A stretch of 64,000 nucleotides of DNA, from NCBI RefSeq assembly GCF_947496775.1, contig NZ_CANMDU010000004.1, positions 218,426-282,425 on the forward strand, given 5' to 3'. A model generated the notes under the pieces. That model saw only the letters and a program-made list of their open reading frames with translations, was not told the origin of the DNA and made no database searches. Of this stretch, positions 1-64,000 are shown one piece after another. The position numbers and the translations under genes were made by a program. How positions within the stretch are numbered: position 1 is the stretch's first letter; each line of letters starts with the position of its first letter. Source of the DNA: an uncultured Maribacter sp. Lineage in GTDB: Bacteria > Bacteroidota > Bacteroidia > Flavobacteriales > Flavobacteriaceae.

Positions 1-57
1 CACCACATTCATCCAATACCTTTTACCCTAACTCTTCTTTACATTACCTTTGCAGAA

Positions 58-131
58 CCATAGCATAAGTAGGTTAAGTTCATGGTAAGATTTGGGGAAA
101 AGACGGGACAATGTTCCGTCTTTTATTTTTT
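58..131 (+). ncRNA. Candidate small RNA, copy 1 of a tandem array: conserved 39-nt core CCATAGCATAAGTAGGTTAAGTTCATGGTAAGATTTGGG plus hairpin/T-run terminator
   Basis: The core is followed by the stem GACGGGA/TTCCGTC and a T-run at 121-131. A TACCTTTG -7-like box at 45-52 lies just upstream. The same unit repeats at 271-344. Confidence 0.4.
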
Positions 132-270
132 ATGCATTCTACAAAATAGAACTGCCGAATAACCAGACATTATTACCACCTAAAGTTCCAAAACAGCACT
201 TTAACTAAAGTTACACCACATTCATCCAATACCTTTTACCCTAACTCTTCTTTACATTACCTTTGCAGAA

Positions 271-344
271 CCATAGCATAAGTAGGTTAAGTTCATGGTA
301 AGATTTGGGGAAAAGACGGGACAATGTTCCGTCTTTTATTTTTT
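271..344 (+). ncRNA. Candidate small RNA, copy 2, near-identical to copy 1
   Basis: A direct repeat of a 213-bp unit (214-426 versus 1-213) with only a few substitutions in the spacer. Confidence 0.4.
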
Positions 345-483
345 ATGCATTCTACAAAATAGAACTGCCAAATAACCAAACATAATTACCACCTAAAGTT
401 CCAAAACAACACTTTAACTAAAGTTACACTACATTCGTCCAATACCTTTTACACTAACTCTTCTTTACATTACTTTTGGAGGA

Positions 484-556
484 CCATAGCATAAGTAGGT
501 TAAGTTCATGGTAAGATTTGGGGAAAAAAGGCAGGGTTACACTCTGCCTTTTTTAT
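484..556 (+). ncRNA. Candidate small RNA, copy 3: same core with a different terminator hairpin
   Basis: The core is conserved. The hairpin is GGCAGGG-TTACA-CTCTGCC plus a T-run. A -7 box TACTTTTG lies at 471-478. Confidence 0.4.
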
Positions 557-689
557 TGCTGACACTCAAGCATTTAACAAGATTTACCCTTCATTTTTAG
601 GATATTTAGAGAAAATAATTTTAAGGTTACTGTATAAAATTTCGCAAAATTCCTTTTTTATTTCCCACAATACCAGTAATTTAGTTTCG

Positions 690-760
690 CCATAGCATAA
701 GTAGGTTAAGTTTATGGTAAGATTTGGGACGAAAAGGGTGGAGACTTCTCCGCCCTTTTC
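690..760 (+). ncRNA. Candidate small RNA, copy 4 (truncated unit): core with C->T change and a third hairpin variant
   Basis: The core is CCATAGCATAAGTAGGTTAAGTTTATGGTAAGATTTGGG. The hairpin is GGGTGGAG-ACTT-CTCCGCCC followed by TTTT. Confidence 0.35.
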
Positions 761-780
761 TATGCCATAAAAACAAAAAA

Positions 781-810
781 ACCACCTTGTTAAAACAAGG
801 TGGTTTTTTA
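781..810. terminator. Bidirectional intrinsic terminator (serves sodA on the minus strand)
   Basis: A perfect 9-bp stem ACCACCTTG/CAAGGTGGT is flanked by an A-run upstream and a T-run downstream. Confidence 0.7.
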
Positions 811-836
811 ATTTAGTACTGAGTAGTACTTATAAA

Positions 837-1445
837 TTATTTATTTGCAGCGTATAACTCCGAAACTTTATCCCAATTGATAATATTAAAAAAAGCGTTA
901 ACGTAATCTGGTCTTCTGTTTTGGTAGTTTAAATAATATGCATGTTCCCAAACATCTAAGCCCAAAATAGGGAAACCACTACAACCAGACTCTGGCATAA
1001 GTGGATTATCTTGGTTAGGAGTAGAGCAAACTTCTACCTTACCACCTTTATGAACACATAGCCAAGCCCATCCAGAACCAAATCTTGTTCCTGCAGCCGT
1101 ACTAAATGCGTTTTTAAATTCTTCAAAAGAACCACAAGCAGCATTTATTGCATCTGCTAATTCTCCAGAAGGTTCTCCTCCTCCATTAGGAGATAAGATT
1201 TCCCAAAATAAGGAATGATTATAAAAACCGCCTCCATTATTTCTTACTGCCCCATTAGACATATCTAAATTAGTAAGAATATCTTCTATAGATTTTCCTT
1301 CTAATTCTGAGCCTCCAATAGCGCCATTTAATTTAGTTGTATATCCGTTATGGTGCTTCGTATGGTGTATTTCCATAGTTCTTGCATCAATATGTGGTTC
1401 TAACGCATCGTATGCGTATGGTAATTTTGGTAATTCAAAAGCCAT
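837..1445 (-). CDS. sodA: Fe/Mn superoxide dismutase
   Basis: A 202-aa product with the canonical N-terminus (LPxLPY, HHxKHH) and the C-terminal DVWEHAYY motif. Confidence 0.95.
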
Positions 1446-1562
1446 AATTATGTGTATTTATATATTAGTTTTGCATATCAAATTTACAGTATTTAACCAT
1501 CACATTCAATTATTTCTTTGTTAAGAACATTGCAATATTTCGTATTTTGCAATTAAAAGAGA

Positions 1563-4500
1563 TTGCAAGAAGTTCCATATAAAATATACAGTGCCTCTGC
1601 CGGCTCAGGAAAAACATATGTTCTTTCTAAAGAATATATTAAAACTGTTTTATCTTCTACACATAGTTTTAAACAAATACTTGCTATAACATTTACCAAT
1701 AAAGCGGTAAATGAAATGAAACATAGAATTATTACTAGCCTGTTTGAGTTCAGTAAAACTACTTCGACAGCAGATGCTTCTTCCATGTTCTTAGACATCA
1801 TGAAAGAACTTCATTTAGATGCTGTTACTTTACAAAAAAAAAGTAAACGAACTTTAAAAGAAATTTTACATAATTATGCTTTTTTTGACATTTCTACCAT
1901 AGATAAGTTTACACATAGACTAATACGAACTTTTGCTAAAGATTTAAAATTACCTCAAAATTTTGAAGTCGTTTTAGATACCAATTTATTGTTAGATGAG
2001 GCTGTTTCCGCATTAATAAATAAAGCCGGCTCTAATGATAAACTAACACAGGTATTATTAGATTTTGCCCTTGAAAAGATAGATGATGATAAAAGTTGGG
2101 ACATTGCCATTGATCTAACTAAAATTGGCAAGCTTCTATTTAACGAAAATCATGTTCCGCATTTAAAACAAATAAGCGATAAAGGTTTAGATGCCTTCTT
2201 GGATTTAAAAAAGAAACTAAAAAAAGATATAAATACTATAGAACAAAATGCTAATAATTTAGCCTCCGAAACCCTAGAGTTAATTAGCAAAAGTGGCTTT
2301 GAGTATACTGATTTTCCCAGAGAAACACTCCCAAACCATTTTAAAAAAATAATTGAAGGTATTTATGAGCCAAGCAAAATTTACAATAACAAACTAGAAC
2401 AAAATTTAATCGATAATAAAATTGTAAAAGCTACAGTTTCATTATCTACAGAAGAACTTTCTTCGCAATTATTACAATACTATTCTACCATAAAAAACCT
2501 TTTGTATACTCGAGCATTCTTAAAAAATGCTTATCAAAATTTGGTTCCTCTGACAGTTTTAAACGCAATTCAACATGAAGTTAAACATATTCAAAAAGAG
2601 AAAGACCAATTATCCATATCAGAATTTAATACTATTATATCTAATGAAATTAAAAACCAACCTGCTCCTTTTATCTATGAAAGATTAGGAGAAAAATACA
2701 GGCATTATTTTATTGATGAGTTTCAGGATACGTCAGAAATGCAATGGAATAATCTTACTCCTTTAATTGGTAACGCCTTAGAAAGTGAAAACCTTCTAGG
2801 GGAAACGGGTTCTTTGTTTTTAGTAGGAGATGTTAAACAATCTATCTATAGATGGAGAGGCGGTAAGGCGGAACAATTTTTAGATTTAACAAATAAGAAT
2901 GTAAATCCATTTGTACTGCCACCTTCCATAAATAATTTACCCGATAATTATCGTAGTTATGAGGAGGTGATTAATTTTAACAATGAATTTTTCACATGTA
3001 CAAGTTCATTATTAAGTAACGACACCTATAAAAATCTATATATACAAGGAAATAACCAAGGAACTAATACTAAAAAAGGAGGTGTAGTATCTCTTTCTTT
3101 TTTGGAGAAAGATACTAGTACAGATGAAGACTATTGTATAGAAGTTCTACAAACAATTAAACAAGTAAAATCTAAAGATTATTCTTATAAAGATATTTGC
3201 ATTATTACTCGTAAAAGAAAACACGGCGTGGCTGTTGCAAATTTTTTAATGCAGAATAACATTCCTATTATCTCTTCTGAAAGTTTATTACTTAAAAATA
3301 GCCCTAAAGTAAAATTTTTAATTTGTTTATTAAGATACAATCTATTACCAAATGATTTAGAAAACAACTACCAAATACTAAATTATCTATCAAAAGATAA
3401 AACGGAAAAACACCAGTTTATTTCTGACAATATAAAACAGTTAGATACTTTATTACATACTAATTATTACTATAATCGAAAATTAACAGAACAATTATCT
3501 GTTTTTGATACTTTAGAGATTGCCATTAAACTGTTTGCTTTAGCAGAATCTTCAAATGCCTATATTACCTATTTCTTGGATATAGCATTAGAAATAGAGC
3601 AAAATAGTGGTGCCGACATACAAACGTTTTTAAACTATTGGGACAAAAAAGAGGAGACTCTAAGTATCAGCGCTCCAGATAGTATGAATGCTGTACAAAT
3701 AATGACAGTACATAAAGCAAAAGGACTAGAGTTTAAAATAGTAATATTTCCTTTTGCAAATTCTAGTTTTAAAGAGCAAATAGAACCCAAATTATGGATG
3801 CCTATAAATTCAGAAATATCGCCAAACTTTAATGAACTTCTAATTAGCAAAAAGCAAGAAGTGGTACAATATGGTCCCGCTGCAGAATTTTTATACAATG
3901 AAGAAGAATACAAATTAGAGCTAGACGCCTTTAATGTTATTTATGTGGCATTAACGAGAGCCGTAAAAGGACTATATGTAATTACTAAAAAAGACCTAAC
4001 TCAAAAAGGAGACCATAAAGAAGCAACATATTCGGGAATGTTTATTGCTTTTTTAAAATATAAAAATCTTTGGAACATAGAACAATCTATATACACTTTT
4101 GGCCTTTTAGAAAGTAATCCCGAAAAAACAATTAGCAATAAAAACCAAACGGATATTGCCTATGGATATACCGAAAAAAATAGGCCCGGATTTCAGATAA
4201 TAACCAAATCTGGCATGCTTTGGAATACCGACAGAGAACAAGCAATAAATAAAGGAAATATTTTACATAACATATTAAGTAATATTTATACGGAGAAGGA
4301 TACGGATTATGCCTTATCCAAAGCTTTATCCTCTGGAGAGATTAGCCCGATAGATGTTCCTATTTTAAAGGATAACATAAATGACATCATAAATCATCCA
4401 GATTTATGTATGTACTATAAGGACACCATTACCATATATAACGAAAAAGATATTATTACACCTAACGGAGAAATTCTCCGCCCAGACAGAATAGTAATTA

Positions 4501-4664
4501 TAAATAACAAGGCATCCATTATAGATTATAAAACCGGAAAAAAAGACTCCCGATATAACCAACAGCTATATTCGTATGCCGATGCCCTAGAAAGCATGGG
4601 GTATTCTATATATACTAAAATAATTGTATATATAAATGACAAAATAACCTGTGAATTTATTTAG
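1563..4664 (+). CDS. UvrD/AddA-like ATP-dependent helicase with C-terminal PD-(D/E)XK nuclease domain
   Basis: A 1033-aa product with a Walker A (ASAGSGKT) near the N-terminus and a DEFQDT Walker B. It has a UvrD-like architecture and a C-terminal IIDYKTGKK nuclease motif. The ORF track gives a TTG start. Confidence 0.8.
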   Translation: MQEVPYKIYSASAGSGKTYVLSKEYIKTVLSSTHSFKQILAITFTNKAVNEMKHRIITSLFEFSKTTSTADASSMFLDIMKELHLDAVTLQKKSKRTLKEILHNYAFFDISTIDKFTHRLIRTFAKDLKLPQNFEVVLDTNLLLDEAVSALINKAGSNDKLTQVLLDFALEKIDDDKSWDIAIDLTKIGKLLFNENHVPHLKQISDKGLDAFLDLKKKLKKDINTIEQNANNLASETLELISKSGFEYTDFPRETLPNHFKKIIEGIYEPSKIYNNKLEQNLIDNKIVKATVSLSTEELSSQLLQYYSTIKNLLYTRAFLKNAYQNLVPLTVLNAIQHEVKHIQKEKDQLSISEFNTIISNEIKNQPAPFIYERLGEKYRHYFIDEFQDTSEMQWNNLTPLIGNALESENLLGETGSLFLVGDVKQSIYRWRGGKAEQFLDLTNKNVNPFVLPPSINNLPDNYRSYEEVINFNNEFFTCTSSLLSNDTYKNLYIQGNNQGTNTKKGGVVSLSFLEKDTSTDEDYCIEVLQTIKQVKSKDYSYKDICIITRKRKHGVAVANFLMQNNIPIISSESLLLKNSPKVKFLICLLRYNLLPNDLENNYQILNYLSKDKTEKHQFISDNIKQLDTLLHTNYYYNRKLTEQLSVFDTLEIAIKLFALAESSNAYITYFLDIALEIEQNSGADIQTFLNYWDKKEETLSISAPDSMNAVQIMTVHKAKGLEFKIVIFPFANSSFKEQIEPKLWMPINSEISPNFNELLISKKQEVVQYGPAAEFLYNEEEYKLELDAFNVIYVALTRAVKGLYVITKKDLTQKGDHKEATYSGMFIAFLKYKNLWNIEQSIYTFGLLESNPEKTISNKNQTDIAYGYTEKNRPGFQIITKSGMLWNTDREQAINKGNILHNILSNIYTEKDTDYALSKALSSGEISPIDVPILKDNINDIINHPDLCMYYKDTITIYNEKDIITPNGEILRPDRIVIINNKASIIDYKTGKKDSRYNQQLYSYADALESMGYSIYTKIIVYINDKITCEFI

Positions 4665-4853
4665 AACTGTTCCTTATTAAGGAAAATCTCACAAAAAAAA
4701 TTTGTCTTAAAAACAAAAAAAGGCTCTAAAACTCGATAAAAGGAAGGTTTTTTTCTATAAAAGGCTCCAAAAAAAATAGGTTATGCATTTTGTTAATAAT
4801 ATTTAACAACTTACATTTGCAGCTAATAAACACTTAAACTTAAAAATTTAAAC

Positions 4854-6215
4854 ATGAAACATCTTAGCAAATTATTAGTTGTTGCTCTACTTGTTGTAGG
4901 TTTTAACAACATACAAGCTCAAGACGAAAATAACCCATGGCAGGTTAGTTTTGGAGCTAATGCGATTGACGTATATCCTACAGGAGATTTCGTAGCAGAC
5001 GATCTTAGTACTAGTTCTTTTGGAAACGAATTATTCAACGCAGCAGATCACTGGAACATTCTACCTTCAATCTCTTATATTGGAGTTTCTAAAAATGTAG
5101 GTGGTGGATTTTCTGTTGGTGCTAGAGGTTCTTTAAATAAAATTAGCAAATGGGGAGATGATAGTAGAGATGATTTATCTCACTATGGTATAGATGGTAC
5201 AATTAAGTACAACTTTATACAAAATAAATGTATAGACCCTTTCGCTGAAATAGGTGGTGGTTATTCTTGGATTGATGAAATTGGTGCTGGTACTGCTAAT
5301 GCTGGTCTAGGTGTTAATTTCTGGTTTACAGAAAACATTGGTCTTACTGTACAATCTTCTTATAAGCATTCTTTTGAGGATTACTTAGTATCTCACTGGC
5401 AACATATGGCTGGTATAGCTATCAAATTTGGTGGTACAGATACAGATGGTGATGGTGTTTATGACAAAGATGATGCTTGTCCGGAAGTTGCTGGTTTAGA
5501 AGCTTTCAATGGTTGCCCAGATGCTGATGGTGATGGTATTGAAGATAGCAAAGATGCTTGTCCTAATGCTGCTGGTACTAAAGAAATGAACGGATGTCCT
5601 GATGGTGACGGTGATGGTGTTGCTGATAAAGATGATGCTTGTCCAGAAGTTGCTGGTTTAGCTGCTTTAGCTGGTTGTCCTGATGCTGATGGTGATGGTG
5701 TTGCTGATAAAGATGATGCTTGTGCTAACGAAGCTGGTCCTGCTGAAAACAAAGGTTGTCCTTGGGCTGATAAAGATGGTGATAGCGTTTTAGATAAAGA
5801 TGATGCTTGTCCTGCTATCGCTGGTACTGTTGCTAACAATGGTTGTCCTGAAGTAACTGAAGAAGTTCAAAAGAAATTAAACGATTACGCAAGAACTATC
5901 TTATTTGATACTGGTAAATCTTCTATCAAAGCAGAATCTACTGCTGTAATGGTTGATATTATTACAATCTTAGCAGAGTACCCTAACGCTAAATTTACAG
6001 TTGAAGGTCATACGGATAGTGTAGGTAGTGCTAAATTAAACCAAAAATTATCTGATTCTAGAGCTAATTCAGTTCGTGATTTCTTAATTGATAAAGGAAT
6101 TGCTTCTGATAGATTAACTGCTATTGGATACGGAGAAGATAAGCCTATCGCTACTAACAATACTAGAGCTGGTAGAAAATCTAACAGAAGAGTTGAAATC
6201 AACTTAGTAAAATAA
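4854..6215 (+). CDS. OmpA-family outer-membrane protein with thrombospondin type-3 (TSP3) repeats
   Basis: A signal peptide is followed by about 8 tandem DxDxDGxxDxxDxCP calcium-binding repeats (5440-5850). The C-terminal OmpA domain carries [11 protein letters not shown]...NRRVEI. Confidence 0.9.
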
Positions 6216-6245
6216 GAAGATTTAACAATCTTAATATAAATTAAA

Positions 6246-6272
6246 AGCTCCGCAATTGCGGAGCTTTTTTTA
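6246..6272 (+). terminator. Intrinsic terminator after the ompA-like gene
   Basis: The sequence AGCTCCGCAATTGCGGAGCT forms a perfect palindromic hairpin followed by T8. Confidence 0.8.
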
Positions 6273-6281
6273 TATTTAAAA

Positions 6282-9029
6282 ATGAAAGGATTTTTAGAAG
6301 AAACTTTAGAATTAATAGTACAAAAACACGACTCACTTAGTAATCATATTTTTATTCTCCCTAGTAAAAGAGCTGGCACCTTTCTTAAAAATTTAATAGC
6401 TCAAAAAACGACTCAAACTTCCTTTGCTCCAGAAATATTAAGTACCGAAAGTTTTATAGAAAAAATATCGGGCTTATCATACGCATCTAATCTAGAACAA
6501 CTTTTTGAGCTTTACAACACCTATTTACAAAGCAAACCGCAGGAAGTAGAAACATTTTATTCTTTTTCTAAATGGGGACAAACACTACTACAAGATTTTA
6601 ACGAAATAGATAGATACTTAATCGAAACTAAAGATTTGTTTTCTAACCTATCTGCCATACAAGAAATTACCCATTGGTCTCCTGATGCTCCAAAAACACA
6701 GATGATGGATGACTATCTAAAGTTTTGGAATAATCTAGATGCCATATACCAAACATTTAAAAATTCTTTACTTAAAAATAATAAAGGACACCAAGGATTA
6801 GTATATAGGACAGCCACTGAAAAATTAACGGAGTATCTAAAAACAAAACAAAATAACATTTTTGTTTTCCTTGGTTTTAATGCCCTTAATACGTCCGAAA
6901 GCAAAATAATACAGTATATTTTGGAATACCATAATTCTGATATTTATTGGGATATGGATAGTTATTTTATGCAAGATTCTATACATGACGCAAGTTTGTT
7001 TTTAAGAAGCCATAAGAAAGACTGGAATTATTTTAAGACCAATAATTTTAAAGGAGTTAGTAATTACTATAACACTCCTAAAAAAATAGAAATTATTGGT
7101 GCTCCCAAAAATATTTCACAGGCTAAGTATGTCGGCAACCTCTTAAGGCACATAAAAATAGAATCCCCTGATTCTATTAAAAACACTGCCGTTATTCTTG
7201 CAGATGAAACCCTATTAAACCCAATAATAAACTCTATTCCTAAAGAAATAGATGCTATTAATATTACGATGGGCTATGCCTTAGAAAAAACTACTCTAGC
7301 AAGTTTTTTTAATTCCTTTTTCGAGTTATACCTAGGAAACAACTCCAAAGGATGGTTCTATTCTAACTTACTATCTTTTATATCGCATCCGACAACTACA
7401 ACGCTAATTAATGAAAAAGAAGAAGATTGTTGTTCTAAAATTAGTACAACGATAAAAACAAAAAATTGGTCTTACATATCTACATCTAAAATAAAAGCTT
7501 TAGCTCCTGATAACGTAATTCTATCCGAACTCTTTGTAGATGAATCCTATACACCGATAACCTTTATAGAAAAATGCTTACATATTATCTCTGAGCTAAA
7601 AAATATATACACTAGTCAGAGCAATTCTTTAGCATTAGAATATCTATACCGCTTCAATAGCTTATTTAATCAACTTAACACCTTAATACAGGAATATAAC
7701 TACGTAAACGACTTAAAGTCTCTCTTGAGTCTTTATAACGAACTGCTCTCTTCTGAAACTTTAGATTTTAAAGGAGACCCTATTGAAGGACTTCAAATAA
7801 TGGGAATGTTAGAAAGTCGTAATCTAGATTTTGAAACAGTAATTATTACTTCTGTCAATGAAGGAATATTACCTTCTGGAAAGTCGAATAATTCTTTTAT
7901 TCCGTTCGACTTAAAAATTAATCATGGCCTTCCTACGTATAAAGAAAAAGATGCCGTTTATACATATCATTTTTATCGTTTATTACAACGTGCTAAAAAC
8001 ATCTATTTAATTTACAATACAGAACCGGATGTATTAGAAGGTGGTGAAAAAAGTAGATTAATTACTCAACTGCTTACAGACGAGAATAAAACAAAAGATA
8101 TCAAGGAGAAAGTTGCTACACCTATAATAATACCGAATGTAAAAGATTTAGAAATAATAGAAAAAGATTCTGCCTTACTAGAACTTATAAAAGAACATGC
8201 AACGAAAGGGTTTTCACCAACATCGTTAAGTAACTATATTAGGAATCCTATCGATTTTTACAAACGTAATTTATTAAAAATTGAAGATGTTTTAGCAGTA
8301 GAAGAAACCGTTGCGGCAAATACTTTTGGCACTATAGTTCATGATACTTTAGAAGATTTATACACTCCGTTCATAGGAAAACTATTAGATGCGGAGGCTC
8401 TTAAAACATCCAAAAAACAAATCTCAACCTTAGTAAAAAAACACTTCGCACGAACCTATTCTGAAGGAGATATTACACAAGGGAAAAATCTATTAGCCTT
8501 TAACATAATTATTAGATATATAGAAAGATTTGTAGATTTAGAAATTACGCAACTAAAACAAAATTCTATTAAAATAATTGGACTGGAACAACAGTTACGT
8601 GTTAAACTCCATTTTCCTGAGTTAGACTTCCCGGTAACTCTAAAAGGAAAATTAGATCGTATCGATGAAGAAAATGGTTCATTAAGAATTATTGATTATA
8701 AAACAGGTCGTGTAGAGGGCAAAAATGTTACTATTAAAAATTGGGAAAAGGTAACTACAGAATATTCCTTTAGTAAAGCATTTCAACTATTATGTTATAG
8801 CATTATGTACAATGCTAACAATCCGATATCTGAATTACAAGCTGGAATATTAACTTTTAAAAACCTGAATGCTGGTTTATTAAAATTTGCTTACCAAGAA
8901 GGAAAAAGAAAGAGTGCCAATGATAGCATCATAAATCAAGAAATTTTAACTCTATTTACCAAAGAGCTAAAATCACTTGTTTTAGAAATATGTAACCCCA
9001 ATTCTCCTTTTATAGAAAAGGATGTTTAG
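6282..9029 (+). CDS. PD-(D/E)XK nuclease family protein (AddB-like partner of the upstream helicase)
   Basis: A 915-aa product with a C-terminal RIIDYKTGR motif matching the helicase's nuclease motif. This architecture is typical of Bacteroidetes AddAB-type pairs. Confidence 0.7.
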   Translation: MKGFLEETLELIVQKHDSLSNHIFILPSKRAGTFLKNLIAQKTTQTSFAPEILSTESFIEKISGLSYASNLEQLFELYNTYLQSKPQEVETFYSFSKWGQTLLQDFNEIDRYLIETKDLFSNLSAIQEITHWSPDAPKTQMMDDYLKFWNNLDAIYQTFKNSLLKNNKGHQGLVYRTATEKLTEYLKTKQNNIFVFLGFNALNTSESKIIQYILEYHNSDIYWDMDSYFMQDSIHDASLFLRSHKKDWNYFKTNNFKGVSNYYNTPKKIEIIGAPKNISQAKYVGNLLRHIKIESPDSIKNTAVILADETLLNPIINSIPKEIDAINITMGYALEKTTLASFFNSFFELYLGNNSKGWFYSNLLSFISHPTTTTLINEKEEDCCSKISTTIKTKNWSYISTSKIKALAPDNVILSELFVDESYTPITFIEKCLHIISELKNIYTSQSNSLALEYLYRFNSLFNQLNTLIQEYNYVNDLKSLLSLYNELLSSETLDFKGDPIEGLQIMGMLESRNLDFETVIITSVNEGILPSGKSNNSFIPFDLKINHGLPTYKEKDAVYTYHFYRLLQRAKNIYLIYNTEPDVLEGGEKSRLITQLLTDENKTKDIKEKVATPIIIPNVKDLEIIEKDSALLELIKEHATKGFSPTSLSNYIRNPIDFYKRNLLKIEDVLAVEETVAANTFGTIVHDTLEDLYTPFIGKLLDAEALKTSKKQISTLVKKHFARTYSEGDITQGKNLLAFNIIIRYIERFVDLEITQLKQNSIKIIGLEQQLRVKLHFPELDFPVTLKGKLDRIDEENGSLRIIDYKTGRVEGKNVTIKNWEKVTTEYSFSKAFQLLCYSIMYNANNPISELQAGILTFKNLNAGLLKFAYQEGKRKSANDSIINQEILTLFTKELKSLVLEICNPNSPFIEKDV

Positions 9030-9758
9030 TTATTTTTTATCTGGCCTTGTTGGTCTTACCTCAATTTTGCTAGGCAATGTTCTTGAGTGCATTTTAAGTA
9101 AATCTAAAACCAATTCTCCTATATCCTCTGGCTGTATTTTCCAAGCATCTTTCTCGGATGGGGAGTTTCCTGCAAATTCTGTAGATACGGAACCTGGCAT
9201 TATGGTAGAAACTTTTACATCATACTTTCTTAAATCTAACATTGCAGCCTGAGTAAAACCAACAACTCCATATTTAGTGGCGTTATACCCTGCTCCATTT
9301 GCAAAAAAATTGGTTCCTGCTAAACTAGCCAAAGTTATATAATACCCCTTAGATTTTTTTAGAGCTTCAACAGAGGCTTTTAAAGTATGAAAAACACCAC
9401 TTAAATTAGTGTCTACCATTACGTGCCAATCCTCACTAGACATTTGATCTATGGGCATAAAATGACCAACCCCGGCATTTGCCAATACTACATCTACTTG
9501 CCCCCATTTCTCTTTGATTTTTTTAATGGCTGCTTTCTCGTCTTCTAGCTTAGTAACATCCGAAGACAAAGCTAAAACCTGTTCTTCATTACCTAAATAC
9601 TCCGCTGCTTTTTCTACTGTCTTTAAGGTTCGACCACTAATAGCAACTTTCATGCCCACTTCCATCAGTTTTTTTGCTACTCCAAACCCTATTCCTTTAG
9701 AACCGCCTGTTATATACGCTACTTTTCCTGTTAAATCTTTCATATCCTTTATTATCAT
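9030..9758 (-). CDS. Short-chain dehydrogenase/reductase (SDR)
   Basis: A 242-aa product with the TGGSKGIG Rossmann motif and the YxxxK region (NATKYG). Confidence 0.85.
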   Translation of the reverse strand: MIIKDMKDLTGKVAYITGGSKGIGFGVAKKLMEVGMKVAISGRTLKTVEKAAEYLGNEEQVLALSSDVTKLEDEKAAIKKIKEKWGQVDVVLANAGVGHFMPIDQMSSEDWHVMVDTNLSGVFHTLKASVEALKKSKGYYITLASLAGTNFFANGAGYNATKYGVVGFTQAAMLDLRKYDVKVSTIMPGSVSTEFAGNSPSEKDAWKIQPEDIGELVLDLLKMHSRTLPSKIEVRPTRPDKK

Positions 9759-9834
9759 AATATACTCTCAAAAGTATTAAATAAGTCTTCTAAAGAGAAG
9801 TAAAAATTAGTTAAGAATAAGAGAGGTTATCAAC

Positions 9835-9875
9835 AAAAAAGCCCCAATATTTAATTAAACTATGGGGCTTTTTTA
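9835..9875. terminator. Bidirectional intrinsic terminator (hppD 3' end)
   Basis: The A6-GCCCCA...TGGGGC-T6 hairpin has polyA and polyT flanks. Confidence 0.65.
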
Positions 9876-9894
9876 TAAATAAGAAAATCTAATC

Positions 9895-11010
9895 TTATAA
9901 AGTTCCTCTTAGTTCTTGTTCTCTTTCCAAGGCTTCAAATAAAGCCTTAAAATTACCTTTCCCAAAAGAAGTAGCTCCCTTACGTTGTATTATTTCAAAA
10001 AACATAGTTGGTCTTGCTTGTACCGTTTTTGTAAATATCTGCAACAAATATCCTTCATCATCACGATCCACTAAAATTCCTAAAGGTCTTAAAGCCTCAA
10101 TATCTTCATCAATCTTACCTACTCTATCTGTAAGTACATCATAATAAGAATCGGGAACTCTTAAAAATTCTACACCCCTATTTCTTAATTCTGTTACCGT
10201 TTTTACAATATTATCCGTTGCTACTGCAATATGTTGCACTCCTTCTCCTTCATAAAATTCCAAATACTCATCTACTTGCGACTTCTTTAACCCTGGTGCT
10301 GGTTCATTGATAGGAAATTTTATTCTACCATTACCAGAACTCATTACTTTACTCATCAAAGCGGTAAATTCTGTAGAAATATCTTTATCATCAAAAGACA
10401 TAATTTGGGTAAAGCCCATTACTTCTTCATAAAATTTTACCCAATGATTCATTTGCCCTAAAGCCACATTTCCTACCATGTGATCCACATATTTAAGACC
10501 TACATCTTCTGGAGTATAATTAGGCGTTTCCCAAGAAGTAAATCCTGGTAAAAAAACACCATTGTAGTTTTTGCGTTCTACAAAAATATGTACCACCTCA
10601 CCATAAGAATAGATACCTGAACGTACAACAGTACCAAACTCGTCTTTCTCTAAAACTGGTTTCATATAATGTGTTGCTCCCCTTTTAATAGCTTCATTAT
10701 AAGCATAAGTAGCATCATCTACCCAAAGCGCCGTAACTTTTACACCATCACCATGTTTATCTATATGTTTGCCAACTTCCGTTCCACTTTTTAAAGGAGA
10801 AGTTAAAACCAATCTTATTTTATCTTGTACAACTACATAAGACTCTAACTCTTTACTTCCAGTTTCTAAACCTTTATAAGCAAGAGACTTAAATCCGAAT
10901 GCTGATTTATAATAGTGTGCTGCTTGTTTAGCATTACTAACATAAAATTCTAAATAATCAGTTCCGTTAATAGGCATAAAATCTTTAGCCCCTTCTACTG
11001 TTTGTGACAT
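9895..11010 (-). CDS. hppD: 4-hydroxyphenylpyruvate dioxygenase
   Basis: A 371-aa product with two VOC domains and a conserved C-terminal region (FFEIIQRKGA...GNFKALFEALE). Confidence 0.9.
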   Translation of the reverse strand: MSQTVEGAKDFMPINGTDYLEFYVSNAKQAAHYYKSAFGFKSLAYKGLETGSKELESYVVVQDKIRLVLTSPLKSGTEVGKHIDKHGDGVKVTALWVDDATYAYNEAIKRGATHYMKPVLEKDEFGTVVRSGIYSYGEVVHIFVERKNYNGVFLPGFTSWETPNYTPEDVGLKYVDHMVGNVALGQMNHWVKFYEEVMGFTQIMSFDDKDISTEFTALMSKVMSSGNGRIKFPINEPAPGLKKSQVDEYLEFYEGEGVQHIAVATDNIVKTVTELRNRGVEFLRVPDSYYDVLTDRVGKIDEDIEALRPLGILVDRDDEGYLLQIFTKTVQARPTMFFEIIQRKGATSFGKGNFKALFEALEREQELRGTL

Positions 11011-11040
11011 TTTTTTACTTTTTTTATTATTCTCAAGAAT

Positions 11041-11925
11041 CTACTTTATCGAAAAAGTAGTTAAAATCGCATTCGTTATATTCTCTTCTTTTATATAAAC
11101 TCGGATACGACAATGCAATGCATAAAAATCCTTATCCTTAACCATTTTCTTTAATGAATCATCTGTACTTATAAATTGCGCTATTTCCTTCTCAGATGGT
11201 ATTTTTTCGGCATTACCCAATCTTCCTAAATTATTTCCAGTAAGAATATCACTCTTTATAACATGAGTAGGTAGTTTATCTACCCCTATTCCCTGTGTAA
11301 AAATCGGCTTAGGAATTTCAAATAGGGCAGCTTCATTAGCTCTGGTATACCAACTTTCTCCCATTCTTGCCACCATATCTAATTTTATAGTATCTAATTT
11401 TCCATCTTTATTTGTATACACATCATCTATATGAATTAAAACCACTTTAGCAATGATTAAATTACCAGCTCCCCCTTGATCTCCTAACGCTATTACATTC
11501 TCTACTACACATTCAAAAGAAACCGGAGATTCTTTTACTCTTGGGGATTTTACTCTAACAGAAGGGATAGCTGTTAAACCAGACTTTGCAAATTCATTTA
11601 CTCCTTTATTATATTCCGTGCTGGCTAAAGACATTTGCTCCACCATAGGAAAATTGACCGTATTAATAACTACTTCCTTAGTTTCTAAAGCATTTTCTAA
11701 AGTATGCTTTGTTGTATTATCCCGAACCCTTCTTGCTGGTGAAAAAATCAATATTGGCGGATTGGCACTAAAAACATTAAAAAAGCTAAATGGACTTAAA
11801 TTAACGTTTCCCTCTCTATCTACCGTACTTGCAAGTGCAATAGGTCTTGGTGCTACACCTGATAATAACAACCCATGCAATTGCACAACTTCTATTTCTT
11901 GCGGATCTAAAGTAAATGTTGCCAT
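11041..11925 (-). CDS. Flavin reductase-like domain protein (FMN-binding split barrel) with C-terminal extension
   Basis: A 294-aa product. The N-terminal ~180 aa match the flavin reductase family pattern (SGVAPRPIALAST...NLSPFSFF). Confidence 0.55.
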   Translation of the reverse strand: MATFTLDPQEIEVVQLHGLLLSGVAPRPIALASTVDREGNVNLSPFSFFNVFSANPPILIFSPARRVRDNTTKHTLENALETKEVVINTVNFPMVEQMSLASTEYNKGVNEFAKSGLTAIPSVRVKSPRVKESPVSFECVVENVIALGDQGGAGNLIIAKVVLIHIDDVYTNKDGKLDTIKLDMVARMGESWYTRANEAALFEIPKPIFTQGIGVDKLPTHVIKSDILTGNNLGRLGNAEKIPSEKEIAQFISTDDSLKKMVKDKDFYALHCRIRVYIKEENITNAILTTFSIK

Positions 11926-11926
11926 A

Positions 11927-13174
11927 TTATTTTTTTATAGGTAATAACTTTGTTTTTACTTCTCCAAAACCAACTCTTTTTCCATCCTTTTCACAGAATC
12001 CGCGCATAATAACAGTATCGTTATCGGCAATAAAAGTTCTTTGGGTACCATCTTTAAGTTGTATTGGGTTTTTGCCAGCCCATGAAAGTTCTAGCATAGA
12101 GCCGTAACTGTCTTTAGATTTTCCGCTAATAGTACCAGAGCCCATCATATCCCCTACATTTATATTACAACCGTTCATGGTATGGTGTGCTAATTGCTGC
12201 GCCATATTCCAATACATATATTTAAAATTTGAGTTACTAACTACAGTTTCTTCTCCACTTTCTGGTTTAATAGCTACTTGTAACTCAATATCATAATTAC
12301 GTTCTCCTTTATATTCTAAGTATGGTAATACTTTTGGAGTTTGTTCTGGGCCAGCAACTTTAAAAGGCTCTAAGGCATCCATAGTTACAATCCATGGAGA
12401 AATAGAAGAAGCAAAATTCTTTGCTAAAAATGGCCCTAAAGGAACGTACTCCCATTTTTGAATGTCTCTTGCAGACCAGTCATTAAATAATACTTTTCCA
12501 AAAATATACTCCTCCGCATTTTCTACTTTAACCGTATCTCCAAGGTTCGTTTTTTTACCAATGATGTACGCCATTTCTAATTCAAAATCTACCCTTTTAG
12601 AAGGCCCGTATGTTGGTTCTATAGCATCTGGAGCAATAGTTTGGCCCATTGGTCTATGTACATTTACATTACTTACCACAATAGAAGAAGCTCTTCCGTG
12701 GTAACCCACCGGAATATGTTTCCAATTTGGCAACAAAGCGTTATTGGGGTCTCTAAACATAGTACCTACATTTGTGGCATGCTCAATACTAGAGTAAAAA
12801 TCGGTATAGTCTCCAACAAATACAGGTAAGTGCATTTGTGCCACTTTTTGATTTACAAAAACACTGGAATCCGTTTTTAAAACACTATCCGCATTTGTTA
12901 GTTCTTCTTGAATTATAGTTCTTACTTTAGAAGTAATTTCTTTACCTAAAGCAATAAAACTATTTAAAGTTGTGCTAGAAAAAACATGGGTACTAAAATC
13001 TAAGGAACTAAATATTCCAAGCTCCGAAGCGGCTACTAAATCTAAAATCTGATTCCCAATAGCGATACCAACTCTTGAAGTATGAAGGGTTGTAGAAAAA
13101 ATTCCGAATGGAATATTATATATAGAAAAATCTGAATTTTGTGGAATATCTATCCAACAAGTCGTATTTGTCAT
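11927..13174 (-). CDS. fahA: Fumarylacetoacetase
   Basis: A 415-aa product with the FAH N-terminal domain and the hydrolase fold. It sits between hppD and hmgA. Confidence 0.85.
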   Translation of the reverse strand: MTNTTCWIDIPQNSDFSIYNIPFGIFSTTLHTSRVGIAIGNQILDLVAASELGIFSSLDFSTHVFSSTTLNSFIALGKEITSKVRTIIQEELTNADSVLKTDSSVFVNQKVAQMHLPVFVGDYTDFYSSIEHATNVGTMFRDPNNALLPNWKHIPVGYHGRASSIVVSNVNVHRPMGQTIAPDAIEPTYGPSKRVDFELEMAYIIGKKTNLGDTVKVENAEEYIFGKVLFNDWSARDIQKWEYVPLGPFLAKNFASSISPWIVTMDALEPFKVAGPEQTPKVLPYLEYKGERNYDIELQVAIKPESGEETVVSNSNFKYMYWNMAQQLAHHTMNGCNINVGDMMGSGTISGKSKDSYGSMLELSWAGKNPIQLKDGTQRTFIADNDTVIMRGFCEKDGKRVGFGEVKTKLLPIKK

Positions 13175-13201
13175 AGTTGTAGTTGTTTTGTTATGGTACT
13201 A

Positions 13202-14359
13202 TTATTCTAACCAAGATTGATAATAGGTACCATCATCAATATCTAAGGCCATTTGCGTTAATTTTAAAGGCTTAAAAGTATCTATCATTACGGCCAATTC
13301 ACCTGTTTCTTTTTTTCCTATACTCTTCTCATAAGCTCCAGGATGTGGTCCATGTGGTATACCTGCAGGATGTAGGGAAATATGGCCTTGTTCTACGTGA
13401 TTTCTACTCATAAAATTTCCATCTACATAATACAAAACCTCATCAGAATCTATATTAGAATGATTGTAAGGTGCAGGTATTGCTTCTGGATGGTAGTCAT
13501 ACAAACGAGGGCAAAAAGAACAAATTACAAAGGCATTTGTTTCAAAAGTTTGATGCACTGGTGGTGGTTGATGTACTCTACCTGTTATAGGTTCAAAATT
13601 ATGGATAGAAAAAGCATAAGGAAAATTATAGCCATCCCACCCAACTATATCAAAAGGATGCGATGCATAGACCATATGATGCAATTGTCCCTGTTTTTTA
13701 ACCTTCATAACAAAATCTCCGAAGGCATCTTGAGGATTAAGATTTTCTGGCAATTTAAAATCTCGCTCGCAAAATGGAGAGTGCTCTAAATGCTGACCAA
13801 ACCAATTTCTATATCTTTTAGGTGTATAAATTGGATTATAAGATTCTGCAATAAGTAATCTGTTATTCTCCGTTTCAAATGTTATCTGGTATATCATTCC
13901 CCTTGGGATAATAATATAATCTCCATATTCAAAAGGGATATCTCCTAACATTGTTTTTAAAACTCCTTTCCCCTTATGAACAAATAGCATCTCATCCGCA
14001 TCTGTGTTTTTATAAAAATACTCCGTCATAGATTTTCTAGGAGCCGCCAAGCTAACATGAACATCATTATTAAATAAAACTACTTTTCTGCTCTCTAAAA
14101 AATCATCTTCTGGTCTAACTTCAAACCCTTTTAATAATCTAGATTTTATATTATGTTTTAAAGCTGCTTTGGGGCTTAAATCTATACTCTCCCCAACTTC
14201 TTTTACCATCGTTGGTCTATGTAAATGATACATTAGGGAAGACATTCCGTCAAAACCAATAGTACCAAACAATTGCTCGTAATGTAGCGTTCCATCTTCT
14301 TTTTTAAAAACCGTATGTCTCTTTCTGGGGATTTTACCTAAAGTATGATATAGTGGCAT
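13202..14359 (-). CDS. hmgA: Homogentisate 1,2-dioxygenase (start trimmed to the internal Met of the ORF-track call)
   Basis: HmgA similarity starts at MPLYHTLGKIP. The ORF-track N-terminal 34 aa (to 14461) look like a spurious extension. Confidence 0.85.
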   Translation of the reverse strand: MPLYHTLGKIPRKRHTVFKKEDGTLHYEQLFGTIGFDGMSSLMYHLHRPTMVKEVGESIDLSPKAALKHNIKSRLLKGFEVRPEDDFLESRKVVLFNNDVHVSLAAPRKSMTEYFYKNTDADEMLFVHKGKGVLKTMLGDIPFEYGDYIIIPRGMIYQITFETENNRLLIAESYNPIYTPKRYRNWFGQHLEHSPFCERDFKLPENLNPQDAFGDFVMKVKKQGQLHHMVYASHPFDIVGWDGYNFPYAFSIHNFEPITGRVHQPPPVHQTFETNAFVICSFCPRLYDYHPEAIPAPYNHSNIDSDEVLYYVDGNFMSRNHVEQGHISLHPAGIPHGPHPGAYEKSIGKKETGELAVMIDTFKPLKLTQMALDIDDGTYYQSWLE

Positions 14360-14470
14360 AATTATATATTTACGTGAACGTTTGTTCATGTAAATATATT
14401 CATTATACAGATAATTGCAAACTTTTTCCTTAGTTTTGAGCTCTTTAACCAATGCATTCACACTTTTAGC

Positions 14471-15049
14471 ATGAGCAAAATGACAAAAAAAGAACGCTTT
14501 TTAGCAGTCTCTTTAAAATTGATTAATGAAAAAGGATTTAAAGCAACTACCATAAGAGATATTGCAAGCAGTCTAAATTGTGAAGTAGCAAATATTTACA
14601 ATTATATAGATTCCAAACAATCTCTTTTAGAAACCTATCTCTTTGGAATTTCCAATGAATTTCATTCTGCTGTAGATACTATTATAGATTCAAACATATC
14701 GTCCGAAAAAAAACTTAGGCTAATTATACGAACACATATAGACTTAATGGTTAAAAAACCATATGAATTGGCCCTCTTAGTTAATGAATGGAGAAACCTA
14801 AAAGAACCTAAACTTGGTACTTTTGTTGCCGAAAGAAACACCTACGAGGATAAGGTAAAAACGGTTATAAAACAAGGAATGGAACAAGGCGTATTTAAGG
14901 TCTTAGATTTGGAAATTGCCACATTTACTTTTCTATCTACCCTACGATGGTTACACGATAAAAATTCGGAGCACCCTGTACAGATGAATCCTATCGAAAT
15001 TGAAAGGCAAATTTCAACTTTTGTTTTTTCCGGGATTTCTAAAAAATAA
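14471..15049 (+). CDS. TetR/AcrR family transcriptional regulator, divergent from hmgA
   Basis: A 192-aa product with an N-terminal HTH (FKATTIRDIASSLNCEVANIYNY). Confidence 0.8.
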   Translation: MSKMTKKERFLAVSLKLINEKGFKATTIRDIASSLNCEVANIYNYIDSKQSLLETYLFGISNEFHSAVDTIIDSNISSEKKLRLIIRTHIDLMVKKPYELALLVNEWRNLKEPKLGTFVAERNTYEDKVKTVIKQGMEQGVFKVLDLEIATFTFLSTLRWLHDKNSEHPVQMNPIEIERQISTFVFSGISKK

Positions 15050-15251
15050 AATTATTTTTAAAGTGCCTACATCTTTATCATAATCCAAATACCAACCTTA
15101 TTTATCGCACAACAAATTTAATATTAGCTTTTCACCAATTCTATAACTATATTTTACCAATTATTAGCCGTAATTGCACTAAAAATACCCTGTTGAACTA
15201 ATATTTCTTTCTATTTTTAGCGGTAAATACTGACTAATTGTTATTACTTCT

Positions 15252-17912
15252 ATGAATAAAAATTTATTTCTTGTTCTGTTATGTACTACTATTTTTTCTA
15301 TTAAGTCCGTAGCTCAGCATTCTGTGGCTAGAGAATGGAATGAGGTACTTTTAGAAGCTATAAGATTAGACTACGCAAGACCCACCGTACATGCAAGAAA
15401 TTTATTTCATAGCTCTATTATTATGTATGATGCATGGTCTATTTTTGATGAGACAGCAGAAACTGTATTTTTAGGTAAAAACTATGGTGATTATTATTGC
15501 TCTTTTGAAGGCATACCAACAACTATAGACATAGAAAGAGCAAGACATGAGGTTATAAGTTATGCTATGTTTAGATTATTGAACCATAGATTTAAAAACT
15601 CCCCAGGGGCTGCAACTTCATTAGAAAATTTTCGAAATCTATTCCTATCCTATAATTATGATGAAAATATAACTAGTCTAGATTATTCAACCACGAATTC
15701 TTATGCTTCTTTAGGTAATTACTTAGCAAGTGAAATTATTGCTTTTGGAATGCAAGATGGTTCTAACGAAGAAAATGACTATAGAAATCAACACTATTTG
15801 TACAGCAACGACCCAATTATTTTAGAGCAATATAAAGATACAAATGATTTAAATTTCCCTGATAGATGGCAACCCTTAGCGTTTGACTTATTTATTGATC
15901 AAAGTGGCAATCCACAACCATCTAGCATTCCGGATTTTTTAAGTCCCGAATGGGGAGAAGTAACTCCTTTCTCTCTAAAAAAAGAAGACCTAGAAATACT
16001 TAATAACGGATTTGAAAGCACTTTTTATGATGGTTTTGATAGTTATGTATATAATAACCCTGGTGATCCCGTATATATTCAAAACTCTAATGAAAATGGT
16101 ATTGAAGACCCATATAAATGGCATTTTTCTTTAGTAGCCCAATGGTCCTCACAATTAGACCCTAACGACCCAACCCTTATTGATATTTCTCCAGGAGCTT
16201 TGGGCAATGTAGACATAGCTAACTACCCTAAAACTTTTGAAGAATATAAAAATTTCTATAAATTTTATGAAGGAGGAGACATCGGAACAGGGCATTCTTT
16301 AAATCCTGCTACTAATGCACCATATATGCCTCAATTAGTAAAAAGGGCAGATTATGCTAGGGTTTTAGCTGAATTTTGGGCAGACGGCCCAGATTCCGAA
16401 ACTCCTCCTGGTCACTGGTTTACCATATTAAACTATGTCAATGATCATCCAGAAACTATTAAAAGATTAGAGGGTCAAGGTGCTATATTAAATGATTTAG
16501 AATGGGATGTTAAATCTTATCTTGCATTAGGTGGAGCAATGCACGATTCAGCAGTTAACACATGGGGTATAAAAGGATACTATGATTATATAAGACCAAT
16601 TTCTGCTATTAGATATATGGCCGGAAAAGGACAAAGTACAGATTCTTCTTTACCTAGCTACGATCCCCATGGAATACCTCTTATTCCGGGCAGTATAGAA
16701 CTTATTGAATCTGGAGATGTGTTAGCCGGAGATAATAATGAAAATGTGGGCAAAATTAAAATATACGCATGGAAAGGCCCAGATTTTATTCAAGATCCTA
16801 TTACAGATATTGCCGGGGTAGATTGGATATTGGGAACGCATTGGTGGCCTTATCAAAGAGGCACCTTTGTAACTCCTCCTTTTGCTGGTTATGTTTCAGG
16901 ACATTCTACTTTTTCTAGAGCCGCCTCAGAAGTATTAACTATGCTAACTGGCGATGCTTTTTTTCCTGGTGGAATGGGTACTTTTAATATAGAGGAAAAC
17001 AACTTTTTAGTTTTTGAAAACGGTCCAAGTGAAGATATTACTTTACAATGGGCAACTTATAGAGATGCATCTGACCAAACAAGTTTATCCAGAATTTGGG
17101 GAGGGATACACCCACCTATTGATGATATTAGGGGGCGCATTATAGGAGAAAAAATTGGTATAGAATCTTTTAATCTTGCACAAAAATATTTTGATGGAAT
17201 TGCATTATCTCCTGAAAATTTAAGCTTAAATATTACCAATGAAGATTGTATAAACCCGAATAATGGAAAAATATTAATTTCTTCCCTTAATAAAACATTA
17301 GATTTTAAATTTTCTTTAAACAATAAAGATTATACTTTTAAAAATGAATTAGAAATTGAGAATCTAGAACCAGGGAGCTATTCTTTTTGCGTAACACCAA
17401 TAAAAAATATAGATTTTGAACAATGTTTTGATTTTATTATCGAAAAAGCTAATCTTTTGCAGGTAAAACTAGAAACAAATAATGGAGAATATATTAATGA
17501 AGCTAACATTGAAATAGTATATGGAACTCCCCCATTCAATATTACAATTAACAATGCTTTTTTTGTACAAGAAAACAAAAACAATTTCAGAATAAACATT
17601 AAGGAAGGAGATAAAATTAAAATTACTTCAGGGATTCTTTGCGAAGGAAATTTTAACCAAACAATAGCGTCAAAAAATAATGCAATAATTTATCCTAACC
17701 CTACTAATTTAAGCTCCAACATTTTTATACCTGAAGAAGTAGGAAAAGTTTTTGCAGAAATTTTTAACGCTCAAGGCCAGTTAGTTTCTTATAAAAACTA
17801 CACAGTAGAAAACAATGAAATTAGAGTAGAATCGGAGTTTCTTCCATCCGGAGTATATTATATAAATTTACATTTAACAAAACCAAAAACGGTAACTCTA
17901 ATTAAAAATTAG
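15252..17912 (+). CDS. Secreted PAP2-superfamily / vanadium-dependent haloperoxidase-like protein with T9SS C-terminal sorting domain
   Basis: It has a signal peptide and all three PAP2 motifs. These are KGYYDYIRP (Kx6RP), VSGHS (PSGH-like) and SRIWGGIHPPID (SRx5Hx3D). A C-terminal ~80 aa with IYPNPT...YYINLH is typical of Por/T9SS CTDs. Confidence 0.7.
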   Translation: MNKNLFLVLLCTTIFSIKSVAQHSVAREWNEVLLEAIRLDYARPTVHARNLFHSSIIMYDAWSIFDETAETVFLGKNYGDYYCSFEGIPTTIDIERARHEVISYAMFRLLNHRFKNSPGAATSLENFRNLFLSYNYDENITSLDYSTTNSYASLGNYLASEIIAFGMQDGSNEENDYRNQHYLYSNDPIILEQYKDTNDLNFPDRWQPLAFDLFIDQSGNPQPSSIPDFLSPEWGEVTPFSLKKEDLEILNNGFESTFYDGFDSYVYNNPGDPVYIQNSNENGIEDPYKWHFSLVAQWSSQLDPNDPTLIDISPGALGNVDIANYPKTFEEYKNFYKFYEGGDIGTGHSLNPATNAPYMPQLVKRADYARVLAEFWADGPDSETPPGHWFTILNYVNDHPETIKRLEGQGAILNDLEWDVKSYLALGGAMHDSAVNTWGIKGYYDYIRPISAIRYMAGKGQSTDSSLPSYDPHGIPLIPGSIELIESGDVLAGDNNENVGKIKIYAWKGPDFIQDPITDIAGVDWILGTHWWPYQRGTFVTPPFAGYVSGHSTFSRAASEVLTMLTGDAFFPGGMGTFNIEENNFLVFENGPSEDITLQWATYRDASDQTSLSRIWGGIHPPIDDIRGRIIGEKIGIESFNLAQKYFDGIALSPENLSLNITNEDCINPNNGKILISSLNKTLDFKFSLNNKDYTFKNELEIENLEPGSYSFCVTPIKNIDFEQCFDFIIEKANLLQVKLETNNGEYINEANIEIVYGTPPFNITINNAFFVQENKNNFRINIKEGDKIKITSGILCEGNFNQTIASKNNAIIYPNPTNLSSNIFIPEEVGKVFAEIFNAQGQLVSYKNYTVENNEIRVESEFLPSGVYYINLHLTKPKTVTLIKN

Positions 17913-17983
17913 AAATAATTAAACCTCGAACGCCCCACTATTGTACAAAAACGCAGATTCAAACAAATTCCAAAAAAAAAAGA

Positions 17984-18012
17984 GATACATTGATGAAGTG
18001 TATCCCTTTAAA
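17984..18012 (+). terminator. Weak terminator-like hairpin after the PAP2 gene
   Basis: The stem GATACAT/GTGTATC is followed by a T-rich tract rather than an immediate T-run. Confidence 0.35.
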
Positions 18013-18526
18013 ATTTTCTTTTTTCTTAATGTAAACAGTAATTTTGTTCCGTATAGCGGTACCTTTTATTTTCTATAAGCCTATTAAAAAAAATGATTTT
18101 TTTAGATTCTATTGTCGATTGATTGATGAGTGTTTTCATGATTGTTTTTTTATGATTGATGTACTAAAATCGATATTACCGATTAAAATTTCTATACTGC
18201 GCCCATTGAGCTCTTTTACTATTACTTAAAGACGAAAAATATTGTCCTGTTCTTGATTCTGTAGATGTTCTGTTCGTAGATGCTTTCATAATTTCTATAT
18301 TTTAGTTGTTGTTGTTTAATTGACTTACACTTAATAGACGAGAGACTTATAATTTTGTTACAGTACTATGTATAAAAAGGTACTATTTTATGTATTATTT
18401 AACAATTAATCCTAAAGATAATACTCCGAAAGAGGTAAAGAACTCAATATAAGCAACATATAATTCTATCTTACTTACTTTCCTATTAATCTATAATATT
18501 TTTTTTAAACCTATTTTGTCTTCAAA

Positions 18527-18566
18527 TGAAAAAAGCTTCACAAGTCCTTAACTCATGAAGCTTTTA
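18527..18566 (-). terminator. Intrinsic terminator for the VIT/vWA gene (bidirectional-capable)
   Basis: A perfect 10-bp stem AAAAGCTTCA/TGAAGCTTTT has a T-run on the minus strand. Confidence 0.7.
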
Positions 18567-18609
18567 TAAATAGATAGAAAATTTTAATTCTTAATAGAAG
18601 GTATTCTTT

Positions 18610-21600
18610 TTAAAACCTTAAAACTCCAACCTCAAGTTCATCTTCTTCTTTATCGAGTCTTACTACTGCTATTTTACGTTCTTCGCTTGGCCTAGCGTAA
18701 TTGGTAAACATCGTCACCTTTAAAACGGTTGGACCAGATATTTTCTGAACAGCATCTGCATAATAGTCTACTAAAATTTTGTATTCTCCCTTAATTGCGT
18801 CTTTTAGCATAAATTCTTCAGGTCCATAACCTTCCATCATATCTTCTGACATATGACCCCCAATTTTGGTTTCTGGGTTTTTATAGTACGCCTTTTCATC
18901 TCTTGGGTCTTCTACCCATAAATCAATATCAGTATCGTTATGATTCCAATCGATAACGATTCTTACATCCATCGACAGGTCTTTAAAATTCTCCTTTTCG
19001 GCTTTATTAAGTTTAAGCTCTTTCCCATATTTATTGACAAGTCTGGTAAGTTCAATAAAGGCAATTTGTTCTATTCCATAGAAACGTTCTTCTTCATCCT
19101 TTTCTAATAAATCCCCTTTATACAATTTGTATAGTAAATCATAACTCCTTTGTATTTCACCAGACTGCTCATACGCCAAAGCCAAATCTCTATATGACTG
19201 CGGCTCCTCTGGTCTTAATTCCAATACTTTCTCATAAACAATAGTTGCCAATTGGTATTCTTCAAAATATTCCAACTTATACGCTAAAGCTTTCATGATT
19301 TCGTGATTGTTCAATTCTACTTCCATTAGGTTGGTAAGAATTGTAATGGCGATATCATATTTTTCTTTTTTCTCAAAAAAGTCAGATACGTCAAGATAAA
19401 ATGAAGGGCTATTGGAATAATCATCTCTTATATCCAGATACTTTTTATAAGCTAATTCAACGGTTGCCTCTTTTTCTAGAATCTTAATATAGGGTGTCTC
19501 TGGATTCCATGATTTTAGTTCTATTTTATCAGTTATTTCTTGATTCAATTCCTCTATCGCTTCTTGATTAGATTCCAAGCCTTCCTTTGTGGTTATAATT
19601 ATAACTCCATTAGAAGCTCTAGCACCATAAATTGCTGCAGCACTTAGTGCTTTTAAAACTTGTATCTCTTGGATATCATCTGGTTTTAAGTTCAGCATCG
19701 GGTTATTTGTTGCTATTTTCCCGTCCACAATATAAAGTGGATTGCTATTATTAGACATAGAACTCAATCCCCTTACTACAACAGTTGTATTTGAACCTGG
19801 TTCCCCGGAATTTTGAGTGATTTGAACCCCTGCGGCCTTGCCTTGTAAGGCTTGAGAAACAACCGAGGTCACTGAACCGGTCATATTTTGTACTCTTTGA
19901 ACACCATTCCCTACAACAACCACCTCATCTAAATGTCCGGCATCTTCTTCCAATGAAATTGAAATGCTATCCGCATCTCCGATAAAAGCATTTGTCGTCG
20001 TAAATCCGATATAAGAGAAAACAAGCTCATCACCTTCTTCGGCATTTATGTTAAAATTACCATCAAAGTCAGTTGTTGTTCCTGTCGTTGTTCCTTTTAC
20101 TAACACATTCGCTGCTGGTAATGGTTCTCCTTCAATATCCAACACTGTACCAGAAATTATTCTTCTAGTCGAATCAATATTAATACTTATTCTTGTAGAT
20201 GGCGGATGGCTCGTAAGACTGTCAGTTGCTATGGTAGCGTCTACATTAGCAGTATTATTTTGTGGAACAGAAGTATCTTCATTATTTGCTATTTCCTTTT
20301 TGGGTTGTTTTACTTTCTTCTTTGGATACTTGGTAGCGTACCATTCCGAAATAGCTGCGTAATCATCAAACAAATCTTCTTTTCTGTCATTTAAGTCTTC
20401 AAGGTTATCAACTTCGGCTGACTCTAAATTTTTAATCCGTTCCTTATATTCAGCTTTCAATTCCTGAGGTGGCTCAATACGATAACGCACATAATCTTCA
20501 ATTCTATCTAAAATCAACATTGAGGTATAATCTGTTATCAAATGATGGCTTTTAGCAAGTGAAATTATTTTTTCTTTGTTCTCCCCTTTATTAGTATTTA
20601 AGTACTTAAGTTTTTGTTTGGCCCATAATCTTTTGACTAACTCTGTACCTTGAGATTTTTTAATTGGAACCTTGATTCGCTCAGTAACTTTTCCACCATA
20701 GCCAAATAACAGTTCTACGGAAGTTTCTTCTGAAAATCTCCCTGAAACGGAAAAATCTTTGGAAACGTATGTTTTATTCTTTGGATATACTTCCCGAACA
20801 GTATTGTTATGTTTAACTCCTAAAAATTGAAATGTTTCTTGTTTTAAAGTATTTATGGCTTCTGTTTCAGGTAACCGAACTAGATTGATATAAGTGCCGC
20901 CAGATGAAGTAGCAATTTCTCTTAGCAATTCATGATTTGCAGAAGTAGTTGAGTTGATTGTATAAATAGCTTGCTTATTCGGAATAGAGAAATCTCCAAG
21001 ATTTGCTAACCCATCCGTGAACAGAAGTGTCTCGCCCGACTTCTTGAGTAGTGATTTAAACAAATTCATAGATGTTCCCCCATCATAAACAGCTTCTTTC
21101 AGTACTTTTTTCAGTCCTTCCCAATTCCCATTCTGAACCTTGAAAACAATGTTTTTGTGTATAGAATTACTAAAGGTAATATAATGCACTTCAACGTCTC
21201 TGAGGTATTCGAAATATTCTCCTAAAATCGATAGCTCTTTACTTAAATTTCTATTTCTTAATGAATAAGACGTATCCCACAGCAAGTTGATTTTTTTAGG
21301 TTTTTGTTTTAGTCTAGTGTTCGGTTTGAGTGTCTGATTTACATAAAAATAATCCCTGTAGCTTAATATTGTCTCTGTATTGTTTGTATTTAGTAGTTCT
21401 ACAAGTACAGGGGAGGTTGGAGCATGATTTTGCCGTTCTAAATTTGCAGTAAAAACATCATTCTTCTTTTTAAAGAAGAAGTTTTTGTAGCTACTACTTT
21501 TTATTTTAGGCAGCATCTCTCCATTAAAAACTTGCATTTGTATTGAAAAATTATCTAAATCTGTCTTTATACCCAATGGCAGTTCATAGGTTTTATGCTG

Positions 21601-22056
21601 GTTCGATGTTGACAGTTCTTGCTCAAAAGTCAAAACAACATGTTTATGCTTTCTTGGTAATATGGGATATACTCTTGCCTTATAATTGTTTCCCTCCGTT
21701 TTTTCCAATAGGCCCGGGTCAATGTTCTGCCTTACAGTGCTTTCAAAAGCAACACGAGCTAATTCCTTTTCTACAATGACTGCTTCACGAAGTTTGCCGT
21801 TAACATCCATAGCAAATTGAGAAACTGATTGACCTTCTCCTAAAGGAAACACTAATTCTCCTTCCAAGGTTCTATCTAGTTCGTTGTAGAACTTCATATC
21901 GTAGGTAGTAGTGGCAAAATTACCAACGATACTTACATCTATTTTTAGACTAGTAAGTTTTAATTTACTAGAATCTTTTAGTACTATTTCCAGAGACTCT
22001 TGGGCAAAAAGCTGGGAGCATACGGACAAAAAAATGAGTGAAATTAGCTTTTTCAT
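18610..22056 (-). CDS. Large secreted VIT-domain + von Willebrand factor A protein with CarboxypepD_reg-like beta-sandwich, TPR region and conserved C-terminal domain
   Basis: A 1148-aa product with a signal peptide, an N-terminal VIT-like region and vWA MIDAS motifs (DTSYS, DGGTS, TDGLAN). Mid-protein GTVLD...ANVLVKGTTTGTTTDFDGNF is CarbopepD_reg-like. The C-terminal DWNHND...ILVDYY block is reminiscent of DUF2135/YfaP-type domains, from memory and uncertain. Confidence 0.6.
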   Translation of the reverse strand: MKKLISLIFLSVCSQLFAQESLEIVLKDSSKLKLTSLKIDVSIVGNFATTTYDMKFYNELDRTLEGELVFPLGEGQSVSQFAMDVNGKLREAVIVEKELARVAFESTVRQNIDPGLLEKTEGNNYKARVYPILPRKHKHVVLTFEQELSTSNQHKTYELPLGIKTDLDNFSIQMQVFNGEMLPKIKSSSYKNFFFKKKNDVFTANLERQNHAPTSPVLVELLNTNNTETILSYRDYFYVNQTLKPNTRLKQKPKKINLLWDTSYSLRNRNLSKELSILGEYFEYLRDVEVHYITFSNSIHKNIVFKVQNGNWEGLKKVLKEAVYDGGTSMNLFKSLLKKSGETLLFTDGLANLGDFSIPNKQAIYTINSTTSANHELLREIATSSGGTYINLVRLPETEAINTLKQETFQFLGVKHNNTVREVYPKNKTYVSKDFSVSGRFSEETSVELLFGYGGKVTERIKVPIKKSQGTELVKRLWAKQKLKYLNTNKGENKEKIISLAKSHHLITDYTSMLILDRIEDYVRYRIEPPQELKAEYKERIKNLESAEVDNLEDLNDRKEDLFDDYAAISEWYATKYPKKKVKQPKKEIANNEDTSVPQNNTANVDATIATDSLTSHPPSTRISINIDSTRRIISGTVLDIEGEPLPAANVLVKGTTTGTTTDFDGNFNINAEEGDELVFSYIGFTTTNAFIGDADSISISLEEDAGHLDEVVVVGNGVQRVQNMTGSVTSVVSQALQGKAAGVQITQNSGEPGSNTTVVVRGLSSMSNNSNPLYIVDGKIATNNPMLNLKPDDIQEIQVLKALSAAAIYGARASNGVIIITTKEGLESNQEAIEELNQEITDKIELKSWNPETPYIKILEKEATVELAYKKYLDIRDDYSNSPSFYLDVSDFFEKKEKYDIAITILTNLMEVELNNHEIMKALAYKLEYFEEYQLATIVYEKVLELRPEEPQSYRDLALAYEQSGEIQRSYDLLYKLYKGDLLEKDEEERFYGIEQIAFIELTRLVNKYGKELKLNKAEKENFKDLSMDVRIVIDWNHNDTDIDLWVEDPRDEKAYYKNPETKIGGHMSEDMMEGYGPEEFMLKDAIKGEYKILVDYYADAVQKISGPTVLKVTMFTNYARPSEERKIAVVRLDKEEDELEVGVLRF

Positions 22057-22156
22057 GGTTGGTCTGTTTTATTGTTTAATGTAAAACTCGCTCTAAATTA
22101 TCTTTTATAAAACAGGCATTGAGGGAAAGAGTACTTTGGCTTAGGGAAGTGTAAAG

Positions 22157-23173
22157 CTAACTTTTGCTATACAGACTTATAGCTTTTTCCAATTTCTTAG
22201 CAATTCGCTTGCGAAGTCTTTCAGGTTGAATTACTTCAATAGCATCACCAAAACCCAAAATCAAACGTTCCAATTCAAAGTTGATTTTCACTTTGATATT
22301 TACTTCAACACTTCCATCTTCATTTTCTTTTTCAATAATCTGTGAATGATGTAAAGGTTTAGTGACGACATAAGGAGCATTGTATTTGTCAATCCATAAT
22401 TTAATATTAGAAGCCCGTTCCCCTTGGTTAACGGTCACACCTACTATGTCTTTATAAAAGCTGTCTGCATCAAATTCATAGTTGGAATATGGAGTTGTGA
22501 AATCATAGTCAATGGAAATGATTCGGTCAAGGGCCAGATTTACTATGCCCATGTTCTTATTTCCCATCCCAATCAGAAACCATCTGTTGTTAAATTCCTT
22601 CAATAAACAGGGGTGAAAAGTAATTACATTAGCCGTAGCAGCTTTAAAAGATTTATACTCTAATTTCAAAACCACCTTTTTCTGAATAGCTTGATAGAGT
22701 TCGTCAAGCCAATGGAGTCCTTTGAGATTCTCGTTTTTATCTAAATGAATAATGGAGGATTGATGCGTCTTCTCCGTATATACTTTATCTTCTAACCGTT
22801 GAATAATTCCACCCAGTTCTGAAAACAAAGAAAAATCTTTAAACTGCTTTAGCATTTCCACCGTTTCGGAAAGCACATTCATGTCGTTCTCGGTTATCGG
22901 GATATCTGTAATGGAATAATCCTCATCTTCGTATTTGTAATACTTTCTATCATAAGCAACAATTGGAGCATTGTAACCTAGTTTATCACCGCGCATCAAC
23001 TGAATATCGAGTTGCACGGTACGTTTACTTACGTTCACTTCCCTACCCTCGTATTCGTGTAGGGCATCTGAACAGGCCTCTATCAAATCATTCAGAGTCC
23101 ATTGCCGATAGTTATTTTGAAGGCATTTGTCAATAGTTTTGTATCGGATTAGAGCGTTTTTGTTTAGGGCCAT
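22157..23173 (-). CDS. HTH + WYL-domain transcriptional regulator (WCX-like C-terminus)
   Basis: A 338-aa product with an N-terminal DeoR-like HTH (KRTVQLDIQLMR). A central WYL-type domain carries the WFL signature (NRWFLIGM). The architecture matches WYL regulators associated with defence and repair loci. Confidence 0.75.
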   Translation of the reverse strand: MALNKNALIRYKTIDKCLQNNYRQWTLNDLIEACSDALHEYEGREVNVSKRTVQLDIQLMRGDKLGYNAPIVAYDRKYYKYEDEDYSITDIPITENDMNVLSETVEMLKQFKDFSLFSELGGIIQRLEDKVYTEKTHQSSIIHLDKNENLKGLHWLDELYQAIQKKVVLKLEYKSFKAATANVITFHPCLLKEFNNRWFLIGMGNKNMGIVNLALDRIISIDYDFTTPYSNYEFDADSFYKDIVGVTVNQGERASNIKLWIDKYNAPYVVTKPLHHSQIIEKENEDGSVEVNIKVKINFELERLILGFGDAIEVIQPERLRKRIAKKLEKAISLYSKS

Positions 23174-23290
23174 TTAGGAGTATTTTTAATGAAAATACTA
23201 AATCAACCTATACTACGCAAAATAATTGCGCACATGAATCGCAAGTTTGTACCGGAATCATAAAGAAGCCGGTTCACCGACTTCATGTAG

Positions 23291-23320
23291 CGCTCTGCCG
23301 AACGCTTGGAATCGGCAGAG
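23291..23320. promoter_or_regulatory. Perfect 10-bp GC-rich inverted repeat (GCTCTGCCGA-N10-TCGGCAGAGC) in the WYL/rtcB1 divergent intergenic region
   Basis: Read directly from the sequence. It is GC-rich in an AT-rich intergenic region with no T-run, so it is a candidate operator or UTR structure. Confidence 0.4.
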
Positions 23321-23398
23321 CTAATTAAAAGGAATTATGAAATGAGCCAAAACGGATTGGCTAATATTATCCGATTTCCAAAGGCGAATTGCATCTGA

Positions 23399-24811
<1,413 letters not shown>

Positions 24812-24836
24812 AAATTAATTTAGACAAAATAATACT

Positions 24837-26219
24837 ATGGAAAATTCACAAAATACAAGGCATACAATCTTTGAAGAAGAAGCTTTCCAAAGATTATTAA
24901 AAGAAATAGAACAGAATAATGGAACAGCTATGTTGATAGGTGGAGCCGTTATTGATAACATCAATGGATTAGAAGTAAAAGATATAGATATTGAAGTTTA
25001 TGGTCTTTCCTATGTACAACTTGTTGAGTTGATAGAAGGTTTAGATATGAATTGTAATCTGGTAGGTAAATCTTTTGGAGTTATAAAAACAGTCATTGCT
25101 AATTTCGAAATCGATATGTCAATCCCTAGAAGAGAAAATAAAGTAGGGATAGGTCACAAAGGATTTACCGTTGAATTAGATGCGAAAATGACGCCAAAAG
25201 AAGCAGGTAAAAGAAGAGACCTCACTATTAATAGCATGTATCTAAACTTACATACTGGAGAATTGGTGGATCCATATAATGGGTTGGCAGATTTAGAAAA
25301 AGGAATACTTAGAGCCACGAATGAACATACTTTTATAGAAGACCCTTTACGAGTTTTACGTATTATGCAGCTTTTACCTAGAAAAGGTAAATTAGTAGCA
25401 AAAGAAACGCTAGAGATTTGTAAAAAAATGGTTGAATTTTTTTCTGAATTACAAGCGGAACGCATTTTTGTAGAGTGGGAAAAGTTATTACTAAAAGCTG
25501 AAAGACCTTCTATTGGATTAGAGTTCTTAAAAGCTTCGGGTTGGTTAAAACATTTTCCTGAATTACAAAATTTAGTAGGATGTCCACAAAATCCTATTTG
25601 GCATCCTGAAGGAGATGTTTGGGTGCATACTTGTATGGTTATAGACAATGCGGCTAAACTAAGAGATTTGGTGCCTGAGGATTGGCGGTTAACTTATATG
25701 TTTGGTGCATTGCTACATGACATTGGAAAACCATCAACCACCACACCAGAACTAACGGCTAATGGGCATGATGTTGCAGGAATTCCTTTAGCTGAAACAT
25801 TTATGAAAAGAATTACTAATAATAAGTCACTTATAGAAAGAGTGAGTACAATTGTTGGGTTACACATGAGAGCAGGGCAATTATTTAATTCTAAGGCCAA
25901 AGAGTCTGCTTGGAAACGTCTGCATAATAAATGTAGGTTAGATATTTTAGGATGGCAAAGCAAAGCTGATTCAGCGGGAAGAACTGGTAGAAATGTTATG
26001 TTAGATAAGCATGGAGCATCTGAAAAGTGTTTTGAGCTATTTAAAGAATTTGGTAAAAAAGAGATTCAACGTGTTATTCTGGGTAGAGATTTAATTGCTT
26101 TAGGTCTAAAACCATCCGAAAAATTCGGAGTGATTTTAGACGATTGTTATAAAAAACAACTTGATGGTGCTAGTCGAGAAGAAATTCTACTTAACCTAAA
26201 AAATGCTTCTTTAAAATAA
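24837..26219 (+). CDS. CCA-adding enzyme-like class II nucleotidyltransferase with C-terminal HD phosphohydrolase domain
   Basis: The head-domain motif is GGAVIDNINGLEVKDIDIEV, with RRDLTINSMY and an HD motif (LLHDIGKP). It lies 25 bp downstream of rtcB1, suggesting an operon. Confidence 0.75.
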   Translation: MENSQNTRHTIFEEEAFQRLLKEIEQNNGTAMLIGGAVIDNINGLEVKDIDIEVYGLSYVQLVELIEGLDMNCNLVGKSFGVIKTVIANFEIDMSIPRRENKVGIGHKGFTVELDAKMTPKEAGKRRDLTINSMYLNLHTGELVDPYNGLADLEKGILRATNEHTFIEDPLRVLRIMQLLPRKGKLVAKETLEICKKMVEFFSELQAERIFVEWEKLLLKAERPSIGLEFLKASGWLKHFPELQNLVGCPQNPIWHPEGDVWVHTCMVIDNAAKLRDLVPEDWRLTYMFGALLHDIGKPSTTTPELTANGHDVAGIPLAETFMKRITNNKSLIERVSTIVGLHMRAGQLFNSKAKESAWKRLHNKCRLDILGWQSKADSAGRTGRNVMLDKHGASEKCFELFKEFGKKEIQRVILGRDLIALGLKPSEKFGVILDDCYKKQLDGASREEILLNLKNASLK

Positions 26220-26317
26220 TTTTTGCACCTTTGCAGTAGTTCATTGAAATAGTTCTTTTGAAATCTTTTGGGAGATATGTAAGCCAAGAGTTGGTTTGCA
26301 TAACTTTTAAAATTTAA

Positions 26318-26608
26318 ATGATGAATTGGAAAATTCAAAAATTGCAAGATGGTGAGACTATCATTTCAAAAGAACCTGGTAATTCTATGTTACCTATACT
26401 AAAATCTAAACAACCTGTTAGGCTTGCGCCAATAAGTTGGGAAAATTGTAAGGTAGGTGATATTGTATTCTGTAAAGTACGTGGAAATGTATTTACGCAC
26501 CTTGTAAAAGGAAAAAGTGACAAACGCGGTTTACTCATTGGTAATAATAGCGGTAGAATTAACGGATGGACCAAAAATGTGTATGGTAAAGTAATAGAAA
26601 TATTATAG
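26318..26608 (+). CDS. Standalone S24 (LexA/UmuD-like) serine peptidase domain protein
   Basis: A 96-aa product with GNSMLP (G-x-SM catalytic Ser motif) and a downstream GDIVF...NVFTHLVKGK (Lys dyad region). The pattern parallels the LexA C-terminal domain. Confidence 0.5.
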   Translation: MMNWKIQKLQDGETIISKEPGNSMLPILKSKQPVRLAPISWENCKVGDIVFCKVRGNVFTHLVKGKSDKRGLLIGNNSGRINGWTKNVYGKVIEIL

Positions 26609-26758
26609 GCATCATACCACATTTTATTCTTTAAATTTTAAAAGTAAATCATAAAAACAAAGTACATGCTAAATCATTTTAATCACATACCGGACGCTAA
26701 AAAGCTAAAATTGCATCGAATTGATGGGTAGATACTATTGAAAACAGATACATAACTA

Positions 26759-26787
26759 GAGCGTCCAAGATATTGGGCGCTTTTTTT
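26759..26787 (+). terminator. Intrinsic terminator AGCGTCCAA-GATAT-TTGGGCGCT-T7 (element A)
   Basis: A 9-bp stem with one G.U pair precedes a T7 run. An upstream GGACGCT (26692-26698) can alternatively pair with the 5' stem arm. Confidence 0.7.
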
Positions 26788-27139
26788 ATGTAAATTTTTT
26801 AGAGAATTCTCAAAATTCTAAAAGAATGCCATTTGAAAGCTAAGCATTTGAAAAACAGCAAATTGATGAATAATGCTGCTATCTGTTAACTAACGGACAG
26901 GCTATCTTATGTCTAAATTTAACCGCAAACAATTGATTGTCAGTAATTTATATTTAATTTTATTTGTGTAATTCAAATATCCGTTTTAGATTTGCACCAG
27001 AATTAAACAATAACATTTTTAACTGAAGTATATATGACAATTTCAATCACATATCAAAAAACACTACAAGCACCAGGTGCAATTGTAGTGTCGCTTCAGG
27101 ACTTCATACACGCATAGCGCTACTCGCAATATGATAGAA

Positions 27140-27171
27140 AGTCCGAAGCTCCAAAGTTTCGGACTTTTTTT
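27140..27171 (+). terminator. Intrinsic terminator AGTCCGAA-N10-TTCGGACT-T7 about 100 bp upstream of rtcB2
   Basis: A perfect 8-bp stem is followed by T7. Confidence 0.75.
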
Positions 27172-27228
27172 ATGCCCTTCTTTTTCGAGGCACAACTTTC
27201 CGAATTAACATATCAAATCTAGTATGGT

Positions 27229-27242
27229 TTCCATAAATGGAA
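27229..27242. promoter_or_regulatory. Palindrome TTCCATAAATGGAA 29 bp upstream of rtcB2 start (candidate operator)
   Basis: A perfect 6-2-6 inverted repeat read from the sequence. Confidence 0.3.
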
Positions 27243-27270
27243 CAGCCATCCTATTCCTAAAATTAAAATC

Positions 27271-28662
27271 ATGGGAAAGAAATTAAGCGGAAAAGACCTA
27301 ATTAAATTGGGATTTCCAAAGAACAATAGTATCAACATTACATTAGGTCAAATCAATCGGTATCACAAACGAGTAAAGAAAGAACAGATACTGAGAGAAG
27401 CCAAAAAAGTATTGTTACATCCTGAAAACTATAAAGGTGATGGGGTTTGGGGTAAGATTGCTGAAAGTTTGGTAGATCCTGTAATAGTGAAAAAGCATGC
27501 ACTCAAAGCGGTACGCGCACCATTTCATATTTATGGTGAAAATGAAATTGAAGAACAAGCCAAGTATCAATTGTATGATGCCTTAAAACTTCCAGTTTCT
27601 GTTGCCGGCGCATTGATGCCAGATGCACATTCTGGTTATGGTTTACCCATTGGTGGTGTTTTGGCAACGAAGAATTCGGTGATTCCTTATGGAGTAGGCG
27701 TTGATATCGGTTGTAGAATGTGTTTGACTATTTATCCTATTCCAGTCTCTTATCTGAAAGGAAAGAAACATCAATTGTCGAACATCCTTTCTGAGCATAC
27801 CAAATTCGGAATGCGAGAAACGCATCAAATAAAACATGACCATGAAATCTTTGAAAGAGATGAATTTAACGACATCCCTTTGGTAAAAAGATTGAAAGAC
27901 AAAGCCTATAAGCAATTAGGAACCTCAGGTGGAGGAAATCATTTTGTCGAGTTCGGAAGTGTTTCTATAATGGATGCAAAAAACGAATGGGGATTAAAAT
28001 CTGGAGAATATCTAGGCATATTATCTCACAGCGGTTCACGAGGGTTGGGTGCAAATATTGCAAAGCACTATACCTATTTGGCAACTAAGCAATGTCCGTT
28101 ACCAAAGCAAGTACAACACTTGGCTTGGTTAGATTTAAATACGCACGACGGGCAAGAATATTGGTTAGCTATGAATTTAGCTGGCGATTATGCAACCGCA
28201 TGTCATGATAATATTCACAAGCGTCTGGCCAAATTAATTGGAGAAAAAGCGGTGGCAAAAATTGACAATCATCACAATTTCGCTTGGAAAGAAGAGGTAA
28301 ACGGCGAAGAATGCATTGTGCACAGAAAAGGAGCTACACCAGCAGGGAAAGGAGTATTGGGGATTATACCTGGCTCAATGACCGCTCCTGGTTACATCGT
28401 AAAAGGTTTGGGTAACAAGGAGAGTTTACACTCTGCTTCCCACGGTGCAGGACGTCTTTTTTCAAGACGAAAGTGTAAAGAAACGTTTACTCGCAGCGAG
28501 ATTAAAAAGCAATTAGACGCAAATGAGGTAAGCCTTATAGGTGGAGGAATTGATGAAGCACCAATGGCCTACAAAAACATTGAAAAGGTCATGGCAAATC
28601 AACAAGAATTGGTTGAAGTACTCGGAACCTTTACACCCAAAATAGTGCGAATGGATAAATAA
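27271..28662 (+). CDS. rtcB: RtcB-family RNA ligase (paralog 2, PrfH-associated 'RtcB2' type)
   Basis: RtcB motifs are present: MPDAHSGYG, DIGCRMC, GGGNHF, HSGSRG, HHNFAW and SHGAGR. It lies immediately upstream of a prfH-like gene. Confidence 0.85.
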   Translation: MGKKLSGKDLIKLGFPKNNSINITLGQINRYHKRVKKEQILREAKKVLLHPENYKGDGVWGKIAESLVDPVIVKKHALKAVRAPFHIYGENEIEEQAKYQLYDALKLPVSVAGALMPDAHSGYGLPIGGVLATKNSVIPYGVGVDIGCRMCLTIYPIPVSYLKGKKHQLSNILSEHTKFGMRETHQIKHDHEIFERDEFNDIPLVKRLKDKAYKQLGTSGGGNHFVEFGSVSIMDAKNEWGLKSGEYLGILSHSGSRGLGANIAKHYTYLATKQCPLPKQVQHLAWLDLNTHDGQEYWLAMNLAGDYATACHDNIHKRLAKLIGEKAVAKIDNHHNFAWKEEVNGEECIVHRKGATPAGKGVLGIIPGSMTAPGYIVKGLGNKESLHSASHGAGRLFSRRKCKETFTRSEIKKQLDANEVSLIGGGIDEAPMAYKNIEKVMANQQELVEVLGTFTPKIVRMDK

Positions 28663-28757
28663 CAGATAGTAGTTAGCGACGGTATTCATAAAGCATATTG
28701 AAAACCTAAGATTATTGGAATACTAATGCTGGCTACTTTTTTTTAAAGAAAGAAAAA

Positions 28758-29450
28758 ATGGAAAAAATAATACAAATAACAGCAGGAAGAGGCCCAGCAG
28801 AATGTAGCTGGGTTGTTTCCCAAGTGCTTAGGAAATTCTTGCAAGAAGCCAAGACTGAAGGGTTTCAGTATGTCATCTTGCAAAGAGAAAAAGGCAATCA
28901 AAATGGAACGATACAATCAGTCAGCATCCGCTTGAAAGGGGCAACCCTAGAAGTTTTTTTAGCTACTTGGTTAGGAACAATTCAATGGATTGGCAACTCA
29001 ACTTTTCGAAAATACCACAAACGTAAAAACTGGTTTATCGGAGCTTTCGAATTGAAATTGCCACAGCATTCTGAAATATGTGACAGAGATATCTCTTTTC
29101 AAACGATGAGAAGTGCAGGTCCTGGTGGTCAGAATGTAAATAAGGTAAACTCAGCCGTACGGGCAATTCATACCCCCACAGGAGTACAAGTAGTTGCCAT
29201 GGATAGTCGTTCGCAACATCAAAACAAAAAACTTGCGATAGCCCGATTAAAAGAAAAAGCAAACGAGGCTAACATAGAAAAGCTTAAAGAAAGGATGACG
29301 GACCAATGGGAAAATCATCTGAATATAGAACGCGGAAATCCGGTCCGGATTTTTAAAGGAACCGATTTCAAACACCAAAAAGAAAATAAAAGCTTTAAAC
29401 CAAAACGGCAAAAGCTAAAAAACGATTTAAAACAACAAAAATGGGACTAA
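28758..29450 (+). CDS. prfH: PrfH-like peptide chain release factor homologue (GGQ peptidyl-tRNA hydrolase domain, lacks RF domain 1)
   Basis: A 230-aa product with a GPAECS N-terminal signature like PrfH GPEEC. The GGQ motif sits in RSAGPGGQNVNKV. Pairing with rtcB is the hallmark of rtcB2-prfH modules. Confidence 0.8.
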   Translation: MEKIIQITAGRGPAECSWVVSQVLRKFLQEAKTEGFQYVILQREKGNQNGTIQSVSIRLKGATLEVFLATWLGTIQWIGNSTFRKYHKRKNWFIGAFELKLPQHSEICDRDISFQTMRSAGPGGQNVNKVNSAVRAIHTPTGVQVVAMDSRSQHQNKKLAIARLKEKANEANIEKLKERMTDQWENHLNIERGNPVRIFKGTDFKHQKENKSFKPKRQKLKNDLKQQKWD

Positions 29451-29986
29451 CAATAGCCGATACCTATTATTTAAAAGCAAAGGCGGCATCTGGTTATGAT
29501 TGGGACGAAGTTTGTGAATCACTGAACTACGCCCTGTCCTACGATGAAAATCATTGTGCCTCCCTTTGTCTTTTAGGTAAAGTTTATGCTCGAAATTTGA
29601 ATCAGTATTCGGAAGCATTCGATTGCTTTGATAGGGTGATAGCAATTGATACTTATAATATAGATGTATACCCATTATATGCTAAGTATTTAATCTGGGC
29701 GGATGAAAATGAAAAGGCGTTTCGATTAATTGAATTTGCTCTTTCTATAAAAGGTATAGATAAAGCTCAGCTGTACTGTATTTCGGCCTATGCATTAGAA
29801 ACAAATGGAAATTATAAGGTTGCGCTGCAACATTTAAAAGAAGCAAAAAGACTTACCTATAACAATGACTATATGTTTTATATAGTTGATGAAGAAAATA
29901 GAATTAAAAAGAAATTGAAATTGGATAAATCTAAAGCACAAAAGAAGAAATTATCAACTAAAAAAAGGAAGAAAAAGAACAAATAG
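29441..29986 (+). CDS. TPR-repeat protein with lysine-rich C-terminal tail, translationally coupled to prfH
   Basis: A 181-aa product with TPR-like helical repeats. The C-terminal tail KKKLKLDKSKAQKKKLSTKKRKKKNK is basic. The ATG overlaps the prfH stop (ATGGGACTAA). Confidence 0.6.
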   Translation: MGLTIADTYYLKAKAASGYDWDEVCESLNYALSYDENHCASLCLLGKVYARNLNQYSEAFDCFDRVIAIDTYNIDVYPLYAKYLIWADENEKAFRLIEFALSIKGIDKAQLYCISAYALETNGNYKVALQHLKEAKRLTYNNDYMFYIVDEENRIKKKLKLDKSKAQKKKLSTKKRKKKNK

Positions 29987-30171
29987 TAGTAACAAAACGT
30001 TTAAAAATAACATCTTTGTAAACAAATGACACCGAGAGAGTTACATATCATCCAACAAATAGAGCTTTGGCTCTTCTATTTTCGCTCAGAATATAGTGAG
30101 CGAAACGGACGCTATGTGACTTTATCCAACAGTTGATTCTATGAAATAACTCGATTAAGCGATAAAATGAA

Positions 30172-30202
30172 AGCGTCCAATTACAATTGGGCGCTTTTTT
30201 TG
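30172..30202 (+). terminator. Intrinsic terminator AGCGTCCAA-TTACAA-TTGGGCGCT-T7 (element B, homologous to element A)
   Basis: It has the same 9-bp stem, including the same G.U position, as 26759-26787. GGACGCT lies upstream at 30107-30113. Confidence 0.7.
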
Positions 30203-30377
30203 TGGAATAATTTTAAACAATTGAATGAGAAGTAAAAAAATACAAAACTAGATAGTTGAATTACGAAACAATTGATATACAGGCGATTGTAGCACATATT
30301 CGAAATGCTTTTCTGCATTCATGAGCAACGATTTATAAAATAAAGAATAGGCGAACTAATCCTGTCTGTTCCACCAT

Positions 30378-30450
30378 AAGAGTATAGTTCAATTGGATAG
30401 AACGCTGGGCTACGAACCCAGAAATGCGAGTTCGAGTCTTGCTACTTCTG
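30378..30450 (+). tRNA. tRNA-Arg(ACG), hand-folded; A2.C71 mismatch and G.U in T-stem
   Basis: The D-arm is TAGTTCAATTGGATAGAAC, the anticodon stem CTGGG/CCCAG has loop CTACGAA, and the T-loop is GTTCGAGTC. A hairpin AACTACGCA/TGCGTAGTT lies downstream at 30471-30495. Confidence 0.55.
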
Positions 30451-30525
30451 CTAAAAACAAAAGAAATCTGAACTACGCATAATAATTGCGTAGTTATGTT
30501 TCAGTTTTGTGAAGTAATTGGAAAA

Positions 30526-30730
30526 TACCTCTTTAGCTTAAAAGGAAGAGCTGTGGTAAAAGATATTGATCGTAGCCACGGAGTGATTGGAAGATGTTGT
30601 TAGCGGCGTGCCTGCTAATGAATAGAATTTGCAGAAGCACCGAAATAGTCAAGTACCAAAGTAGGGAAGCGCATTTATAGCCAATCTGTTCGTTTCGACG
30701 AAAGTGCCAGTTCGAATCTGGCAAGAGGTA
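30526..30730 (+). ncRNA. Split tRNA-like element: 5' acceptor+D-arm (30526-30550) and T-arm+3' acceptor (30706-30730) separated by ~150 nt
   Basis: The 5' side is ACCTCTT-TA-GCTT-AAAAGGAA-GAGC. The 3' side is GCCAG-TTCGAAT-CTGGC-AAGAGGT-A, with perfectly complementary 7-bp acceptor strands. No canonical anticodon arm is found between them. Confidence 0.35.
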
Positions 30731-30905
30731 CAAAGTTCTTTGAAAAGAAATTTCTGCTTAGGCAGGATTAACAATATCAAGCTGGTCTTGTTGGGTGTTT
30801 CTGTAGGGCACTATTGTATGAAGTTTTACTGAGAAGTATAATGTCTTCATGTATAACTTGACTTGATGGTTTCGATTGTTTACCAAAAAACAATCTCCGC
30901 GCTGT

Positions 30906-30935
30906 GGGTCATGGGTTCGAATCCCATCGGTTCTG
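30906..30935 (+). other. tRNA 3'-part fragment (variable loop + T-arm ATGGG-TTCGAAT-CCCAT + acceptor 3' strand CGGTTCT-G) lacking a cognate 5' half upstream
   Basis: It has a canonical T-arm, but no D-arm or anticodon arm lies within 90 nt upstream. Confidence 0.5.
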
Positions 30936-30938
30936 AAA

Positions 30939-31004
30939 AGAACCGTAGTTCAGAGGTTAGAACAACAGACGTAGGTGTCATGGGTTCGATTCCCATCAGG
31001 CTTG
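30939..31004 (+). pseudogene. Degenerate/mosaic tRNA: 5' acceptor AGAACCG + D-arm, truncated anticodon region, T-arm, non-matching 3' acceptor CAGGCTT
   Basis: It is 66 nt long. Its 5' acceptor complements the 3' acceptor of the preceding fragment, not its own. Only 16 nt lie between the D-arm and the T-arm. Confidence 0.45.
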
Positions 31005-31005
31005 A

Positions 31006-31048
31006 AAACCTGTAGCTCAGTTGGTAGAGCACTACACTTTTAATGTAG
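31006..31048 (+). pseudogene. tRNA-Lys(UUU) 5' portion (acceptor AAACCTG, D-arm TAGCTCAGTTGGTAGAGC, anticodon stem-loop CTACA-CTTTTAA-TGTAG) without canonical T-arm/3' acceptor
   Basis: The downstream sequence gives the hairpin ATGGA-CTGAAAA-TCCAT but no matching acceptor strand. Its 5' acceptor nearly complements the 3' acceptor of the preceding element. Confidence 0.45.
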
Positions 31049-31450
31049 GTTATGGACTGAAAATCCATTTTCAACAAGAAGGTCACTTGTAAAAAGACCA
31101 CCGGATGGTCACTCCGTATAATTGACAAAAACAGTAGTTGTACATCGGTCATTATTTCCTAAAGAGGAGTAAAGACAATCATGAAGCTACTTTGAAATGG
31201 TGATTTTTTTGATGTGAAAGGCAAATCCTTTTTTAGTCATCCTTCCTTCTGGAAAACTGATAACAATTTTATTAGTAAGACAATCGGATGCATGCTATAA
31301 AACGAATTGTAACGAGTATCAAAAACCAGTATTTCCGTATCAGAAAGATGATATGCCCCTGCTGTTTTTTTAAATAGAACAAATAGTAATACATGATAAT
31401 AGTTTAACCCGTTCGTCCGTCACTAGACTGGCGGACACAAATTTTAAGTA

Positions 31451-32551
31451 ATGAAAAGAGTAAGAATTAATGCAGGAAAAGTAGGTTTGGTCTTCAAAAG
31501 AGGCGATTACCAAAAAGTAATTACCCAAGGTACACATTGGGTAGGTTTTAGAAATGTGGTTATGATTTATGACCTTACCAAAGCCTTTGTTGCTCCTATA
31601 GCATTAGAAATCTTGCTACAGGACCAAGATTTGGAAGCAATGTTGCATATCATCGAAGTTAAAGATGCTGAACTGGCTTTGGTTTCTGAAAACGGAAACT
31701 TGAAGCAGGTCTTGACAGCTGGTAAGTACGCTTTCTGGAAAGGTTTGATCAACTATGAGTTCGTTATAGCAGACTTGAGTAAAATCTATATCACTGAGGC
31801 TATTACCAAAGCGATGTTGAGCCATACACAATTACTTCCTTACGTTCGTGTTTTGGAAGTTGCCGCACATGAAAAAGCTGTTCTTTTGGTTGATGATGTT
31901 TATATCAAGACTCTCGAAAGTGGTGCTTACCATTTCTGGAAAAATGATATCTCCATCAAAATCGCCAGAGCGGATATGCGTCAATTGCAATTGGAGATTT
32001 CTGGTCAAGAATTGTTGACAAAAGACAAGGCTGCTATTCGTATCAACTTCTATACGCAGTATAAAGTTATAGATATCGAAAAGGCCTTGCTAGGAAGCAA
32101 AGACTACGAGAAGCAATTGTACATTGCTATGCAGTTGGTATTGCGTGCCTATATCGGCACCTATACGCTAGATGAACTTCTAGAGCGAAAAGAAAGCATC
32201 GCGGAAGCGGTATTTGCAGATATCAAAACGGATACTACACAATTAGGTGTTGAAGTTCTGAGCTGCGGTATCCGTGATGTAATCTTAACTGGTGAAATGA
32301 AAGACATAATGAACCAGGTTTTGGTGGCTCAGAAGAGAGCTCAAGCGAATATCATTACCCGGCGTGAAGAAACGGCGTCGACCCGAAGCTTGCTGAACAC
32401 CGCAAAACTAATGGAAGACAACGAAATGCTCTTCAAGCTGAAGGAAATGGAATACGTTGAAAAGATTGCCGAAAAAATCGGTGAGATTACCGTCTCCGGT
32501 AACGGAGGTATGGTAAAACAATTGAAGGAGATTTTCTCCGTCAATAAGTAG
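31451..32551 (+). CDS. SPFH/band-7 domain protein
   Basis: A 366-aa product. The C-terminal half matches the SPFH pattern (LTKDKAAIRINFYTQYKV...LDELLERKESIAEAV...GVEVLSCGIRDVILTGEMKDIMNQVLVAQKRAQANII). Confidence 0.65.
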   Translation: MKRVRINAGKVGLVFKRGDYQKVITQGTHWVGFRNVVMIYDLTKAFVAPIALEILLQDQDLEAMLHIIEVKDAELALVSENGNLKQVLTAGKYAFWKGLINYEFVIADLSKIYITEAITKAMLSHTQLLPYVRVLEVAAHEKAVLLVDDVYIKTLESGAYHFWKNDISIKIARADMRQLQLEISGQELLTKDKAAIRINFYTQYKVIDIEKALLGSKDYEKQLYIAMQLVLRAYIGTYTLDELLERKESIAEAVFADIKTDTTQLGVEVLSCGIRDVILTGEMKDIMNQVLVAQKRAQANIITRREETASTRSLLNTAKLMEDNEMLFKLKEMEYVEKIAEKIGEITVSGNGGMVKQLKEIFSVNK

Positions 32552-32561
32552 GTTGGTTGGA

Positions 32562-32592
32562 ATGCGTCAGTGAGAACGGGCGCATTTTTTTA
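32562..32592 (+). terminator. Intrinsic terminator after the SPFH gene
   Basis: The stem ATGCGTC/GGGCGCAT has one G.U pair and is followed by T8. Confidence 0.65.
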
Positions 32593-32647
32593 TAAATCTA
32601 ATTTATAAAATTAAAACCATCACTAATCCAAGAATAGTGATGGTTTT

Positions 32648-32725
<78 letters not shown>

Positions 32726-32750
32726 AAGGAAATCCTATAATTTTTTTATC

Positions 32751-33548
32751 CTAATGATTATTAACACTTAAAACCAGTACTGGAATTGGTGCAAAAAATT
32801 CCGATTTAGAAATAGTGGTCTTTTCCCATAATTTTTTAAAGAAACCTCTTTTTCTTCTAAAAACACATAATAAATCTGGCTCATGAGATTTAAAATGCTC
32901 TGTAACTCCAAGATATGTAGTTGCATTTTCAGTTAACGTAAGGTTAGAGCTTATATCCATTAAGGCTGTATTTACTCTTAAATCCTCATCCGTATATCCT
33001 GGTGTTTTTACTAATAATAAATTTACTTTAGAATTTTGATTTTTGCGTATCGTATCTAATGCATCCAGTATTCTATGTCTTTTAATAACACCAGATTTAA
33101 AAGCTACCAATATCTTTTTAAAATCTTTTTTTATGCTTCCTTTAGGAACCAATAATGTAGGTATATCTGTTCTTTTTATAATCTTACCCGAAGTTCTTCC
33201 TAAATATAGCTCCTCCTTTATATCATTACTTCTAGGCGCCAAGATAATTAAATCTAAACCCAATTCTTTATCTATTTGATTTATACCATCAACGATATCT
33301 CCGTTATACGTAGCAATCTTAATATCAATGTTTTTAGCTTCTGTTTTATCAATAACTTCCCTTAAACGTTCTTTACTACTTTTTGCAATCTTCTCCGTTA
33401 TATTTGCTAAACTTCCTGTTTTCGAAGAAGCACTAAATACATCCATTACAAATACATTTGCCGAAAATTCTACAGCAAAATCTATTGCATATTGTAAGGT
33501 TTCATGAGACGTTTGTGAGGTGCCAATTGGAACTAGGATATTTTTCAT
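32751..33548 (-). CDS. Universal stress protein (tandem UspA domains)
   Basis: A 265-aa product with two Usp-like halves (VPIGTSQTS...; KKILVAFKSG...). Confidence 0.75.
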   Translation of the reverse strand: MKNILVPIGTSQTSHETLQYAIDFAVEFSANVFVMDVFSASSKTGSLANITEKIAKSSKERLREVIDKTEAKNIDIKIATYNGDIVDGINQIDKELGLDLIILAPRSNDIKEELYLGRTSGKIIKRTDIPTLLVPKGSIKKDFKKILVAFKSGVIKRHRILDALDTIRKNQNSKVNLLLVKTPGYTDEDLRVNTALMDISSNLTLTENATTYLGVTEHFKSHEPDLLCVFRRKRGFFKKLWEKTTISKSEFFAPIPVLVLSVNNH

Positions 33549-33612
33549 ACCGTTAGATTGATTATTTATATTCTAAATTTACAATTAAATTGAAATCTAT
33601 TGATGATAACAA

Positions 33613-35022
33613 GTGCAAAGATATCGGAAATTACTGATATTTTCTTATTCGCAAAGTTGCTATTTGCATTTTAATGGTAAAGAAATATTGAAAACAACAA
33701 TTAGTTTTAAAAGCATAAATAATTTAGCCATTCCTGCTACTATTGCAGGAATAGCAGAACCTCTTTTATCTATTACCGATACCGCTATAGTAGGTAACAT
33801 TCCAGTAGATGGACTAGAGTCTTTAGCTGCAGCAGGAATTGTTGGGTCCTTTTTATCTATGCTAATTTGGATATTAGGACAAACCCGTAGTGCCATATCT
33901 GCTATACTTTCTCAATATTTAGGGGCTGGAAAATTAGATGATGTAAAAAAACTACCCGCCCAAGCCATATTTTTGAACCTTGCTCTAAGCGCTATTATTC
34001 TAATATCTACCATTTTTATTATAGAAGAAATATTTATGCTATTAAATGCCTCGGGTAAAATATTAGATTATTGCATAAAATATTATAGCATTAGAGTTTG
34101 GGGCTTTCCTCTTACTTTATTTGTTTTTGCTATTATGGGTATTTTTAGAGGGCTCCAAAATACAGTATGGCCCATGGTGATAGCTATAGTTGGAGCGATT
34201 GTAAATGTTATTTTAGATCTTGCATTAGTTTATGGAATAGAAGGTCTTATAAATCCTATGTATTTAGAAGGAGCTGCTTGGGCCAGTTTAATTGCACAAG
34301 CAATAATGGCAATCTTAGCATTTATACTTTTAATTACAAAAACGGATGTAAGTTTAAAACTAAAACTTCCTATCCATTCAGAACTGAAAAGACTTGTTAT
34401 TATGAGTCTAAACCTTTTTGTTCGTGCCATAGCATTAAATACTGCTCTTATTTTAGCTGTTAGAGAAGCTACTGCACTTGGCGACCAATATATTGGCGCA
34501 CATACTATAGCTATAAACCTGTGGCTTTTTGCTGCCTTTTTTATTGATGGTTATGGTGCCGCGGGAAACATTCTAGGAGGGAAATTGCTAGGTGCAAAAG
34601 ATTACAAAAATCTATGGTTTTTAGCTAAGAAAATAACTAAGTACGGAATCATAGTAAGTCTTGCATTAATGCTCATTGGCTTTATTTTTTACTACCCTAT
34701 AGGAACATTCTTTTCTAAAGAACCTCCAGTATTAGAATCTTTTTACACTATATTCATTATTATTCTTATAGGTCTTCCTTTACACACCATTGCCTTTGTA
34801 TTAGACGGCCTTTTTAAAGGTTTAGGAGAAATGAAGTACTTAAGAAAAGTGCAGCTAGCTGCTACCTTTTTAGGGTTTATACCAACACTTTTTATGGGCA
34901 AATATTTACATTGGGGACTTTATGGTATTTGGATAGCTTTCTCCGTTTGGATGTTAATTAGAGGTGGCACTTTGGTTTGGAAGTTTAACCAAAAGTTTCG
35001 CCCCTTATTACAAAAGCATTAA
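33613..35022 (+). CDS. MATE family efflux transporter
   Basis: A 469-aa product with about 12 predicted TM helices and a typical MATE N-terminus (FKSINNLAIPATIAGIAEPLLSITDTAIVG). The true start may be downstream. Confidence 0.8.
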   Translation: MQRYRKLLIFSYSQSCYLHFNGKEILKTTISFKSINNLAIPATIAGIAEPLLSITDTAIVGNIPVDGLESLAAAGIVGSFLSMLIWILGQTRSAISAILSQYLGAGKLDDVKKLPAQAIFLNLALSAIILISTIFIIEEIFMLLNASGKILDYCIKYYSIRVWGFPLTLFVFAIMGIFRGLQNTVWPMVIAIVGAIVNVILDLALVYGIEGLINPMYLEGAAWASLIAQAIMAILAFILLITKTDVSLKLKLPIHSELKRLVIMSLNLFVRAIALNTALILAVREATALGDQYIGAHTIAINLWLFAAFFIDGYGAAGNILGGKLLGAKDYKNLWFLAKKITKYGIIVSLALMLIGFIFYYPIGTFFSKEPPVLESFYTIFIIILIGLPLHTIAFVLDGLFKGLGEMKYLRKVQLAATFLGFIPTLFMGKYLHWGLYGIWIAFSVWMLIRGGTLVWKFNQKFRPLLQKH

Positions 35023-35037
35023 TTTTAAACAAAAAAA

Positions 35038-35805
35038 ATGGGAACTACACGGACCGAAGGAAGCCTCTATACCTCTATAAACAACAAAATAGCTACCATT
35101 GAATTTGGCCACCCAGCTAGTAATTCTTTCACCGCAGAATTACTGCAAAGATTAACCAAAACCTTAAAGGAGCTTTCTTCCAATAATACTGTTTCCGTAA
35201 TTGTTTTAAAATCAGAAGGAGAAAGAGCCTTTTGTGCTGGCGCATCTTTTAATGAACTTACAGCGGTTTCTGACCTATCCGAAGGAAAAGTTTTCTTCAG
35301 TGGTTTTGCTAATGTTATAAACGCCATGCGTAGCTGTTCTAAAGTAATTATTGGTCGTATTCAAGGTAAAGCTGTTGGTGGTGGTGTCGGTATTGCTGCC
35401 GCATGCGATTATGTTTTTGCATCGGAAGGCGCTTCTATAAAACTATCGGAACTTTCTATTGGCATTGCTCCGTTAGTTATTGCCCCTGCAGTTGCCCATA
35501 GAATCGGAAAAGCAGCTTTGGGAGAACTTTCTTTAGCTCCTACGGAATGGAAAACCGCCTATTGGGCACAACAAAAAGGTCTGTTTGCTAAGGTTTTTAG
35601 AGATATTAATGAAATGGATAAAGAATTAGATTTCTATACCAACCAACTAGCCCAATATAATACTGAGGCTTTAGAAGCGTGGAAGAAAGTACTTTGGGAA
35701 GGTACCGATCATTGGGATACACTTCTTTTAGATAGAGCTGCTATAACGGGACAACTAGTACTTTCCGATGCTACGAAACAGACTTTACGTAAGTTTAAAA
35801 AATAA
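35038..35805 (+). CDS. Enoyl-CoA hydratase/isomerase (crotonase) family protein
   Basis: A 255-aa product with an oxyanion-hole region (FCAGASFNEL...GKAVGGGVGIAAACD). Confidence 0.8.
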   Translation: MGTTRTEGSLYTSINNKIATIEFGHPASNSFTAELLQRLTKTLKELSSNNTVSVIVLKSEGERAFCAGASFNELTAVSDLSEGKVFFSGFANVINAMRSCSKVIIGRIQGKAVGGGVGIAAACDYVFASEGASIKLSELSIGIAPLVIAPAVAHRIGKAALGELSLAPTEWKTAYWAQQKGLFAKVFRDINEMDKELDFYTNQLAQYNTEALEAWKKVLWEGTDHWDTLLLDRAAITGQLVLSDATKQTLRKFKK

Positions 35806-35849
35806 TAATCGACTATGGTTAGCGTTTAGGTATCATAAAAACTAATTAC

Positions 35850-35963
35850 ATGAAATTTATTAATTTATTAAACGGAGACCTTGTTTTTCCAATTGTAGCT
35901 CTTTTTGTTTTGGTAATCTATTTTGTAAATAGAGTACGCAATAGAAGAAAATATAAGAGATAA
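35850..35963 (+). CDS. Candidate small membrane peptide (37 aa, one TM helix + basic tail)
   Basis: The unlisted small ORF MKFINLLNGDLVFPIVALFVLVIYFVNRVRNRRKYKR lies in the crotonase-M23 intergenic region. There is no homology evidence. Confidence 0.25.
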   Translation: MKFINLLNGDLVFPIVALFVLVIYFVNRVRNRRKYKR

Positions 35964-35984
35964 GGTATAGAGTTACCCACCATT

Positions 35985-36956
35985 ATGAGAATAACATTTT
36001 TATTTGTCATTTATATTTTTACTACGAGTTTAAGTTTTGCTCAGACAGAGAAAGTTACGGATAAGAAAATCTCAGAAGATTTTGAACAAAAGTTTAACTC
36101 AGGAAACTTTAATGGAATTTTCGATTTGTTTTCAATCGAAATGAAGAATACTTTATCGAAAAATGATACAAACGAGTATTTATCCACCTTAAAAAAACAA
36201 ACAGGACAAATACAAAATCGTGAGTTTAATAAGTACGTTAAAGGAACTTTTGCTTCTTATATAACCAAATTCGAATATGGCGTTTTTTCTTTACATATTT
36301 CAACCGATAATCAATCAAAAATTAATGGTCTTTTTATTGAGCCCTTTGTTGAAGTTATTCTTCCGAAAATAGAGCGAAACACAACAAAACTAGTTCTTCC
36401 GTTTAAAGATAAATGGACAGTAACTTGGGGCGGAGATACAGCAGAATTGAATTACCATGTAGAAAGTAAAGCTCAAAAAAATGCTTTTGACTTTGTTATT
36501 ACAGATAAAAACGGAAAATCTTATAAAACGAACGGAAAAACTAACGAAGATTATTATGCTTTTGGAAAAAAATTAATTGCTCCTTGTGATGGAAAAATTG
36601 TACTGGCAGTTGACGGAATTGAAGACAATATACCAGGAGAGATAAATCCAATTTATATTCCTGGTAATACTGTAATTTTAAAAACCATTAACAATGAATA
36701 TTTGTTTTTTGCACACTTTAAACAAAACTCCATTGAAGTAAAACTAGGGCAAGAAGTTAAAAAGGGAGAAGTTTTAGGACTTTCTGGAAATTCTGGAAAC
36801 TCATCGGAACCACATCTACACTTCCATATTCAAAACGTAAAAGATATGAATGTAGCAACAGGTGTAAAATGTTACTTTGAAGAAATACTTGTAGAGAAAG
36901 AAATAAAAAAAGATTATTCTCCGATTAAAGGTGACAAAATAAAGCAAGTAAAATAA
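35985..36956 (+). CDS. M23 family metallopeptidase (LytM domain) with N-terminal domain of unknown function
   Basis: A signal peptide is present. The C-terminus has GEVLGLSGNSGNSSEPHLHFHIQ (HxH motif). Confidence 0.8.
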   Translation: MRITFLFVIYIFTTSLSFAQTEKVTDKKISEDFEQKFNSGNFNGIFDLFSIEMKNTLSKNDTNEYLSTLKKQTGQIQNREFNKYVKGTFASYITKFEYGVFSLHISTDNQSKINGLFIEPFVEVILPKIERNTTKLVLPFKDKWTVTWGGDTAELNYHVESKAQKNAFDFVITDKNGKSYKTNGKTNEDYYAFGKKLIAPCDGKIVLAVDGIEDNIPGEINPIYIPGNTVILKTINNEYLFFAHFKQNSIEVKLGQEVKKGEVLGLSGNSGNSSEPHLHFHIQNVKDMNVATGVKCYFEEILVEKEIKKDYSPIKGDKIKQVK

Positions 36957-37087
36957 CTCTGGGTCACAAAGTATAAAAACTATTTGCACTCTCTTTAATT
37001 TTATTCCTCCTCTTTCATATATTTTTGTAGTATAATTAGTTTTTTTACTATTATTGGCATAATCTTATCAAAATTTAAACTTAAGTA

Positions 37088-37756
37088 ATGCATAAAAAAA
37101 CTCTCGTAGTACTATTAATTCTTGGTCTAATGCTCCCCACTCTAGTACAAAGTCAGGAAAGCGATTTTGGAAATTGGTTAATTTACATAGGTAGTAAAAA
37201 AATTGACCAAAAATGGAACCTACATCATGAAGTACAATACCGAAATTATAATGCTATTGGTGACTTAGAACAACTTTTATTAAGAACAGGTTTGGGTTAT
37301 ACTTTTAATGAAAGAAAAAGTAACGTATTGCTTGGTTATGGCTATATTTTATCTGAAAACTATATAGCAAATACCGATGATAAAGTTTCCGTTAATGAAC
37401 ATAGAATTTTTCAACAGTTTACCACGAAACAAAAAATAGGAACTACAACCTTAAATCATAGATATAGATTTGAACAGCGTTTTGTTGAAAGCGATTTTAA
37501 AATGAGATTTCGCTATTTCTTAGGAATAAATATTCCTTTATACAGTAAAGAAGCAACTAAAAAAAGCTATTATATATCGGCCTACAATGAAATATTCTTA
37601 AATACAAAATCATCTATATTCGATAGAAATAGATTATACGGAGGGCTAGGATATCATATTAATAAAAATATAAGACTAGAAGCAGGGTATATGAATCAGT
37701 TTTTTGAAACAACGGGCCGTGATCAATTTAACATAGTGACTTTTGTGAACTTTTAG
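37088..37756 (+). CDS. DUF2490-like outer-membrane beta-barrel protein
   Basis: A 222-aa product with a signal peptide and alternating amphipathic strands. The family assignment is from memory. Confidence 0.5.
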   Translation: MHKKTLVVLLILGLMLPTLVQSQESDFGNWLIYIGSKKIDQKWNLHHEVQYRNYNAIGDLEQLLLRTGLGYTFNERKSNVLLGYGYILSENYIANTDDKVSVNEHRIFQQFTTKQKIGTTTLNHRYRFEQRFVESDFKMRFRYFLGINIPLYSKEATKKSYYISAYNEIFLNTKSSIFDRNRLYGGLGYHINKNIRLEAGYMNQFFETTGRDQFNIVTFVNF

Positions 37757-37967
37757 GAAACTACCTCGGGACAAGCACACGAGGCATTCATTAGAAACTA
37801 ATTTTTATTTTGAAGCAAGCTTTAAAATATTTAATCTCGATTATCTAGTAAACCCTATATACGTTAATTTATAGCTAGCTAAAGCTTTAATTGTACTCCT
37901 TTTATTTACTAAGTAGAGATTTATGCCTTGATAAATAAAAGATTTGCTGTAATATAATACCTTTGCA

Positions 37968-37975
37968 CTGCAATA
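37968..37975 (+). promoter_or_regulatory. Bacteroidetes-type -7 promoter box TACCTTTG upstream of queD
   Basis: It matches TAnnTTTG and lies about 12 nt upstream of the queD ATG, suggesting a near-leaderless mRNA. Confidence 0.35.
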
Positions 37976-37986
37976 CTCCACAGAAA

Positions 37987-38442
37987 ATGAGCAATATTAG
38001 AATTACCAAACAGTTTAATTTTGAAACCGGTCATGCCCTTTTTGGCTACGATGGTAAATGTAGAAATGTTCATGGCCATAGCTATAAACTTTCTGTAACC
38101 GTAATTGGAACTCCTATTACAGACAAAAGTCATGTAAAACTAGGCATGGTAATAGATTTTGGGGATTTAAAAAAAATAGTAAAAGAAGAAATTGTAGATC
38201 AATTTGATCATGCTACTGTTTTTAATAAAAATACCCCGCATGTAGATTTAGCAAAGGAACTAACAGATAGAGGTCACAATGTAATCTTAGCAGATTACCA
38301 ACCTACGAGTGAGAATATGGTAATAGATTTCTCTGCAAAAATAAAAGCTCGTTTACCAAAAAACATTCAACTACATTCTTTAAAATTACAAGAAACAGAA
38401 ACTTCTTTTGCAGAATGGTATGCATCTGATAATAATAAATAG
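37987..38442 (+). CDS. queD: 6-carboxy-5,6,7,8-tetrahydropterin synthase
   Basis: The product has the QueD/PTPS fold motifs (ETGHALFGYDGKCRNVHGHSYKLSVTV). The start is moved to the second Met of the ORF-track call. Confidence 0.85.
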   Translation: MSNIRITKQFNFETGHALFGYDGKCRNVHGHSYKLSVTVIGTPITDKSHVKLGMVIDFGDLKKIVKEEIVDQFDHATVFNKNTPHVDLAKELTDRGHNVILADYQPTSENMVIDFSAKIKARLPKNIQLHSLKLQETETSFAEWYASDNNK

Positions 38443-38455
38443 GCTGTGTAATATA

Positions 38456-39334
38456 TTAGGGTTTCGTTGTAATAAAATCTTCACTTTCTGCCCATTCGTA
38501 AAAGCGATCTAACCAATTATCACTTGGAAAACCTCTTTTCCAAGTGCCAAAACCATGTCCGCCTTTGGTATACATGTGCATTCCTGTTTTTACACCCGCT
38601 TTATGCCATCTATTAAACAATTCTGTAAAAAAAGTAGCATCAATTAACTGGTCGTTCGCCGCTGTAACAAACAATGTAGGAGGTGTATCTTTAGTCGGTT
38701 TAGGGCTAATTAAATCTGTTCCGGGATATACAGGAACTAAAAAATTAGGCCTATTCTCTTTTTTACACTCTTTTACCACCCCAAAAGCTATTACACCCCC
38801 AGCGGAAAAGCCCATAAAACCAATTTTTTGGGGGTCAATACCTAGGGTTTTTGCATTTTCCCGAACATAACTAATAGCACTTAAACCATCATTTACAGAA
38901 TAAGGTAATACTTCTTTTGTAATACGAATTCTCTCTTGGTTACTCTCTTTAATAATAGCATTTAAATCTTCCGCAGCATCTTCACCTGTAGGTACTAATC
39001 TATATTTTAAAATATAGGCAGTAATTCCTTTGCTTGCTAACCATTCTGCAACATTATAACCTTCACTCTTCATACTTAAAAAGTACATACCACCGCCTGG
39101 TGCTATAATAATCGATGTTCCGTTTTTCTTTTCTGGATCAGGTTCATAAACAGTTAAAGTAGGTGAGGATATATTTGCTACAATAGTAGCATTAGCAACC
39201 TTAGAAAAGTATTCTTTTTCCCCTTTTTCCCAATTAATTATTTTAGGTTTTTCATGAGGTAGTTTAATAACTCTTTGCGCATGTACAGTTTGAATACCTA
39301 AAAAAACAATTAATAGTAATAATCTTAATTTCAT
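38456..39334 (-). CDS. Alpha/beta hydrolase (esterase/lipase family), secreted
   Basis: A signal peptide, a GFSAGG nucleophile elbow and a C-terminal HGFG region. Confidence 0.8.
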   Translation of the reverse strand: MKLRLLLLIVFLGIQTVHAQRVIKLPHEKPKIINWEKGEKEYFSKVANATIVANISSPTLTVYEPDPEKKNGTSIIIAPGGGMYFLSMKSEGYNVAEWLASKGITAYILKYRLVPTGEDAAEDLNAIIKESNQERIRITKEVLPYSVNDGLSAISYVRENAKTLGIDPQKIGFMGFSAGGVIAFGVVKECKKENRPNFLVPVYPGTDLISPKPTKDTPPTLFVTAANDQLIDATFFTELFNRWHKAGVKTGMHMYTKGGHGFGTWKRGFPSDNWLDRFYEWAESEDFITTKP

Positions 39335-39473
39335 AATGGAACGTCTGTTTTTATAACAACCTATTATACCTTAAATATAAAATTACAATATTTAGCTAAA
39401 GAACTTACTTTTTTAGATTTACAACAAGCATCTTTAAGCTTAAAAAAAGGACTTTCCTTATATTTACATCCAG

Positions 39474-40244
39474 ATGAAAAAAATATCTATTCCGGAGGGT
39501 AAAAAAGTATATTTCGCAAGTGATAACCACTTGGGAGCTCCCAACATGAAACAAAGCTTACCTCGCGAAAAGAAATTTGTTGCTTGGCTAGACGAGATTA
39601 AAGAAGATGCCGCTGCTATTTTGCTTTTAGGAGATTTGTTCGATTTCTGGATGGAATATAAAATGGTAATTCCAAAAGGATTTACACGTACCTTAGGTAA
39701 ATTAGCAGAATTAAGTGATGCCGGAATACCGATTTATTATTTTGTTGGTAATCATGATCTTTGGATGAATGGTTATTTTGAAGAAGAATTAAATATACCT
39801 GTTTACCATACTACGCAACAATTTAAACTGAATGACACTTCCTTTTTTATAGGTCACGGAGACGGTCTTGGCCCTGGGGACAAAGGTTTTAAACGCATGA
39901 AAAAAGTGTTTACCAATCCACTTGCCAAATGGTTGTTTAAATGGTTACACCCTGATATTGGTGTTCGACTAGGACAATACTTATCTGTAAAAAATAAACT
40001 TATTTCCGGAGATGAAGATGTTAAATTCTTAGGCGAAGAAAACGAGTGGTTAGTACAATATGCTAAACGCAAATTAGAAAGCCAACATTACGATTATTTT
40101 GTTTTTGGACACCGCCATTTACCTTTAGAAATAGACCTCAACGGAAAATCTACCTACGTAAACCTTGGTGATTGGATTTCTTACTATACATACGGCGTTT
40201 TTGATGGCACTAAACTTAATTTAGAAAAACTACCTAAGCAGTAG
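39474..40244 (+). CDS. Calcineurin-like metallophosphoesterase (LpxH-like UDP-2,3-diacylglucosamine hydrolase family)
   Basis: Motifs: YFASDNHLG, GDLFDFW, GNHD and GHRH. Confidence 0.7.
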   Translation: MKKISIPEGKKVYFASDNHLGAPNMKQSLPREKKFVAWLDEIKEDAAAILLLGDLFDFWMEYKMVIPKGFTRTLGKLAELSDAGIPIYYFVGNHDLWMNGYFEEELNIPVYHTTQQFKLNDTSFFIGHGDGLGPGDKGFKRMKKVFTNPLAKWLFKWLHPDIGVRLGQYLSVKNKLISGDEDVKFLGEENEWLVQYAKRKLESQHYDYFVFGHRHLPLEIDLNGKSTYVNLGDWISYYTYGVFDGTKLNLEKLPKQ

Positions 40245-41499
40245 TCTCTTCCTGATGTTTATCTATATCTTTTTGCAAATCTAACTTTCTAAAAGATGGC
40301 AAAGAAATGGCTGTAATTCCAACAGTTAACAAAGTCATTGTTCCGCCAAAAACTACGGCTGTAACTGCTCCCATCCATTTTGCAGTTAATCCACTTTCAA
40401 AAGCCCCTAATTCATTAGAAGAGCCTACAAAAATAGAATTTACTGATGCTACTCTTCCTCGCATATGGTCTGGTGTTTTTAATTGCAATATGGTTTGCCT
40501 AATTATCATAGAAACCCCGTCTACAGCTCCACTAGCAAACAAAGCCAATACAGATAACCAAAAGTAAGTAGACAATCCAAAAACAATAATACAGACCCCA
40601 AACCCAAAAATGGCGTAAAGTAACTTCTTCCCTGCATTTTTATGCAAAGGAAAACGGGTAGAACCAAGCATAGTTAAAAATGCTCCAACTGCTGGAGCGG
40701 CTCTAAGTATACCAAAACCCTCCGCTCCTACATATAATATATCTTGTGCAAAAATAGGCAACAATGCCACGGCTCCTCCAAAAAGAACAGCTATCATATC
40801 TAAAGTTAACGCTCCCAGAACTGCTTTGGTACTAAAAACAAAATCTAGTCCTTCTTTTAAGCTTTGGAAAATAGGTTCGCCAATTTTAGGGTTTAATATT
40901 GGTTTTCTGTCTATCTGAAAAAGAAAAAGTAAGGCTACAATAGAAAACGCAAAAATGATACACATGGACCAATGAACACCAATCCAACTTATAGAAAAAC
41001 CAGCAAAAGCAGGCCCTAAAACCGATGCCATTTGCCAAGTAGAGCTACTCCAAGTAGCTGCATTAGGGTATATTTTTTTAGGGACTATTAAAGCTACTAA
41101 AGAAAATATGGTTGGGCCAATAAAAGAACGTACAATACCACCAAGAAAAACTAAGAAGTAAATAGTATAAAGAATAGTCTTGGTACTATAATCTAATTGA
41201 ACCTGTGGCATACTTAGCATAAACAAACCAAGACTTATTATAGAAAACCCAAGTATACATTTAACCAATAAAGTTCGCTTCTCCTTTTGATCTACAATAT
41301 GTCCTGCAAAAAGAGCCATTAGCACCGCAGGAATAACCTCCATAAGACCAATTATTCCCAAAGAAAGAGGGTCTTTTGTCATAGAATATACTTGCCATTC
41401 TATAACAATAAACTGCATAGACCAAGCAAATACCATGGCAAAGCGTACTACTAAAAATAAGTTGAATTCTTTATAACGAAGTGCTGCGTATGGATCCAA
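40234..41499 (-). CDS. MFS transporter
   Basis: A 421-aa product with 12 TM helices. Confidence 0.8.
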   Translation of the reverse strand: MDPYAALRYKEFNLFLVVRFAMVFAWSMQFIVIEWQVYSMTKDPLSLGIIGLMEVIPAVLMALFAGHIVDQKEKRTLLVKCILGFSIISLGLFMLSMPQVQLDYSTKTILYTIYFLVFLGGIVRSFIGPTIFSLVALIVPKKIYPNAATWSSSTWQMASVLGPAFAGFSISWIGVHWSMCIIFAFSIVALLFLFQIDRKPILNPKIGEPIFQSLKEGLDFVFSTKAVLGALTLDMIAVLFGGAVALLPIFAQDILYVGAEGFGILRAAPAVGAFLTMLGSTRFPLHKNAGKKLLYAIFGFGVCIIVFGLSTYFWLSVLALFASGAVDGVSMIIRQTILQLKTPDHMRGRVASVNSIFVGSSNELGAFESGLTAKWMGAVTAVVFGGTMTLLTVGITAISLPSFRKLDLQKDIDKHQEETTA

Positions 41500-41567
41500 A
41501 GGTTTCTATTTAAAAAACCAAAGGTAGTACTATATTTAATTTAGAATATAATACCACCTTTAGTATC

Positions 41568-41930
41568 CTAATTATTAGAACATATACTATCTAAATAATT
41601 GCCTAAATCTAACTGAAAAATAGTGCCTTCCACCAAATCTTTCATTGCAAACAACTCCATAGTATCCAATGCAAGAGTAACTTGATACGCAGGTGTATTT
41701 AACAATAGTTTTCTACAAGAATCATTTTGCGCACAATTCTCACACTGTAAATAATTACTTTCTACGGAATGCATCACATTTTGCGAAAAGCTTATTAACT
41801 CTTCTCTTGTAATAAAAAGACCTGTATCTTTAAATACCAATTGTATTTTGCTATTATCTTTTAGGGTATTCTTTTTCCATTGAAAAGCCATACCAAATTC
41901 ATTAGAATAAATTGGATTAATATCCTCCAT
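41568..41930 (-). CDS. Hypothetical protein
   Basis: The ORF is 120 aa with no recognisable motif. Confidence 0.4.
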   Translation of the reverse strand: MEDINPIYSNEFGMAFQWKKNTLKDNSKIQLVFKDTGLFITREELISFSQNVMHSVESNYLQCENCAQNDSCRKLLLNTPAYQVTLALDTMELFAMKDLVEGTIFQLDLGNYLDSICSNN

Positions 41931-41936
41931 ATCATA

Positions 41937-42488
41937 TTATTTTAACAGGTTATCCTCTTTGAGGTTTTTAATACTTAGTAAAACTTTACCAACAGCAAGA
42001 GTCATGCTGTTTGCCGATATTGTAGCTCCAGAAATTGCATCTATATTCTCCTCATAAATAGGAGAATCTTTAATGGTAAGACCAATGAATTGTTTTAACC
42101 ATCGTTGGCTACCAATTTGCCTTCCATGTTCTTCTCTATAGATTAGTACTTTTGCTTTTTTAATACTTAGGTCTGCATTAAATAAGATTAGATAATCGAA
42201 CATGCGTTTCATACTTGCTGTTTCTCCTAAATATCCATATCCTAGCACAACATTATTCTGCTTTATTTTGAATAACCTGTCCTCAGATAAATCTACCATA
42301 CCTTCTGGGTAACTCGTATTATCTAGAATAATAATCTCTTTTTGAAAATTGTCAATTTCAAAAGTTTGTAAAATAGCATTATCTACTTTTGCTATCAGTT
42401 TAGGGGTATGCATCCAAGAGGAGAAAACAAATACTAAAAGGGAGCTAATTAATAGATAAGAAAAAAGAATACCTACTTTATTTACCAT
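41937..42488 (-). CDS. FMN-binding domain protein (NosR/NqrC-type FMN_bind), membrane-anchored
   Basis: An N-terminal TM helix and a C-terminal ...SGATISANSMTLAVGKVL motif. Confidence 0.55.
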   Translation of the reverse strand: MVNKVGILFSYLLISSLLVFVFSSWMHTPKLIAKVDNAILQTFEIDNFQKEIIILDNTSYPEGMVDLSEDRLFKIKQNNVVLGYGYLGETASMKRMFDYLILFNADLSIKKAKVLIYREEHGRQIGSQRWLKQFIGLTIKDSPIYEENIDAISGATISANSMTLAVGKVLLSIKNLKEDNLLK

Positions 42489-43401
42489 CTTCTGCTTTAT
42501 TACTTGGCACTACGAATTGATTTAATACAGCAGTAATTGCTTTTTTACTTTCCTTTGTTTTTTCTAATGCGTACATATGCATAAACAGAGGTTGTTTATC
42601 TACACTCTTTTTTAACTCCAAGGGTGTTTCTCTATCGTAAATAGTACTCCATGATTTTCTTACTTTGCTCCAAAATTTAGCATTATTTTGCCACCAGGTC
42701 TTGGCTGCCAAACACTCAGCATCTGGAACTTTAACATAAGTATTATATCCTTTTTCTTGCGCTAAAAGCACATCCTTTTCTCCTATTTTACGAATAATTT
42801 TATCGTTATCTTGTTCATGAATCCACCCTATATCTGTTATTTCTTGTCTATTTCCTCTAGACATAACATTATAATCTTTACGCTTAGAATATTCCCTACG
42901 GGGTAATGGAGCATCCGATTTGTTTTCCCAATAATGCTTTCCATCCGCATGAATCCATGTAGCAGAACCCGAATACCTTGGACTATCATCTACCTGAAAA
43001 ACTTTTTGTGTCCATTGCCCTTCTACATCCTCTTTAGGTAAGGTTTTAAAATTCCACCTATTGTCTTTATCGTAATAAAAAACTTGCTGGTTCTCGTACA
43101 ACCAATCTTGGCGCCAATGCTTTATTACCATAGTATCTTTTATTACTAACAAATGCTGAATAGATAATTTGTTATTAGAATCTTCAATTAATTCTGCCCA
43201 CTCTAAAGCCCCCGAAGTATAATCTAAATGCTTCTCATAATCTATTTCAGGAGCAAATGTTTCTGTGTATTTAAACTGTACTTTAAAACAACCACACATG
43301 GCCTTTATAGCCTCTTGATCCTGTTTTTTATGATTTTTTTGCGAATAACCCTGTGCTATATATCCAATTGCTAATAGGGTAAGTAATACTACTTTTTTCA
43401 T
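42478..43401 (-). CDS. Hypothetical lipoprotein
   Basis: A signal peptide and lipobox-like sequence on a 307-aa product. No family is recognised. Confidence 0.45.
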   Translation of the reverse strand: MKKVVLLTLLAIGYIAQGYSQKNHKKQDQEAIKAMCGCFKVQFKYTETFAPEIDYEKHLDYTSGALEWAELIEDSNNKLSIQHLLVIKDTMVIKHWRQDWLYENQQVFYYDKDNRWNFKTLPKEDVEGQWTQKVFQVDDSPRYSGSATWIHADGKHYWENKSDAPLPRREYSKRKDYNVMSRGNRQEITDIGWIHEQDNDKIIRKIGEKDVLLAQEKGYNTYVKVPDAECLAAKTWWQNNAKFWSKVRKSWSTIYDRETPLELKKSVDKQPLFMHMYALEKTKESKKAITAVLNQFVVPSNKAEDGK

Positions 43402-43519
43402 AAGGTGTTTTTTAGTTATCGAAATAAATATGTCATCACAAAAATATTAATTTTATTTAGACTGAATAAAAATAAAACATATATTTGTCAAAATAATTAT
43501 TTAGAACCATTCTAATTAA

Positions 43520-45703
43520 ATGAAAATAAACAACTACAATAGCCCCTCTTTTAGCCTAGCTTTTTATCCTAAACAAATTCTATTTTTTCTTTTGTTTATA
43601 GTTCATTCTGTCAATGCGCAAAAAAACATAAATACCGATTCTACTGAGGTAACTAAACTTAACGAAGTAATAGTTACCGGAGAGAACAAAGTGATGTCTT
43701 TAAGTAAAAAATTATTCTCGGTTGGAGTTATAGATAATACTGACATTGCAAAATTTGCTGGAAATAATCTCGCAGACATACTTCAATTTAATTTAAATAT
43801 TTCTGTAATACCTGATGCTACTACAGGTAGGTCAACAATAAGTCTATTTGGTTTAGATGGTCAATATGTAAAGATATTACTAGATGGAATACCTATGGCA
43901 AGCGATAATGGCATTGGGAATAATATAGATATAACACAAATAAATTTAGAAGATGTAGAACGAGTAGAGATAGTAGAAGGAGCCACTGGGGTATTATATG
44001 GAGACAATGCTGTTGCCGGAGTTATAAATATTGTATCTAAGAAGGACGTAAAACACAAGTGGCAAGTACAAACCTCTTTACAAGAAGAAACAGTTGGTGG
44101 CGAATATGCTTGGTTTGATAAAGGCAAACATATTCAAAATCTAAAGATAGGACATAAATACAACAACTATATATCTGCTAATATAGGAGTGTCAAGAAAC
44201 GATTTTAAAGGCTTCTTTAATACATTTAAAGGACAAAACTATGCTAATTTAGTAGATGGTATTGTAGAAAATGATGGTTTAAGAGGGGCAGAATGGAATC
44301 CAAAAGAACAAATCACATTTTTTGGTAATTTAAATTTAAAAATAAAGAACCACACTTTTTTATATAGGCTACAATCTTATGAAGAGATTTTAGATATATA
44401 CAGCCATATCGTAAACGGACGTTTAGGCGCCTTAGGAAATGCAAACCCTACAGCAACAGATGAGAGGTATACAACAAAACGCCTTGTAAATAACTTAAAT
44501 GTTTATGGTCCTTTTTTAGGTAAAAGCACTTATAATCTTTCCCTATCCTTACAAACTCAAAAAAGATATATAGAGGAGTACGTATACAATATTTTACAGC
44601 AGGGAATAGAGGGGTATACTAAAGATTTCCTAAACCAATCTACCGATATTCTATACTCTAAAGGTTTTATAAGTAATATTCTCCCAGGCTATAAAAAAGT
44701 AAATCTACAGTTAGGCTATGAGTTTACAAACCAATCTGGTTTTGATGCTATTGCATCAGGAACTCAATCTACAAGTGTAGTCAAGAATCGATTAGAAAAT
44801 TATGACTTTTTTGGTTCTGCAGATTTTTATATTACGGATAAATTAGCATTATACCCAGGAGCTCGTTTTACTACAAATTCGCAATTTGGAAATAAATTAA
44901 TTTGGTCCTTATCGTCTACTTATGATTTTACCAAAAAACTAAAATTAAAAGCCGTGTTTGGGTCTGCTTTTAGAGCTCCAAATTTTACAGAACTTTTCTA
45001 CTTTTTTGTAGACAGCAACCATAATATACAGGGCAATCCTAATTTACAACCAGAAGATGGTGTATCTTATTTTTTAGCCCTAGAAAACGTACTGCCACTA
45101 GAAGATAAAGGCTTTTTAAAATCTTCTTTTAAGTTCTTCTTTTTTGACATTCATGATAAAATAGAATTTGTTGTAGCCGATGATGATGATATACAATTTA
45201 CTTATAAGAATATAGATCAATTCAAAACTTTAGGTTTTTCTTTCGAAAATAGTCTTAGTTACAACAACAACTGGCAAATAAATTTAGGAGCTACCTATAG
45301 AGGAGAATCTAGTTCTATTATAGATGTAACCGCTGATGTAAATAAATACTTATGGAGTTTTAGTTTAACTTCTGGCCTATCCTATACTATCCCAAAGTTA
45401 AACACAACACTATCTGCTTCTTTAAAACACAATGGTAGATCCCAAATTTATGTATTAGATGATAATGATGAAGTAGCAGTAAGGCAAACCAACGCCTTTA
45501 ACTTTGTGGACGCTTCTATTAAAACAAAACTCCTGCAAAATCTAGAACTGACGCTTGGAGCAAGAAACCTTGCTGATATTATTAGAGTTAATGCAACAGA
45601 TATAGCTACGGGAACACATAACTCTAGTACTGGAGGATCTAGGTTACTAGGATACGGAAGATCATACTTTATAAAAATTTTATACAATCTAAACCTTAAT
45701 TAA
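43520..45703 (+). CDS. TonB-dependent outer-membrane receptor
   Basis: A signal peptide, a plug-domain motif (VERVEIVEGATGVLYGDNAVAGVINIV) and a C-terminal beta-barrel ending in aromatic residues. Confidence 0.9.
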   Translation: MKINNYNSPSFSLAFYPKQILFFLLFIVHSVNAQKNINTDSTEVTKLNEVIVTGENKVMSLSKKLFSVGVIDNTDIAKFAGNNLADILQFNLNISVIPDATTGRSTISLFGLDGQYVKILLDGIPMASDNGIGNNIDITQINLEDVERVEIVEGATGVLYGDNAVAGVINIVSKKDVKHKWQVQTSLQEETVGGEYAWFDKGKHIQNLKIGHKYNNYISANIGVSRNDFKGFFNTFKGQNYANLVDGIVENDGLRGAEWNPKEQITFFGNLNLKIKNHTFLYRLQSYEEILDIYSHIVNGRLGALGNANPTATDERYTTKRLVNNLNVYGPFLGKSTYNLSLSLQTQKRYIEEYVYNILQQGIEGYTKDFLNQSTDILYSKGFISNILPGYKKVNLQLGYEFTNQSGFDAIASGTQSTSVVKNRLENYDFFGSADFYITDKLALYPGARFTTNSQFGNKLIWSLSSTYDFTKKLKLKAVFGSAFRAPNFTELFYFFVDSNHNIQGNPNLQPEDGVSYFLALENVLPLEDKGFLKSSFKFFFFDIHDKIEFVVADDDDIQFTYKNIDQFKTLGFSFENSLSYNNNWQINLGATYRGESSSIIDVTADVNKYLWSFSLTSGLSYTIPKLNTTLSASLKHNGRSQIYVLDDNDEVAVRQTNAFNFVDASIKTKLLQNLELTLGARNLADIIRVNATDIATGTHNSSTGGSRLLGYGRSYFIKILYNLNLN

Positions 45704-45713
45704 ATTACAAATC

Positions 45714-47249
45714 ATGAAAAAAGTATTAGTATACAACATAGTATTAGCCATGCTCTTATTATCCTCTTGTAGTGATGATGACAAAACAGATTTTATTGAC
45801 TTCTCTATTGCTTTTACAGCAGAGACTAGTAGTTTGCTAGACTTGGATACGGATAAAGAAATTACACTTACCTACTCTAGAGCTGCTACAGAAACAGGTA
45901 CAATAACTATTAATTACTCCTTAGACAATGCAACATACGGAGAAGATTTTACAACAACCCCTTCTGGGGTAAATGGAACAATAACAATACCTGTAGCAGT
46001 AGGAGATTTAAATTCCAAAATAATTTTTACTAAGTTAAAAGATGCTATAGAAGGTACCACTAAAGCAGTGACATTTAAGATTACTAGTTTTGATCAAACC
46101 GAATGGGTAAAAGGAAGTATAGCATCTTCTCTATTAAGCTTTACACCCACTGCTGCTACATCTGGTGTTATAGATGTATTACTAGGCGGTCCTAATGAAC
46201 CAAACCAGGTATATATAGATTTAAGCACAGGACAACAAAAAGCCGTTCAAAGAGATACATGGGAAATTGGTTTATACAATGGTGCAGAGAATAGAGTATT
46301 TTTAAACTCGGCATTATTAGTTTCAGCTGCAGAATTAGAAGGAATTACGGATTTAAATACAGTTACAAAAGGAACAGTATTGACTAAGGCTTTAACTTTA
46401 AATTCAATAAACCCAGATTTTTCTCCAAAACAAGTTACCGTTACAACTGTGGAAGAATTGATAGAAGGGTTACCTTTAGGATATGGTCAGTATTCTAATC
46501 ATGCAGAAGGATATGTTTTTACGGATTTACAGTCTGGTGAAATAAACGGTACAGCATTTTCTGCCATTTCTACAACCGCTGAAGAAAACAATGTATATAT
46601 TGTTGGATTAGGAAATGCTATTTCTACAGAGACTCCGGATTCAGGAAGTATTTCTACTTCAGGAGATCATAACGGCTTTATGAAAGTACGTGTTTTAACA
46701 GATGGTAGTAGTTATACTATACAATATGCAACCTTAGATGCTAATACATTCTCAGAAATAACGGTAAATAAAGATGCTACTAAAATAGTATCAGCTGTTA
46801 GTTTAAGTGATTCTAAAGAAGTAGATGTGCAACCAGCAACAGAAAATTGGGATATAAATTTCACTGGAGTTTTTTCTGTGAATACAAGTAACGGATTTGG
46901 ATTTGTATATTCAGACTATGTATTGCACAATACATTAGGGAATGTAAGCTTATATCAACAAACATTATATACTGTAGATAGGGATACTAAAGAGAGAACG
47001 GATTATCCTATTCCCAGTTATGCAGATTTTACAGCTAGTGATGTAGACCAATCTTTATTAGTTAATGATGATCATAGCGTTATTGGTAGTGGTTGGAGAA
47101 ATGCTTTTAGTTCACCTCCCAGCGTAAAAGATGATCGTTATTTTGTTTTAAAAGATGCTGCAGGTAATTTTTATAAAATTAAGTTTACTGCTCTGCTTAG
47201 TAGTGAAGGCGAACGAGGAAATCCACAATTTATTTATGAAAAATTATAA
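45714..47249 (+). CDS. Surface lipoprotein co-transcribed with the TonB-dependent receptor (HmuY-like/DUF lipoprotein candidate)
   Basis: A lipoprotein signal (LLSSCSDDDK) on a 511-aa product. It lies 10 bp after the receptor gene. Confidence 0.5.
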   Translation: MKKVLVYNIVLAMLLLSSCSDDDKTDFIDFSIAFTAETSSLLDLDTDKEITLTYSRAATETGTITINYSLDNATYGEDFTTTPSGVNGTITIPVAVGDLNSKIIFTKLKDAIEGTTKAVTFKITSFDQTEWVKGSIASSLLSFTPTAATSGVIDVLLGGPNEPNQVYIDLSTGQQKAVQRDTWEIGLYNGAENRVFLNSALLVSAAELEGITDLNTVTKGTVLTKALTLNSINPDFSPKQVTVTTVEELIEGLPLGYGQYSNHAEGYVFTDLQSGEINGTAFSAISTTAEENNVYIVGLGNAISTETPDSGSISTSGDHNGFMKVRVLTDGSSYTIQYATLDANTFSEITVNKDATKIVSAVSLSDSKEVDVQPATENWDINFTGVFSVNTSNGFGFVYSDYVLHNTLGNVSLYQQTLYTVDRDTKERTDYPIPSYADFTASDVDQSLLVNDDHSVIGSGWRNAFSSPPSVKDDRYFVLKDAAGNFYKIKFTALLSSEGERGNPQFIYEKL

Positions 47250-47308
47250 GATTTCTCTTAAGAAACCTAACGCTTTACATTAATATTTTTTGAGTTTTAG
47301 TTGGTTAA

Positions 47309-47339
47309 AGTCCTTGCTCCTTTCGCAAGGGCTTTTTTA
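47309..47339 (+). terminator. Intrinsic terminator after the TonB-receptor/lipoprotein operon
   Basis: The stem AGTCCTTGC/GCAAGGGCT has one G.U pair and is followed by T7. Confidence 0.7.
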
Positions 47340-47444
47340 TCTTTGTAAGAGAGATTTTTTTTGTAAAAACAAAAAAAACACGAAACATCCAACCCAACAA
47401 TTAATACCCTACAGGCATCAATACAAGTGTACTGATAATTGCAC

Positions 47445-49142
47445 TTATTTTATGTCTCTGATTTTCAGTTGTAAAGAAATATTCCCTTGCCAATCATTCT
47501 CATCTATAGAAAAAACAGCACTAAAAGAGTCTTTCTTAACAGTGGTTAATTTATTTCCTAACCCGAACCCAATAGCATTAATTTTGGTGCCATTGGTAGT
47601 ACTTAAATTCTGAGAAATACAACACTTTAAATGGCTTTCATCTGCGCCAACTCCTTTAGCATAGCCAGAATCTATTAAATTTTCTGCCATAAAAACTGGC
47701 GTCATATTTCCAGGACCAAAGGGTTCAAATTGACGAATAATTCGCATTAATTTCGGGGTTACATCGGCAAACTCTATTCTAGAATCCACACTAATCTCTG
47801 GAGTCAATAAATTGGGATTAATAGTCTTAGAAACTACTTCTTCAAACTTTGTTTTAAAAGCATCATATTGCGATTCTAAAAGTGTTAAGCCGGCCGCATA
47901 TTTATGTCCTCCAAATTGCTCAATAAATTCCGAGCTTGCTTCTAAGGCATTATACACATCGAAACCTTTTACGGATCGCGCTGAAGCGGCTAACTTTTCA
48001 CCACTCTTTGTAAAAACTAAGGTAGGTCTATAATATGTTTCGGTTAATCTAGATGCTACTATACCTATTACTCCTTTATGCCATGAATCTTTATATACCA
48101 CGGAAGTAAATTTCTCTTCTTCTCCATTGTCTATAATTTGTTGTAAAGCTTGCTTAGTAATCTCTTTATCTAAATTCTTTCTATCTAAATTGTACTTCTC
48201 AATTTCGTTAGCAAACTTCTCCGCTTGCGCAATATTGGTTTCTGTTAGTAAATTTACCGCATGCTGCCCATGTTTCATTCTTCCTGCAGCATTAATGCGA
48301 GGTGCAATTACAAAAACAACATCTGTAATAGTTAACTTTTGTTTCTTTGTTTGCGCAATAATAGCTTGAAAACCAGTCCTTGGTTTACTATTAATAACCT
48401 TTAGCCCGTAATAGGCCAATACTCTATTCTCTCCTGTTATGGGTACAATATCTGCCCCTATAGCTGTGGCAACTAAGTCTAAATACGGTATTAAATCATC
48501 TATAGTTTGGTTATTATTTACAGCCAAAGCTTGTATCAACTTAAAACCAACACCGCAACCGCATAGCTCATCATATGGGTAATTACAATCGTCTCTTTTA
48601 GCGTCTAAAACTGCAACTGCTTTTGGTAATTCTTTTCCTGGTCTGTGGTGGTCACAAATAATAAAATCTATTCCTTTTTCTTTTGCATAAGCAACCTTGT
48701 CTATCGCTTTTACACCACAATCTAAGGTTATGATTAAAGTAAAATCATTGTCTTCGGCAAAATCAATCCCCATATAAGATACTCCATACCCCTCCGCATA
48801 TCTATCTGGAATATAAGTAGCAACATTAGGGTAATAGCTTAATAGGTAAGAGGAAACTAAAGCTACAGAGGTGGTTCCGTCCACATCATAATCGCCAAAT
48901 ACTAGTATGTTCTCATTATTTGCAATGGCCTTTTCTATACGCTCTACCGCAATATCCATGTCTTTCATTAAAAAAGGATCATGCAAATCGGAGAGCTGCG
49001 GTCTAAAAAAAGTTTTAGCCTTTGCGTAGGTAGAAATTCCCCTTTGTAAAAGTAGTTCTGCAACTATATCTTCTACTTTTAAAGCTTGCGCTAAAGCAGT
49101 AATGTCTTCTTGTTTGGGTTTTGCTTTAATTGTCCAGCGCAT
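47445..49142 (-). CDS. recJ: Single-stranded-DNA-specific exonuclease RecJ
   Basis: A 565-aa product with DHH-family motifs (DYDVDGTTS, ICDHH) and a DHHA1 region. Confidence 0.9.
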   Translation of the reverse strand: MRWTIKAKPKQEDITALAQALKVEDIVAELLLQRGISTYAKAKTFFRPQLSDLHDPFLMKDMDIAVERIEKAIANNENILVFGDYDVDGTTSVALVSSYLLSYYPNVATYIPDRYAEGYGVSYMGIDFAEDNDFTLIITLDCGVKAIDKVAYAKEKGIDFIICDHHRPGKELPKAVAVLDAKRDDCNYPYDELCGCGVGFKLIQALAVNNNQTIDDLIPYLDLVATAIGADIVPITGENRVLAYYGLKVINSKPRTGFQAIIAQTKKQKLTITDVVFVIAPRINAAGRMKHGQHAVNLLTETNIAQAEKFANEIEKYNLDRKNLDKEITKQALQQIIDNGEEEKFTSVVYKDSWHKGVIGIVASRLTETYYRPTLVFTKSGEKLAASARSVKGFDVYNALEASSEFIEQFGGHKYAAGLTLLESQYDAFKTKFEEVVSKTINPNLLTPEISVDSRIEFADVTPKLMRIIRQFEPFGPGNMTPVFMAENLIDSGYAKGVGADESHLKCCISQNLSTTNGTKINAIGFGLGNKLTTVKKDSFSAVFSIDENDWQGNISLQLKIRDIK

Positions 49143-49253
49143 AGTTTAAGTTCAAATTTTAAGTGCAAGTAGCAAATGCAAAAAAGAAATTTAAAGAATA
49201 GGTTCTCGATACAATTTCTCCTACCGTCAAAATTACTCGAAGTGACGAATAAT

Positions 49254-49682
49254 TTATTTATGATGAAAAACCGTTTTAATTTCCATGGTAGCAAACTGGC
49301 GAAACATTTCCATAACACCACAATATTTTTCTATAGATAGGTCTACTGCTCTTTGTAATTTTTTCTCATGTAAGCTTGGTCCTGTAAAATGATACTCTAC
49401 CGTTACTGCATCGTAAAATTTTGGATGCTCATCTGTTAAATTTGCAATAGTTTCTATCGTAAATTCTTCTACCTCTAGCTTCATCTTTTTTATCAATGCA
49501 GCTACATCTAAGCCAGAACAACCTGCAAGAGAACTAAGCATTAAGGCTTTAGGTCTATACCCACTACCATCTCCGCCATCTTCTTTAGCTATATCTATTT
49601 TTAGGTTATGCCCAGATGGGTTATCGCTCTCAAAAGCCATATTACCCAACCATTTTGTAGTTACTTTATTTGTTGTACTCAT
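49254..49682 (-). CDS. OsmC/Ohr family protein
   Basis: A 142-aa product with the OsmC-like fold pattern (AGCSGLDVAA...KYCGV). Confidence 0.75.
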   Translation of the reverse strand: MSTTNKVTTKWLGNMAFESDNPSGHNLKIDIAKEDGGDGSGYRPKALMLSSLAGCSGLDVAALIKKMKLEVEEFTIETIANLTDEHPKFYDAVTVEYHFTGPSLHEKKLQRAVDLSIEKYCGVMEMFRQFATMEIKTVFHHK

Positions 49683-49760
49683 AATTTTACGTTTCTTGTA
49701 GAAGATAAAAATACAATAAAAAGTACCTAATTAAATAACCCTTATACTAACTAAATTATT

Positions 49761-50489
49761 ATGAATAAAATATTTGTACTAATCTTTTCACTAGTATTTA
49801 TAATTACTAGTTGTATCGATATTAAAAAAAACCCTTCGAATACTTCACGAACAATAATAGAAATAAGCTCAAAAGATTATTACAAACAATATTTAGAGAA
49901 TGATATTACATTACACTTATCCAATGATAATGAAAAAATGACAGGGACTTTCCATGTTATAGATAACAACATTTTAAAGGAAGTAATGATTCTTAATAAC
50001 GGCCTTCTTAATGAAACTAACAAAATCTTTTATCCAAACGGAAGTTTAGCTCAAGAAACAAACTATAGAAAAGGAATTATTTTTGGAGAAGAGAAGTTTT
50101 ATTATAAAACAGGAGAATTAAAATCTACGCGAAAATATTCTAACAACAAAAAAATAGGGGAAACAGTCTATTATGAAAAAGATGGCTCTTTATCTCCAAA
50201 ATATGACGATATTGATGGTAATCTATACAAAGATGGGGTACTTATTGGTGAAGAATACAAATTCAATCATATAGAAAAAGGGAAACTTTCTGTTATAAAA
50301 ATTTATGAAGGAGATGGTTCTAAAAAAGTAAAGATAATTATGGCTATGCAAGAAAGTGGAGATTTAGGTAGCAATCTTATTTTTATTTTAGACGAAAAAC
50401 ACAAAATAATAGACACTATAAACCCTGAAAAAAATCCTGAAAAATTTATGATACTATCACAAAAAATTGGACTGAATCTTATGGAGTAG
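49761..50489 (+). CDS. MORN-repeat (YwqK-like) lipoprotein
   Basis: Repeated YxNGxLxxExxYxxGxxxG units. Confidence 0.55.
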   Translation: MNKIFVLIFSLVFIITSCIDIKKNPSNTSRTIIEISSKDYYKQYLENDITLHLSNDNEKMTGTFHVIDNNILKEVMILNNGLLNETNKIFYPNGSLAQETNYRKGIIFGEEKFYYKTGELKSTRKYSNNKKIGETVYYEKDGSLSPKYDDIDGNLYKDGVLIGEEYKFNHIEKGKLSVIKIYEGDGSKKVKIIMAMQESGDLGSNLIFILDEKHKIIDTINPEKNPEKFMILSQKIGLNLME

Positions 50490-51051
50490 TATTAGCTACC
50501 CTACTTTTCAACACCGGCAAAACATCTCTATTAAACCAAGGATTTTTAGTAAACCAAAATCTGTTTCTAGGAGAAGGATGCGGCAAAGGAAAGTGCTTAG
50601 GAAGGTAATTCTCAAATACACGAACAGTTTCTGTTAGGTTCTTCTCTGCTGTTTTTCCTAAATAATATTTTTGGGCGTAGATACCTATTAAAAGAATCAA
50701 TTCTAATTTCGGAAGTTTATTAAACAACTGCTCGTGCCATAAAGGAGCGCATTCTGGTCTTGGCGGTAAATCTCCGGTTTTTCCTTTTCCAGGATAACAA
50801 AACCCCATGGGTATAATTGCTATTTGTTTTTCATCATAAAAAACTTCGTCTGTTATTCCCATCCATTTTCGTAGTTGCTTTCCGCTGGGATCATCCCATG
50901 GAATACCAGAGGCATGTACTTTGGTTCCTGGAGCCTGACCAATAATGGCAATTTTAGCTTCTGCATGTGCAGTAACTATAGGTCTTGGGCCTAAAGACAA
51001 ATGCTCCTTACATACCTCACAGGCTCTAATTTCGGAAAGGAGCTTTTCCAT
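50479..51051 (-). CDS. Uracil-DNA glycosylase superfamily protein (family 4/5-like)
   Basis: The product carries GQAPG and HASGIPW motifs. Confidence 0.65.
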   Translation of the reverse strand: MEKLLSEIRACEVCKEHLSLGPRPIVTAHAEAKIAIIGQAPGTKVHASGIPWDDPSGKQLRKWMGITDEVFYDEKQIAIIPMGFCYPGKGKTGDLPPRPECAPLWHEQLFNKLPKLELILLIGIYAQKYYLGKTAEKNLTETVRVFENYLPKHFPLPHPSPRNRFWFTKNPWFNRDVLPVLKSRVANTTP

Positions 51052-51057
51052 TATATC

Positions 51058-51402
51058 TTATTTTGTTTTTAAGGCTTCTCCATCAAATAAAATACCATCG
51101 AAACCTGTTAACATAAAATTTCTAATATTCTGATGATTGTCACCGTCTAAATTAAAAAGAACCTCCTCCGAATAAAATTTCCCAAAACAACGCAATGTTT
51201 CATTCACCGTAAAACCTTGTAATGTTGCAAAGGCAAATAATTTACAGGAACCTGAATTTTCGCCAGCCTTATTTTTTAATTTTCCGTTGGTAAAAGCCGT
51301 TGGTGTAAAATTATAATTTTCTTCTATAACGGCCATAGTATCGGCAAATTCAATTTCTGCCATGGTGTTATTTAGTTTTACTTTAAACTCTTCTATTTTC
51401 AT
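51058..51402 (-). CDS. HopJ type III effector family protein
   Basis: A 114-aa product matching the HopJ-like pattern (from memory). Confidence 0.5.
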   Translation of the reverse strand: MKIEEFKVKLNNTMAEIEFADTMAVIEENYNFTPTAFTNGKLKNKAGENSGSCKLFAFATLQGFTVNETLRCFGKFYSEEVLFNLDGDNHQNIRNFMLTGFDGILFDGEALKTK

Positions 51403-51415
51403 ACTCTTAAGTCTT

Positions 51416-52087
51416 TTATTTTTTCCCGCCTACTATTATGACTATTTCTCCTTTTGGAGGCTTTTCTGTAAAATGTTTTAAAACTTCTTCCGCAGTTCCC
51501 CTTATAGTTTCTTCATACATTTTGGTAAGTTCTCTTGAAACAGAAACAGATCTTTCTGCATCAAAATATTCTACAAAATGCCCCAAAGTCTTTATTAATT
51601 TATGTGGTGATTCATAAAAAATAATGGTTCTGGTTTCTTCTGCTAATAATTTTAATCTTGTTTGCCTACCTTTCTTCACAGGTAAAAACCCTTCGAAAAC
51701 AAACTTATCATTAGGCAGTCCGCTATTAACTAAAGCAGGCACAAAAGCTGTAGCGCCAGGTAAACAATCTACTTCAATATTCTCTGCAACACAAGCTCTA
51801 GTTAATAAAAACCCTGGATCAGATATTGCTGGTGTTCCTGCATCGGAGATTAAAGCTACTGTTGTTCCTCCTTTTATTTTATGTACTAACGTATCTACCA
51901 TTTTATGCTCATTATGCATATGGTGACTTTGCATTGGTGTACCTATTTCCAAATGTTTTAAAAGCTTACCACTTGTTCTAGTATCTTCTGCCAAAATAAG
52001 GTCTGCCTCCTTTAGTACACGTATAGCACGTAATGTAATATCTTCTAAATTACCTATTGGTGTTGGCACTAAATAGAGTTTTCCCAT
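51416..52087 (-). CDS. rsmI: 16S rRNA (cytidine1402-2'-O)-methyltransferase
   Basis: The product begins LYLVPTPIGNLEDITLRA...ILAEDTRTSGKLL. Confidence 0.9.
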   Translation of the reverse strand: MGKLYLVPTPIGNLEDITLRAIRVLKEADLILAEDTRTSGKLLKHLEIGTPMQSHHMHNEHKMVDTLVHKIKGGTTVALISDAGTPAISDPGFLLTRACVAENIEVDCLPGATAFVPALVNSGLPNDKFVFEGFLPVKKGRQTRLKLLAEETRTIIFYESPHKLIKTLGHFVEYFDAERSVSVSRELTKMYEETIRGTAEEVLKHFTEKPPKGEIVIIVGGKK

Positions 52088-52096
52088 ACTGCAAAT

Positions 52097-52453
52097 TTAC
52101 GGCCTTACTTTCTTTCCAAGAAAATAGGATGCTAATAAAACCACTAAGCCAATAAAAGCTAAGGTTTGCTGACCATCGCTAATCATATAATGTGCAAAAA
52201 AAGCGAGTACGAAATCAAAAAAGAATCCAGCATATGCCCATTCTTTTAGAACACCACCTTTATTAGAAAGTATTACAACTAATCCTAATAATTTTGCTAC
52301 AGCTAAGGGGTAAATAATGTACGTGGGATAACCAAAAGATGTAAATGCTCCCTCTATCATTTCATGTTGAAAAAAATACATAGAAGCTGAAAAAAGCATT
52401 AGCACTGTTAATAGCCCCGTTGCAATCCAATATGCGATTTTTTGCGTTTTCAT
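52097..52453 (-). CDS. DoxX family membrane protein (start trimmed to internal Met)
   Basis: Four TM helices. The ORF-track N-terminal 24 aa are probably an extension. Confidence 0.6.
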   Translation of the reverse strand: MKTQKIAYWIATGLLTVLMLFSASMYFFQHEMIEGAFTSFGYPTYIIYPLAVAKLLGLVVILSNKGGVLKEWAYAGFFFDFVLAFFAHYMISDGQQTLAFIGLVVLLASYFLGKKVRP

Positions 52454-52553
52454 ACGTATTAGTTTAATTGGTTGGAACTTTAGTCGTTCAAATAGTCTTA
52501 AAACAACAATACCCTGCAAAAGCAAGGTATTATATTCTAACTATTTTTATACA

Positions 52554-53237
52554 TTAGGCAAACTTACGTTCAATCAACTGCATAAAGCGAGCTTCTAAAT
52601 CTTCTTTTCCCTCCCAATTATTATAATCTGGTTTTACCATGTTTACAATAAAAGAAATAGATTGTTCTTCGGAATCTATGGTGTTTAACTGAGACAAAAC
52701 TCGATTATAATCTTCGGTACTGCCATTAAAAAGATTCTTTACAAAGGCTAATCTATTATTTAAATCCACTTTAATTTCTTTCCCGTTTATTCGGTCATTA
52801 ACAGATTTTGCTTCTTTTGCAACCACCTCATCTCCTTTAGCCATAAAAAGCTCCTTATCATTTTTTGCATAGTCTGGTTTTGCCATAAACTCCGATAAGA
52901 CAGCATCTACTTTTTCTGTATCGGGCATTTCTAAAACCATATCTTTTATTGTATCCATCCCTGGTGTAATTATATCCTCTTCATGCGGATTACTTTCTGG
53001 TACAGAAGTATTTTCCTTTAAAACAGCATTTGCCATGGATTCAAATTTCGTAGCAATTGCGTTCTTAGTTGTGCTAACTTCTACATCATTTAATTTGTCG
53101 TCTATAAATTTTAATACTGCCAATTTTTCGTACAAATCTTTACTAACCTCATAAAGCTCAGCAATCTCAGTAACATCTTCTGCGGTAATAATTTGCGTCG
53201 CCAGTTTAACCAACTCGCTTTTTAATTTCTTTTTCAT
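52554..53237 (-). CDS. Hypothetical protein
   Basis: The ORF is 227 aa, acidic and helical. Confidence 0.4.
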   Translation of the reverse strand: MKKKLKSELVKLATQIITAEDVTEIAELYEVSKDLYEKLAVLKFIDDKLNDVEVSTTKNAIATKFESMANAVLKENTSVPESNPHEEDIITPGMDTIKDMVLEMPDTEKVDAVLSEFMAKPDYAKNDKELFMAKGDEVVAKEAKSVNDRINGKEIKVDLNNRLAFVKNLFNGSTEDYNRVLSQLNTIDSEEQSISFIVNMVKPDYNNWEGKEDLEARFMQLIERKFA

Positions 53238-53340
53238 GGCATTATTTTTATCCTTTCGGAAAAGGTGCTTCTTTTTTTTTAAATTTATATCATCGTTAAA
53301 TAAGAACGAAAAACACCTTATTTTCGTCTAAAATTACAAA

Positions 53341-53985
53341 ATGTTTCTTGAAAATACTGTTAATCATAAAGAACAATTTGGCTGGATAGAGGTCATTGCA
53401 GGATCTATGTTCTCTGGCAAAACAGAAGAATTAATCCGTAGATTAAAGCGGGCTCAATTCGCAAAATTAAATGTTGAGATTTTTAAACCTATCGTAGATA
53501 CTCGATATGATGATCGGAAAGTAGTCTCTCATGACTCCAACGCAATTCATTCTACACCAGTATCATCCGCTGCAAAAATTAGAGTTCTTGCGGAACAATG
53601 TGATGTTATTGGAATTGATGAAGCTCAGTTTTTTGATGATGAAATTGTACAGGTTTGTAATGATCTTGCCAATAAAGGCATTAGAGTAATTGTAGCCGGT
53701 TTAGATATGGACTTTAAAGGAAAACCCTTTGGGCCTATGCCTAATTTAATGGCAACAGCCGAGTATGTGACTAAAGTACATGCAATCTGTACTAGATCTG
53801 GTAATTTAGCCAATTACAGCTTTAGAAAAGCAAATAGTGATGATTTAGTTCTTCTAGGCGAAGTAGAAGCTTATGAACCTTTGAGTAGAGGTTCTTTTTA
53901 CAAAGCGCAATTAAAAGAAAAAGTAAAAGAATTTCCTGTAAAATCGCAAGAGGTTAAAGGGAGTAAAAGTAATTCTAATGACTAA
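53341..53985 (+). CDS. tdk: Thymidine kinase
   Basis: A P-loop ([14 protein letters not shown]) and a C-terminal zinc-ribbon-like region. Confidence 0.9.
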
Positions 53986-55084
53986 AACCAAAGAGACCGT
54001 TTTAGAGATTAGTTTAGCAGCTTTAGAACACAATTATCACTTTTTAAAAGCAAAATTAAATCCGAAAACTAAATTTTTAGGTGTTGTAAAAGCTTTTGCA
54101 TATGGCAGTGATGCTTGTAAAATTGCCAAAAAATTATCGGGTTTAGGTATAGATTATTTAGCTGTAGCATATACTAAAGAAGGGGTAGAATTACGTAATG
54201 CTGGTATTACCACACCTATTCTTGTACTACACCCGCAAGCATCCAATTTTAAAACTATAATTGATAACCATTTAGAGCCAAGTTTATACTCTATTAGTAT
54301 ACTTACGGAATTTCAAAAAGTTTTAAAAGAAAAAAAGATACAAGAGTATCCTATTCATATAAAGTTTAATACCGGATTAAATCGGTTAGGTTTTTCAGAT
54401 TCTGTTATTTCCGTATTGCTTGCAAAAATAAATGCTTGCAGTTCTTTAAAAATTAAAAGTGTTTTTTCTCATTTAGCTGCCTCTGATGATTTAGAAGATG
54501 AAGAATTTACTAATAAACAGATTAAGGCATTTTTAAGTATTAAAACTAAAGTAGACTCTGAAATTGATTACCAACCAATGTACCATCTTTTAAATACTTC
54601 AGGGATTTTAAACTATCCTGAGGCTCAATTTAATATGGTCCGAAGCGGTATAGGATTATATGGTTACTCCAACAGTCCTGCTATAGATAAAAAATTAAAA
54701 CCAGTAGCTACTTTAAAAACTATTATCTCGCAAAAGCATACACTACAAAAAGGAGAAAGCCTGGGTTATAATAGAGCTTTTATCGCCACTAACGAAACTA
54801 TTACGGCTACTCTTCCTATTGGTCATGCAGATGGAATAGGCAGACAATATGGACAAGGAAGATCCTTTGTTCTAGTAAATGGAAAAAAAGCACCCATTAT
54901 AGGAAATGTTTGTATGGATATGATAATGATTGATGTCACAAAAATTGATTGCAATGAAGGAGATGAAGTACTTATTTTTGGATTAGATTCGTCTGCAGAA
55001 GAATTTGCGAATACAGCAAATACTATTTCTTATGAACTTTTAACAAGTATATCTTCTCGTGTTAAAAGAGAAATAAAACCTTAA
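53978..55084 (+). CDS. alr: Alanine racemase
   Basis: A PLP-binding N-terminus ([10 protein letters not shown]) on a 368-aa product. Confidence 0.85.
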
Positions 55085-55165
55085 ATTACTTCTCTTGAAT
55101 TTTAAATGTGACTTTTTTTATTAAATTGCGTCTTAAACTATGTAACCAATTAAACACTATATATT

Positions 55166-55567
55166 ATGTTAAAAGAATTTAAGGATTTCATCATGACCGG
55201 AAACGTGATTGATTTTGCAGTAGCAGTTATTATGGCAACCGCTCTAGGCGGAGTAATTAAAGGATTTGTAAGCAACATCGTAATGCCATTTGTTGGCCAT
55301 TTCGCTGGAGGTGTTGATTTTGCAGACAAAAAAATTGTTCTAGATGAAGCTGTAGTTGATGCGGCTGGTGTAGTTACTACTCCTGAAAATGCTATTATGT
55401 GGGGTTCATGGATTAACACTATTATTAATTTAATTGTTGTTGGTTTTATTATGTTCTTAATTGTAAAAGCATACAACAAAACAAAAGCGCCAGAGCCAGA
55501 AGCAGCTCCAGCAGGACCTACTGCAGAAGAATTGCTTACTGAGATTCGTGATTCTTTAAAAAAGTAA
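55166..55567 (+). CDS. mscL: Large-conductance mechanosensitive channel
   Basis: A 133-aa product with the canonical N-terminus (FKDFIMTGNVIDFAVAVIMA). Confidence 0.9.
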   Translation: MLKEFKDFIMTGNVIDFAVAVIMATALGGVIKGFVSNIVMPFVGHFAGGVDFADKKIVLDEAVVDAAGVVTTPENAIMWGSWINTIINLIVVGFIMFLIVKAYNKTKAPEPEAAPAGPTAEELLTEIRDSLKK

Positions 55568-55757
55568 TTCAACTACTTGCTTTTTTAAGATTCTATAAAA
55601 AATTAAAACCTCTGCTTAATCGTAGGGGTTTTTTAGTTTTAATTATCATTTGTTATAAATAAAACATTTTGTTAAATTTTAATTATTCTTTCTTTTAATA
55701 CTTGTACAACCTTAACTAATGACTAACTTTGCACTTTAATCTTTAAATACTTTCAAA

Positions 55758-56747
55758 GTGAAAATAGCAGTTGTAGGAGCTACAGGAATGGTAGGAGAGG
55801 TAATGCTAAAAGTGTTAGCAGAGCGTAATTTTCCTATTACAGAATTATTATTAGTCGCATCAGAACGATCCGTAGGTAAAAAATTAGCCTATAAAGGAGA
55901 AGATTATACCATAATTGGTTTAGCAGATGCAGTTACTGCCAAACCAGACATCGCTATTTTTTCTGCTGGAGGTGATACTTCTTTAGAATGGGCACCAAAA
56001 TTTGCAGAAGCTGGTACAACAGTAATAGACAATTCTTCTGCTTGGCGTATGGATCCAACTAAAAAATTAGTAGTTCCGGAAATTAATGCCAACGAATTAA
56101 CTGCAGAAGATAAAATTATTGCCAATCCAAACTGCTCAACAATTCAGTTAGTAATGGCATTATCTCCGTTACACAATAAATATACTATGAAACGTGTGGT
56201 AGTATCTACATACCAATCTGTTTCTGGTACCGGTGTTAAAGCCGTACAACAGTTAGAAAATGAGATTGCTGGTGTGGAAGGAGAAATGGCGTATCCTTAT
56301 CCTATTGGCAGAAACGCATTACCACATTGCGATGTTTTCTTGGAAAACGGATATACCAAAGAAGAAATGAAGCTAGCCAGAGAGCCTCAAAAAATATTAA
56401 ATGACAGGGCTTTTTCTATTAGTGCTACTGCGGTACGTATACCTACGGCAGGTGGACACTCTGAATCTGTTAATGTTGAGTTTGAAAACGATTTTGAACT
56501 GAATGAAGTTCGAAGATTATTAAACGATACTCCTGGTGTAACTGTACAAGATAACCCAGAAACAAACACTTATCCTATGCCAATATACGCGCATGATAAA
56601 GACGATGTTTTTGTTGGAAGAATCCGTAGAGATGAGACACAACCAAACAGCTTAAATATGTGGATTGTTGCCGATAACCTTAGAAAAGGTGCTGCAACAA
56701 ATGCCGTACAAATAGCGGAATACGTATTAGAAAATAAATTAGTGTAA
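55758..56747 (+). CDS. asd: Aspartate-semialdehyde dehydrogenase
   Basis: A GTG start, an NAD-binding VVGATGMVG motif and the catalytic NPNCST motif. Confidence 0.9.
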   Translation: MKIAVVGATGMVGEVMLKVLAERNFPITELLLVASERSVGKKLAYKGEDYTIIGLADAVTAKPDIAIFSAGGDTSLEWAPKFAEAGTTVIDNSSAWRMDPTKKLVVPEINANELTAEDKIIANPNCSTIQLVMALSPLHNKYTMKRVVVSTYQSVSGTGVKAVQQLENEIAGVEGEMAYPYPIGRNALPHCDVFLENGYTKEEMKLAREPQKILNDRAFSISATAVRIPTAGGHSESVNVEFENDFELNEVRRLLNDTPGVTVQDNPETNTYPMPIYAHDKDDVFVGRIRRDETQPNSLNMWIVADNLRKGAATNAVQIAEYVLENKLV

Positions 56748-56846
56748 ACGTATTATTTGAACAAATTCGGAGCAAGTCGACAAGGTATTCCAAAAGGAAA
56801 ATCTCGATTATCGAGTAAACACCGAAATTTTAATCCTCCTATAAAA

Positions 56847-56882
56847 AACCTTTGACCCATAATGGTGTCAAAGGTTTTTTTG
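56847..56882 (+). terminator. Intrinsic terminator after asd
   Basis: A perfect 10-bp stem AACCTTTGAC/GTCAAAGGTT is followed by T7. Confidence 0.8.
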
Positions 56883-56912
56883 TATTAATTTAGGACAGAC
56901 TAATTTAAAAAA

Positions 56913-59039
56913 ATGAAATCTTTCATTCTTCTTTCCTTATTAAGCACCATATGCATGGCGCAAACAAAACCCATTACTGTGAAATACCCTATAACAAAAA
57001 AGTCTAATCATACAGATACGTATTTTGAAACATCTATAAAAGACCCATACCGCTGGTTAGAAGACGACAGAAGTTCCGAAACCGAAGCTTGGGTAAAAGA
57101 ACAAAATAAAGTAACTGCTTCTTACCTAAATACTATTCCTTTTAAATCGCAGATAAAAGAGCGGTTAGAAAAATTATGGAATTACGAAAAGTTAAGCGCT
57201 CCTTTTACGGAGGGTTCCTATACCTACTACTACAAAAATGATGGGTTACAAAACCAATACGTACTTTATAGAAAAAAAGAAGATGGTTCAGAAGAAATCT
57301 TCTTAGACCCAAATGCTTTTTCCGAAGATGGCACCACTTCCTTAGCTGGTTTAAGTTTTACAAAAGACGGCTCTATAGCCGCTTACTTAATTTCCGAAGG
57401 CGGAAGTGACTGGAGAAAAGCGATAGTAATAGATACGGAAACAAAAAAAATACTAGGAGATACTCTAGTAGATATTAAATTCAGTGGTATTTCTTGGAAA
57501 GGAAATGAAGGTTTTTATTATTCTAGCTATGATAAACCAGAAGGCAGTGAACTCTCGGCAAAAACGGACCAACATAAAGTCTATTATCATAAACTTGGAA
57601 CTCCGCAAAATACTGATGTCTTAGTCTATGGCGGAATAGATACCGAAAAAAACAGGTATGTAGGTGCTACTGTAACCAAGGATAATAACTATTTGGTGAT
57701 TTCAGCTGCAACTTCTACCTCAGGAAACAAATTATTCATTAAGGATTTACGTACATCTAATGCCGTACTAACCACTATTCTTGACCAAACCGATACAGAT
57801 AGCTATGTGTTAGAGAATATAGGTTCCAAATTATTTATTGTTACTAATTTAAATGCTCCAAATAAAAAAATTGTTACAGTAGATGCATCGCATCCTACGC
57901 CAGAAAATTGGAAAGATTTTATTCCCGAAACAGAAAATGTTCTTTCTCCGAGTAAAGGTGGCGGGTACTTTTTTGCGGAATATATGGTAGATGCTATTTC
58001 TAAAGTTTTTCAGTACGATTATAACGGAAATCTTATCAGAGAGGTTAAACTCCCTGGTTTAGGTAGTGCCAGTGGTTTTGGTGGTAAAAAAGACGATACA
58101 CATTTTTACTTTTCTTTCTCTAATTATAAAACCCCTAGCTCTTCTTATAAATACAATGTAAAAAATGGAGAATATAGCCTATATTGGAAACCGGAGATAG
58201 ATTTTGATTCGGACGAATACGAATCCAATCAAGTATTTTATACTTCTAAAGACGGTACTAAAATACCTATGTTAATTACCCATAAAAAAGGACTTGTTCT
58301 AGATGGTACTAACCCCACTATTCTGTATGGTTATGGCGGATTTAATGTAAGCTTAACGCCTTCTTTTAGTATTACCAATGCCGTTTGGATGGAACAAGGT
58401 GGAATATATGCTGTTCCCAATTTACGTGGCGGTGGAGAATATGGTAAAAAATGGCATGATGCCGGAACCAAAATGCAAAAGCAAAACGTTTTTGACGATT
58501 TTATTGCCGCTGCAGAATATTTAATAAAAAACAAATATACTTCTTCCAATTATTTAGCAATTCGTGGTGGTAGTAATGGAGGGCTTCTTGTTGGCGCTAC
58601 TATGACACAAAGACCCGATTTAATGAAAGTAGCCTTACCCGCGGTTGGAGTTTTAGATATGCTACGCTACCATACGTTTACAGCCGGTGCAGGTTGGGCA
58701 TATGATTATGGTACATCGGAAGAGAGTAAAGAAATGTTTACCTATTTAAAAGGATATTCCCCTTTACATAATGTAAAAGACGGTGTTTCATATCCAGCAA
58801 CTTTGGTAACTACTGGAGACCACGACGACCGAGTTGTTCCTGCACATAGCTTTAAATTTGCAGCTGAATTACAAGCTAAACAAACTGGCGATAACCCAAC
58901 CTTAATTAGAATAGAAACTAACGCTGGTCATGGCGCAGGAACTCCCGTAAGTAAAACCATTACACAATACGCAGATATTTTTGGATTTACATTATTTAAT
59001 ATGGGATACTCCAAATTACCAAATAGCTTTATAAAATAA
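56913..59039 (+). CDS. Prolyl oligopeptidase (S9A) family peptidase, secreted
   Basis: A 708-aa product with an N-terminal beta-propeller region and a C-terminal alpha/beta hydrolase carrying the GGSNGG nucleophile motif. Confidence 0.85.
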
Positions 59040-59059
59040 GAAAACAAAATTTCGACAAT

Positions 59060-60031
59060 ATGCTTGCTGTAACTAATATTAGTTTCTCTTACGGTACAAA
59101 TCCTATATTAGAAGATGTTTCCTTTACTATTACTAAAGGAGAACATATATCTCTAATTGGAGAAAGCGGTTGTGGTAAAAGTACATTACTAAAGCTTATT
59201 TATGGTATTTACGATTTAAACAAAGGGGAAATATTTTGGAAAGATACTCCTATTCTAGGTCCACTTTATAATCTACTTCCAGGTGGGGAATATGTAAAGT
59301 ACCTTTCTCAGAATTTTGATTTAATGCCGCATACAACGGTATTCGAAAATGTTAGTCAATATTTATCTGTCTTCTACCCAGAAGAACTAAAAAAACGAAC
59401 TTATGAGCTTTTAGATACTATTGAAATGACCTCCTTTGCAGAAACCAAAGTAAAACTTTTAAGTGGCGGACAACAACAACGTGTTGCCCTTGCTAGGGTA
59501 CTGGCACAACAACCAGAATTATTACTATTAGATGAACCTTTTAGCCATATTGACAATTTTAGAAAAAATGGACTCCGAAGAAATCTTTTTAATTACTTAA
59601 AAAAGGAAAAAATAACTGTATTAACTGCAACTCATGACCCAAATGATATATTACCCTATGCAGACCAAGTTATTGTCTTAAAAGACACTAAAATACTAGC
59701 ACAAAACACACCAAAAAAATTATATGAGCACCCAAATAACTTATATGTAGCTTCTCTTTTTGGAGAAGCGAATAAAATTCCCATACATATTGTAAAGTCG
59801 TATGCAGACACTAAAAGAAAAATTATTGTTTATGCAAGTGAATTTAAAGTATCCAATAAATCTGGCTTAGAAGTAGAAGTAAGTACATCGTATTACCAAG
59901 GAGGACAATATTTAGTAGAGGGTATTTATGAAGAAGAAAAAATATTTTTCTACCATAACATAGCAGTAGAAACTGGTAAAAAAGTATTTTTAAATGTCTC
60001 TATTGAAACTATAAACCAACGATTAGTGTAA
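59060..60031 (+). CDS. ABC transporter ATP-binding protein (single NBD + C-terminal domain)
   Basis: Walker A GESGCGKST, signature LSGGQQQRV and Walker B LLLLDEPF. Confidence 0.85.
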   Translation: MLAVTNISFSYGTNPILEDVSFTITKGEHISLIGESGCGKSTLLKLIYGIYDLNKGEIFWKDTPILGPLYNLLPGGEYVKYLSQNFDLMPHTTVFENVSQYLSVFYPEELKKRTYELLDTIEMTSFAETKVKLLSGGQQQRVALARVLAQQPELLLLDEPFSHIDNFRKNGLRRNLFNYLKKEKITVLTATHDPNDILPYADQVIVLKDTKILAQNTPKKLYEHPNNLYVASLFGEANKIPIHIVKSYADTKRKIIVYASEFKVSNKSGLEVEVSTSYYQGGQYLVEGIYEEEKIFFYHNIAVETGKKVFLNVSIETINQRLV

Positions 60032-60038
60032 TTACGTT

Positions 60039-60443
60039 ATGAACAAAACGCAACTCGTTTCTGAACTAACATTCAAAGCAATACGAAGTAGTGGTGCCGG
60101 CGGACAGCATGTAAATAAAGTTTCTTCTAAAGTAGAATTGAGTTTTAATGTTACCGATTCTAAAGCGTTAAGAAATATTGAAAGAGAACGTATTCTGCGT
60201 TTCCTAGCCAATAGATTAAATAAAGAAAATATTCTTATTTTACAGTGTGATGAAAGTAGAAGTCAACATAAAAATAAAGAACTAGTTGTAAAACGTTTTT
60301 TTCTTCTTCTCGAAAATGCCTTAAAAGTTCCTAAAGTAAGGCGTAAAACAAAACCAAAGAAGTCTGCTATTGAGAAACGCTTAAAATCTAAAAAAAGAGC
60401 AGCTTTAAAAAAAATGAATAGAAGAAAACCAAATTTAGATTAA
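60039..60443 (+). CDS. arfB: Alternative ribosome-rescue factor ArfB (peptidyl-tRNA hydrolase, GGQ + basic C-tail)
   Basis: A 134-aa product with SGAGGQHVNKV and a Lys/Arg-rich C-terminus. Confidence 0.85.
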   Translation: MNKTQLVSELTFKAIRSSGAGGQHVNKVSSKVELSFNVTDSKALRNIERERILRFLANRLNKENILILQCDESRSQHKNKELVVKRFFLLLENALKVPKVRRKTKPKKSAIEKRLKSKKRAALKKMNRRKPNLD

Positions 60444-61570
60444 CGAGATTCTTTAAAGTGACCCGCTATTAACTCTACAATTACGGAAGCGGCATTATCC
60501 ATACTATACTGTACCCCTTTTTCGGGATTATACGTTTGCAGTACTGTTTCAACTCCCAGTTTTTGCAATTCTTTTTCATTAACATCTAATTTACCACAAA
60601 TAGCAACTACAGGAATATTAAATCTCTTAGCCATATTTACTACACCATTTACTAATTTCCCATGGATGGTTTGGCTATCTATTTTACCTTCTCCGGTAAT
60701 AATATAATCTATATTTTTTGTCTCTATTATTTTAGGAACTTCTGCCAATTGCAATAAAAAGTTAACTCCACTTAAATATTCGGCATCTAAAAAAGTTTTT
60801 AATCCATATGCTGTTCCTCCAGCTGCACCAGCTCCTGGTATAAAAGCAAAATTCTTCCGTAATTGCTCTCCTACCAACTGATTTAAGTGTATCAATCCGT
60901 TCTCTAAGATTTGTAATTCTTCTTCATTCGCCCCTTTCTGTTTTCCATAAACATAAGCAGCTCCTTTTGTTCCAAAAAGCGGGTTATCTACATCATTTAC
61001 AGCGTAAAATTTTACACTTGCGAATGTCTTTAAAAATTTTCTCTTTTTAATTTTTGATATAGCGCCCAGATTAGCCCCTATAGGTTTTAATTCTTCCTCT
61101 GCTTTATTTGTGAAAACATATCCCAAAGCATTTGCTATACCAATACCACCATCATTGGTTGCGCTACCGCCTAAACCTATATAAATTGTCTTTATTCCTC
61201 TAGAAACAGCATCTTTTATCTGCAGGCCTGTACCATATGTAGACATTTGCATTACATTGCGTTCTTCTTCTTTTAAAAGTTCTAAACCAGAAGCTTTTGC
61301 TAATTCAATATATGCGGTATCATTATTTTCGTTCAATAAATATGTTGCTGCTATTAATCTACCCATAGGATCTAAGGTTTCAATTTCTACTTCATGAGTT
61401 GAAATACTATTAGAAATGGCATCTAAAAACCCATCTCCGCCATCTGAAGCTAGTATACTGTAAATAGTGGATGTACCATCTACTTTTTTTATTCCCTTAG
61501 AAACAGCATTAATTACTTCATTTGCAGTGAGCGACCCCTTGAATTTGTCTGGAATAAGTAAAAAATTCAT
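60440..61570 (-). CDS. Glycerate kinase
   Basis: A 376-aa product with the glycerate-kinase family pattern (MNFLLIPDKFKGSL...). Confidence 0.8.
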   Translation of the reverse strand: MNFLLIPDKFKGSLTANEVINAVSKGIKKVDGTSTIYSILASDGGDGFLDAISNSISTHEVEIETLDPMGRLIAATYLLNENNDTAYIELAKASGLELLKEEERNVMQMSTYGTGLQIKDAVSRGIKTIYIGLGGSATNDGGIGIANALGYVFTNKAEEELKPIGANLGAISKIKKRKFLKTFASVKFYAVNDVDNPLFGTKGAAYVYGKQKGANEEELQILENGLIHLNQLVGEQLRKNFAFIPGAGAAGGTAYGLKTFLDAEYLSGVNFLLQLAEVPKIIETKNIDYIITGEGKIDSQTIHGKLVNGVVNMAKRFNIPVVAICGKLDVNEKELQKLGVETVLQTYNPEKGVQYSMDNAASVIVELIAGHFKESR

Positions 61571-61620
61571 ATCCTATATCTACAGCTATATATATGGCCC
61601 ACTATACTTTTGGCTAATAA

Positions 61621-62079
61621 TTAAAAAACCTCTTTTACTTTAATTTCTTTACCATTAAAAAAAACAACATCTCCTGTCTCTTTTCCTATTAATATCCTTG
61701 CAATTGGTGTCGCTGCCGATACACAATAGACTCTTGCCTCGTTATGAACATATTCTCCTGCCGATATACAAATAAAATAATGAAATCCATTTGTTTTCAC
61801 CAAAGTTCCAGGTCCTATATATTTTTGCTTTCCAGAGATATTAATTTTACTTAATACTTGCGATACTTTTTCTACCTCTGCCAATTGTTGGCCCAGTTTT
61901 TCCCTTTCTAGTTGCAACATTGCTCTACCGGTTTCATGTTTATCACCAGCACTACTTTTGGTTTCTGTAGTTAAGGCTGTTTGTATTTCTTGGATTTGAT
62001 TCTGAATTCTATTAAAACGATTTTTAATATAATCTTTACAAAATTGAAATGCATCTTCTTTTAAACTTATTGTAGGCAT
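61621..62079 (-). CDS. GreA/GreB-family C-terminal domain protein
   Basis: A 152-aa product with an N-terminal coiled coil and a C-terminal FKBP-like Gre domain pattern. Confidence 0.5.
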   Translation of the reverse strand: MPTISLKEDAFQFCKDYIKNRFNRIQNQIQEIQTALTTETKSSAGDKHETGRAMLQLEREKLGQQLAEVEKVSQVLSKINISGKQKYIGPGTLVKTNGFHYFICISAGEYVHNEARVYCVSAATPIARILIGKETGDVVFFNGKEIKVKEVF

Positions 62080-62132
62080 AAATAATATTGTAATTCTCTT
62101 ATAAACTAATAAACCACATTCTGGCTTTGCGA

Positions 62133-62768
62133 TTAATCTTCAAAATGATATAAATCTGCTAACTGAAAAACCAGATAATTTATCATCTTTTTTTCCTCTA
62201 AGCCCTGCAAATACATTTTATAAATTGCCTCTTCATTTTCTGCTTTAAAATAGTCTAAATCACCAGACCTATCTTCACTAAAAATATTCCATGATTTTAA
62301 TCCTAAGAGCATATTTTTATGCGCCTCGTATTTTTTATTTACAATCTCTAGTTTCTTTTTTAACTCCTTATCTTTCGTTTTAGTGGCTTCACTCTTGGCT
62401 GTCCAATACTCATAATCCTGTTGTAACCTTGTATCCGCATTTTCTGCTTCTGCAATAATTTTAAAATAAGCTCTAGAAACCAGAGAAGCATATCTATCTA
62501 TAAACCACGCACTTTCAATAGATTTAAACGTGCCAGGTTCTTTTAAGATAAGTGTTTCTTCTGTACTGGTATATAAATTACTTGGGGCTTCCTCGCTTTT
62601 ATCTGCTGCGAGCGATTCTTTCCATGCTTGGGATTGAATTAATTCTTTCCAAACTTTAGCATACGCTCTTCTATACTTATTTTTAGAAGAGGAGCATGCC
62701 GCTACTAGAAAGATTGTAATAAACAGGAATACAACCTTTAAACCAAAACGTTTTATTCCTTTTTTCAT
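62133..62768 (-). CDS. Hypothetical lipoprotein
   Basis: A lipoprotein signal (VAACSSSK) on a 211-aa product. Confidence 0.45.
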   Translation of the reverse strand: MKKGIKRFGLKVVFLFITIFLVAACSSSKNKYRRAYAKVWKELIQSQAWKESLAADKSEEAPSNLYTSTEETLILKEPGTFKSIESAWFIDRYASLVSRAYFKIIAEAENADTRLQQDYEYWTAKSEATKTKDKELKKKLEIVNKKYEAHKNMLLGLKSWNIFSEDRSGDLDYFKAENEEAIYKMYLQGLEEKKMINYLVFQLADLYHFED

Positions 62769-62885
62769 TCCTATTTACAATTACGAGTTTTTCTAAAGCA
62801 TTATACTTTAGTTTAACCAAAAGAAAAGATATTAAGCAAGTTAATTTAGGCACTATCAATATAGTAATTAATTTAAATACTAGCC

Positions 62886-63974
62886 TTAAGATTTTGAATA
62901 CATTGAGGCTAGCTCTTTCCCTACAAAGCTACCAATAGCCACTCCCATGCCTCCCAATCTTACCCCACAATATACTCTGCTAGACACCGCTTTTATTATA
63001 GGTTTTTTAACCGAGCCAACACCCATAATACCACTCCATCTTTGATCAATTTCAAAAGAATTTCTGGGCAAAACTGTTTCTCTTAAAAGGGTTTCTAATT
63101 TTTCTTGAATTATAGCCGTACTTCCAAAATCTGTAGTTTCTTCTCCTTTAAAATCTAAATTTCTACCACCCCCAAGTAAGATTCTGTCTTCTATATTTCT
63201 GAAATAATAAAAACCCTCTTCCAAATGAAAATTGCCCTTAATATGCAAATTTTTTATAGGTCGGGTAATTAATACTTGAGCTCTCGCAGGTCTTACTTTT
63301 TCTTTTACTAAACTTGCCGAAAAACCATTGGTAGCAATAAAAAGCTGTTTTGTTTTAAAATGAAATCTATTCGTTTTTACCTCTACATGCTCCCTATTTT
63401 CTGCAAATTGTTCTACAGTAATTCCGTTTAAGATAGTAATATTAGATTGCAATACTTTGCTCAATAAAAATTGCATCATACTTCCAGTGTTTATCTGACC
63501 CTCAAATTTGTGGGTTATATACTTTTCATTAATATTTAAAAAATTAAAAATGTTCCTACTTACCGAAAAAGCGTTATCCTTAAAAACTGGAAATAGTACT
63601 TCATTTATCTCTTCTATTTTGGACATAGAAATATCATATAACTCCATGTCTTTTTCTAAAAATAGCTCATGTCCTCCTAGTTGTTGATACCCTATGTTTG
63701 TATCTCCTAGGTTTTCTCTTAAAGCCTGAATACCATCTAACCTTTTTTGAACCAGATCTACAACTTCTTCTGGAGTATTTATTTTTAAATCGGATAGTAT
63801 TTCTGAGAGACTTCCAAAACAAGCGAAGCCTGCATTTTTAGTGCTTGCCCCTTGTGGTAATATTCCCTTTTCTAAAACTAAGATTCGCGCCTTAGGATAT
63901 TTTATTCTTAAAGACATAGCGCAATTTAAACCCACAATTCCGCTACCAACTATAGTAAAGTCTATGTTAGACAA
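62886..63974 (-). CDS. FAD-dependent oxidoreductase (DAO family)
   Basis: An N-terminal GSGIVG dinucleotide-binding motif. Confidence 0.75.
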   Translation of the reverse strand: MSNIDFTIVGSGIVGLNCAMSLRIKYPKARILVLEKGILPQGASTKNAGFACFGSLSEILSDLKINTPEEVVDLVQKRLDGIQALRENLGDTNIGYQQLGGHELFLEKDMELYDISMSKIEEINEVLFPVFKDNAFSVSRNIFNFLNINEKYITHKFEGQINTGSMMQFLLSKVLQSNITILNGITVEQFAENREHVEVKTNRFHFKTKQLFIATNGFSASLVKEKVRPARAQVLITRPIKNLHIKGNFHLEEGFYYFRNIEDRILLGGGRNLDFKGEETTDFGSTAIIQEKLETLLRETVLPRNSFEIDQRWSGIMGVGSVKKPIIKAVSSRVYCGVRLGGMGVAIGSFVGKELASMYSKS

Positions 63975-64000
63975 CCATGTTTTATATTCCCAATAACTAA

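Follow-up and report, generated by a model that had tools for sequence, protein, structure and literature searches.

The window analysed here, a stretch of 64,000 nucleotides of Maribacter DNA, opens on four short and closely similar units in tandem, and the question raised by this locus is whether these units encode RNAs and, if so, what kind of RNA they encode. We conclude that positions 1–761 very probably hold four Rfp13-family genes in tandem, paralogs of one another, whose products are best read as sibling trans-acting small RNAs (sRNAs) comparable to Qrr, PrrF and LhrC.

The shared core, CCATAGCATAAGTAGGTTAAGTT[C/T]ATGGTAAGATTTGGG (39 nt), has exactly four matches, all on the + strand (58–96, 271–309, 484–522 and 690–728) and separated by start-to-start distances of 213, 213 and 206 nt; none was found in 100 shuffles. 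Units 1–213 and 214–426 share 98% identity, and the folding z-scores of the four units range from -3.3 to -3.9. A covariance-model search of the 64-kb window returned only the four array copies, at 62–63 bits, with the runner-up at 13.8 bits. Bacteroidetes -7 boxes occupy positions -13 to -6 relative to all four cores, those of copies 1–3 (45–52, 258–265 and 471–478) conforming to TAnnTTTG and that of copy 4, TAATTTAG, being a near-consensus form that is usual in first and last copies family-wide. A G+C-rich hairpin followed by a T-run lies 3' of every core, with stems GACGGGAC/GTTCCGTC in copies 1 and 2, GGCAGGGT/ACTCTGCC in copy 3 and GGGTGGAGA/TCTCCGCCC in copy 4. The four tandem units, the -7 boxes of copies 1–3 and the separate intrinsic terminators described in a first-pass annotation of this DNA are thus all borne out. 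Its description of the stems as completely different was slightly overstated, because all of them are GG-rich, but the combination of a variable stem with a preserved architecture holds true across the family. At the sequence level, all four units display what characterizes sibling sRNAs: each has its own promoter and terminator, and all have an invariant block in common. The features of the array and its flank are listed below; start sites of the window copies were transferred from the start-site mapping of Rfp13.

8–13, + strand: promoter hexamer TTCATC of unit 1, at about -50; its partner (at about -71) precedes window position 1
19–24, + strand: -33-like CCTTTT of unit 1, an element seen in copies 1–3
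45–52, + strand: -7 box TACCTTTG of unit 1
57–131, + strand: predicted sRNA copy 1, middle 'B' type; core 58–96, linker, hairpin 98–124, T-run to 131
200–226, + strand: upstream repeats of unit 2, TTTAAC at 200–205 and TTCATC at 221–226, 21 nt apart
258–265, + strand: -7 box TACCTTTG of unit 2
270–344, + strand: predicted sRNA copy 2, B type; core 271–309, terminator 311–337; the unit is 98% identical to that of copy 1
413–439, + strand: upstream repeats of unit 3, TTTAAC at 413–418 and TTCGTC at 434–439
471–478, + strand: -7 box TACTTTTG of unit 3
483–556, + strand: predicted sRNA copy 3, B type; core 484–522, hairpin 524–554, stem GGCAGGGT/ACTCTGCC
630–684, + strand: promoter region of unit 4 ('C' type), with ATTTC-type repeats AAATTTCGCAAAATTCCTTTTTTATTTCCCAC and -7 box TAATTTAG at 677–684
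689–761, + strand: predicted sRNA copy 4, the last copy, 'C' type; core 690–728, T variant at 713, linker GGGACG
about 732–759, + strand: terminator of copy 4, with the short T-run TTTTCT
771–814, no strand assigned: hairpin AAAAAACCACCTTGTT..AACAAGGTGGTTTTTT, a bidirectional terminator that separates the array from the convergent sod gene
837–1445, - strand: Fe/Mn superoxide dismutase gene, convergent with the array; the conserved downstream neighbour
1563–4664, + strand: UvrD helicase gene, beyond sod

Short ORFs are also present at 508–600 and 724–816, and one ATG lies inside the core.

Judged by sequence, these units are members of the published Rfp13/Rfp15 family of Flavobacterium psychrophilum and not a new RNA class; the first-pass annotation was unaware of that publication. 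Rfp13 (THC0290_N_0129; CCATTACATAAGTAGGTTAAGTTATGGTAGATTTGGGGCAAAAAAGGCGGAAC...TTTTTT) is a 73-nt sRNA (Guerin et al. 2021, ISME Commun; Table S8 in PMC9723704), whose SigA-type start site at 208135, supported by 7237 reads, falls on the first C of CCAU (PMC9723704). It is very abundant (log2 of about 17 on arrays), is annotated by its authors as 'induced under iron depletion', and shows log2 fold changes, as read from the table, of +5.68 in transition phase, +7.09 in stationary phase and +2.38 with dipyridyl (PMC9723704). The gene (208062–208134, - strand) is convergent to sodA (207374–207979, + strand); 22 nt separate it from the point where the sodA 3' segment ends, and a UvrD-family helicase gene lies across sodA from it (PMC9723704). 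Moreover, the blastn homologs from Zobellia galactanivorans and Cellulophaga algicola given in Table S9 of the same study contain the exact window core (PMC9723704).

Aligned with two 1-nt indels, the window core and the Rfp13 core (CCAUUACAUAAGUAGGUUAAGUUAUGGUAGAUUUGGGG) agree at 35 of 39 positions. The window copies score 62–63 bits with a covariance model in which the published Flavobacterium sequences are represented. Rfp13 further resembles the window copies in its 5' hairpin, its GAUUUGGGG and A-rich linker, its terminator, its length class (73 nt) and its promoter type, and resembles the array in its setting, convergent to sodA with a UvrD-family helicase gene beyond. The differences are that F. 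psychrophilum has a single copy at sodA whereas the window has at least four in tandem, and that in the window copies the stem reads AGC where Rfp13 has UAC, a C/U is bulged and the linker is longer by one A. A condition-regulated 73-nt ortholog with a mapped SigA-type start supports, through the homology, the start site and the expression data together, the earlier reading of these units as expressed RNAs of about 70 nt and not a decaying repeat. The same reading is upheld by conservation across at least 240 related loci, which begins at the predicted start site and, upstream of it, is confined to promoter elements. Induction in stationary phase and under iron depletion, as seen for the F. 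psychrophilum ortholog, may extend to the window units. A search for later work on Rfp13 (by core sequence, by name and among Flavobacteriaceae iron sRNAs) returned Guerin et al. 2021 alone. In Rfam 15, a search of window positions 1–3000 at E <= 10 gave only weak, terminator-driven matches far below gathering scores, and at gathering thresholds the whole 64-kb window gave tRNA matches only; no Rfam 15 family, Flavo-1 and the known sRNAs included, matched the units, in line with the previous impression that they bear no likeness to tRNA, tmRNA, 6S or RNase P.

Pattern scans of public data recovered at least 120 loci in metagenomes (pattern AGCATAAGTAGGTTAAGTTNATGG) and at least 120 in genomes (pattern TAGGTTANGTNNNTGGTAN{2,3}TTTGGG). 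Among the genome matches listed, all those named to family or genus belong to Flavobacteriaceae, including Maribacter, Zobellia, Pricia, Flagellimonas/Muricauda, Flavobacterium, Winogradskyella, Aquimarina, Kordia, Gillisia, Salegentibacter, Leeuwenhoekiella, Mesonia and Aequorivita, and the remainder are unclassified Bacteroidota or Flavobacteriales MAGs. Counting strict-pattern copies in arrays with both flanks present, the matches listed comprise arrays of 1 (71 cases), 2 (48), 3 (21), 4 (19), 5 (1) and 6 copies (1), and the copies within each array always share one strand; the covariance model picks up extra, diverged copies in Flavobacterium. A homolog of the window SOD lies convergent to the last copy, within 1.5 kb, in 147 of the 179 clusters with enough flank (median gap 93 nt), and in 154 of 173 arrays the gene immediately before the first copy, on the same strand, encodes a purF-like amidotransferase (median gap 108 nt), both among the matches listed; the 32 clusters without an adjacent sodA match retain the same core. 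From these neighbourhoods, the ancestral arrangement was therefore purF -> [sRNA]n -> <- sodA.

The window opens inside such an array, so purF and probably one more copy should lie just before position 1. That the array runs past the window edge, as previously proposed, is corroborated by the position of purF directly upstream of related arrays and by the distinct first-copy type with which Maribacter-like arrays open. We predict that the sequence before position 1 holds one A-type copy (GGGGCAAAAAAGGTGGAG...), itself preceded by purF, and the complete array probably has five or more copies. Five are present in Maribacter vaceletii, whose SOD is 91% identical to that of the window.

The second published RNA, Rfp15 (THC0290_N_0156), carries the 5' core of the window copies (CCAUUACA.AUGUAGGUUAAGUUUAU) and comes immediately after purF, which is also the gene before most related arrays. 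It differs from the window copies in its diverged linker, with UUGAAUAUUUUUGAG in place of GGUA(A)GAUUUGGGG; it is also expressed more weakly and does not adjoin sodA. By virtue of this shared 5' core and its position after purF, Rfp15 therefore corresponds to a 'first copy': the locus is split in F. psychrophilum, the diverged paralog having stayed behind purF while Rfp13 is at sodA.

The pattern of conservation is strongly uneven along the RNA. Only 54 core variants occur in about 450 units among the matches listed, and the variation is limited to the 5' side of the stem (AGC/AAC/UAC/AAU...), with the loop, the 3' side of the stem and the linker fixed; the block GUAGGUUAAGUUYAUGGUA(A)GAUUUGGGG is essentially constant. 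Each window unit folds as a weak 5' hairpin closed by (A)CCAU/AUGG(U), an unpaired AAGAUUUGGGG with an A-rich linker, and a terminator. Across the related units the 5' hairpin is weak, at -1 to -10 kcal/mol, and its covariation is modest: in a model-based alignment, used for the pair counts as a MAFFT alignment misplaced the 5' gaps, 87% of cells are paired and 5 pairs are changed on both sides, a result reached by 3 of 500 shuffles. These double changes include the closing pair (C-G to U-A) and an A-U to G-C exchange in a variant subfamily. The 3' ends are far more variable: the 430 distinct tails among the matches listed show 164 different sequences in the 5' arm of the stem, yet 349 of these tails retain a hairpin of at least 6 bp and, after it, a T-run. 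The roughly 30 contiguous near-invariant nucleotides, which include one side of a stem, exceed the length required of a simple seed, and a protein may recognise them, either in place of base pairing or in addition to it.

Arrays in the Maribacter/Zobellia/Muricauda group contain three position-specific types. The first-copy type ends in ...UUUGGGGCAAAAAAGGUGGAG; the middle-copy type has a TTTGGAGRA start region and ...GGGGAAAA; and the last-copy type is marked by AAGUUUAUGG, by ...UUUGGGACGAAAAGGG and by a nearly invariant 55-nt promoter. The core variant of the last copy (63.2 bits, identical to window copy 4) recurs at no fewer than 23 genome loci in at least 10 named genera, and was the copy nearest sodA in every case checked. 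Window copies 1–3 are of the middle type and copy 4 belongs to the last type; recent duplication is therefore limited to the middle copies, whereas the division into types is old. The recent duplication suggested previously accordingly applies to copies 1 and 2 and, loosely, to copy 3, but not to copy 4, an old paralog.

Further upstream, 140 of the 423 distinct regions among the matches listed contain TTCATC, compared with 12.6 in shuffles. Together with TTCAAC and TTCGTC it is strongly enriched 5' of the -33 region, in bins -72 and -51, 21 nt apart, and the inverted form GATGAA appears at -96/-66 in some first copies; the first copy of M. vaceletii has a 13-nt inverted repeat, TTATCGATGAAAT...ATTTCATCGATAA. 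The position of the TTCAWC direct hexamers suggests that they are candidate activator sites. In the same 423 regions, the best matches to the Riemerella Fur box (ATTTAGAATTATTCTAAAT) and to the classical Fur box were no better than those in shuffles and had no positional preference.

These observations point to a mechanism in which each unit would be its own transcription unit, driven by a sigma-A type promoter with the -33-like CCTTTT (copies 1–3) and the -7 box TAnnTT(T/A)G; copies of the B type additionally bear the pair of TTCAWC hexamers near -72 and -51. The transcript, predicted to start at the A or G directly before CCAUAGC and to measure about 73–75 nt, would consist of a weak 5' hairpin, closed by CCAU/AUGG and exposing the invariant GUAGGUUAAG, followed by a single-stranded (A)GAUUUGGGG with the A-rich linker and by a Rho-independent terminator. 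As sibling riboregulators, the RNAs may act in trans on mRNAs encoded elsewhere, pairing through the invariant apical loop (GUAGG...), the unpaired GAUUUGGGG linker or both. Tandem amplification would raise dosage, and the divergent promoters of the A, B and C types may diversify the inputs, as in Qrr, PrrF1/2 and LhrC1-5.

Within the window, mRNA target prediction from the conserved sequence, a step advised in the first-pass annotation, yielded nothing above chance. Duplex energies at the 52 gene starts in the window were within background (the best, -24.9 kcal/mol, compares with a 1% background tail at -28.3 kcal/mol), duplexfold being a poor discriminator here, and complements of the loop (CTTAACCTAC) and linker (CCCCAAATCTTA) occur outside the array at chance frequency in the 64 kb. 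For the two conserved neighbours, pairing at the sodA translation start gave a mean z of -0.65 relative to shuffled sRNA, with 4% of cases below -2, and pairing with purF gave a mean z of -0.57 on the same basis; recurrent complementary runs to the sodA and purF mRNAs were no commoner than with a reversed-sRNA control. Thus, neither sodA nor purF is predicted to be a target. The CopraRNA predictions published for Rfp13 form a mixed list in which no iron-sparing theme is obvious (PMC9723704).

Several other explanations have to be weighed against trans-acting siblings. PrrF1 and PrrF2 are arranged in tandem, and sodB is repressed by RyhB; a RyhB-like model is attractive here, too, given the response to iron and the neighbouring sod gene. 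In such a model, a Fur-repressed iron-sparing sRNA, analogous to RyhB, PrrF, FsrA or IsrR, would shut down iron proteins, including the adjacent SOD, when iron is scarce, and both the annotated induction of Rfp13 under iron depletion (log2 fold change of +2.38 with dipyridyl; PMC9723704) and the Fe/Mn SOD gene adjoining most clusters speak for it. Yet neither type of Fur box exceeds chance in the upstream regions, direct hexamers 5' of the -33 region form a layout typical of activator sites and not of a repressor operator, and the stationary-phase induction of the ortholog (+7.09) far exceeds its iron effect (PMC9723704). Nor does dipyridyl lower the level of sodA mRNA (+0.32; PMC9723704), and pairing with the sodA start region is at the level of the controls given above. 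The RyhB-like model fails on both features tested, the Fur box and sod pairing, and we regard it as unlikely. The RNAs could instead serve as a sponge or decoy, the block of about 30 nt being bound by a conserved RNA-binding protein that the tandem copies titrate in the manner of CsrB or RsmY. Such a mechanism is still viable, given an invariant block of greater length than a seed requires: core variants are few although the SODs are only about 70–90% identical to that of the window among the matches listed, variation is confined to the 5' side of the stem, the ortholog is very abundant (PMC9723704), and target prediction in the window gave no targets. However, each RNA has one copy of any candidate motif, in contrast to multi-site CsrB-type sponges, and no gene for a partner protein is linked to the locus. 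Long invariant blocks are, moreover, also carried by base-pairing siblings such as the Qrr sRNAs, in which the block measures about 32 nt. On balance, titration of a protein seems decidedly unlikely.

That the units instead work mainly in cis at the purF/sodA locus, by forming a stack of bidirectional terminators or insulators or by supplying antisense read-through to the 3' end of sodA, is very improbable. Their position between purF and convergent sodA is very stable, the sRNA terminator of single-copy genomes is symmetric (A-run, hairpin, T-run), in F. psychrophilum a gap of 22 nt divides it from the sodA 3' segment, and in the window the weak T-run of copy 4 is followed by the second, bidirectional terminator at 771–814. 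A cis role nevertheless leaves unexplained the invariant 39-nt 5' core, the dedicated regulated promoter of each unit and the huge condition-dependent abundance of a short transcript in the ortholog; furthermore, the clusters without an adjacent sodA match (32 of the 179 among the matches listed) keep the same core, and Rfp15, away from sodA, keeps the 5' core despite its diverged linker. It is scarcely credible that the units are a non-functional or selfish repeat (REP- or MITE-like, or duplicates in decay), or that the conserved ATG opens a small-protein gene (MVRFG...). Near-identical 213-bp units in tandem would fit a repeat, but a single orientation, one conserved locus with no other copy in the 64-kb window and conservation across dozens of genera do not. 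The ATG in the core and the two short ORFs would fit a small protein, but the GGTA(A)GATTT indel shifts the frame directly after the ATG, and the downstream 'codons' fall in divergent terminator stems. A small ORF was rejected because of this 1-nt frame-shifting indel, which follows the only conserved ATG and precedes a variable terminator stem. MITE, REP, IS-fragment and CRISPR assignments were likewise rejected, because the units occupy a single locus in a single orientation and the segments between the cores are functional spacers that hold promoter elements and terminators.

Sibling trans-acting sRNAs accordingly remain our preferred reading, and we tentatively propose, as one possibility, that the array is the Flavobacteriaceae counterpart of Qrr, PrrF or LhrC or, alternatively, that its block of about 30 nt is the site of a global RNA-binding protein. 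On a Qrr-like reading, an activator at the TTCAWC repeats (-72/-51) would switch the sRNAs on in starvation, stationary phase and iron limitation, with the old paralog types A, B and C integrating different inputs. The Qrr1-5 sRNAs of Vibrio, LhrC1-5 of Listeria and the csRNAs of Streptococcus are multi-copy siblings under one activator. The window array shares with them near-identical short sRNAs, each with a promoter and terminator, and a long invariant block, and Rfp13-family arrays share activator-like upstream repeats and a copy number that varies between species; by contrast, Rfp13-family arrays are unrelated in sequence, belong to a different phylum, and keep their copies strictly in tandem at a single locus, where subtypes follow position in the array. 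The Rfp13 family resembles PrrF1/PrrF2 of Pseudomonas aeruginosa and RyhB of enterobacteria in tandem siblings (PrrF), in the induction by iron scarcity annotated for the ortholog and in a superoxide dismutase theme, but it has no sequence similarity to them, no Rfam match, no Fur box beyond chance and no predicted pairing with the adjacent sod, and its largest induction, in the ortholog, occurs at stationary phase. Within the phylum of the window organism, FopS of Bacteroides thetaiotaomicron is a paralogous multi-copy sRNA family whose copies are dispersed beside polysaccharide-utilisation loci and not in tandem; no sequence relationship between FopS and the window sRNAs emerged in the Rfam search. 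To our knowledge, the phylum Bacteroidota is without Hfq, ProQ and CsrA.

The finding thus re-identifies a published sRNA, and is a lead for Bacteroidota RNA biology and Rfam curation, not a new kind of system. As far as we found, the original study (PMC9723704) apparently does not describe the tandem amplification in 1–6 copies, the purF-[sRNA]n-sodA locus common to the family, the old paralog types tied to array position or the conserved TTCAWC promoter repeats without a Fur box. RNA-based regulation in Bacteroidota beyond Bacteroides is almost unexplored, and the Flavobacteriaceae have a major part in the turnover of marine carbon and in diseases of fish. In this family, the Rfp13-family RNA is strikingly conserved; its place in the chromosome is fixed, and its copy number, from 1 to 6, is specific to the species. 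Because Rfam has no entry for it, thousands of genomes carry it without annotation. Its locus architecture, paralog types and promoter repeats offer handles for finding the regulator and the regulon, and material for an Rfam family.

The promoter of the last, C-type sRNA copy is almost invariant over ~55 nt across genera, as seen when the window promoter (630-690) was compared with last-copy promoters elsewhere, including those of the related loci L012, L025, L045, L086, L115, L129, L138 and L190. It carries three ATTTC(T) repeats, spaced 11-12 nt, and its consensus contains an inverted repeat, CAATAC-N10-GTATTG, lying across the -7 box and the start site. Together, the invariance, the ATTTC(T) repeats and the inverted repeat suggest that the last copy is regulated differently from the middle copies.

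A second inverted repeat, perfect over 13 nt, precedes the first copy in the five-copy array of Maribacter vaceletii (L190), where it falls after the stop codon of purF and ahead of that copy's promoter:

L190 1896-1935, minus strand: inverted repeat TTATCGATGAAAT-N14-ATTTCATCGATAA, upstream of the first sRNA copy

Because this repeat contains TTCATC, the hexamer enriched family-wide near -72 and -51, it may be a candidate binding site for a regulator of the sRNAs.

In the window array, a further element separates sRNA copy 4 from the stop codon of sod:

Window 771-814: strong symmetric hairpin (A-run/T-run)

Termination at this hairpin is possible in both directions. The T-run of copy 4's own terminator is short (TTTTCT), so a longer read-through isoform of this copy is possible, ending near 815 and overlapping the 3' end of sod.

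Two further features lie elsewhere in the window:

4854-6215, plus strand: outer-membrane protein of the OmpA family, containing consecutive calcium-binding repeats of thrombospondin type 3
31013-31068, plus strand: partial tRNA-like sequence (Rfam tRNA, 30.9 bits, model positions 8-63)

Among the matches listed, homologs of the OmpA-family protein occur at just 36 of the 240 related loci. The tRNA-like sequence has a D-arm and a UUU-bearing anticodon stem-loop, lacks a proper T-arm or acceptor end, and received no call from ARAGORN; it may be a tRNA-Lys remnant. It is situated ~560 nt downstream of tRNA-Arg(ACG) (30378-30451) and upstream of a Band-7/SPFH gene (31451-32551).

Among the related loci, a variant sRNA subfamily (CCAUAAGGCGUAAGUAGGUUAGGUCUAUGG), in which the stem GGC...GUC replaces AGC...GUU, occurs in L013, L031, L049, L054, L089, L106, L111, L149 and L200, as the first copy of two-copy arrays with the standard copy always downstream. 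This replacement is the clearest compensatory change backing the predicted 5' hairpin. When the F. psychrophilum annotation (PMC9723704 Tables S3/S8) is set against L121-L240, the purF-[sRNA]-sodA locus proves to be split in that species: Rfp15 lies directly 3' of purF and Rfp13 adjoins sodA, ~43 kb away, and thus one sRNA copy has been retained per flanking gene.

Follow-up and report, generated by a model that had tools for sequence, protein, structure and literature searches.

Two related leader elements with putatively switchable terminators in an RNA-repair island of Maribacter

Two short elements of nearly identical build flank the RtcB2-PrfH-TPR genes of an uncultured Maribacter sp. (contig NZ_CANMDU010000004.1), which raises the question of whether they are boundaries of an inserted cassette, plain terminators, small genes, or regulatory leaders whose terminators can be switched. 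We analysed the 64,000-nt stretch that holds them (the window, in whose numbering all positions are given; features lie on the + strand unless stated otherwise) and compared it with related loci, numbered here with an L. Elements A (26692-26787) and B (30107-30202) each consist of a segment X (GGACGCT), a spacer of 58-61 nt, X' (AGCGTCCAA), a loop, X'' (TTGGGCGCT) and T7. In A, X (26692-26698) is followed by X' (AGCGTCC, 26760-26766), AA, the loop GATA, the X'' arm (TT plus GGGCGCT, 26773-26781) and a T-run (26781-26787); the intrinsic terminator as a whole (26758-26787) reads AGAGCGTCCAA / GATA / TTGGGCGCTTT plus the T-run, with X' within its 5' arm. The corresponding parts of B are X (GGACGCT, 30107-30113), X' (30172-30178), the loop TACA, X'' (GGGCGCT, 30189-30195) and a T-run (30195-30201), and its terminator (30170-30201) reads AAAGCGTCCAAT / TACA / ATTGGGCGCTTT plus the T-run. 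In both units X is the putative 5' strand of an antiterminator. A preliminary description of this DNA had pointed out the two look-alikes, and its account of their architecture holds: both are where it had placed them, the stems agree down to the same U.G wobble, the interiors between X and X' show no conservation between A and B, and the two further hairpins ahead of B are real (30061-30074 and 30080-30105).

The window has two occurrences of the composite terminator pattern, for which 100 shuffles gave an expectation of 0.00, and GGACGCT is found five times against 1.6 expected, four of the five being X and X' sites. The terminator stems have 11-12 bp followed by T7, with a hairpin energy of about -15.3 kcal/mol, and across 22 sequences pairing of the stem is 100%, a single change being compensatory. 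A covariance model of the family, run over the 64-kb window with filters off, found two copies only (77 and 67.5 bits); the next sense-strand score was 22 bits.

Judged from its genes, the island that contains A and B is one of RNA repair and translation stress, with a WYL regulator, two RtcB genes, a CCA-adding enzyme, PrfH, a tRNA array and an SPFH protein. The WYL/WCX-domain regulator (22157-23173, - strand; Pfam WCX 4.8e-17, WYL 1.1e-08) is divergent from the island, and both Maribacter L201 and Allomuricauda L205 have this gene in the same place. An upstream RNA-repair operon (23402-26219) comprises an RtcB paralog (23402-24811; Pfam RtcB 2.1e-37) and a CCA-adding/PolyA_pol + HD nucleotidyltransferase (24837-26219; Pfam PolyA_pol, PolyA_pol_RNAbd and HD); the latter also matches NCBIfam models for CCA addition/repair, with scores under the cut-offs. 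A 96-aa ORF (26318-26608) precedes A, as do its orthologs at four related loci (L002, L018, L201 and L202); it had been called an S24 gene, but its only match is to Pfam Peptidase_S24 below threshold (E 0.18, 11.9 bits; cut-off 23.3). Between A and B lie RtcB2 (27271-28662; Pfam RtcB 3.4e-84), PrfH (28758-29450; Pfam RF-1; NCBIfam TIGR03072 release_prfH, 232.2 bits, cut-off 166.65) and a TPR protein (29441-29986; Pfam TPR), in an order conserved in L001-L061. The RtcB gene immediately 5' of PrfH scores 158 bits with the partner model release_rtcB, below the cut-off of 271.8.

Downstream of B we found the remnant of a tRNA-array module (30378-31100), made up of tRNA-Arg(ACG) (30378-30451; ARAGORN; Rfam tRNA, 56.5 bits), tRNA-like modules giving partial Rfam tRNA matches 3' of it, and a YrlA-like stretch (30972-31037; Rfam YrlA, 43.4 bits, under the gathering score of 69). 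The "downstream tRNA cluster" of the preliminary description is therefore, in the window, a single tRNA-Arg(ACG) with tRNA-like remnants. Relatives have 7-13 tRNA genes at the same position, and about 1.75 kb of the L201 locus has no counterpart in the window. Since the module 3' of B is largely deleted, B now lies 175 nt 5' of tRNA-Arg, with no recognisable promoter between the two in the window. Of the suggestion that B controls read-through into the tRNAs, what survives is that, in the window, tRNA-Arg may have B as its sole upstream control element.

The preliminary description had also noted that X is complementary to the 5' arm of the terminator and could form an antiterminator. The complementarity is a specific, position-fixed feature of the island copies. 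X:X' has 7 bp, is mutually exclusive with X':X'' and was paired in 212 of 217 cells; shifting X by 1-3 nt lowered pairing to 23-44%, and apart from X none of 4925 upstream 7-mers tested paired fully. An unbiased scan placed the best partner of X' at -60 to -69 in all sense island copies (5-7 of 7 positions paired, nearly all 6-7); ten antisense controls never exceeded 5 of 7, and their partners lay at random offsets. Where X varies (GGACGUU, GGGCGCU, GGGCGUU, GGAUGCU), it does so almost solely in G.U-compatible ways that retain pairing. We observed no both-sided compensatory changes in X:X', and shuffles gave the observed value; hence the antiterminator rests on conservation, not on covariation. 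The copies were collected through their conserved X'/X'' sequence, so that divergent members able to show covariation are under-sampled. One X' change, seen in Polaribacter L007, is matched by a compensating change in X'' and not in X, which counts against an antiterminator. No copy has a second AGCGTCC-like segment 5' of X that could act as an anti-antiterminator. The minimum free-energy fold is the terminator (-22.0 kcal/mol for A, -21.9 for B), and the forced X:X' form reaches -17.1 and -16.7 kcal/mol; this advantage of about 5 kcal/mol weighs against reading the units as attenuators. In the nascent RNA, before X'' is synthesized, X:X' is the minimum free-energy structure.

X lies within a short ORF in both units. 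The leader ORF of A (26666-26731; 21 codons plus TAG, MLNHFNHIPDAKKLKLHRIDG*) reads through X, and an internal hairpin (26721-26741) has the stop codon in its loop; every A-type copy has a conserved ATG 25-27 nt 5' of X and an ORF of 18-21 codons, with X in a variable frame. The leader ORF of B (30026-30136; 36 codons plus TGA) spans X and holds the two hairpins mentioned above, which recur with different sequences in other genera; all B-type copies have an ORF of 36-42 codons. In each of the 31 distinct copies an ATG-initiated ORF crosses X and stops 25-40 nt 5' of X'; by chance, such an ORF would be expected at 0.24-0.44 per copy for A and 0.04-0.07 for B. Because X is read in any of the three frames among copies, it is translation, not the peptide, that is conserved. 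We found no codon runs for a sensed amino acid in the A and B leader peptides, whose sole recurrent feature is a His, Tyr or Asn at codon 6-7. The -7 promoter box of B (CATCTTTG, 30011-30018) is only 7 nt 5' of the leader ATG, and the leader mRNA is thus predicted to be leaderless or nearly so. Most B-type copies conserve the motif (C/T)AT(A/C)TTTG 7-9 nt 5' of the ATG, the distance being 17-18 nt for L101 and L147, and -7 boxes also precede most A-type copies; the promoter of A is degenerate in this genome.

What comes after each unit is not a gene but a further promoter and leader, which weighs against the attenuator reading. After A in the window lies a module (26893-26994) that probably functions as an operator and promoter and is conserved 3' of both A-type and B-type units in relatives. 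It contains a CGGACAGG box, the near-palindrome CAATTGATTGTCAG, a -33 TTTG (26963-26966), a 20-nt spacer and the -7 box TAGATTTG (26987-26994). Bacteroidetes promoters have the consensus TTTG-N19-21-TAnnTTTG, which the -33 and -7 boxes fit. The WYL/WCX protein is a candidate repressor of these shared modules.

Between A and RtcB2 we also noticed a third unit, overlooked in the preliminary description: a putative four-segment leader-peptide attenuator (27023-27171), hereafter the RtcB2 leader. It comprises S1 (CUGAAG, 27023-27028), an ORF of 27 codons (27034-27117), S2 (CUUCAGGACUU, 27094-27104), S3 (27138-27150) and S4 (27155-27167), with a T-run to 27171. This leader is present at about 50 loci in Flavobacteriia and Cytophagia, and neither Rfam 15 nor the literature searched contained it. 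S2:S3 is 95.4% paired with both-sided changes in 18 cells, a value that none of 500 shuffles reached, and S3:S4 is 99.0% paired with both-sided changes in 19 cells; S1:S2 pairing and the ORF are conserved. S2, S3 and S4 covary three ways, and the leader is conserved across Bacteroidota. Like A and B, the RtcB2 leader has the complement of its terminator 5' arm inside the leader ORF, and it shares with them the island and the promoter type. It differs in having four segments, with S1 2-5 nt 5' of the ATG serving as anti-antiterminator, a core sequence of its own (CCGAAG), an ORF of 24-28 codons across loci, compensatory covariation and a far wider distribution.

We favour the reading, at a probability of roughly 0.5, that A and B act as conditional terminators which sense translation, and that B is part of the tRNA-array module largely deleted here. 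A unit would consist of a promoter, a short translated leader ORF with X inside it, and a terminator whose X' pairs with either X or X''. X:X' would form first on the nascent RNA, blocking the terminator, and RNA polymerase would read on. A ribosome that had passed through X to a position at or near the stop codon, 25-40 nt 5' of X', would prevent X:X', allowing X':X'' to form and transcription to terminate. Termination would therefore be the outcome of healthy translation, and read-through that of translation that is missing or arrested early, as with damaged ribosomes, cleaved tRNAs or inhibitors. The sequences show the family with its synteny, ORF, X:X' complementarity and terminator; that translation decides the fold, and with this polarity, is what we infer. 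The attenuator idea of the preliminary description is strengthened by the conserved ORF through X, which it had overlooked, and by the covarying neighbour leader of like design; the absence of compensatory change in X:X' counts against it. Unit A precedes the putative operator, promoter and leader of the ribosome-repair operon RtcB2-PrfH-TPR, and unit B a corresponding module, deleted in the window, ahead of a spare tRNA array. Leaders so placed suggest how marine Flavobacteriaceae could sense a damaged translation machine.

A reading that we consider appreciably less probable, yet the strongest competitor, is that A and B are stand-alone small genes, giving transcripts of about 120-190 nt that always end at the terminator and act in trans as sRNAs or dual-function RNAs, with X:X' an alternative or closing stem that serves stability rather than termination. 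In its favour are the -7 boxes ahead of B and most A-type copies, the strong terminator as minimum free-energy fold, a separate promoter in place of a gene 3' of each unit, the near-invariance of X and X', which would suit a seed for trans pairing, and the two hairpins conserved in B-type copies. However, an ORF open across X in 31 of 31 copies, in three different frames among them, argues for translation in cis, and X:X' and X':X'' exclude each other just as the pairings of the covariation-backed RtcB2 leader do. Moreover, tRNA-Arg in the window has no promoter of its own that we could recognise downstream of B, and no trans target is known.

It is rather improbable that A and B are plain insulating terminators, shielding tightly repressed downstream promoters, in which X is conserved for unrelated reasons. 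Their position always directly 5' of an operator-promoter module is what an insulator would require, and X:X' is without covariation support. Against this, the X-X' distance is fixed and X changes only in pairing-compatible ways across eight genera, the ORF through X is conserved, and copies of the generic stem elsewhere have no X; neither an ORF nor a promoter of its own is needed for insulation.

Phylogenetic comparison bears on the origin of the elements. Synteny places A-type and B-type copies at the same two sites in Zobellia, Maribacter, Allomuricauda, Aquimarina, Kordia, Tenacibaculum, Polaribacter and Dokdonia, with 1-2 copies per related locus and constant positions; loci of Flavobacterium, Chryseobacterium, Capnocytophaga and Cytophagia are without the family. 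A single family in at least eight genera supports the proposed shared ancestry of A and B, which, as the sequences indicate, are ancient paralogs in a family of short, apparently translated leaders with a predicted switchable terminator. B is missing from M. forsetii and Allomuricauda, where the cassette is kept and the tRNA array is absent, so that B tracks the array and not the cassette. Most Bacteroidota loci have RtcB2-PrfH-TPR without A or B. We consider it very improbable that A and B are direct repeats from insertion of the cassette, or belong to a mobile, dispersed repeat family, although they flank the cassette in the window and at least 120 metagenomic contigs contain the bare stem: A and B share no more than the short X, X' and X'' blocks and have unrelated interiors, the A-type and B-type copies form separate orthologous groups in synteny, no more than two copies occur per locus and per 64-kb window, the cassette is widespread without them, and the unrelated metagenome matches have no X and are about as numerous as the chance matches estimated for the database size. 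The idea that the pair marks cassette boundaries is thus contradicted; recurrence of the stem at many unrelated loci, which had been named as the mark of a generic repeat, is real for the bare stem and does not extend to X.

The family is undescribed: no Rfam 15 family reached its gathering score with A or B, and we did not find it in the literature searched. Sub-threshold matches were to Phe_leader (19.9 and 23.9 bits; gathering 55) and MicC (25.9; gathering 90), with E >1, and the leader scores of 20-24 bits come from the terminator alone. Like the classical attenuators of Enterobacteria (trp, his, phe, thr; Rfam Phe_leader, Thr_leader), A and B have a short leader ORF and one strand common to an antiterminator and a terminator hairpin that exclude each other, the latter an intrinsic terminator with a U-run. 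They differ in lacking regulatory codon runs, in having three segments with no 1:2 anti-antiterminator, in preceding another promoter rather than biosynthetic genes, and in belonging to the phylum Bacteroidota. Closer to the proposed mechanism are ribosome-mediated attenuators such as the BmrB leader of B. subtilis bmrCD (PMC4191407), the streptococcal mef/msrD leaders (PMC4335068, PMC10314930) and the leader peptide controlling MexXY in P. aeruginosa (reviewed in PMC12057347), in which formation of an intrinsic terminator depends on where a ribosome stands on a short leader ORF and the output counters damage to translation. A and B have no sequence relation to these leaders, B is nearly leaderless, and instead of efflux or ABC-F proteins the proposed targets comprise a ribosome-repair operon and a tRNA array.

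The island may hold a cis-acting translation-surveillance circuit, an extension of the favoured reading that we regard as speculative and rather unlikely. The A and B leader ORFs, leaderless or nearly so, would act as bait, with a conserved codon for a queuosine tRNA (His, Tyr, Asn) or ACAUA/UACAU at codon 7. Ribosome or tRNA damage by ribotoxins (colicin E3-type 16S cleavage, E5-type anticodon nucleases or MazF-type mRNA cleavage) would leave the leader untranslated through X, the terminator would fail, and read-through across the WYL-type operator would help to induce ribosome repair from the RtcB2 operon together with the spare tRNAs of the array. A second checkpoint would be the four-segment RtcB2 leader, which needs a ribosome arrested near the start codon.

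Comparable gene sets are known elsewhere, and one lends support to the favoured reading: translational stress in Anabaena jointly induces a tRNA array, rtcB and a slipin gene (PMC8421152, PMC10272220). Like the island, this regulon joins a silent spare tRNA array to RtcB and an SPFH/slipin gene; it belongs to a different phylum and is controlled by the repressor TrcR on promoter direct repeats, with no leader ORFs or attenuators reported (PMC8421152, PMC10272220). The Salmonella rsr-yrlBA-rtcBA operon differs in its sigma-54/RtcR activator with a CARF domain and in having no PrfH (PMC7790460), and we saw no Ro/Rsr gene among the annotated ORFs of the island. It resembles the island in combining RtcB with tRNA-like non-coding RNAs, the YrlA match in the window being sub-threshold.

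The two elements that flank the RtcB2-PrfH-TPR cassette, A (26692-26787) and B (30107-30202), have exactly the architecture given in the preliminary description. On the forward strand, element A has the segment X (GGACGCT, 26692-26698), a terminator 5' arm AGCGTCCAA (26760-26768) that includes X' (AGCGTCC), a GATA loop, and a 3' arm, X'' (TTGGGCGCT, 26773-26781), with a T-run to 26787. In element B, the same X is at 30107-30113 and AGCGTCCAA at 30172-30180; TTGGGCGCT extends up to 30195, and the T-run up to 30201. The terminator loops are 4 and 6 nt, respectively, and the sequences between X and X' cannot be aligned. The composite terminator pattern occurs twice in the window against 0.00 expected from shuffles, and four of the five GGACGCT/AGCGTCC sites are X and X' of A and B. 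The minimum-energy fold of the full-length RNA is the terminator (-22.0 kcal/mol for A, -21.9 kcal/mol for B), and RNA that ends before the 3' arm adopts the X:X' fold (-17.1 and -16.7 kcal/mol). Almost always, an ATG or GTG lies directly 3' of the terminator T-run (26788-26790, 27172-27174 and 30202-30204 in the window, and most related copies).

We collected 80 genomic loci around PrfH homologues, a further five through exact-protein lookup, and 120 metagenomic loci with the bare terminator. Units complete with X, X' and X'' are found in Zobellia, Maribacter, Allomuricauda, Aquimarina, Kordia, Tenacibaculum, Polaribacter and Dokdonia, always at the same two syntenic positions: A-type copies, starting GGACGCUGAAAAGC, sit 5' of the RtcB2 promoter, and B-type copies, starting GGACGCUAUGUGAC or GGRCGUUUUGUG, sit 3' of the TPR gene. 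The members of each type are orthologues in different genera; hence, the duplication that separated A from B is old. Run with filters off, a covariance model derived from 22 copies picked out A and B alone in the window, and across 65 loci it detected units in the same genera only; a match at 9220-9321 of the related locus L023 lacks X and is simply the terminator of an inserted gene. The model found no A/B units in Flavobacterium, Chryseobacterium, Capnocytophaga or Cytophagia loci, although RtcB2-PrfH-TPR is present there, and we found no A/B-like units 5' of the RtcB2 leader in Flavobacterium and Chryseobacterium, where candidate terminators follow ordinary genes. M. forsetii and Allomuricauda retain the cassette and lack both B and the tRNA array, indicating that B belongs to the tRNA-array module and not to the cassette.

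These distributions bear on two other readings of the pair. If the terminator were a generic dispersed repeat, it should recur at many unrelated loci, and the bare stem (AGCGTCCA...TGGRCGCTTTT) is indeed present on at least 120 metagenomic contigs, including some from human gut. However, those copies lack X, all copies with X are in island context, and we estimate that chance would produce roughly as many bare stems in a database this large. The suggestion that A and B mark the boundaries of an inserted cassette is contradicted by cassettes without A/B in other Bacteroidota, and by the absence of B where the tRNA array is absent. With syntenic, orthologous copies, only two of them in the window, we reject both the repeat and the cassette-scar readings. 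A tRNA-like reading of the 73-76 nt X...X' segments, with their 7-bp acceptor-like closing stem, was discarded since neither ARAGORN nor Rfam reported anything there; Rfam matches to Phe_leader, Thr_leader, MicC and STnc240 (E ≥ 0.45) are far under gathering scores and driven by the terminator.

An ATG 5' of X opens an ORF that runs through X in every copy (31 of 31, from about nine lineages per type). A-type leader ORFs start 25-27 nt before X and have 18-21 codons (26666-26731 in the window, forward strand, encoding MLNHFNHIPDAKKLKLHRIDG); B-type ORFs start 77-97 nt before X and have 36-42 codons (30026-30136, forward strand). In all copies the stop codon falls 25-40 nt before X'. The reading frame over X is 0, 1 or 2 depending on the copy, and the peptide encoded there is not conserved (Asp-Ala, Gly-Arg or Arg-Thr). 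Judged by sequence, it is translation of the A/B leaders that is conserved, not the protein. When sequences were shuffled with the ATG fixed, an ORF of this kind arose in 24-44% of A trials and 4-7% of B trials. An A-rich leader precedes the A-type ATGs, with a -7 box (CATATTTGCA) ~50 nt upstream in most genera, degenerate in the window (CACATTTTA, 26618-26626). The B-type -7 box is 7-9 nt from the ATG in most copies, and 17-18 nt in two, so near that the mRNAs are predicted to be leaderless or almost leaderless. Two hairpins lie within the B-type ORFs; they are found again in other genera, built from different sequences there.

Codon 7 of the leader ORFs (window sites 26684-26689 and 30043-30049) is His in 24 of the 31 distinct copies and Tyr in two, and Kordia has Asn at codon 6; His, Tyr and Asn codons are all read by queuosine tRNAs. 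We considered and rejected the idea that X is freed in all copies by a stall at the conserved His codon 7. A-type copies do not have the right geometry: by our own estimate from typical footprint sizes, X would be covered by a ribosome whose A site contains codon 7. The sequence ACAUA lies 17-24 nt after the AUG in A/B leader RNAs, and ACAUAUC is also found in the RtcB2 leader of the window; UACAU is a MazF-type site.

Of the 217 X:X' cells in the 31 distinct copies, 212 are standard pairs (197 Watson-Crick, 15 G.U), and each of the five mismatches falls in one of the two outer pairs. When X was shifted by 1-3 nt, pairing fell to 23-44%, and none of 4925 other upstream 7-mers paired fully. In an unbiased scan, the best partner of X' was at -60 to -69 in every sense copy, with 6-7 of 7 positions paired (5 of 7 in Polaribacter); antisense controls with palindromic stems (n = 10) reached at most 5 of 7, at random offsets. 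A formal count found no X:X' pairs changed on both sides, and shuffles equalled the observed value, in a set collected via the conserved X'/X'' sequence in which divergent members are under-sampled. X' is invariant except in Polaribacter, where a G-to-A change is compensated in X'' and not in X. The antiterminator X:X' is thus supported by position-specific conservation and wobble-only variation, not by covariation. A search of the A and B copies for an anti-antiterminator segment found none. Many A-type copies have CAUAAAAA 5' of X and UUUUUAUG 3' of X'', two stretches that could pair with each other.

Between element A and RtcB2, after the shared operator-promoter module and immediately before RtcB2, is the RtcB2 leader, a four-segment unit (27023-27171) found at ~50 loci from Flavobacteriia and Cytophagia. 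Its first segment, S1 (CUGAAG, 27023-27028), lies 2-5 nt before the leader ATG family-wide (5 nt in the window). The ORF (27034-27117) has 27 codons (24-28 family-wide) and contains S2 (27094-27104); S3 and S4, the terminator arms, are at 27138-27167. S2:S3 is 95.4% paired with both-sided changes in 18 cells, a number that none of 500 shuffles reached; for S3:S4, pairing is 99.0% and 19 cells have both-sided changes, and the same S3 columns covary with S2 and with S4. Compensatory changes also connect S1 and S2 (C-G versus U-A, A-U versus C-G), and the peptide C-terminus is conserved as L-(R/Q)-(G/D)-(L/F). We conclude from these alignments that the RtcB2 leader is a classical four-segment attenuator. 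It is absent from Rfam 15 and was not found in the literature searched, where nothing relevant on an attenuator or leader peptide of rtcB or prfH came up.

A UUCC(C)GAA box, conserved in Flavobacteriia and Cytophagia, lies 35-60 nt 3' of the RtcB2-leader terminator (~27207-27215 in the window, CTTTCCGAA); it is similar to the S3 core, and in read-through transcripts it could base-pair with S4. Many loci (L002, L005, L011, L018, L023; L006, L009, L019 and others) have an extra gene of unknown function between leader and RtcB2. This gene is of two unrelated types, one with the motif ...RFYVRIPKGAYRIKYTRAY... and the other with ...EPWRFVLRV.PNMITHYKP.... Additional four-segment leaders that share the CCGAAG core (S1 GAAGCC, S2 GGCUUCGG) occur in related loci (L137 780-960, L082 2090-2220, L118 300-440); in metagenomic relatives they are found ahead of a second TPR-like gene and ahead of the tRNA array, so the attenuator type is reused within one island.

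We propose that X:X' is the first structure to form on nascent A or B RNA. A ribosome that translated through X and paused at the stop codon would keep X and X' apart, X':X'' would form, and transcription would end; with no translation through X, polymerase would read on, and this read-through may supplement the downstream promoter or relieve its repression. At the RtcB2 leader, transcription would continue past the terminator only if a ribosome stayed near the start codon and masked S1, as ribosomes with a cleaved decoding centre might do. The inferred polarity fits the island biology and a cyanobacterial precedent, in which a tRNA array, rtcB and a slipin gene are induced by translational stress (PMC8421152, PMC10272220). 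The attenuator reading of A and B, raised in the preliminary description, is strengthened by the leader ORFs and by the adjoining RtcB2 leader with its covariation; the lack of X:X' covariation counts against it, and a variant of ribosome-mediated attenuation before the ribosome-repair and spare-tRNA modules is not proven.

Leader ORFs and switchable terminators before both modules make a concrete, easily testable hypothesis. If it is true, damaged translation machinery would report on itself, failed translation of a short leader switching on its own repair. The findings also add leader-peptide attenuation to Bacteroidota, where to our knowledge few cases are known. The literature searched did not address control of RtcB2-PrfH module expression, and for stress-induced tRNA arrays it described only a cyanobacterial repressor. 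The RNA elements are newly defined and absent from Rfam.

The window belongs to a Zobellia-like flavobacterium, and A and B are part of an RNA-repair island. A divergent WYL/WCX regulator (22157-23173, reverse strand) is followed there by an RtcB paralogue, an HD-domain nucleotidyltransferase of the CCA-adding type, an ORF of 96 aa and element A; then come RtcB2, PrfH (91% identical to that of Z. uliginosa), the TPR protein (no record by exact-protein lookup), element B, tRNA-Arg(ACG), tRNA-like modules and an SPFH protein. Islands of relatives also hold RlaP nucleotidyltransferases, DUF434 and an RNase T-like protein. A shared module of ~100-200 nt precedes each regulated unit (window 26893-26994; related loci L001 8560-8675 and L137 620-740), and comprises a CGGACAGG box, a AATTGATTATCAAT-like palindrome and a TTTG-N20-TAnnTTTGCA promoter; between A and RtcB2, the palindrome is at about 26928-26945, the -33 TTTG at 26963-26966 and the -7 box TAGATTTG at 26987-26994. 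The module is likely the operator for the WYL/WCX regulator. Immediately 3' of each A/B unit there is no gene; a spacer, the box, the palindrome and another promoter follow.

In relatives, B is followed by an array of 7-13 tRNA genes with its own promoter and leader attenuator (L201 8536-10280; L001 9043-10158; L023 10157-11451), whose tRNAs are Ser, Cys, Tyr, Asp, Pro, Glu, Asn/Lys, Leu, Leu, Arg, Gln, His and Phe. Relative to the Maribacter locus L201, the window has lost ~1.75 kb (L201 8536-10280), corresponding to operator, promoter, leader and 11 tRNA genes; the corresponding stretch of the window is 30292-30359, and only the last tRNA, Arg-ACG, is left. It begins 175 nt from the B terminator, with no recognisable -7 box between them in the window. 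Control by B of read-through into tRNAs, as previously suggested, is the simplest reading here, the supposed tRNA cluster being a single tRNA-Arg plus tRNA-like remnants. Farther downstream, 30530-31100 is a chain of tRNA-like modules with perfect T-arms, a tRNA-Lys-like 5' half and partial tRNA matches. It includes a sub-threshold Rfam YrlA match (30972-31037, 43 bits); no Ro/Rsr gene is among the annotated island ORFs. This chain is conserved in Zobellia, Maribacter, Aquimarina and Kordia, with the tRNA array on one side and the SPFH gene on the other.

Follow-up and report, generated by a model that had tools for sequence, protein, structure and literature searches.

A TPR protein with a Lys/Arg-rich tail as the third gene of the flavobacterial rtcB-prfH operon

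RtcB2-PrfH is, to our knowledge, the only known pathway that reverses colicin-E3-type ribosome damage. In Escherichia coli, PrfH acts as the rescue factor for ribosomes with a cut at 16S A1493, and the rRNA is sealed again by RtcB, as described by Tian et al. 2022 PNAS (PMC9304027) and by Maviza et al. 2022 (PMC9223846) and 2026 (PMC13166195). A PrfH release-factor homologue is likewise paired with an RtcB ligase in an uncultured Maribacter sp. (contig NZ_CANMDU010000004.1); however, the E. coli module is limited to two genes and its PrfH has no tail, whereas this operon has a tailed PrfH and a third gene, encoding a tetratricopeptide repeat (TPR) protein. The question raised by the locus, studied here within a window of 64,000 nucleotides, is whether this protein belongs to the rescue and repair system and what it would do there.

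The preliminary description of the locus regarded two genes as canonical, which is correct for E. coli, although published work already describes accessory genes of this system, a TPR gene among them. In the main-text passages of Burroughs & Aravind 2019 (Int J Mol Sci 20:1981, PMC6514570) that concern these neighbourhoods, a TPR gene is listed as an RFH-RtcB accessory, together with a ZnR protein with a charged helix and a charged-helix protein, and a scaffold role is proposed for it by comparison with eukaryotic Rqc1. The TPR link to RFH-RtcB is thus not new. The window operon shares the architecture of those passages, with a TPR-domain gene added to the RFH-RtcB core, and its TPR family is likely the same one; the same passages differ from the present account in making no mention of a Lys-rich tail, a PrfH-CT link, lone TPR genes or a leader attenuator. 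The points added here are the tracking of tailed PrfH by the TPR gene, with exceptions, the existence of lone divergent homologues and a conserved leader.

Regarding the two core enzymes, the window RtcB matches PF01139 with 284 bits (gathering score 27) and reaches 158.3 bits against TIGR03073 release_rtcB, below the cutoff of 271.8; it is a divergent Bacteroidota form with an N-terminal extension of ~90 aa, and rtcB adjoins prfH in 55 fetched loci. [quoted passage not shown] Its tail, FKHQKENKSFKPKRQKLKNDLKQQKWD, a basic stretch of ~25 residues after the ERGNP region, aligns with Capnocytophaga PrfH tails and is missing in Cytophagales and Sphingobacteriales, whose PrfH is 203-208 aa long. 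The PrfH-CT subfamily was defined by Tian et al. 2026 Sci Adv (PMC12829566) and placed in Flavobacteriia, to which the Maribacter host also belongs; its tail forms a basic helix entering the empty mRNA channel, the subfamily acts on damaged and on intact non-stop ribosomes, and CgPrfH of Capnocytophaga gingivalis, whose basic C-terminal tail the window PrfH shares, works alone in vitro. The TPR gene has no occurrence in the main text of that paper, nor does the term TPR occur in the main text of PMC9304027.

Table 1. Features of the operon, its leader and the ArfB gene of the same window.
Feature	Position	Strand	Basis
Bacteroidetes-type promoter (presumed): TTTG, ~20 nt, then TAGATTTG	26963-26994	+	conserved columns in alignment A2
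Leader segment 1 (CTGAAG), putative anti-antiterminator arm pairing with segment 2	27023-27028	+	covariation
Leader ORF, 27 codons (MTISITYQKTLQAPGAIVVSLQDFIHA, then stop)	27034-27117	+	ORF in 38/38 leaders
Leader segment 2 (GCTTCAGGACTT), putative antiterminator arm within the leader ORF	27093-27104	+	covariation of helix 2:3
Leader segments 3 and 4 with T-run, predicted intrinsic terminator	27139-27173	+	98 nt upstream of the rtcB ATG
rtcB, RNA 3'-phosphate ligase partnered with PrfH	27271-28662	+	463 aa; PF01139
prfH, C-terminally tailed PrfH-CT subfamily	28758-29450	+	230 aa; TIGR03072, GGQ and tail
TPR/poly-Lys gene, four TPR repeats and a long capping helix	29441-29986	+	181 aa; conservation in 42 loci, dN/dS, AlphaFold
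ATGGGACTAA, TPR start codon overlapping the prfH stop	29441-29450	+	sequence
Coding region of the 26-residue Lys/Arg tail	29906-29983	+	16/26 are K/R
Terminator-like hairpin and T-run, probable operon end	30171-30201	+	sequence; repeat of 26758-26783
ArfB	60039-60443		NF006718, 123 bits against a cutoff of 100

The ORF of 181 aa is a real gene, the third of the flavobacterial rtcB-prfH operon, and is co-transcribed with the other two. All three genes lie on one strand, and the overlap of the prfH stop with the third start, already pointed out in the preliminary description, is real, as ATGGGACTAA holds both the ATG of the third ORF and the TAA of prfH. Stoichiometric co-production, which had been read from this overlap, does not follow from it, because many neighbouring operon genes share their stop and start codons in this way. 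The transcript probably ends at the hairpin and T-run downstream of the TPR gene, a copy of the hairpin at 26758-26783 (direct repeat, 81% identity; the nhmmer match to the repeat covers 30155-30303); the terminator scan listed the hairpin at 26758-26783 and not its copy. No defence-system model of PADLOC matches RtcB, PrfH or the TPR protein.

The earlier proposal had been staked on conservation of the ORF downstream of prfH in relatives and on purifying selection, and both were found. In 42 of 59 evaluable Bacteroidota loci (GTDB), prfH is followed on its own strand by a TPR homologue, and three metagenome loci also carry the gene with prfH-rtcB. The junction overlaps the prfH stop in 24 of the 42 loci, by the identical 10 nt in L001, L002, L011 and L060 and by 14 and 17 nt in Chryseobacterium and Flavobacterium loci, while the two genes are 2-43 nt apart in 15 loci and farther apart in 3. 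The carriers are Flavobacteriaceae, Weeksellaceae and, outside Flavobacteriales, one Marinilabiliales genome (Carboxylicivirga, L039) and one Chitinophagaceae genome (L041). For unsaturated pairs, the dN/dS of the gene is 0.02-0.15, which is far from 1 and indicates purifying selection. Its start codon is supported by M1, invariant in a 67-sequence alignment (A1), and the family forms 162 clusters at 50% identity (E<=1e-30), nearly all of 160-200 aa; among six proteins looked up, the gene was not seen in many unrelated contexts. Genes for a ZnR protein and a charged protein of ~250 aa are present in related loci and absent from the window; a substitution of these by the TPR gene was rejected, as many loci have both. 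A PrfH-TPR fusion (P0149, 330 aa) was likewise rejected as Rosetta-stone evidence, since it occurs on a single contig of the assembly of the ostracod Cyprideis torosa and is probably a bacterial contaminant run through a eukaryotic gene finder.

The assignment of the third protein to the TPR fold stood up. Seven single-repeat Pfam TPR models match it, all below their gathering scores, and the family profile matches consensus-TPR structures with E=7.5e-14. The AlphaFold model (pLDDT 90) has nine helices, eight paired and one capping, and Foldseek aligns it to CTPR4, MamA and the OGT TPR with probability 1.0 and TM up to 0.72, so that the predicted right-handed superhelical stack of antiparallel helix pairs is confirmed at the level of the model. 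The searches of the model against the PDB and of the profile against PDB sequences returned generic or designed TPRs, MamA, OGT and APC subunits, and no functional lead. The domain carries an invariant LNYALSYD patch, and the protein has no signal peptide and is therefore cytoplasmic.

In the model, the capping helix continues into the Lys/Arg-rich tail, the last 26 residues (KKKLKLDKSKAQKKKLSTKKRKKKNK), which is modelled as helical with low confidence (pLDDT 54-72). The preliminary description was right about its composition: with 16 K/R it ranks first among the 52 predicted proteins of the window (median 4, 95th percentile 8.9), followed by ArfB (11), for which a basic tail had also been noted correctly, and PrfH (10). 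Over 67 family members the mean is 14.3 K/R, and the two parts of the protein are oppositely charged, the net charge being +16 for the tail and about -9 for the TPR core in the window protein, and +14 and -7.2 as family means. Conserved tail positions in the family alignment are only R154 and K158, at its base, and the remainder is low-complexity and variable in length and sequence. ArfA, BrfA and ArfT are small rescue co-factors with basic C-terminal tails, and the TPR protein resembles them in being small and cytoplasmic, in its ribosome-rescue context and in having the strongly basic C-terminal segment of rescue tails that sense the mRNA channel. However, it has no sequence or fold relationship to these factors or to the tails of ArfB and SmpB, none of which has a TPR-domain counterpart. 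In addition, the tails of ArfA, ArfB, SmpB and PrfH-CT show position-specific conservation of basic and hydrophobic residues, and rescue-factor tails have a demonstrated site in the mRNA channel, whereas only composition is conserved in the tail of the TPR protein.

A further line of evidence comes from the region upstream, as a conserved leader of ~170 nt precedes nearly all Flavobacteriales operons and also lone TPR genes. In the 38-sequence alignment of these leaders (A2), a TAnnTTTG block and an upstream TTTG are conserved columns, which we take, from the consensus of Bacteroidetes sigma-A promoters, to be the promoter. All 38 leaders have an ORF of 24-28 codons, starting with ATG in 37. 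Segment 2 always lies in frame 0 of this ORF and mostly encodes L-R-(D/G)-(F/L), the only conserved part of the leader peptide, its N-terminal sequence being unconserved among the 38; the stop codon falls 12-27 nt past the segment 2 start (mostly 21) and 11-34 nt, mostly 20-25, before segment 3.

Three helices can be drawn through these segments. In helix 1:2, pairing reaches 84% and 18 cells show double changes, and its covariation score exceeds 500/500 shuffles and all slid controls. Helix 2:3 has 87% pairing and 40 double-change cells, with columns 248/249 covarying with 304/303. The terminator helix, with 92% pairing and 39 double-change cells, is the one helix that appears in the RNAalifold consensus. 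Columns 303/304 show covariation with both of their partners, and the three helices are mutually exclusive. A possible extra hairpin inside the leader ORF is visible in single sequences but no more than 57% paired column-wise. No Rfam family matches the leader, the only matches being sub-threshold, terminator-driven ones to unrelated leaders and sRNAs, and among the papers searched none describes a leader-peptide attenuator for an rtcB operon. From this arrangement, the leader is probably a transcription attenuator that senses ribosome stalling. Leaders of the trp type and the ribosome-stall-induced leaders of erm, cat and ARE-ABCF genes likewise combine a short ORF and a terminator with antiterminator and anti-antiterminator helices that overlap, and in them the position of the ribosome decides the fold; unlike those leaders, the one described here precedes a ribosome rescue and repair operon. 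We infer that a ribosome at the leader stop codon would cover segment 2 and let the terminator form, while a ribosome stalled early in the leader ORF would leave segment 2 free to pair with segment 3, resulting in read-through.

The preliminary description had suggested that the TPR protein could be an adaptor targeting PrfH or RtcB to damaged ribosomes, and the distribution of the gene bears directly on this. Among the GTDB loci, 39 have both the PrfH tail and the TPR gene, 3 the tail only, 2 the TPR gene only and 14 neither (Fisher p=7e-9, a value confounded by phylogeny). The gene tracks the tailed PrfH-CT subfamily with exceptions both ways, and the correlation largely follows lineage. A tailed PrfH occurs without the TPR gene in Capnocytophaga (L026, L033), unlike in the window operon, and in L019; the Capnocytophaga loci have other accessory genes between prfH and rtcB, and L043 also lacks the TPR gene. 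Conversely, in L037 and L058 the PrfH tail is lost but the TPR gene is still intact, and divergent homologues stand alone in L081 and L084, with no prfH or rtcB nearby, and are still under constraint. The TPR protein is not an obligate PrfH adaptor, because Capnocytophaga does without the gene, CgPrfH is active alone in vitro and L037 and L058 retain the gene; the lone genes show that neither PrfH nor RtcB is a necessary partner. The same leader in front of these constrained lone genes suggests, as far as the sequence comparison goes, a link to translation stress that is independent of PrfH.

The best explanation, to which we give about even odds, is that the TPR protein is an accessory factor induced by translation stress, with its tail on RNA and its acidic TPR domain on a partner. 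We infer that the Lys/Arg tail would tether the protein to rRNA, on 30S subunits or on ribosomes that are damaged or stalled, possibly to other RNA, while the TPR domain would dock a protein partner. In this position it may help the process pass from PrfH-driven peptide release to the ligation of 16S rRNA by RtcB, for instance by holding the 30S subunit or keeping the subunits apart, and the attenuator in front of the whole operon would restrict its production to when it is needed. Several observations speak against this reading: the tail is low-complexity, unlike the patterned tails of PrfH-CT, ArfB and SmpB, and Lys codons are favoured when a genome is AT-rich; no third protein is needed for the in vitro activity of E. 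coli RtcB2-PrfH or C. gingivalis PrfH (PMC9304027, PMC12829566, PMC13166195); the gene is missing in Capnocytophaga, L019 and L043, and lone copies exist; and fold and profile searches yield generic TPR proteins only.

A bolder version, to which we give less than even odds, is that Flavobacteriia have a dedicated translation-damage regulon, in which the leader attenuator registers ribosome stalling and turns on rtcB, prfH-CT and the TPR gene, and that the TPR protein is an autonomous ribosome-binding co-factor of rescue and repair, able to act without PrfH or RtcB, as the lone genes downstream of this leader suggest. It might then bind the 30S subunit, block subunit re-association or sense an empty mRNA channel.

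Alternatively, the TPR protein could chaperone or regulate the tail of PrfH-CT by binding the basic amphipathic C-terminal helix of PrfH in its acidic groove, and so either keep PrfH-CT off intact ribosomes or deliver it, which would tune its activity between damaged and non-stop ribosomes. The co-occurrence of tail and TPR gene counted above, the family-wide acidity of the TPR core, the adjacent and often overlapping genes and the channel-entering basic helix of PrfH-CT (PMC12829566) all fit such a role. It is nevertheless unlikely, as the correlation is mostly lineage, L037 and L058 have the gene without a PrfH tail, Capnocytophaga and L019 have the tail without the gene, lone TPR genes have no prfH nearby, and the protein's own Lys-rich tail is left unexplained.

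Free RNA, rather than the ribosome, could also be the target, the poly-Lys helix binding cleaved tRNAs or Y-RNA-like RNA and presenting them to RtcB or protecting them. In a marine clade, tRNA arrays follow the TPR gene (13 genes each in L001 and L023, partial in L002 and L018), tRNA-Asp follows the lone TPR gene in L085 and L086, and a YrlA-like tRNA-mimic is matched downstream in the window (30972-31037, 43 bits, below the Rfam gathering score), with similar RNAs in L001, L008, L023 and L087. However, only some of the marine Flavobacteriaceae have the arrays and YrlA-like matches; within the fetched loci, genera such as Flavobacterium and Chryseobacterium have the TPR gene without either, and the YrlA matches remain under the gathering score. 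Moreover, deletion of rtcB-prfH from an ancestral arrangement can explain the synteny, and E. coli RtcB2 does not repair tRNAs (PMC9304027). Such a function is accordingly given little credence. A tblastn search of the window for a Ro60/TROVE partner of the YrlA-like RNA found none.

An AT-rich genome favours Lys codons, and the protein might be a passenger, an unrelated small TPR protein that shares the transcript and whose Lys-rich end is a by-product of composition. TPR proteins are abundant and functionally promiscuous, this tail is low-complexity and variable, only generic matches were found and the E. coli and Capnocytophaga systems work without the gene, but a passenger is improbable given the position and strand kept in 42 loci from more than one family and order, where the gene often overlaps the prfH stop, the strong purifying selection, the compact and dedicated family of 160-200-aa proteins, the lone copies behind the same stress-type leader and a tail that ranks first in basic residues among the 52 proteins of the window and is basic across the family.

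The preferred reading, of an accessory factor induced by translation stress, concerns a family now annotated as 'hypothetical' or 'tetratricopeptide repeat protein', which could be named PrfH/RtcB-associated protein. In a clade whose PrfH-CT has a dual function, a conserved, co-expressed third protein is an obvious candidate co-factor. The leader attenuator, if confirmed, would show how these cells sense ribosome damage and induce its repair, and would offer a natural reporter for translation damage.

The ORF that follows rtcB and prfH encodes a TPR protein, and the string ATGGGACTAA (29441-29450) holds both the prfH stop codon and the start of this third ORF, an overlap already reported in the preliminary description. 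Position 29441 is the true start, because the first methionine is invariant across A1, an alignment of 67 TPR-family sequences. Among 80 prfH loci fetched from GTDB species representatives, 61 were of the Bacteroidota type and 59 of these were evaluable; a TPR homologue lies directly 3' of prfH, on the same strand, in 42 of the 59, covering Flavobacteriaceae (Zobellia, Aquimarina, Polaribacter, Tenacibaculum, Dokdonia and Flavobacterium), Weeksellaceae (Chryseobacterium, Bergeyella, Soonwooa and Cloacibacterium), one Carboxylicivirga and one Chitinophagaceae genome. The nearest genome locus is that of Zobellia uliginosa, with a PrfH 91% identical to that of the window, which therefore derives from a Zobellia-like flavobacterium. 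In 24 loci prfH and the TPR gene overlap, in 15 they stand 2-43 nt apart and in three they are further apart; the dN/dS of the TPR gene is 0.02-0.15 (Nei-Gojobori, unsaturated pairs). In addition, a database search found 126 homologues of the protein, and among 1.84 billion representatives a profile picked out 162 family clusters at E<=1e-30, nearly all being single-domain proteins of 160-200 amino acids. Conserved downstream of prfH and under purifying selection, the ORF therefore shows neither of the two signs, loss in relatives or a dN/dS near 1, that had been named as speaking against a third module member. At the sequence level, it is a gene, shown to share a transcript with prfH and, often, to be coupled to it in translation.

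Regarding its partners, the window RtcB scores 158 against TIGR03073, the model of PrfH-partner RtcB, below the cutoff of 271.8, and is a longer Bacteroidota form. The gap between rtcB and prfH (95 nt) has an eight-T run at its end, with an imperfect long-range inverted repeat, AGTAGTTAGC ... GCTGGCTACT, ahead of it, and both together may be a partial internal terminator. The window PrfH carries the tail of PrfH-CT, a subfamily with a basic C-terminal tail defined by Tian et al. (2026) and found mostly in Flavobacteriia; since this tail, a basic helix, reaches into the empty mRNA channel, PrfH-CT rescues both damaged and non-stop ribosomes (PMC12829566, a text with no mention of a TPR gene). 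The work in E. coli leaves open the need for further factors in subunit splitting (PMC9304027); in a later study, RtcB2 by itself was able to repair 30S and 70S, and PrfH sped up the repair of translating ribosomes (PMC13166195).

As described by Burroughs & Aravind (2019), the RFH-RtcB pair sometimes picks up accessory genes, one of them a TPR gene for which they propose a scaffold role, and that source (PMC6514570) also names a Pol-beta nucleotidyltransferase, a zinc-ribbon protein that bears a charged helix, as well as a charged-helix protein; because such accessories are described there, the rtcB-prfH-TPR arrangement is of an already published kind. Many related loci, whether or not they have the TPR gene, carry genes for a zinc-ribbon protein and for a charged protein of about 250 amino acids; both are missing from the window. 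The former (about 196 amino acids, four Cys pairs and a basic C-terminal helix) lies between rtcB and prfH, the latter (about 230-265 amino acids, its N-terminal helix strongly basic) upstream of rtcB, and the two seem to correspond to items 3 and 4 in the list of Burroughs & Aravind. In one Aquimarina locus, a Flavo-1 RNA match stands between rtcB and the zinc-ribbon gene, on the opposite strand. A literature search found no published study on the function of the TPR gene and no paper on a leader attenuator of an rtcB operon.

The AlphaFold model of the TPR protein, run with the family alignment, has a pLDDT of 90 and eight helices forming four TPR pairs, followed by a ninth, capping helix (142-179) that runs on into the tail, the last 30 or so residues (from about 151) being modelled less confidently (block means 54-72). 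Foldseek and profile-versus-PDB searches returned generic TPRs only (designed CTPR, MamA and the OGT TPR). The family has an invariant patch, N29-Y30-A31-x-S33-Y34 (LNYALSYD), and conserves R154 and K158 at the base of the tail. The core is acidic, with a net charge of -9 in the window protein (family mean -7.2; basic members 0), and the tail carries +16 (family mean +14). As the preliminary description had noted, the last 26 residues are rich in Lys and Arg. At 16 of 26 their share is the highest among the 52 predicted window proteins, the next most basic C-termini being those of ArfB, whose presence was confirmed, and of PrfH. The protein has no hydrophobic N-terminal signal and is therefore cytoplasmic.

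The 660 nt that separate rtcB from the preceding gene are conserved across genera, and an iterated nhmmer search found the 3' part (window about 26955-27180) in 54 fetched loci, always on the plus strand, including Capnocytophaga, Empedobacter and both contigs with a lone TPR gene, where the leader stands directly upstream of that gene. In A2, an alignment of 38 leaders, a TTTG and TAnnTTTG pair is conserved, which we take to be the Bacteroidetes-type promoter of the operon. Every leader holds an ORF of 24-28 codons, opened by an ATG in 37 of the 38; the N-terminal peptide sequence shows no conservation across them, and segment 2, one of four pairing arms, is always in frame 0 of this ORF. From the start of segment 2 to the leader stop there are usually 21 nt (range 12-27), and from the stop to segment 3 mostly 20-25 nt (range 11-34). 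The terminator helix 3:4 has 92% of cells paired with 39 double-change cells, the antiterminator 2:3 has 87% with 40, and the anti-antiterminator 1:2 has 84% with 18. Each of these mutually exclusive helices has a covariation score above 500 of 500 column shuffles and all slid controls, and A2 columns 303/304 covary with both alternative partners. This anatomy is, as read from the alignment, that of a leader-peptide transcription attenuator, matching no family in Rfam, and it probably senses ribosome stalling for the rtcB-prfH(-TPR) operon, the dependence on stalling being inferred. On this reading, a ribosome at the leader stop codon would mask segment 2, so that the terminator forms; one stalled early in the ORF would break helix 1:2, letting segment 2 pair with segment 3 and the operon be transcribed.

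Coordinates of the features (window unless a locus is named; L numbers are fetched loci of other genomes)
Feature	Position	Strand	Remarks
WYL/WCX regulator	22157-23173	minus	
Divergent second RtcB	23402-24811		PF01139, 130 bits
CCA-adding-type nucleotidyltransferase	24837-26219		HD domain
96-aa ORF	26318-26608		no family match
Duplicated module	26692-26950; 30155-30303; L001 6403-6743; L023 7567-7864; L083 7004-7283; L002 8163-8456		
Predicted Bacteroidetes-type promoter	26963-26994	+	TTTG, about 20 nt, TAnnTTTG (A2)
Leader segment 1	27023-27028	+	A2
Leader ATG	27034	+	A2
Leader segment 2	27093-27104	+	A2
Leader ORF stop codon	27115-27117	+	A2
Terminator	27139-27173	+	segments 3 and 4, T-run (A2)
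rtcB	27271-28662	+	463 aa; PF01139, 284 bits
rtcB-prfH gap	28663-28757		T-run about 28738-28746
prfH	28758-29450	+	230 aa; TIGR03072, 232 bits (above cutoff 166.65)
TPR ORF	29441-29986	+	181 aa; head to tail with rtcB, prfH
tRNA-Arg(ACG)	30378-30451		
Tandem tRNA-like modules	30865-31068		
YrlA match	30972-31037		43.4 bits, gathering score 69; E=3e-8, local scan
ArfB	60039-60443		
Leader of lone TPR genes	L081 1482-1742; L084 5228-5488		
Lone TPR homologues	L081 1785-2369; L084 5549-6109; also L085, L086		directly behind leader
Zinc-ribbon/charged accessory genes	L083 4712-5302; L033 4426-5022; L019 2832-3584; L026 4188-4982; L050 5612-6301		
Flavo-1 RNA match	L083 4609-4699	minus	59 bits, gathering score 42
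13-gene tRNA arrays	L001 7043-8158; L023 8157-9451		
Partial tRNA arrays	L002 8664-8845; L018 10025-10664		

Other features flank the operon. The stretch just upstream (22157-26608) holds a second RNA-repair cluster, and a duplicated module, made of a terminator, a spacer of about 200 nt and a promoter, occurs once upstream of the leader and once 3' of the TPR gene, both copies starting with a conserved 3'-UTR-like stretch of about 100 nt that holds CGGACGCTA and itself ends in near-identical hairpins. In the window the second copy is cut short; in relatives it precedes a tRNA array. Zobellia uliginosa (L001) and an Aquimarina (L023) have arrays of 13 tRNA genes just 3' of the TPR gene, including tRNAs for Ser, Cys, Tyr, Asp, Pro, Glu, Asn, Leu, Arg, Gln and His, and Phe also in Zobellia; the window has tRNA-Arg(ACG) alone at this site. 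The arrays may be a spare tRNA set tied to RNA repair. Sub-threshold matches to YrlA, a Y-RNA-like family, lie 3' of the operon in the window, among tandem tRNA-like modules, and in four other loci (L001, L008, L023, L087). A tblastn search of the window for a Ro60/TROVE gene gave no match.

The PrfH tail and the TPR gene occur together in 39 loci and both are absent from 14 (Fisher p=7e-9), an association that is strong but tracks lineage. Three loci have the tail without the gene (L019 and two Capnocytophaga) and two have the gene with the tail lost or truncated (L037, L058); with exceptions in both directions, neither strictly requires the other. Moreover, around the divergent TPR homologues P0116 and P0119 (33-34% identity) the fetched contig flanks hold neither prfH nor rtcB; the two proteins retain the LNYALSYD patch and share 48% identity, with a pN of 0.31 against a saturated pS of 0.81, indicating constraint. 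In L085 and L086, a tRNA-Asp gene lies 3' of the lone TPR gene. An apparent PrfH-TPR fusion in an ostracod assembly (P0149, Cyprideis torosa CAD7229856.1) was set aside as most likely a flavobacterial contaminant, its overlapping genes most likely having been merged by a eukaryotic gene finder.

The comparison shows that the TPR gene sits behind the same stress-type leader even without prfH and rtcB. The observation in the preliminary description is confirmed and its interpretation, an adaptor, is partly supported: an obligate PrfH adaptor is excluded by the tail/TPR exceptions and the lone genes, and an accessory role is kept as a proposal. With about even chances, the protein is a translation-damage accessory, whose tail would bind rRNA or possibly other RNA, whose TPR domain would dock a protein partner and which would act around the point at which PrfH hands over to RtcB, each specific step being less probable than the general model. 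That it regulates the PrfH-CT tail or acts as its chaperone seems unlikely. A protein with so basic a tail might also bind free tRNA or Y-like RNA, a quite doubtful prospect, and a mere passenger, set beside the purifying selection on its frame, is just as improbable. Of what the comparison adds, the probable leader attenuator and the lone TPR genes tell the most, and they render the regulatory and functional questions directly testable.

Follow-up and report, generated by a model that had tools for sequence, protein, structure and literature searches.

Two structured, tRNA-like RNA elements, here called B and C, lie upstream of a Band-7/SPFH gene; they are conserved, remain linked to the same kinds of genes in related loci, and share an operator-like site with the RNA ligase gene rtcB1. 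Most likely they are tRNA or nicked-tRNA mimics that act with the Band-7 protein in RNA repair, and both are good candidates for a role as RNA cofactor or decoy in repair of the translation machinery. With a tRNA gene (element A) they make up three RNA genes, all on the plus strand, within positions 30378-31200 of the window, that is, the whole 64-kb stretch of DNA that was analysed. This region is probably where a chromosomal locus for RNA repair and translation rescue, in a Maribacter-like flavobacterium, encodes its non-coding RNAs, which would work by the mechanism that we propose below.

Bacterial RtcB systems reseal broken tRNAs and rRNA. Here, one regulated unit, to which the operator and its regulator likely also belong, unites two RtcB ligases, PrfH, a CCA-repair enzyme, the remnant of a tRNA array, B, C and Band-7. 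tRNA arrays, GOLLD RNA, Ro60/Y RNA and Band-7 systems have mostly been studied apart and are linked in this locus and its relatives. B and C have precise secondary structures and boundaries, backed by covariation, that can be converted to covariance models, and with cultivable hosts (Zobellia, Maribacter and Flagellimonas) the choice between scaffold and decoy is directly testable.

Organization of the locus

The protein-coding genes of the locus are the following, with positions given in the window.

22157-23173, minus strand: transcription regulator with WYL and WCX domains (Pfam WYL and WCX; PADLOC WYL models)
23402-24811, plus strand: RtcB-family RNA ligase 1, RtcB1 (Pfam RtcB, 129.8 bits)
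24837-26219, plus strand: CCA-adding/repair enzyme paralogue (Pfam PolyA_pol head, RNA-binding and HD domains)
26318-26608, plus strand: orf96, a conserved 96-aa ORF with function unassigned (85-96% identity in relatives)
27271-28662, plus strand: RtcB2, PrfH-associated RNA ligase (Pfam RtcB, 284 bits)
28758-29450, plus strand: peptide chain release factor H, PrfH (NCBIfam TIGR03072 equivalog)
29441-29986, plus strand: TPR protein (weak Pfam TPR matches, all under cut-offs)
31451-32551, plus strand: Band-7/SPFH ("slipin") protein, 366 aa (Pfam Band_7)

The gene order is WYL regulator, RtcB1, CCA enzyme, orf96, RtcB2, PrfH, TPR, RNAs and Band-7, and among relatives the order WYL, RtcB1, RtcB2, PrfH, TPR, tRNA array, B, C and Band-7 is recurrent. 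The WYL regulator gene is divergent from rtcB1, a position that is kept in the relatives, as is that of the TPR gene 5' of the tRNA array; a TPR gene is a listed accessory of PrfH-RtcB systems (PMC6514570). PrfH scored 232 bits with TIGR03072 (cut-off 166.65). Two further NCBIfam matches fell under their cut-offs, namely RtcB2 to release_rtcB (158 bits) and the CCA enzyme paralogue to its top match, a multifunctional CCA addition/repair protein. The profile searches, PHROGs included, assigned orf96 to no family, and a homologue with 47% identity is encoded on a viral contig, in the region of its tRNA array. The Band-7 protein has more than 6500 homologues, and no hydrophobic membrane segment was evident when its translation was inspected by eye.

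No TROVE domain or Ro60 gene was found by Pfam among the ORFs of at least 180 aa in the 64-kb window, and PHROGs and PADLOC returned the WYL regulator and nothing further. A phage origin of the locus was considered and rejected, as the window had zero matches in the phage DNA collection and the Band-7 protein had no close relative in viral contigs.

Operator and promoter

23212-23234, unstranded: palindromic operator-like site ACTACGCA-N6-TTGCGCACA, followed by CAAGTTTG, in the WYL/rtcB1 intergenic region
30472-30494, unstranded: perfect palindrome ACTACGCATAATAATTGCGTAGT, operator-like, 5' of B and C (motif search)
30502-30509, plus strand: CAGTTTTG, a variant of the -7 promoter box, 7 nt past the operator and 17 nt before B

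Judged by its sequence, the operator is common to rtcB1 and to B and C. Its motif has four matches in the window (both strands of two sites) against 0.07 expected by chance, the motif at 23212-23234 is also present 5' of rtcB1 in relatives, and at least one copy of the palindrome occurs in 44 of 80 loci, with sites 5' of rtcB1 and of B/C. The -7 promoter box of Bacteroidota has the consensus TAnnTTTG; the context conserved at the promoter of B is CAnnTTTG together with GTAATTAAAAAC. B and C would be transcribed from this promoter and, as it carries the same operator as rtcB1, co-induced with the ligase by the WYL regulator, whose action at the palindrome is suggested by its position.

Element A and the tRNA array

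30378-30451, plus strand: element A, tRNA-Arg(ACG) (ARAGORN call; Rfam tRNA, RF00005, 56.5 bits, threshold 29 bits)

A tRNA-Arg with an A.C mismatch in its acceptor stem had been folded by hand at this position in the initial annotation, and the ARAGORN call and the Rfam match bear it out. The mismatch is A2.C71, accompanied by a wobble pair G3.U70, and CCA is not encoded; the related locus L001 has G2-C71 at the mismatched pair. In relatives, tRNA arrays consist of up to ~19 tightly packed same-strand genes with spacers of 3-6 nt and no encoded CCA, and they adjoin RNA-processing genes including rtcB. The window has a single array tRNA in place of the many packed same-strand tRNAs that define an L-array. 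By comparison with these loci, element A is the last survivor of an array most of which has clearly been deleted, and part of the locus is decaying, because element A has lost the array promoter and has an acceptor mismatch.

Long tRNA arrays (L-arrays) are co-regulated with rtcB under translational stress, and both these and the cryptic tRNA operon of Anabaena resemble the arrays found beside rtcB in the relatives (PMC8421152). In five relatives the transcription unit of B and C has a GOLLD RNA inserted between the two, with a full-length match of 121.5 bits (RF02032) in one of them (L006); this matches the known link of GOLLD to mycobacterial and phage tRNA arrays. The window differs from such systems in having one array tRNA and no GOLLD, since Rfam detected neither GOLLD nor ROOL in it, GOLLD not even at E <= 10. 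The L-array and GOLLD literature compared here does not list B or C among the components of arrays.

Element B

30527-30730, plus strand: element B, tRNA-shaped RNA, 204 nt (covariation alignments A1 and A3)

Element B begins with a 5' acceptor strand of 7 nt, ACCUCUU (30527-33), followed by a D-arm, and ends with the T-arm GCCAG-UUCGAAU-CUGGC at 30706-22, the 3' acceptor strand AAGAGGU (30723-29), which is the exact complement of the 5' strand, and the discriminator A. The D-arm and T-arm are separated by ~165 nt, in which a 5-bp stem GUGGU/GCCAC with a loop of 19 nt occupies the anticodon-stem position and the variable region forms a ~120-nt branched expansion with an invariant core. A split tRNA-like element without an anticodon arm had earlier been proposed at 30526-30730; its acceptor, D-arm and T-arm are present, and the supposed lack of an anticodon stem is corrected by the 5-bp stem.

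Compensatory changes were found in 18 of 51 pairs in alignment A1 and in 35 of 50 in alignment A3, and the single-sequence MFE fold was uninformative (z-score -1.5). B does not form a cloverleaf of normal size and received no tRNA call from ARAGORN or Rfam, and Rfam 15 holds neither B nor C. The core of ~45 nt, UUUGCAGAAGCACCGAAA ... GUAGGGAAGCGCAUUU, is invariant and common to several phyla, which suggests a specific binding or catalytic role, not bulk mimicry. The sequence GACGAAAG at 30697 was tried as a Ro-binding motif and rejected, as it is not kept in homologues.

Members of the B family occur in the tRNA arrays of many metagenomes and on three viral contigs, and their neighbours are Band-7 or Ro60/Rsr, RtcB, RlaP and WYL. 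B lies beside Band-7 and RtcB in loci L163, L124, L187 and L090; in L163 and L101 its neighbours are RtcB, Band-7 and RlaP; and in L151 it directly precedes the gene of a Ro60 orthologue, which has TROVE and vWA_Ro60 domains. A search of isolated phages gave no B-like match.

The pairing of a Band-7 protein and a tRNA-like RNA beside RtcB is a predicted analogue of Ro-YrlA (10.1101/312249). As summarised in that article, Burroughs & Aravind 2016 predicted a b7a-tRNA (band-7-associated tRNA), a tRNA-like RNA beside Band-7 and RtcB, which is also the setting of B and C between RtcB2-PrfH-TPR and Band-7; in the same summary b7a-tRNA occasionally adjoins Rsr, as the B family does in L151. It is further said there to "strongly resemble an authentic tRNA", whereas B, at 204 nt, escapes the tRNA models of both programs. 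On this description, the predicted b7a-tRNA is probably element B; the prediction could also refer to the array tRNAs themselves.

B and tmRNA have in common a tRNA-like acceptor/T-arm frame round a big insert, and the B-like copies from soil (L109) and from a virus (L210) are tmRNA-like in their G3.U70 and A73, L109 also encoding CCA. B differs from tmRNA in its real D-arm and in the stem at the anticodon position, and the copy in the window and those of the Bacteroidota type have C3-G70 in place of G3.U70. Neither ARAGORN nor Rfam called a tmRNA in B. A mini-tmRNA with the tag AEAPK (GCA GAA GCA CCG AAA ...) was considered and rejected on account of C3-G70 and of 1-nt indels that break the frame in L070 and L061.

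Element C

30772-30905, plus strand: 5' domain of element C, a structured leader with covarying hairpins (RNAalifold)
30902-30968, plus strand: permuted tRNA domain 1 (structure test on homologues)
30975-31048, plus strand: permuted tRNA domain 2 (Rfam YrlA, 43.4 bits; structure test)
31052-31176, plus strand: 3' domain (alignment of 79 sequences)
31176-31200, plus strand: highly conserved box CAAUCAUGAAGCUACUUUGAAAUG (consensus CAGTCTTGAAAGTACTTTGAAATA; alignment)

Element C, ~400 nt in length (~30772-31176), precedes Band-7 in every related locus (79 of 79, nhmmer profile), in many Flavobacteriaceae genera and always at the same distance from the Band-7 gene; permuted modules are present at more distant Band-7 loci too (57-59% identity). 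No C-type RNA was found in the enterobacterial rtcR-slipin-NTase loci and the Subdoligranulum locus that were checked. In Citrobacter, the leader that separates rtcR from the slipin gene has a T-arm and hairpin only, which neither ARAGORN nor Rfam recognised.

The placing of 3' tRNA segments before 5' segments at 30906-31048, noticed by hand, is real and occurs twice, in the order T-arm, 3' acceptor strand, loop, 5' acceptor strand, D-arm. Domain 1 consists of CUGU, a V-loop, the T-arm (30911-27), a 7-bp acceptor hairpin (30928-45, CGGUUCU-GAAA-AGAACCG), UA, the D-arm (30948-63), A and ACAG. Its anticodon stem CUGU/ACAG, which covaries with CUAU/AUAG, is open to the flanking RNA, and the anticodon loop is absent. 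Domain 2 consists of a V-loop, the T-arm (30980-96), an acceptor hairpin (30997-31012, CAGGCUU-GA-AAACCUG), UA, the D-arm (31015-30) and a complete anticodon arm, CUACA-CUUUUAA-UGUAG (31032-48), in agreement with the anticodon UUU that had been read after the second unit; here the chain is open after the anticodon arm, and in domain 1 at the anticodon loop. The anticodon-like 7-nt loop of domain 2 is CUUUUAA or CUCAUAA, which we take to resemble the Lys(UUU) and Met(CAU) loops, known targets of tRNases. The initial annotation had allowed that its hand folds might be mis-registered over a simple array of intact tRNAs; because no such array occurs, the folds are in register.

The permuted structure is strongly constrained. 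Among 27 homologues, 95.8% of cells were paired, compared with 35-49% when the partners were slid, and 25 of 46 pairs were compensatory, a value reached by 0 of 500 shuffles. The two acceptor hairpins together covary at all 14 pairs, with 3-5 pair types per pair, and self-complementarity at the junctions is 7/7 in 56 of 102 cases, against a mode of 3/7 in ordinary arrays of the same loci. The leader has 33 pairs, 14 of them compensatory (RNAalifold, 38 sequences). In the 3' domain there are hairpins at 31052-68, 31102-16 and, terminally, ~31148-76, and an H-type pseudoknot made of ACAAG/CUUGU (31074-90) with GGUC/GACC (31081-84 and 31096-99). Both the pseudoknot and the terminal hairpin covary across the 79 sequences, with pair counts in the pseudoknot stem of GC:47, UA:23, AU:4 and CG:3. 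The loop GUCA of hairpin 31102-16 is able to pair with UGAC at 31123-26; the 7-nt loop YUGUCAC of the C tail was considered as an Asp anticodon mimic and rejected, pairing with the downstream UGAC being likelier. The box at 31176-31200 may either form the 3' terminus of C or be a site at which Band-7 is regulated. The single-sequence MFE fold of C was uninformative (z-score -2.6).

The permuted pieces had been interpreted as att-site duplications left by integrase-mediated insertion and excision at tRNA genes, marking a mobile island and a recombination hotspot. Integration classically takes place at tRNA genes, a tRNA-Ala(GGC) of housekeeping appearance is encoded shortly downstream of the RNA region on the opposite strand (ARAGORN), most of the tRNA array is deleted in the window, and RtcB-PrfH modules have a sporadic distribution and are thought to spread horizontally (PMC6514570). 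The sequence nevertheless gives this interpretation next to no probability. Pfam assigned no integrase, recombinase or transposase domain to any ORF of at least 180 aa in the 64-kb window, the search for a distal direct repeat recovered only the internal pair 30908-39 and 30977-31008 as repeats of the T-arm/acceptor segment, and the architecture is identical in 79 of 79 loci across genera. Because the supposed fragments, unlike scars, form base pairs between themselves that covary at each position, the interpretation is refuted in practice.

Hardly more credible is that B and the C modules are functionless pseudogenes decayed from array tRNAs. The array in the window is down to one tRNA, itself with an acceptor mismatch, and permuted modules could plausibly arise from adjacent tRNA genes in a tight array with 3-6 nt spacers. 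Decay is contradicted because B and C covary: the compensatory changes show that their structure is under strong purifying selection, the single-stranded cores do not vary, and the elements are found in several genera, phyla and viral contigs.

Comparison with YrlA and permuted tRNAs

Among the early suggestions for 30526-30730 was a Y-RNA-like tRNA mimic, which was essentially right in kind and wrong in element, as the YrlA match falls in 30906-31048. Rfam YrlA (RF02553; Chen 2014, Wang 2018) matches domain 2 over model positions 23-88 with 43.4 bits (E = 7.1e-8), which is under the gathering threshold of 69 bits, and the matched range leaves out the Ro-binding part. An Rfam scan of the window at E <= 10 returned tRNA and this partial YrlA and nothing else.

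YrlA and C share the permuted order of T-arm, loop-closed acceptor stem and D-arm, present twice in C and backed by covariation; in both the domain is joined by an anticodon-stem-like helix and has conserved elbow nucleotides, and both are encoded with RtcB RNA-repair genes. YrlA-like RNAs can adjoin Band-7 (10.1101/312249), which fits element C. The 7-bp acceptor hairpin of C has a counterpart in M. smegmatis YrlA, an RNA that RNase P cleaves and to which CCA is added (PMC4201824), and the acceptor hairpins of C, which carry ACC(A/U) loops, look like substrates of RNase P and the CCA enzyme.

C differs from YrlA in its two tandem tRNA domains within ~400 nt, its big covarying leader and its pseudoknotted tail, and domain 2 has a full anticodon arm where YrlA has a closing stem. 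A YrlA-style closing stem for domain 2 (GUAG/CUAC) was rejected, as its covariation was nil and its pairing no better than in shuffles; the conserved feature is the local anticodon arm. YrlA is further defined by the motif GNCGAAN0-1G near the 5' end (the presumed Ro60/Rsr contact), by a terminal stem formed of both ends and by rsr (Ro60/TROVE) on the same strand within ~4 kb. C lacks this combination of motif and terminal stem, the motif being absent from 30772-31200, and its neighbour is Band-7.

An engineered permuted tRNA with a tetraloop-closed acceptor acts as a nicked-tRNA mimic that binds RtcR and is ligated by RtcB (PMC10159003). Its topology is identical to that of domain 1, with a tetraloop in place of the ACCA end and a chain that ends in the anticodon region. 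The construct is laboratory-made and has a 2',3'-cyclic phosphate end, whereas domain 1 is embedded in a longer RNA and would have free ends only if processed. Permuted tRNA genes of the Cyanidioschyzon type, whose 3' half precedes the 5' half, give a complete functional tRNA after circularisation and processing, unlike domain 1, which is without an anticodon loop.

Proposed function of B and C

With a tRNA elbow and a 12-bp coaxial stack of acceptor and T stems, B and C would resemble tRNAs, and domain 1 of C would resemble a tRNA nicked in the anticodon. Such a shape may allow both to form, with the soluble Band-7 protein, an RNP of the kind that Ro60 and YrlA make; RNA binding by Band-7 is a prediction. 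RtcB, the CCA enzyme and RNase P, all of which handle tRNA, might be recruited or presented by the particle; alternatively, it might compete with real tRNAs for tRNA-cleaving toxins. We know of no experimental validation of a Band-7-associated RNA.

A fuller version of this proposal is tentative, and as a whole it is possible rather than probable. In it, B and C would each represent an undescribed class of RNA, C being the RNA subunit of a soluble Band-7 (SPFH) particle that is the functional counterpart of Ro60-Y RNA or vault RNPs, and B a companion of tRNA arrays. The "broken-tRNA" shapes of C would either titrate anticodon nucleases or act on RtcB and the CCA enzyme, by loading or regulating them. 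B would be universal, phage arrays included, and its core would be a binding site or catalytic centre that serves both Band-7-based and Ro60-based repair systems.

C is possibly a cis-acting 5' leader of the Band-7 mRNA, because it is on the same strand as Band-7 and a clear terminator is absent between them; its tRNA-like domains would then adjust Band-7 expression on sensing damaged tRNA or a factor that binds tRNA. C always lies on the Band-7 strand at a fixed distance from the start codon, no convincing intrinsic terminator was found between the two, the interval has the conserved box at 31176-31200 and conserved patches at 31292-31399, and the T-arm and hairpin of Citrobacter lie in an rtcR-slipin leader. 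We nonetheless regard a leader as unlikely. YrlA-type RNAs of the same fold are stable and act in trans (PMC4201824), and the insertion of GOLLD between B and C in five relatives fits a string of processed RNAs better. The ~250 nt from C to the start codon are also far less conserved, and the resemblance of the 7-bp acceptor hairpins with ACC(A/U) loops to RNase P and CCA-enzyme substrates counts against a leader.

Somewhat less likely again is that the tRNA array, B and C are all decoys or sponges, overproduced on induction, for tRNA-targeting nucleases of phages, colicin-like toxins or toxin-antitoxin systems, with no structural partnership with Band-7. A sponge has already been proposed for array tRNAs (PMC8421152), and competitive inhibition of an anticodon nuclease for YrlA (PMC7790460). 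B-like RNAs are present in phage tRNA arrays (viral contigs), and the anticodon-like 7-nt loop of domain 2 is intact, but that of domain 1 is wholly missing. The 45-nt core of B is invariant across phyla. C is strictly linked to Band-7, in 79 of 79 loci, and B to Band-7 or Ro60, which speaks for a partner protein.

Genomic context of the RNA region

All of the motifs that the initial annotation described between a TPR protein gene and a Band-7 gene are present and in register when the sequence is read: a tRNA-Arg(ACG) (element A), a split tRNA-like element at 30526-30730 (element B), and tRNA pieces at 30906-31048 whose 3' parts precede their 5' parts, which had been taken for integrase footprints and which lie in a third element, C. 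Comparative sequence evidence argues that these features are conserved, structured tRNA-mimic RNAs of an RNA-repair locus and not recombination scars. ARAGORN detects two tRNAs in 64 kb, tRNA-Arg(ACG) at 30378-30451 (+) and tRNA-Ala(GGC) at 32648-32722 (-). Rfam at gathering thresholds adds a weak extra tRNA match at 31013-31068; at permissive thresholds it gives no family-level match at 30526-30730 and matches YrlA, a Y RNA-like tRNA mimic, at 30972-31037 (43.4 bits, E = 7e-8), which falls under the YrlA gathering score of 69. Pfam and NCBIfam searches place the RNA region within an RNA-repair and ribosome-rescue locus.

Features of the locus
22157-23173, minus strand, WYL + WCX regulator (Pfam/NCBIfam)
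23402-24811, plus strand, RtcB1 (Pfam/NCBIfam)
24837-26219, plus strand, CCA-adding/repair enzyme paralogue with HD domain (Pfam/NCBIfam)
26318-26608, plus strand, conserved 96-aa ORF
27271-28662, plus strand, RtcB2 (Pfam/NCBIfam)
28758-29450, plus strand, PrfH (equivalog, 232 bits)
29441-29986, plus strand, TPR protein (Pfam/NCBIfam)
30378-31200, plus strand, RNA region
31451-32551, plus strand, Band-7/SPFH "slipin" protein (Pfam/NCBIfam)

On either side the chromosome is typical of Bacteroidota (T9SS tail, TonB-type proteins, ~33% GC), and no ORF of at least 180 aa in the window carries an integrase, transposase or TROVE domain. The 96-aa ORF is 85-96% identical across genera, above the conservation of RtcB1, and a homologue (47% identity) lies beside a tRNA array and tmRNA on a viral contig (L206:3534-3806). 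The tRNA-Ala(GGC) is on the opposite strand ~100 nt 3' of the Band-7 stop codon, where L011 and L016 have tRNA-Met or tRNA-Pro, and its position may mark the junction of repair locus and core genome.

Related loci and the tRNA array

Using the Band-7 protein as query we gathered 80 Flavobacteriaceae loci, among which the closest relative is an uncultured Maribacter with ~90% identity over the RNA region. Across these loci 30732-31450 is kept directly 5' of Band-7 almost everywhere, and A and B are found in subsets only. In profile searches of the 79 loci whose upstream region is complete, all 79 gave matches to the 5' domain of C (median -750 from the Band-7 start codon) and to its 3' domain (median -443), and 29 gave a match to B. 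Less probably, C may be a cis-leader of Band-7. Permuted modules also occur between B and Band-7 in more distant metagenome Band-7 loci (57-59% protein identity).

In most relatives the space between TPR and B/C, roughly -4000 to -800 from the Band-7 start, holds up to ~19 same-strand tRNA genes. Their order is conserved, the spacers measure 3-6 nt, CCA is not encoded, and the last gene is often tRNA-Arg(ACG). The closest relative keeps eight array tRNAs and the window only tRNA-Arg(ACG). Relatives' arrays are preceded by a promoter-like segment, a copy of 26893-27009 with a perfect TAGATTTG box, which is absent from the window there (30306-30378). By this comparison, array and promoter were deleted from the window and tRNA-Arg(ACG) alone was kept. 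The A2.C71 mismatch of A is a single G-to-A change relative to the locus L001; with array and promoter-like segment lost, A is thus a remnant, possibly a decaying one. Some array tRNAs of relatives have odd anticodons (ATA, ATC, AAA, ATG).

Structure and covariation of element C

Alignments define C as one large RNA (~30772-31176), which begins with a structured leader (compensatory changes in 14 of 33 predicted pairs) and ends in a tail made up of a small hairpin, an H-type pseudoknot, a hairpin with a loop able to pair downstream and a terminal hairpin, all of them supported across 79 sequences. Between these lie two tandem domains. Domain 1 (30902-30968) has the order CUGU, V-loop, T-arm, 7-bp acceptor hairpin, UA, D-arm, A and ACAG, and domain 2 (30975-31048) the order V-loop, T-arm, acceptor hairpin, UA, D-arm and complete anticodon arm.

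The tRNA-like core was written as a named structure and then tested against slid partners and shuffles. As named, 95.8% of cells pair, compared with 35-49% after sliding partners by 1-3 columns; two-sided changes occur in 25 of 46 pairs (196 cells), a value reached by 0 of 500 shuffles, and in the acceptor hairpins both partners change at 14 of 14 pairs, each of which occurs as 3-5 pair types. Independently, at each junction between a T-loop and a D-arm in these loci, the 7 bases after the T-stem were compared with the 7 before the D-arm. Complementarity was 7/7 at 56 of 102 junctions inside C, and its mode was 3/7 in the neighbouring ordinary tRNA arrays (n = 277). Hairpin pairing and junction complementarity thus show that the "3' part before 5' part" order reflects a closed acceptor stem, and the arrangement is, as judged by covariation, a circularly permuted tRNA fold. 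The recombination-scar reading fails on this covarying stem and on the lack of integrase and transposase domains in the ORFs searched.

The local anticodon arm of domain 2 is paired in 99.3% of cells and has compensatory changes in 3 of 5 pairs, and the anticodon-like loop is CUCAUAA in 22 loci and CUUUUAA in 21. A YrlA-style closing stem for this domain (GUAG/CUAC), allowed by the window sequence, had no covariation and was rejected. Many domain 2 hairpin loops start with ACC(A/U), which resembles an encoded discriminator with CC(A) after it.

Structure and distribution of element B

Element B (30527-30730) has 29 homologues among the 80 loci. An RNAalifold consensus of 25 sequences contains 51 pairs, 18 of them compensatory, and comprises a 7-bp acceptor stem, a D-arm, a 5-bp stem with 19-nt loop at the anticodon-stem position, a long-range helix around a branched insert, a variable hairpin and a T-arm; after the discriminator A comes CAA. 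An exact 18-mer of the core matches at least 120 metagenome contigs, and among the matches listed 51 contigs carry near-full-length copies and 11 the core only. In 27 diverse copies, compensatory changes affect 35 of 50 pairs, and UUUGCAGAAGCACCGAAA, which served as search key for copies, and GUAGGGAAGCGCAUUU, which did not, are invariant. Flanking CC/GG pairs with GAA opposite AGUA suggest a loop-E or bulged-G-like motif in the core. The invariant CACCGAAA is similar to the Ro-binding CCGA/CGAA core of Y RNAs.

B is located at the end of, or within, same-strand tRNA arrays, often next to a divergent WYL regulator. Downstream of it come C and Band-7, or else its neighbours are RtcB, Band-7 and RlaP nucleotidyltransferases (L163, L101). 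In L151 (6630-8435) the gene directly 3' of B encodes an orthologue of Ro60/Rsr with TROVE (101 bits) and vWA_Ro60 domains, and farther upstream the locus has an RNaseH_like (PF04308) protein and, in divergent orientation, a homologue of the WYL regulator. In L165 an AAA ATPase is encoded upstream.

In high-GC soil metagenome arrays a B-like RNA lies between tRNA-Thr(TGT) and tRNA-Thr(CGT) (L109:2145-2362; likewise L153, L160, L149, L167, L106, L190, L138 and L170). It has G3.U70, A73 and encoded CCA, the identity set of tRNA-Ala and tmRNA. A shorter B-like RNA, ~181 nt long, is present in the phage tRNA arrays of three uncultivated viral contigs (L208:3818-3998; L210:5352-5534, minus strand; L206:375-502). 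It shares the invariant core, and the L210 copy has G3.U70; isolated phages gave no match.

Comparison with known systems

Rfam 15 has no entry for B or C. The YrlA RNAs, whose genes accompany those for Ro60 and RtcB, are tRNA mimics of permuted order, and that of M. smegmatis has a 7-bp acceptor hairpin, is cleaved by RNase P and gains CCA (PMC4201824). Wang et al. (10.1101/312249) credit Burroughs and Aravind with predicting a Band-7-associated tRNA-like RNA (b7a-tRNA) adjoining RtcB and sometimes Rsr; by their account YrlA sometimes adjoins Band-7, and neither case has been validated. Measured against this secondary description, B fits b7a-tRNA and C fits YrlA beside Band-7, and on present evidence our RNAs are variants of YrlA-type mimics and b7a-type RNAs. 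Domain 1 of C shares its topology with an engineered permuted tRNA whose acceptor is closed by a tetraloop, a nicked-tRNA mimic that binds RtcR and is ligated by RtcB (PMC10159003). PrfH-RtcB2 is reported to rescue and repair colicin-E3-damaged ribosomes.

The most likely mechanism, we infer, is that the RNAs would act as an RNP or cofactor with Band-7, possibly with added decoy activity. Translational stress induces long tRNA arrays together with rtcB, and such arrays may serve as sponges (PMC8421152); less probably, the RNAs here may be pure decoys.

Five relatives (L006, L003, L007, L009, L012) have a GOLLD RNA between B and C, which echoes the known residence of GOLLD in tRNA arrays and connects GOLLD with RtcB/Band-7 repair loci. 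The L006 copy (8717-9199) covers the full RF02032 model at 121.5 bits (E = 3e-33), under the gathering score, and embeds a permuted tRNA-like module with an anticodon arm. An enterobacterial operon of rtcR, slipin and nucleotidyltransferase (L082:6546-6995, Citrobacter freundii; L081, E. coli) encodes a slipin 32-35% identical to the window's Band-7. ARAGORN and Rfam detected no tRNA-like RNA in its leader (L082:6546-6995), which contains a T-arm (GGGTTCGATTCCC) and then a hairpin (TTTCAT/ATGAAA).

Regulation and conserved non-coding segments

The palindrome ACTACGCA-N6-TTGCGTAGT occurs twice in the window (0.07 expected by chance), at 23212-23234 in the WYL/rtcB1 intergenic region, with three mismatches, and at 30472-30494 between A and B, where it is perfect. 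Both placements recur in relatives, with at least one copy in 44 of 80 loci, and a CAnnTTTG box lies 3' of each window copy. The palindrome on the B/C side has CAnnTTTG and GTAATTAAAAAC 7-8 nt beyond it, and the rtcB1-side copy of the window is likewise trailed by CAAGTTTG. CAnnTTTG is similar to TAnnTTTG, the Bacteroidota -7 box. Where B is missing, the operator-bearing promoter directly precedes C. These arrangements suggest that B and C form one transcription unit co-regulated with rtcB1; the tRNA-mimic RNAs are probably co-regulated, the palindrome is probably a binding site of the WYL/WCX regulator, and the putative regulator of B/C and rtcB1 is most simply the adjacent WYL protein.

Further non-coding segments are conserved. 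The rtcB2 upstream region (26609-27270) is 80-95% conserved across genera and has a perfect Bacteroidota -7 box, TAGATTTG, at 26987-26994, then a ~270-nt leader ending with a terminator-like hairpin and U-run (~27140-27177), which may be an attenuator; part of the region, 26893-27009, is duplicated 5' of relatives' tRNA arrays. Between C and the Band-7 start codon are a near-invariant box at 31176-31200 (consensus CAGTCTTGAAAGTACTTTGAAATA) holding a direct repeat CTTGAAA/CTTTGAAA, and additional conserved patches at 31292-31399. The ~320 nt past the TPR stop codon (29987-30306) are 80-90% conserved across genera and end with a terminator (30165-30205) nearly identical to that at 26745-26790; 29987-30306 and 26740-26808 may represent a pair of small-RNA genes or else terminator modules that they share.
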